Source of the DNA: Octopus sinensis
Taxonomy: Eukaryota
Assembly (NCBI RefSeq): GCF_006345805.1
Contig: NW_021825932.1
Coordinates: 1-13,996, forward strand
Direction of reading: 5' to 3'
DNA length: 13,996 nucleotides
Under the pieces are notes generated by a model, which worked only from the letters and a program-made list of their open reading frames with translations, had not been told where the DNA came from and did no database searches. The translations under genes and the position numbers were made by a program. This document shows, in pieces, positions 1-13,996 of this stretch. Every line of letters begins with the position of its first letter. The first letter of the stretch is position 1.

Positions 1-94
1 AACAGGCTGTCCTATATGGAGAGTTAAGTACGCTAACACTCAAATATTAGTCATAATCAGTCACAGACGATCTCATAGTAAGAGAAAACACTTT

Positions 95-133
95 TACACA
101 TTGGCTGGCAAGCGGTGGGGAGAAACACAAAGA
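95..133 (-). mobile_element. Short fragment of a cephalopod-type tRNA-SINE body (central region next to a GT/CA tract)
   Basis: Minus strand reads GTGTGTCTTTGTGTTTCTCCCCACCGCTTGCCAGCCAATGTG, resembling the central part of the SINE family seen at 3202-3313 and 4011-4189; recognised from memory only. Confidence 0.4.
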
Positions 134-202
134 CACACACACACACACACACACACAGATATATGCGTGCATATTCACGTGTGTGTGTGTGTGTGTGTGT
201 GT
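133..202. repeat. (AC)n 133-157 and (GT)n 179-202 microsatellites
   Basis: Directly visible dinucleotide runs. Confidence 0.95.
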
Positions 203-458
203 AAATATATTCCGGCCCAACGACTTAAACCTACGATCATTAACGATATGTTGTATTAAAAATTGAGCGAAACGGATTTTAATTAACGAGAACCCCTTAT
301 AATATCACTTGACGAGGCGTGTCTGCAGCGAGTGATGCACCACAATCAATTGTACAAATATCCCACCCTCGAGGGATCATGCACGATGGGTCAAAACGAT
401 CGTCGTGAGCAACAACGTTTCTCGTATATTCCATTTTCCGTCTCTATCATTTGTTTCA

Positions 459-553
459 TATACATATACATACATACATATACATGTATATATGTTTACA
501 TATATATATATATGTATGTATACATACACACACACACCACACACACACCACAC

Positions 554-615
<62 letters not shown>
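459..615. repeat. Compound (TACA)n/(TA)n/(CA)n/(TA)n microsatellite
   Basis: Directly visible; explains the Y/I/H/T-rich ORFs in the ORF track. Confidence 0.95.
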
Positions 616-1559
616 ATTAGTGAATGGAAGAAATTTCGCAACTTTTCGCGACGTTAATAAATACCAAGTTACAGGACTTAGCAAACTTATCTGGCGTTTG
701 AAGAACGCGAATTCAGTTTTTAGGCTGGAATGGTCGATTTTGTCGGTGGCCCTCCCGTTTGATAGGGGCTGAAGGAGGTGTAATCTTTGTAACTCTGAGC
801 TTTTCCACATATTGTTCGCCAGAGGCCGTTTGGTAAACGGGCTTTTACAGACGCTTTTCGATGTCCCATTGGCGGCGTCATACTTATCTTACATATAAAT
901 GATACCTAAGACAATTAACACCTTGTTACCCTATTAAAATGAAAATAATTTTGGAAATAATTTTGAAAAAAACTTTTTAAAAAATCTCTGAATAACTCTT
1001 GCAAGGGGAATTACCCCCCTTAGGCGATTGGTCGGTTTTTTGTTTTTTAGAAGCAGTGCTCATTATCTAGCGCCCCTCGCCAACAACGGGGGCGCACACA
1101 TAGGCTAGTATACACATACATGCTTTTAGGTAGGTTTTGTCTCGCCCCTAAAAAATACACCCTGTATTCTTTAATATTCAGAACATTAGTTTTGGTCACA
1201 CAGACAACATCTCCACACCCCTTGCTCTCATTAATTCCTCTCCTACTAGATTTGACCGCGGCCTGACCTGTAAGTATTCCAACGGACCTTTTGTCGGCCC
1301 CCACCAACCCCCGATTTCAACGTACATTGATAAACAGTTTACCCATGGGCTCTTAAGGAGCGTCCTCGTTCGAATTGCTTTGCTGCGCCTCTGTTTTGTT
1401 TTGTTCTGACAACGTAATTCCTGGTTTTTCCTGAAGAGAAAGCTGCAATATGGTATCATTTAATCAGAATTTGGAAAATTGTGGCCTTTGAAACATGTGT
1501 AGAATGTAATAAAAGGAATTGTACAATCTTCGTTCAACTCATTTCTTCCATTCACTAAT
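616..1559. mobile_element. Non-autonomous TIR DNA transposon (MITE-like, unclassified), ~944 bp
   Basis: Perfect inverted repeat ATATAATTAGTGAATGGAAGAAAT (611-634) versus ATTTCTTCCATTCACTAATTATAT (1541-1564). Read as a 19-bp TIR flanked by TA (614-615, 1560-1561) or TATA. No transposase ORF inside. Confidence 0.7.
887..1108 (+). mobile_element. Non-autonomous Helitron, 222 bp, nested in the TIR element
   Basis: 5' A|TCTTACATATAAA (886|887). 3' GC-rich hairpin GCGCCCCTCG-CCAACAA-CGGGGGCGC (1070-1095), 9 nt spacer, then CTAG|T (1105-1108|1109). This fits the canonical Helitron TC...hairpin...CTRR ends with A|T insertion and no TSD. Confidence 0.65.
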
Positions 1560-1711
1560 TATATTAAACTTCAATTATCCGCACCAACGCACGGTTGCAA
1601 CACCATATGGTCTTATCTCCAACCGTGTTTTTTCTCTGCTGTGATTTTTGCTACCCAGGTATCGGTTAACCTTTTGAATAATCTGTAACAAGAAAATTCA
1701 TCTTTCCATTT

Positions 1712-1717
<6 letters not shown>

Positions 1718-1785
<68 letters not shown>
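1718..1785. repeat. (TA)n microsatellite
   Basis: Directly visible. Confidence 0.97.
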
Positions 1786-1835
1786 AAGAGAATAAGTCAA
1801 GGTAGAAAATGGTAAAATGATTTTATCATAAAAAC

Positions 1836-1878
1836 ATTTTAGTACCGGTTCAGTCATTGGGTCTTTTCAACTCTAAAT
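1836..1878 (-). ncRNA. Degenerate minimal type-I hammerhead ribozyme motif (U3-A8 core variant), probable Penelope-like element relic
   Basis: Minus strand: TTTAGAG-TTGAAAA-GACCCAATGACT-GAA-CCG-GTA-CTAAAA. It has a palindromic stem III (ACCGGT) and a GUA triplet, but stem II is damaged, one A of GAAA is missing and stem I is imperfect. Confidence 0.4.
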
Positions 1879-2150
1879 ATGGAAAACAATTAAATTTTGG
1901 AAAAATTAAATAATTTTTTTTAAAAGAATATTTGCATAGTATTCAGATACAAGGGACATTTTCCTTGTTTCTGCCTGTCTCTATCTCTCGGGTGTGCATG
2001 TATGTGTTTCATGCGAGTATGAGTGAGCATATACATATAGGCATATGAACGTGGTTGTGCGTGCGCGCATGTGTATGTATGTACATGCGCGCATACGCAA
2101 ATTCTATGAGCACTTTTTACTTTCTCCCCTTCGGGTTTTTTCCCTTTATT

Positions 2151-2236
2151 TAACGGCCATTCTAATAGCTCTTTTATATGTCTTAATAACGGTCATTTAC
2201 ATAGTAATTTCCTTTTGTTAACGGTCATTTTCATAG
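2151..2236 (+). repeat. Three copies of an 18-nt motif TAACGGYCATTYWMATAG at 32-36 nt spacing
   Basis: Copies at 2151-2168, 2187-2204, 2219-2236. Confidence 0.85.
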
Positions 2237-2250
2237 CATTTTTTTTGTTT

Positions 2251-2313
2251 TAATAACTGACGAGATGCCGGAGCAGATTTCCGTCCCGACATCCGAAACT
2301 CGGAGTTTTATTA
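2251..2313 (+). ncRNA. Minimal type-I hammerhead ribozyme
   Basis: Stem I TAATAA (2251-2256)/TTATTA (2308-2313); core CTGACGA (2257-2263); long imperfect stem II (2264-2294); GAAAC (2295-2299); 3-bp stem III ACT/AGT with CGG loop; cleavage triplet GUU (2305-2307). Confidence 0.75.
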
Positions 2314-2492
2314 TGGCAACCGAATAATTGTCACATATAATATTACAGTTAAATTCCTCCATTTACATAATATTGAGGTCTCATTCATTCTTTTGTTGTC
2401 ATACTATTAATATATATACATATATCAATAATAACAAAGGGTAAAATTAATTAATTAAGAAGTAATCAATAATTTCACCAAATAGAATTCGG

Positions 2493-3053
2493 CAGTGGCG
2501 ACTGCGTCACTCAGGCTGTTCGGGCTTAGCCTGAGTGTAAATTTAGTAAAGTTCACGTGCATTTGCAAGCTGCTTCAATTTCTGCCAAATGTTATCTATA
2601 ATCGTAAAAATTAAGAGTCATTCAAATACTATGTTTTCTTGAAACAATATATTTCTATAGAGATTAGGATTTAAATTCCAATCTATGAAAAGTTTCCGTT
2701 TTACAATATTCTTAAAGGAACGAAAACTTATCCAGCAACTCGGGCTAAAACAAACGAGCCTGATAGGCGTAAAAGACTACCTCGTCGCTGGTGTTTGTTG
2801 TGTAGTTCTCCGCTGTCGTTGTTTGGTTGCTGTTATTCTATGCGTTTGTGAGTGAAGATTATTTGTGTTTTGCGGGATTGCTTTATTTTTACCCTTAACT
2901 TAGAAATGGAGAAAGACATACTGCTAGTTATAGAAAAATATAAAAGCCATTTGGGGCTAGAAAACAAAGTGGAAAAACTTGAAATTCTTCGAGCAGGCAT
3001 GTGTCTTATGAGAAATCTGTGAACCCGAATGACGCTGATTACCTGGAGTCGCC

Positions 3054-3057
<4 letters not shown>
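2493..3057. mobile_element. Possible hAT-like non-autonomous element, ~565 bp
   Basis: Left end CAGTGGCGACT-GCGTCACTCAGG; right end on the minus strand TAGAGGCGACT-CCAGGTAATCA-GCGTCATTCGGG, so imperfect TIRs with an 11-nt indel. (C/T)AGNGGCG starts are typical of many hAT TIRs. No 8-bp TSD visible. Confidence 0.4.

Positions 3058-3094
<37 letters not shown>
3058..3094. repeat. (TA)n microsatellite
   Basis: Directly visible. Confidence 0.95.
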
Positions 3095-3201
3095 GAGGAA
3101 AATTATAATTGTCACTAAATAATGACTAGGGTGTTAGAATACCTACATTGCAGTATGTGTGTGTGTGTGTGCGCGCGCGTATGTACGTATGTGGTGTAAA
3201 C

Positions 3202-3313
3202 TGGGCCTCTTTCAGTTTGTGTCTACCAAATCCATTTGCAAAGCTTTGATCGGCTCGAGGCTATAAAAGACAGTCACCCAAGATGTCACGCAGTGCGATT
3301 GAACCCAAGACCA
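3202..3313 (-). mobile_element. tRNA-derived SINE, 5' part
   Basis: Minus strand has B-box-like GGTTCAATCGC followed by a body homologous to 4050-4130 (CTATAGCC...AAAGC...GGATTTGGTAGAC); A box not retained. Confidence 0.7.
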
Positions 3314-3649
3314 ATATAGTTATTTGGAAAATTCAATGTGGCCGGTAAGCAAGAAATAAGGAAAGACCCTTTCTCTTTCAATCAAGACTGAATTTTAGGT
3401 GTTTGTGGTTGTCTGAATCGGTTGATGTCTATGAATATATGCATATTTGTACTCATGTGTAGCATAGATAAACTGTGGAAAGATTCCTGTTTCAAGTTAC
3501 CTCGAAATCGATTTCAAAGTATCTCCTGGATCTAATCTGAATCAAAATTTAAATTACTCTTCCACTGTTCGCATTCTCCCTTGTCTTATTTCACTAAAAT
3601 TCTTTTGTTTGCTATTCATTTTATTAATCTTAAAATATGAGCTAGAAAT

Positions 3650-3985
3650 ATGGGATTAATAACCACCGAAAAGACGTTACTACGCACTACCAAAGGTCCC
3701 AACCTGCCCATTTCGAATAAGGACTACAAACTTGAATTTCAAGGGCCCAGAGCTTTTTAATATCTTGCTGAAAGTTTCGAAGGATCTAGGTGGAGTGAAG
3801 GCAGATGCGTTCAAGAAGATCCCAGATTAGCCTATATCACGGTTAGAGACTCAGATGAGGACAGCAGTATCAATGTCATTCAGCAAAAGCCAACCAGGTA
3901 AGAATGATCGAAAAGGTAATGATTCTGGCGGTGCTCCAGTATGGCCACAGCTTTTCGACTGAAATGCATAGAAGAATAAAAGAAA
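3650..3985 (+). mobile_element. 3' end of a CR1/L2-group LINE (decayed ORF2 C-terminus plus 3' tail)
   Basis: Fragmented reading ...PKVPT...RIRT...FKGP.LFNIL...GV..DAFK...PD.P resembles the post-RT C-terminus of CR1/L2-group ORF2. It ends in GGCGGTGCTCCAGTATGGCCACAGC...GACTGAAA plus an A-rich tail. Confidence 0.6.
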
Positions 3986-4010
3986 GCAGCACCTCACATT
4001 TATATGATGC

Positions 4011-4189
4011 CTATGTAGTTAAGAAGCTTCCTTCACAAACAAGATTCTGGGTTCAATGCCACTCGTAGCACCTTCCTCGCAAGTGTTTTTACTATAGCCT
4101 TTGACGACAAAAGCCTCGTGAGTCCATTTGTTCGACTAACACTTTTAGATAGTATGGCTGCAGTCTAATGACTGAAACAAGCAAAAGAT
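4011..4189 (+). mobile_element. tRNA-derived SINE, internally deleted (head joined to tail)
   Basis: B-box-like GGTTCAATGCC (4050-4060); body similar to the reverse complement of 3202-3313; tail AGTATGGCTGCAGTCTAATGACTGAAACAAGCAAAAGA followed by (TA)n. Confidence 0.7.
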
Positions 4190-4242
<53 letters not shown>

Positions 4243-4270
4243 TATATTGTATGTATGTATGTATGTATGT

Positions 4271-4302
<32 letters not shown>

Positions 4303-4346
4303 TGTATGTATGTATGTATGTATGTATGTATGTATGTATGTATATA
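4190..4346. repeat. (TA)n followed by (TATG)n microsatellite
   Basis: Directly visible. Confidence 0.97.
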
Positions 4347-4347
4347 A

Positions 4348-6278
4348 TTTCTTTATTAACCACAAAGGGTTTACATTAAGAAAACATTATGGACAGTACG
4401 GACAAAACAAAGAATGTTTACGTGTGTGAGTGTGTGTTGTTTTGAAGATTTTGCGTGTAAACCAACAAAACCAACAAAATTTTAAAAAATCCTCGATGTG
4501 TGATCCTCAGTAGGGAGGAGATGTTCGAGGGCCCCTCATTGAAAAACCCCATAAAAAAAACCTGGGTTCTCTGACCTTTGGGGCAGGTGCCTTTTTCCTT
4601 TCCTTTTCTCCAACTACAGGCATATGCTCAGGGCAGGCCCGTTCATTTGCACCATTCTTGCCATTTTCATCCACCTTTCAGCAAATTGGCGAGAAGATAA
4701 CCCTTCCCTCTCTACCTTTATTTTCCTTTTCAAGTGAAACTCGAAGAAGTTGATCAGGGATTGGCCAAAGAGAAAAGTGTTTGTCTTCAGCCCCTTCAAT
4801 CTCGTTCACCACCTTACAACCTCTTTCGCCATGGCCATCAGCCACTGAATACAGACCCGAAACCAGCTACCTTGAGGACTGCTACCAGGTATAGATGGTC
4901 GATCCTATCAAAAGCTTTAGACTGATCTAAATTGATCAGAGGCTCTACCCATGCCAAGTTCTTTAACCGCTTTCTCAATGATGTATCACATGAGGTGGAG
5001 GTTATAATGGATGAGTCTTTTCGGGATGGCATATGTCTGTGCCTCCCCTACCAAATCCCCGATGACAAGCACCAACATCGTAGGTGATACCTTGGCCAAA
5101 ATTTTGAACTCTGCATTCAGTAGAATTATGGTTGTCAATACAATCCCCCTTCTTCGGGTATTTTCTTAGCAACGCCACAGCTCCTCGGCCACAAAACTGG
5201 AAATTCTCCCATTCTGTTACCAGTTGCTGTAAACATTTGCTAAGAGGTCGCTGAAAAAGTCTGGCATGTAAGCGTAGAACTCTTAGAGCAGACCATCCAA
5301 ATCAGGCGATTTACCCCTCGTGCAGTTAGTCATTGCTTCCAGTATTTCAAAGGTTATTATCGGCCTTTCGCAGCGCTCCGCCGCCATCGCAGAGAATCGC
5401 GGCAGCCCGTCGCGGTTGGACGTGAAATCCATCTTGCGACCCGGTTGACCGCTGCTACCAAGCAGTCGAGCGAAGCGCTGCTGAAAAGCCGCACACATCT
5501 GTCTCGGATCAGTTATCATTTGCCCTTCGTGGCCCGACAAGGATCAGATCGTGGATTTATTTCCACGCAGTGTCTCTGCCACTCGATCCCATTGAACGGC
5601 TTTCGTCCCTTCGTGTCTAAGAGCTCATGCCTGAGTTCTGACAACGTAACCTTTGTGTTTCGCATTGAAGAATTGGTCGAGTGCCAATCTCATTGCGAGC
5701 ACGTCGGTCGCGATGCCTTTTCTAAAAGCCTCATCTAACTGCTTGACTCGCTCTGTCTCTACTCTGTTTCTTTCTACTGCCAGGTCAACCTGCACCAGTT
5801 CTCCTTTTTGATTTGATAGGCTTCGAAGATTTTCGAGTTTTCCCCGATGTCTACCGTCGCTGCAGCAGTTAGGCAAGGAATGGTTATTTCTTGCAGCATC
5901 TGTTGAATGATGATTTTGGCCAGTCTCTGATCTCAGTAGTAAAGAACTAACAACAGCTCCTCGCTTTTGAAGGAATTAGAGAGTGGTATTTGACTTCTTC
6001 GATGCGAAATCGAACGTCTACTATTCCACAATCCCTTCCTCTCTGTATATACTCCTTTAGATTCCAGACGGAACCTAAAGTTTTTGTATTTGAGACTCTG
6101 CGGCTTTAAACCGACTTTTATTTCGAACAATGTTGTCGAAAACGGAGTCGCAGTTTTTCCCAAGATGTTCTAAGAGATCTTTTTCGAAAAGATTGGCCCT
6201 GCTGCCTTTTTTGTCCTTTCTTTCAACAAAAATACAGTCACCGTTTGTTTTTGTTTTTAGTGCTAGTTCGTTTTTAGA
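4348..6278 (-). mobile_element. L1/Tx1-clade non-LTR retrotransposon, decayed, with two large internal deletions
   Basis: RT motif INLDQSKAFDRIDH (4838-5032 ORF); pre-RT GKSPDLDGL; linker LAVERNRVE...LALDQFFNAKH; C-terminal MAKEVV.WT...FHLKRK...ERW; AATAAA on the minus strand at 4352-4357 marks the 3' end; 5796-6200 looks like an ORF1 N-terminal fragment. Confidence 0.8.
4614..5795 (-). pseudogene. Remnant of L1/Tx1 ORF2 (linker, N-terminal half of RT, extreme C-terminus)
   Basis: ORF pieces 5625-5876, 5283-5540, 4838-5032 and 4614-4799 carry collinear ORF2 motifs with stops and frameshifts; the RT catalytic region and the endonuclease are absent. Confidence 0.75.
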
Positions 6279-6359
6279 GAAGAAGAAGAAGAAGAAGAAG
6301 AAGAAGAAGAAGAAGAAGAAGAAGAAGAAGAAGAAGAAGAAGAAGAAGAAGAAGAAGAA
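6279..6359 (+). repeat. (GAA)27 microsatellite
   Basis: 81-nt perfect run; source of the poly-Lys ORF. Confidence 0.98.
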
Positions 6360-6361
6360 TC

Positions 6362-7040
6362 ATTTAGGACAAACTAATGTGAATTGCAGAATGAACGACA
6401 CAACTGAGAACGACAAAGGCAGAATGTGTGGTGAAAAGGTTGAAAGACTCGGGCACATTGTACAACATGAAACTGGTACAACATGAATACAAACTACAAC
6501 ATAACAAGGTGGCAAGAATGATTCATTGGGAGCTCTGTGGAGATTATGGCTTGCAAAGAGCAAAAATGTGGTATGACCAAATCCTAGAACGAATTACTGA
6601 GAATGAAGATTGCAAAATCCTGTGGGATGCAGTGATTCAGTGTGGCCATTAGATTAAACATCGAAAGTCTGACATTGTTGGAGTGAATAGAAAAAAAATG
6701 CCTGATAATTGATATAATGACAACAGCATTGAAGAGAAAGAAGAAAAAGTGAACAACTGTGATGAACCGAAATGGGAGATATGCAGGTTGTGGGCAATGA
6801 GAAAGGTACTAATAGGGATTGGTGCACTTGGAAGTATCAGTACTCAACTACCAATGTGGTTCAAAAAGACTGGAACGAATGTAAAGAGGGAACACCTACA
6901 AAAATTAACATTGGTTGGAATTGCAAGAGTTCTTTGCAGGATTCTTGAAGTATGATTAATAAACAAGGGTCACCTTAGTCTGCTGGTTGTGGACAGTTGA
7001 CACTTTCCATCATTCCCAGCAAAATAAGATCACAGGTTCA
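6362..7040 (+). mobile_element. R4/Dong-clade LINE, 3' fragment, old and decayed (copy A)
   Basis: CCHC remnant (RMCGEK...HIV), HNKVARMIHW, ENEDCKILWD, IGIGALG, KLTLVGIARVL..ILEV* (stop at 6955), then a 3'UTR. Confidence 0.8.
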
Positions 7041-7052
7041 TATATATTATTA

Positions 7053-7092
<40 letters not shown>

Positions 7093-7100
7093 ATAAATAA

Positions 7101-7154
<54 letters not shown>

Positions 7155-7167
7155 AGTAGTAGTAGTA

Positions 7168-7204
<37 letters not shown>

Positions 7205-7205
7205 T
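7041..7205. repeat. (ATT)n 7046-7090 fused directly to (AAT)n 7091-7203 with a (GTA)n patch
   Basis: Directly visible; palindromic centre TTATTA|TAATAA. Confidence 0.95.
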
Positions 7206-7211
7206 AAAAAT

Positions 7212-7788
7212 ATGCCCTGATGCAGTACCAGGATGCCCTGATGCAGTACCAGGCAGTGGCTCTCATGGCTTCTGATCTTAACTGATTGGAAGTGTTATCA
7301 TGTACATTGTTTTGTCTTGGTGTAAAAGATGGGCTACAGCAAATATTCTGCTCAATACCACAGATTTGCTTGTCAGTTGTTTGACCTTAACCAGTTGACC
7401 ATGTCCCTTAGTGGCTGACGATATGTGCATCTCTGATCACGAGCAGAAGTAGTGGGGGAGCATCATAGCCATGTGTTGAGAGGGATTCTTTGGGGTTTGA
7501 ATAATTCACCTCTGGGAACGTGGGTGGTTCTTTCAACATCCTTAAACAACCCTTATTCGGGGACCTTTTGAGCGGGATGGGCTACTCAACCTGAAGAAAA
7601 TTCTAACTGGGCCCCACCTGCAAGGTCATGTGCTGTTTATCTTAATATGAGATCACCATGTCGCGCACATATGGTTGTGATGCATGTGCCTGGTGTACCT
7701 TTATCAGACGGGTAGTCATGATGGGTATATTGGGCTTCGTATATTTTACCCCAGTGTCACTTTGATGGCATGAACTGCTCTCTCACTC
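7212..7788 (+). mobile_element. Non-coding interspersed element, putative non-autonomous retroelement (copy B), with a duplicated 21-nt 5' end
   Basis: 7296-7788 matches 12515-13004 at roughly 93-94% (by eye); (AAT)n on both sides; no ORF; ATGCCCTGATGCAGTACCAGG occurs twice (7212-7232, 7233-7253). Confidence 0.85.
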
Positions 7789-7804
7789 AATAATAATGAT
7801 AATA

Positions 7805-9478
7805 TCACTATCACCACTCCTCTTTTGTTTAGCCTTAATACCTCTCTCAAAATTGCTCAATGTCGCGCAGTATGGATCTCTTATGATAATATAAAATATT
7901 TGATAAAAATATAAATCATCTCATTTACATGAATGATTTAAATCTCTTTGTAAAAAATGACCAACAACTACAGGGCTTACTAGCGATTGTTAAGCAATTC
8001 AGTGATGACATCAGGAGGCAATTTGGCCTCGATAAATGTGCAAAAGCTACCTTTATCAAAGGAAAAATGATAGAAACATCTAACGTTTACCTCAACCAGC
8101 AGAATGTCATAAAAGAGTTAGAACCAGCGGAGAGCTACAAGTACCTAGGGGTATTTGAAGGGGATGGAATCAAACATTCAGTGATGAGGGAAAGGATCAG
8201 GAGAGGATGTTATCGCAGAGTAAGAGCAATACTCAAGACAGAGCTGAATGCGAGAAACAGGATCAAAGCGATCAATGCTTTAGCCATACCAGTCGTGACT
8301 TACAGTTTCAATATCGTTAACTGGTCAATTAGTGAAATATGTAATCTTGACAGAAAAATACGAAAACTGTTGACAATCCATAGAATGCACCACCCTAAAG
8401 CAGATACAGAACGACTCTATCTGCCAAGAAAAGAGGGAGGCCGTGGACTTTTACAACTGGCATTAGCAATGAAAATTGCCACAATTAGCCTAGACCCCTT
8501 CCTGAAAAACTCTGAGGACTGGATGTTAAAGCTTGTCTCAAAACATGAAAACAAGAAAGCATCATACTCAGTAACAAAACAGGCAAAGGAATATCTAAGT
8601 GAATTCCGAATACAACAAATTCCGGAATTTGACATACGAGAAAAAAGCGCAGAAAAAGCTAAGCGCATGAAAACCCGTGCTAAAACTGCTGCCTTAGATA
8701 TTCTGACTGATAAATGGCAAGAAAAACCTGTCAATGGCAAATACCCAAAAAGAGCAAATATTGCCGAGGTTGACAAAGCCCTACCCATCAATGGCTAATG
8801 ACTTCTGGTTTAAAATCAGAAACAGCTGGGTCTATCATAGCAGCCCAAGATCAATGCCTACCTTGAAGAAACTACCAGGCCAACATATTAAAGAACGACA
8901 GCTGCCCAACATGTCGTGTACGTCAAAAACAAAATGAAACCATTGATCATGTTGTCTCCATGTGCAGTCTTCTTGCGTCCACAGAGTATCTCAACAGGCA
9001 TGATAGAGCAGCACTCTATATTCACTGGGTAATTTGCAAAAGCCTGGACTTGCCCCATGAAAAAAACTGGTGGGAACACAATCCACCTCCAGTGCTTGAA
9101 AATGACCACATCTCACTCCTCTGGAACTTCACCATTCAAACTGACAGAAAGATAGACGCGAATAGGCCAGACATCATATTGAAAGACTTCAGACAAAGAA
9201 CATGCCTCCTCATTGATATGACTGTCCCAATCAATATAAACGTATCTGTCAAGACCTACCAAAAACTGAGCAAATATAAAGATCTGGAAATAGAAATCAG
9301 CAAAATGTGGAACCTGAAGACTAAAACAATACCTGTTGTCATAGGTGACCTGAGAATGATAGCAAAAGGGGCTGACTGCTACCTAACTCAGATACCAGGA
9401 AACCCCAAAATGGCAGAAATTCAAAAGATGGTGCTCATGGGAACTGCCCATATCCTACGCAAAATACTTTCTATGTAA
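7805..9478 (+). pseudogene. Disabled RT/RLE ORF of copy C
   Basis: Catalytic motif reads YMND (7926-7937) instead of YMDD; zinc knuckle second Cys reads Arg (8921-8923); frameshift near 8783 and a TGA near 8864; ORF-track pieces 7929-8798 and 8960-9478. Confidence 0.88.
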
Positions 9479-9670
9479 TCTCAAGTTTTAAAACAAACAT
9501 AATTTTCTTATGGTTTCTTAAACATTCTCTAGAATAACACTATGTACAAAACCAAATATATGGCACACTGGGCATAACAACAACGTGAACTTCCAACCTG
9601 TTGTCTCTTGAGGTCTCTGAGTGAGACTTGGAGCCAACTCGTACAAATGTAAAGCAAAAGTCAAACATAA
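7805..9670 (+). mobile_element. R4/Dong-clade LINE, 5'-truncated inside the RT (copy C)
   Basis: Starts at SLSPLLFCLALIPL; includes thumb region, CCHC remnant, RHD, NRPDI..D..K restriction-like endonuclease, ~190-nt 3'UTR, then an (AAT)n tail. Confidence 0.9.
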
Positions 9671-9685
9671 AATAATAATAACAAC

Positions 9686-9741
<56 letters not shown>

Positions 9742-9744
9742 ATA

Positions 9745-9780
<36 letters not shown>
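9671..9780 (+). repeat. (AAT)n/(GATAAT)n tract between copies C and D
   Basis: Directly visible. Confidence 0.95.
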
Positions 9781-9781
<1 letters not shown>

Positions 9782-12494
9782 TATAACATCACAGAGAAAG
9801 CAAATATAACATCACAGAGAAAGATTTGCCTGAAATAAAAGAAAAGCTGAAGCAAGATATCCTTGCCAAAGCACAAAGGATCCGCCGGTACAAAACGCCA
9901 ACGCTTCTTTGAAGAAAACAAAAAGTTCAACTCCAACCCCAAAAGTCTACCAAGAACTGGGCAAAAATAAAATAGAAGTCACTGCAGCACCAACGGCAGA
10001 AGAATTGGAAGAATTCTGGAGAGAAATATGGTCGGCGAACGAACCACCAAAAAAGGAGTATCAAATAACAAACTCGGCATCTGAACAACTTTGGACCCCC
10101 ATAACAACTGAAGAGGTCACCCAGGCACTGCAAAGACTAAGCAACTGGAAGGCACCTGGGCATGACAAGATCCCCAACTTCTGGTTGAAATATCTAACAG
10201 GAATGCACAAAAAGCTGGCTGAAAACTTTAACAACGTACTAGCAGAGCCAGAGACAATGCCTGAATGGCTCACGAAGGGGAAAACCATCTTAATTCCCAA
10301 ATCAAATGCAACAGAAAAACCAGAAAACTACAGACCAATAACCTGCCTCCCTACTATGTTCAAGGCATTTACTGCAGTGATATCACAAAGGCTGAACAAG
10401 CACCTGGACGAAAACAAACTGTTCCCAGAAGAGAAGAAAGGATGCCGCAAAGACTCATATGGCTGTAAAGATCAACTAATGATTAATAAAGCCATAACTG
10501 AAGACAGCCACAGAAAGAAGAAAGGCCTCAGTATGGCCTGGATTGACTACAAAAAGGCGTTTGATAGCATCCCCCACACATGGATCCTCGAAACACTAGC
10601 CATAACAAAGTAGCACCAACAATCATAAAATTCATAGAGCACTCTATGAATAAATGGCAAACAGTCCTACACCTCCAAACAAAAGAGGGACTCATGAAAA
10701 CCAAAGACATCCCCATTAGAAGAGGAATATTCCAAGGAGACACGCTCTCTCCACTCCTTTTCTGCTTGGCACTGTCACTCTATCTGATATGCTAAATAGA
10801 ACTGGATGCGGATATAAATGTTACGGCAAAACGATCAGCCACCTTTTATATATGGATGACCTAAAACTATACGCTGCAAATGACAAACAGCTGGAAACAC
10901 TATTAAAGACAGTTCATGGATTTACCAAAGAAATAGATATGAAATTGGATTAGAAAAATGCGCCAAAGTAACCCTGAAAAGAGGAAGACTAGTAAGAGTA
11001 ACAACATCACACTAGATAAAACCAATGAAATAAAAGAATTAGACCAAAGCCAAACTTACAAATACTTAGGAATCCATGAACTAGATAAGACACAACACAC
11101 ACAAATGAAAGAGAAATAAAAAAAGAATATTATAGACGAGTTAGATCAATACTAAACACAGAGCTCAATGCTAAAAACAAGATAATAGGTATCAACTTTA
11201 GCTGTCCCAGTTATAAGTTACAGCTACAATATCCTTAACTGGACACGAAATGAACTGACCAAAATAGATAGGAAAACAAGAAAAATAATGACAGGATCTA
11301 GGATGCATCACCCAAAATCTGACATAGAAAGACTATATATACAACGTATAGAAGGTGGTAGAGGCCTTATACAGCTGGAAAACTACTATAAAATAACCAC
11401 CATAGGACTGCAAAAATATCTACTCAGAAGGAAGGAAAACTGATCCAGATAGCGGCAAAACACGAGCAAACAAAAAAACTGTTCTCAGTATTTAAGGAAG
11501 CTGACAAATACAAACAAGAAATCATACCACCTAATAAAAACATGAAGAAGAAGAAGAGATGAAGAAACAACAAAAGCTATAAAACAAATGAAATCCAAAC
11601 TAAAAATAGAACAGCAACGAACCATGATAAAACGATGGCAAGAAAAGCCCCTTCATGGTAAATACTGGACTAAACTAAACGCAAAAGAAATAGACAAAGA
11701 AAAATCCCAGCAATGGTTGAGAAGCTCAGGACTCAAAGCAGAGACAGAGGGATTTTTAATTGCAGCACAAGACCGAAGCCTCCCCACCAGAAATTACCAA
11801 AAACATGTAATGAAAAGAAATATTACAAGTAACTGCAGAATATGTGGAGATGGACAAGAAACAATAAATCATATTATCTCTAGCTGCCCAGTCCTGGCTA
11901 ACAAGGAATATATTCACAGACATGACAAAGTTGGAACCTACATACATTGGAAGCTATGTCAACATTATGGAATAACAACAGAAAAAAGACGGTATAGGCA
12001 CACACCAGAAAAGGTCACAGAAAACGAGAAAGCAACCATACTCTGGGATATGCCGATACACACAGATAGAGAAATTAAGGCCAACAGACCAGATATAGTT
12101 GTCAGAGACCATGAAGGAAAAAAATGCTTTCTAATTGATGTATCAATACCGGCTGATGACAACGTGTCTCTAAAAGAAATGGAGAAACTCTCAAAATACA
12201 AAGACCTGGAAATAGAGGTAACTAGAATGTGGAATCTGAAAACAGAAGCAATTCCTATCATAGTAGGTGCATTAGGCATGATAAAAAAATATTCAGACAA
12301 ATACATAACAAAAACACCAGAAAAAGACACATAACAAAAACATACAGAAAATTGCACTACTAGGCACACATCCTACGCAGAACACTTTCCATACAATAGC
12401 CATCAGAGCATCACAAATCACAGCACATACCCAAAGCACACAGAGCTGCGCTCGGTAGTGAAGTGAAAGCACGCTATAAAAAATAAAACTACTG
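9781..12494 (+). mobile_element. R4/Dong-clade LINE, 5'-truncated just upstream of the RT, young-looking (copy D)
   Basis: Complete RT (KAPGHD, NYRPITCL, WIDYKKAFDSIPH, GIFQGDTLSP, YMDD at 10849-10860), CCHC (CRICG...HIISSC), RHD, RLE (NRPDIVV...IDVSIP...KLSKYKDL), ~95-nt 3'UTR, (AAT)n tail. Confidence 0.93.
9804..12399 (+). pseudogene. Frameshifted RT/RLE ORF of copy D
   Basis: Collinear ORF pieces 9909-10613, 10580-10795 and 11588-12334; true C-terminus ILRRTLSIQ* ends at TAG 12397-12399; about ten short indels. Confidence 0.88.
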
Positions 12495-12514
12495 AATAAT
12501 AATAATAATAATAA
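12495..12514 (+). repeat. (AAT)n between copy D and copy E
   Basis: Directly visible. Confidence 0.95.
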
Positions 12515-13004
12515 TATCATGTACATTGTTTTGTCTTGGTATAAAAGATGGGCTTCAGCAAATATTCTGCTCTATTCCACAGATTTGCTTGTCAGTTGTT
12601 TGACCTTAACCAGTTGAGCATGTCCCTTTGTGGTTGACGATATGTGCATCTCTGATCACGAGCAGAAGTAGTGGGGGAGCATCATAGCCATGTGTTGAGA
12701 GGGATTCTTTGGGGTTTGAATAATTCACCTCTGGAAACAGAGTGTTTCGTTCAACATCCTTAAACAACCTTTATTCAGGAACCTTTTGAGTGGGATGAGT
12801 TACTCGACCAGAAGAAAATTCTAACTGGGTCCCACCTACAAGGTCATGTGCTGTTTATCTTGATATGAGATCACCATGTTGCACACATATGGTTGTGATG
12901 CATGTGCCTGGTGTACTCTTATCAGACGGGTAGTCATGATGGGTATACTGGGCTTCGTATATTTAACCCCAGTGTCACTTTGATGGCATGAACTGCCCTC
13001 TCAC
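12515..13004 (+). mobile_element. Second, 5'-truncated copy of the non-coding element (copy E), followed by (AAT)5
   Basis: Homologous to 7296-7788; lacks the first ~63 nt of the unit; tail 13005-13019. Confidence 0.87.
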
Positions 13005-13224
13005 AATAATAATAATAATTTTCTCTTTAATTTTCACAATGGAAACTTTTTAGAAAGTTGATACAATGCCTTGATACAGTAAATTCTAAATGTAACCATT
13101 TTCTCTCAAAACAGACATAAAACACGGAGGTTACAAATACATATTTTCAGCAGTTGAGACAAAAGTTTCTGGAACTCCAAGAAACAAGTCTCTTTCGGAA
13201 ACACCAAAATTATCGACGACATTG

Positions 13225-13365
13225 ACAAGAATAACAAAAACAAAAACACTAACAGCAGCAATAGTGTCATCAACTACAATAAAACCAAAACAAACATGGA
13301 CAACAGCAACAAAAACAAAATCAACAGCTAGTACTACTACAATAACACAAAGAACAAATCAAAAG
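13225..13365 (+). repeat. Highly degenerate (ACA/AAC)n low-complexity tract
   Basis: A/C-rich trinucleotide periodicity; gives the Thr-rich ORF 13222-13443. Confidence 0.6.
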
Positions 13366-13404
13366 ACGATTGCAGAAGACAATGGTAAACCCGAGAGTGG
13401 TCGT

Positions 13405-13996
13405 AACATAAAAGTTGAAACAAGAGGTATGTTACAAAGATAACAAGAAGAAAGTTTTTGTTAGTTTATTTCACAATTTTCACCTGATGTGATGAAAAAC
13501 GGTGTAGACCCAAAGTGCCGATATTGCAATGATGGGATTGAATCAGCGGACCCCCTAATCTCTGAGTGTAAGGTTTTAGCACCTGTAGATTACAAAGCAA
13601 GACATGATAGAGTTGGCCAATATCTACACTGGATAATGTGTTGGCATTATAAAATCAAAACTGCAGACAAATGCTACAAGCACCACCTTGAGGCTGTAAC
13701 TGAGGGAGCAAAATGTAACTATTCTTGGGACTTTCCAGTATGTACAGATCAGACCATCAAAGCAAAATAAAACCAGATATTGTTGAGAAAGACCAAAACA
13801 ATAAAGCCTGTTTATTGATTGACATGAGAAGACCCGTGACTATATTATCTCGGAAAAAAGAATTGATAAGATCAGAAAATTAAAGATTTGCCAATCGAAA
13901 TCGAAAAGATGTGAAATCTCAAGACGATTATAATACCAGTGATTGTAGGAGCACTTGGAATGATGAAAAAGGAAATGAAAATTATTTAAGAATGAT
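13405..13996 (+). mobile_element. R4/Dong-clade LINE, decayed 3' fragment running off the window (copy F)
   Basis: KVETRG, CRYC zinc-knuckle remnant, RHDRVGQYLHW, WDFPVCTD.TIKA, KPDI, IPVIVGALGMM motifs with stops and frameshifts. Confidence 0.82.

What the first reader, a model, noticed from the sequence alone, without database searches (positions are those of the whole stretch)
7212..7788. Non-coding ~0.55-kb element that behaves like a passenger of the Dong/R4 machinery (second copy 12515-13004)
Seen: two copies about 93-94% identical with different neighbours, the same 3' end, (AAT)n tails, (AAT)n upstream and variable 5' ends. There is no ORF and no clear Pol III A/B box, unlike the tRNA-SINEs at 3202 and 4011. 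The head is structured: TGCCCTG/CAGGCA, and a 9-10 bp hairpin GCTTCTGATC-ttaact-GATTGGAAGT at ~7269-7294. A CCAG-TGTCA-ctttga-TGGCA hairpin (7751-7770) loosely mimics the LINE 3'UTR inner stem. Inference: a non-tRNA, microsatellite-targeted non-autonomous retroelement mobilised in trans by an RLE-clade LINE, a rarely described pairing.
Basis: partly seen in the sequence, partly recalled or inferred. Interest (0 to 1): 0.75.

Follow-up and report, generated by a model that had tools for sequence, protein, structure and literature searches.

The report
Octopus (AAT)n-tailed non-coding retroposon
This is a 556-base non-coding "hitch-hiker" retrotransposon of octopus genomes. It ends in an AAT repeat, lands in AAT microsatellites, and most likely borrows the enzymes of the Dong/R4-type jumping genes piled up beside it. 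It is a tidy example of a little-described parasite-of-a-parasite pairing, not a new kind of element.

Summary
Copy A (7212-7788) and copy B (12515-13004) are 93.9% identical. They have different neighbours, the same 3' end (…CTCTCAC(TCA)), (AAT)n tails and (AAT)n upstream. They have no ORF over 50 aa, no tRNA or Rfam match and no B box.

The host is an octopus. The same family occurs in O. bimaculoides and O. sinensis at about one copy per 14 kb of sampled DNA. Every copy shares the 3' end, and 5' ends vary (unit positions 1, 1, 60, 338, 407, 513).

One O. bimaculoides copy starts at exactly the same base as copy A (ATGCCCTG…), with unrelated DNA upstream. So the unit is a discrete 556 nt (7233-7788). 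Copy A carries an extra exact 21-nt copy of its own 5' end.

It is therefore a non-autonomous non-LTR retroposon, not the 3'UTR of the neighbouring LINEs.

The Dong/R4 partnership is inferred, not shown. Support:
- same tail, target and orientation;
- no target-site duplications;
- a 5'-junction duplication seen only in copy A and in a Dong copy.

No sequence is shared with the three Dong 3'UTRs available. The head is not significantly structured. An RTE-type partner is not excluded.

Novelty: a new variant of a known kind. Interest is moderate.

The parts
7090..7211 (+). (AAT)41 microsatellite immediately upstream of copy A (presumed target tract)
   Evidence: TRF period 3, 41 copies; sequence
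7212..7232 (+). Extra exact copy of the element's first 21 nt (ATGCCCTGATGCAGTACCAGG). It forms a 5'-junction tandem duplication private to copy A.
   Evidence: TRF 21 nt x 2.0, 100%. One of only two >=20-nt tandem duplications in the window. The O. bimaculoides full-length copy has a single 21-mer.
7233..7788 (+). Copy A: full-length 556-nt unit of the non-coding retroposon
   Evidence: nhmmer model positions 1-554. Same first base as L003 17896. No ORF over 50 aa. No Rfam or tRNA match.
7268..7293 (+). 10-bp hairpin (3 G·U pairs) in the head. It is real as sequence; its significance is unproven.
   Evidence: Fold. The head z-score of -0.55 is not significant.
7755..7770 (+). Small 3' stem-loop TGTCA-ctttga-TGGCA, about 18 nt before the tail
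   Evidence: Sequence. Present in the full-length fold. Conserved in 5 of 7 copies. No similarity to Dong 3'UTRs.
7789..7803 (+). (AAT)~5 tail of copy A (aataataatgataata). It abuts the 5'-truncated Dong-1 copy.
   Evidence: Sequence; alignment
12495..12514 (+). (AAT)7 upstream of copy B. It is also the tail of the Dong-2 LINE copy.
   Evidence: TRF. The same LINE family ends in the same way in Logan contig L001.
12515..13004 (+). Copy B: 5'-truncated copy (model positions 60-552), 93.9% identical to A
13005..13019 (+). (AAT)5 tail of copy B
   Evidence: TRF
7804..9666 (+). Dong-1: 5'-truncated RLE-LINE copy (from mid-RT, through the C-terminal zinc knuckle and nuclease, to the 3'UTR), followed by (AAT)37 at 9667-9779. 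Candidate source of the machinery.
   Evidence: ORFs; tblastn 8181-9475; sequence
9779..12494 (+). Dong-2: 5'-truncated RLE-LINE copy with RVT_1 and zf-RVT domains and an R2-like C-terminus. Its first 23 nt are tandemly duplicated (9779-9824) directly after (AAT)n.
   Evidence: Pfam; PDB R2 protein match E 3.4e-5; duplication 21/23; 90% identical protein P0001 with the same 3' end and AAT tail
13020..13996 (+). Dong-3: another RLE-LINE copy starting right after copy B's tail. It runs off the window.
   Evidence: ORF with zf-RVT; tblastn/blastx 13348-13992

Best explanation
The element is a 556-nt, non-coding, non-autonomous non-LTR retroposon of octopus genomes.

**Proposed mechanism.**
- Its RNA starts at ATGCCCTG… and ends in …CTCTCACTCA(AAU)n.
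- A LINE-encoded endonuclease/reverse transcriptase nicks an (AAT)n·(ATT)n microsatellite.
- The (ATT)n DNA end pairs with the RNA's (AAU)n tail and primes reverse transcription (target-primed reverse transcription).
- Incomplete copying gives the graded 5' truncations.
- Occasional re-copying of the last ~21 nt at the template's 5' end gives the terminal duplication seen in copy A.

**Likely enzyme donor.** The most likely donor is a Dong/R4-type LINE carrying a restriction-like endonuclease. Several families of these sit head-to-tail with the element in the same AAT tract. Landing pads include Dong tails and the (ATT)n tails of the abundant octopus SINE, which the element enters in the opposite orientation.

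**What is shown:** a discrete unit, a family in at least three genomes, a TPRT-type truncation pattern, an AAT tail, association with AAT targets, no coding capacity and no Pol III head.

**What is inferred:** the identity of the enzyme donor, how the RNA is transcribed (unknown promoter; possibly Pol II or read-through), and how the 5' duplication arises.
For: **Family and unit.**
- Copies at 89-95% identity occur in O. bimaculoides (L003, L005) and O. sinensis (L004).
- All share the 3' end. 5' ends fall at model positions 1, 1, 60, 338, 407 and 513.
- Two copies (window 7233 and L003 17896) begin at the same base with unrelated upstream DNA.

**Tail and target.**
- Tails are (AAT)5 to about 25.
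- Three of six copies have (AAT)>=3 directly upstream, against a background of 0.0042. My binomial estimate is about 1.5e-6.
- No target-site duplications are visible.
- Three loci have the tail fused to the reverse-complemented 3' end of the (ATT)n-tailed SINE.

**Link to Dong.**
- On the + strand the window reads: (AAT)41, A, (AAT)5, Dong-1, (AAT)37, Dong-2, (AAT)7, B, (AAT)5, Dong-3. All are in one orientation.
- The LINEs have RVT_1 and zf-RVT domains and an R2-like C-terminal region.
- They end in (AAT)n.
- Dong elements are documented (TAA)n-specific LINEs, including one in a mollusc (PMC3812793).
- Dong-R4 is abundant and recently active in Octopus vulgaris (PMC13282606).

**Shared junction signature.** The only two >=20-nt tandem duplications in the 14-kb window are the first 21 nt of copy A and the first 23 nt of the Dong-2 copy. 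Both lie directly after (AAT)n. None of that size occurs in 110 kb of other octopus sequence.

**Age.** One insertion is orthologous in O. bimaculoides and O. sinensis (90.9% identity between orthologues). A and B are 93.9% identical to each other. This suggests activity both before and after that split.
Against: - BLASTN (word size 7) and a profile nhmmer search find no similarity between the element and the Dong 3'UTRs in the window (Dong-1, Dong-2 and the 6360-7040 fragment); L001, a Dong-2-family relative, was covered only by the nhmmer search. R2-type LINEs normally need their own 3'UTR (PMC3414825).
- Three of six copies, the most truncated ones, lack a clean upstream (AAT)n.
- Only about 113 kb of octopus DNA could be sampled. 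The discrete 5' end rests on two copies, and the junction signature on two cases.
- No full-length Dong was available, so neither its 5'UTR nor other Dong families' 3'UTRs could be compared.
- No transcript, promoter or polymorphic insertion was seen. Six short words from the element found nothing in the stored part of an O. vulgaris transcriptome.
- Octopus RTE LINEs also end in a microsatellite (PMC9115989).
Confidence: 0.6

Rival explanations
1. The element is the same kind of non-autonomous retroposon, but it is driven by an APE-type LINE (for example octopus RTE) whose RNA also ends in an AAT-type microsatellite. The AAT-tract association would then arise only from tail-to-target base pairing at nicks, not from a sequence-specific nuclease.
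For: - Octopus RTE-2_OV has a microsatellite making up most of its 3'UTR, and RTE is the LINE with direct evidence of current activity in octopus (PMC9115989).
- The element shares no sequence with the Dong 3'UTRs seen here.
- Half of the copies lack a clear upstream AAT tract.
Against: - No target-site duplications flank any copy.
- The orientation is strict, and the element sits head-to-tail with Dong copies in one AAT tract.
- The 5'-junction duplication is shared with a Dong copy and absent from 110 kb rich in SINE and other LINE copies.
- The repeat unit of the octopus RTE tail is not known to me and could not be checked.
Confidence: 0.17
2. The 556 nt is not a separate element. It would be the long 3'UTR, or a 3'-transduced segment, of an autonomous LINE family not represented in full in the sampled DNA. 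The two 'full-length' copies would be truncations at a favoured point.
For: - Only two copies define the 5' end.
- 5' junctions next to AAT tracts could favour microhomology at A/T-rich positions.
- Copy B lies directly downstream of a Dong copy.
Against: - Two independent copies in different genomes start at the identical base. In copy A the duplicated 21-mer starts at that base too.
- None of six copies continues upstream into coding sequence.
- B is itself 5'-truncated and is separated from the complete Dong-2 3' end by that LINE's own tail, so it is a separate insertion.
- tblastn with 120 Dong C-termini finds nothing in the element.
Confidence: 0.08
3. It is a conventional Pol III SINE whose small-RNA-derived head has diverged beyond recognition.
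For: - Its size is at the upper end for a SINE.
- The head contains AGTGG- and GATTGGAAG-type words at roughly tRNA-like spacing (my reading).
- Rfam and ARAGORN also fail on the obvious tRNA-like SINEs of the window and loci, so these tools are insensitive to SINE heads.
Against: - No B box within 2 mismatches falls in either copy, although the window's tRNA-SINEs do give such matches.
- A-box-like hits are at chance.
- No Rfam family matches even at E<=10 on the isolated element.
Confidence: 0.1

Closest known systems
R2 SIDEs (short internally deleted elements of R2; Eickbush & Eickbush 2012, PMC3414825)
   Same: - They are about 0.5-kb non-coding passengers of a site-specific LINE with a restriction-like endonuclease.
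- They insert at the LINE's own target.
- Their 5'-junction variation matches that of the LINE.
- They have no tRNA head.
   Different: - SIDEs carry the parent R2's 5' ribozyme and 3'UTR. Here no ribozyme family matches, and the 3' end does not match the available Dong 3'UTRs.
- SIDEs are low-copy in rDNA. This family is dispersed at roughly one copy per 14 kb of sampled DNA.
Dong / R4-clade LINEs ((TAA)n-specific; PMC3812793; Dong-R4 in octopus, PMC13282606, PMC8967140)
   Same: Same tail, same target microsatellite and same orientation. They occupy the same tract, and one Dong copy has the same kind of 5'-terminal duplication.
   Different: The element has no ORF, is 556 nt long, and shares no detectable sequence with the Dong copies present.
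LP-SINEs of molluscs (short retroposons with a LINE-derived 5' end instead of a tRNA head; PMC4758252)
   Same: Both are short mollusc retroposons without a Pol III small-RNA head, presumably using a LINE-type promoter.
   Different: LP-SINEs have ordinary target-site duplications and a head matching a known LINE 5'UTR. Here the origin of the head is unknown and could not be tested, and insertion is in microsatellites.
Octopus tRNA-derived SINEs (OK, OR1, OR2; Ohshima & Okada 1994, cited in PMC4758252; 'OK SINE/tRNA-Core')
   Same: Both are abundant octopus non-autonomous retroposons. The common SINE in the sampled loci also carries a trinucleotide tail.
   Different: Those SINEs have tRNA-like heads with a B box. 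The common SINE's tail is (ATT)n in its own sense, the complement of this element's tail. The two lie tail-to-tail.

Membership tests
Non-LTR (TPRT-mobilised) retroposon | Copies share one end (3') and differ by graded truncation at the other (5') | tested here: met
   Model positions 1-554, 1-551, 60-552, 338-554, 407-554 and 513-553. All copies end at …CTCTCACTCA.
Non-LTR (TPRT-mobilised) retroposon | 3' simple-repeat or A-rich tail of variable length | tested here: met
   (AAT)5, 5, 9, 10, 8 and about 25
Non-LTR (TPRT-mobilised) retroposon | Dispersed copies with unrelated flanks, in more than one genome | tested here: met
   The window, O. bimaculoides CM046623.1 and O. sinensis VCDQ01004541.1
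Non-LTR (TPRT-mobilised) retroposon | Filled versus empty orthologous site for a copy of this family | tested here: inconclusive
   The L003 9.9-kb copy has no counterpart in L004, but the region is rearranged. A clean empty site was found only for a different ~150-bp insertion in an (AAT)n tract.
SINE in the strict sense (SINEBase definition) | Pol III promoter head derived from tRNA, 5S, 7SL or snRNA | tested here: not met
   No ARAGORN hit. No Rfam hit even at E<=10. No B box within 2 mismatches, and A-box hits at chance.
SINE in the strict sense (SINEBase definition) | 3' region shared with the partner LINE | tested here: not met
   No similarity to the 3'UTRs of Dong-1, Dong-2, L001 or the 6360-7040 LINE fragment. 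Other octopus LINE families were not available.
SIDE-type internally deleted LINE derivative | 5' and 3' ends identical to those of a parent LINE | tested here: inconclusive
   The 3' end is not met for the LINE copies at hand. The 5' end could not be tested because no full-length Dong lies in the window or loci.
SIDE-type internally deleted LINE derivative | 5' self-cleaving (HDV-like) ribozyme, as in R2 and R2 SIDEs | tested here: not met
   No ribozyme family in Rfam matches the element. The TGCCCTG/CAGGCA arms are only 9 nt apart, too close for an HDV-like nested fold (my reading).
3'UTR of an autonomous Dong/R4 LINE | Longer copies continue upstream into the LINE ORF | tested here: not met
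   Two copies stop at the same base, with (AAT)n or unrelated DNA upstream. No Dong-like coding signal lies in or directly upstream of any copy.
Dong-type (TAA)n-targeted insertion | Insertion inside (TAA)n/(AAT)n in a fixed orientation, without a visible target-site duplication | tested here: met
   Three of six copies have (AAT)>=3 directly upstream against a background of 0.42%. All six AAT-tailed elements of the window pile are on the + strand. Copies sit tail-to-tail with (ATT)n-tailed SINEs. The sample is small.
Dong-type (TAA)n-targeted insertion | Mobilisation by the Dong protein | not testable with these tools
   Needs a TPRT or retrotransposition assay, or young polymorphic insertions correlated with Dong activity.
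LP-SINE (LINE-promoter head) | Head homologous to a LINE 5'UTR | not testable with these tools
   No full-length octopus LINE 5'UTRs could be retrieved.

The most novel reading that the evidence does not exclude
This is a headless, high-copy (order 10^4-10^5) retroposon mobilised by Dong/R4-type LINEs through little more than its (AAU)n tail and a small 3' stem. It colonises the (ATT)n tails of the main octopus SINE and the tails of Dong itself. Transposon tails would then serve as landing pads for a second tier of parasites, and AAT tracts would grow into nested piles. The 21-23-nt terminal duplication would be a footprint of the RLE reverse transcriptase re-copying the template's 5' end.
Probability: 0.4. 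Interest if true: 0.6.

Novelty: new variant of a known kind. Interest (0 to 1): 0.45.

Why it matters
- Passengers of LINEs with a restriction-like endonuclease are known mainly from the rare, low-copy R2 SIDEs in Drosophila rDNA. A dispersed, abundant passenger of a microsatellite-specific Dong/R4 LINE would show that this old LINE lineage can support SINE-scale parasitism.
- It would help explain part of the large 'unclassified SINE/unknown' fraction reported for octopus genomes (PMC13282606).
- It would give a mechanism for the growth and nesting of AAT microsatellite loci.
- It has a practical side. The element already contaminates gene models: a UniProt octopus protein starts in its antisense strand. 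It should be masked as a defined family.
- If Dong protein accepts this RNA, the minimal 3' signal could be mapped. That is of interest for RLE-LINE-based insertion tools.

Tried and rejected
- **Coding remnant.** tblastn with 120 Dong-like C-termini found nothing inside the element.
- **Six-frame protein search.** A concatenated six-frame translation searched against 5.8 billion proteins hit only one octopus gene model, which begins in the antisense strand. This gave the host, not a function.
- **Known RNA families.** The Rfam whole-window and focused scans, and ARAGORN, gave nothing.
- **Relation to the neighbouring LINE UTRs or window SINEs.** BLASTN at word size 7 and profile nhmmer gave nothing.
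- **More copies from public collections.**
  - Two metagenome scans and one prokaryote-genome scan with conserved 22-23-mers were empty, as expected for animal DNA.
  - An exact-protein look-up of a window ORF found nothing.
  - The closest LINE proteins sit on contigs of about 1 kb.
  - A representative search with the octopus sushi-domain protein returned giant proteins from unrelated animals, so it gave no further octopus loci.
- **Clean empty site for the L003 9.9-kb copy.** The orthologous O. sinensis region is rearranged.
- **Literature and transcriptome.** Three signature words were not found in any held paper. Six words were not found in the stored first ~400 kb of an O. vulgaris transcriptome. 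That search is exact-match and line-wrapped, so it is weak negative evidence.
- **Significantly structured head.** Rejected on shuffle z-scores.
- **Covariation analysis.** Not attempted, because dispersed copies decay neutrally after insertion.

Full report
**Observation**

The window holds two copies of a non-coding repeat, at 7212-7788 (A) and 12515-13004 (B).
- The repeat finder reports them as two collinear blocks (7296-7519/12515-12738 and 7515-7786/12733-13004).
- A pairwise alignment and BLASTN give 93.7-93.9% identity over about 490 nt.
- A extends 84 nt further 5'.
- Both copies stop at …CTCTCAC(TCA) and are followed by (AAT)5.
- A is preceded by a 41-unit AAT tract and B by seven AAT units.
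- Sequence beyond the AAT tracts is unrelated.
- The longest ORF is 50 aa.
- ARAGORN and Rfam find nothing in the element, including a focused scan at E<=10.
- Neither copy has a B box within two mismatches. A-box-like words occur at chance frequency.

7212-7253 is an exact 2 x 21-nt tandem duplication.

**Host and family**

A six-frame translation of copy A, searched against the large protein collection, hit one protein only. This is UniRef A0A0L8FVA6 of Octopus bimaculoides, whose first ~45 residues are the antisense translation of the element.

Three loci were then fetched:
- the locus of the RefSeq version of that gene (L003);
- its upstream neighbour (L005);
- the orthologous O. sinensis contig (L004).

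Together these give about 70 kb of O. bimaculoides and 29 kb of O. sinensis.

A profile built from the copies finds the following:
- in O. bimaculoides, a full-length copy (L003 17896-17344, minus strand, model 1-551);
- three 5'-truncated copies: L003 9966-9748 (model 338-554), L005 5016-5163 (407-554) and L003 19400-19361 (513-553);
- an older 77-79% fragment covering only model positions 98-270;
- in O. sinensis, the orthologues of three of these.

That is about five insertions in 70 kb. One of them is the copy that led to the locus, so the count is biased upward. If representative, the genome holds a very rough 10^4-10^5 copies.

The orthologous pair (L003 17-kb copy and L004 16-kb copy) is 90.9% identical. 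A and B are 93.9% identical to each other. The family was therefore active before the split of these two species, and probably after it.

**What kind of element**

Every copy shares the same 3' terminus, followed by (AAT)5 to about (AAT)25. The 5' ends are scattered. This is the signature of target-primed reverse transcription.

The key question was whether the element is just the 3'UTR of a LINE. The evidence is against that:
- The O. bimaculoides full-length copy begins ATGCCCTGATGCAGTACCAG…, at exactly the base where copy A's 21-mer begins.
- It is preceded by three ATA units and then unrelated DNA.
- The 21-mer is single in that copy.

The unit is therefore 556 nt (7233-7788), and copy A carries an extra copy of its own first 21 nt. 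No copy continues upstream into coding sequence.

Copy B follows the complete 3' end and tail of a LINE copy but is itself 5'-truncated. It is therefore a separate insertion into that tail.

**Target**

- Three of six independent copies have (AAT)>=3 immediately upstream. The background frequency of that in the sampled loci is 0.42%. My binomial estimate for 3 or more of 6 is about 1.5e-6.
- No copy has a recognisable target-site duplication.
- In three loci the element's AAT tail runs straight into the reverse-complemented 3' end of the abundant octopus SINE. That SINE's own tail is (ATT)n. The element therefore sits in SINE tails, in the opposite orientation.
- AAT tracts are live targets. 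O. bimaculoides has a ~150-bp insertion in the middle of a tract that is uninterrupted in O. sinensis.

**Partner**

On the + strand the window reads:

(AGA)27 | LINE fragment 6360-7040 | (ATT)16 | (AAT)41 | A | (AAT)5 | Dong-1 (7804-9666) | (AAT)37 | Dong-2 (9779-12494) | (AAT)7 | B | (AAT)5 | Dong-3 (13020 to the end)

.

The LINE copies have these properties:
- They encode RVT_1 and a zf-RVT zinc knuckle.
- Their C-terminal region aligns with the R2 retrotransposon protein in the PDB. That is the restriction-like-endonuclease type of LINE.
- A 90%-identical relative on a Logan contig ends in the same 3'UTR and AAT tail.

Dong elements are the documented (TAA)n-specific LINEs (PMC3812793). 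Dong-R4 is abundant and recently active in octopus (PMC13282606, PMC8967140). I did not test clade membership by phylogeny.

The shared tail, target, orientation and residence make these LINEs the obvious candidates.

One further link emerged. I scanned the window for tandem duplications of period 15-40 nt and found exactly two:
- the 21-mer at the 5' end of copy A;
- a 23-mer (21 of 23 matching) at the 5' end of the truncated Dong-2 copy.

Both lie directly after an AAT tract. The same scan of 110 kb of other octopus sequence, full of SINEs and other LINE fragments, found none of 20 nt or more. R2 reverse transcriptase is known to jump templates at RNA 5' ends in vivo (PMC3414825). Re-copying of the terminal segment is a plausible origin of the duplication, but this is inferred.

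**Against the Dong assignment**

- BLASTN at word size 7 and the profile search find no similarity between the element and the Dong 3'UTRs in the window; the L001 relative was included only in the profile search. R2-type enzymes usually recognise their own 3'UTR.
- The three most truncated copies lack a clean upstream AAT tract.
- Octopus RTE, the LINE with direct evidence of current activity, also ends in a microsatellite (PMC9115989). I could not check its unit.
- No full-length Dong was obtainable. A SIDE-type origin (Dong 5' end plus 3' end) or an LP-SINE-type head (PMC4758252) therefore could not be tested.

**Structure claims**

- The head does not fold better than shuffled sequence (z -0.55 and -0.30).
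- The 3' ~110 nt is only marginally better (z -1.2 and -2.1).
- The whole unit is modestly structured (z -2.3). This is largely through a long-range pairing, 7460-7476 with 7667-7683.
- No ribozyme family matches.

I therefore treat the hairpins as features to test, not as evidence.

**Verdict**

- The reading as a non-tRNA, non-autonomous, AAT-microsatellite-associated retroposon is well supported (about 0.9).
- The Dong/R4 partnership is the best explanation but is inferred (about 0.6 for the whole statement).
- Rivals are an RTE-type partner, an unseen longer parent LINE, and a decayed Pol III head.
- Relative to what is known (R2 SIDEs, LP-SINEs, Dong itself), this is a new variant of a known kind.
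- The sequence is almost certainly already in automated octopus repeat libraries as an unclassified family. I found no description of it, or of a Dong passenger, in the papers I could search.

Noticed in passing
window 6278-7212: A third RLE-LINE 3' fragment lies at 6360-7040. It is only ~33% identical in protein to the Dong-like C-termini. It is preceded by (AGA)27 and followed by (ATT)16, which flips directly into (AAT)41. This is a head-on junction of complementary microsatellites (inverted repeat 7052-7130/7135-7213). It suggests a second LINE lineage with an (ATT)n tail. The flip is unexplained.
   Followed up: partly
window 9779-9824: A 23-nt tandem duplication (21 of 23 matching) of the first bases of the 5'-truncated Dong-2 copy lies directly after (AAT)37. 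It is the same kind of junction as at 7212-7253. These are the only two such duplications in the window.
   Followed up: yes
L003 18879-19140; L003 9600-9747; L005 5164-5400; L004 17950-18180: The abundant octopus SINE (head with a B-box-like GAGTTCAAATTC) carries an (ATT)n tail. In one case it is flanked by (ATT)n on both sides, so it may itself be microsatellite-targeted by a LINE with an (ATT)n tail. ARAGORN and Rfam do not recognise its head.
   Followed up: partly
L003 ~19141-19290 versus L004 ~18130-18180: O. bimaculoides has a ~150-bp non-coding insertion (…gtcagtctacttcatttttt) inside an (AAT)n tract. The tract is uninterrupted in the O. sinensis orthologue. This is a clean filled/empty pair for another AAT-targeted element of unknown family.
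   Followed up: partly
L003 17344-17896 (minus strand): UniRef A0A0L8FVA6 (an O. bimaculoides 'Sushi, vWF-A, EGF and pentraxin' gene model) begins with about 45 residues translated from the antisense strand of this element copy. The RefSeq model XP_014786617.2 is 642 aa long, against 655 aa (97% identical over 99% of its length). This is probably an annotation artefact or an exonised repeat.
   Followed up: partly
L003 28403-28559; L004 24788-24943: An orthologous 77-79% related fragment covers only unit positions 98-270, with a 17-nt internal gap. It lies in an intron just upstream of an exon. It may be an older subfamily or the source of the element's body.
   Followed up: no
window ~4700-5900 (minus strand): A reverse-transcriptase fragment of another LINE (…KSPDLDGLL…, …DQSKAFDRIDH…) lies next to the (TGTA)n/(TATATGTATGTA)n arrays at 4190-4346. 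It was not classified.
   Followed up: no
window 123-627, 2030-2112, 4294-4362: Rfam 'miRNA' matches (mir-3149, mir-297, mir-1277 and others) all fall below the gathering scores and lie on AC/GT, AT and TGTA microsatellites. They are artefacts of low complexity.
   Followed up: yes
window 7773-7778 and 12991-12996 versus the O. bimaculoides and O. sinensis copies: Both window copies read GCATGAACTGC where all five copies from the other two genomes read GCATGC(G/A)(C/T)TGC. This shared difference suggests a distinct subfamily or a different octopus species as the source of the window.
   Followed up: no
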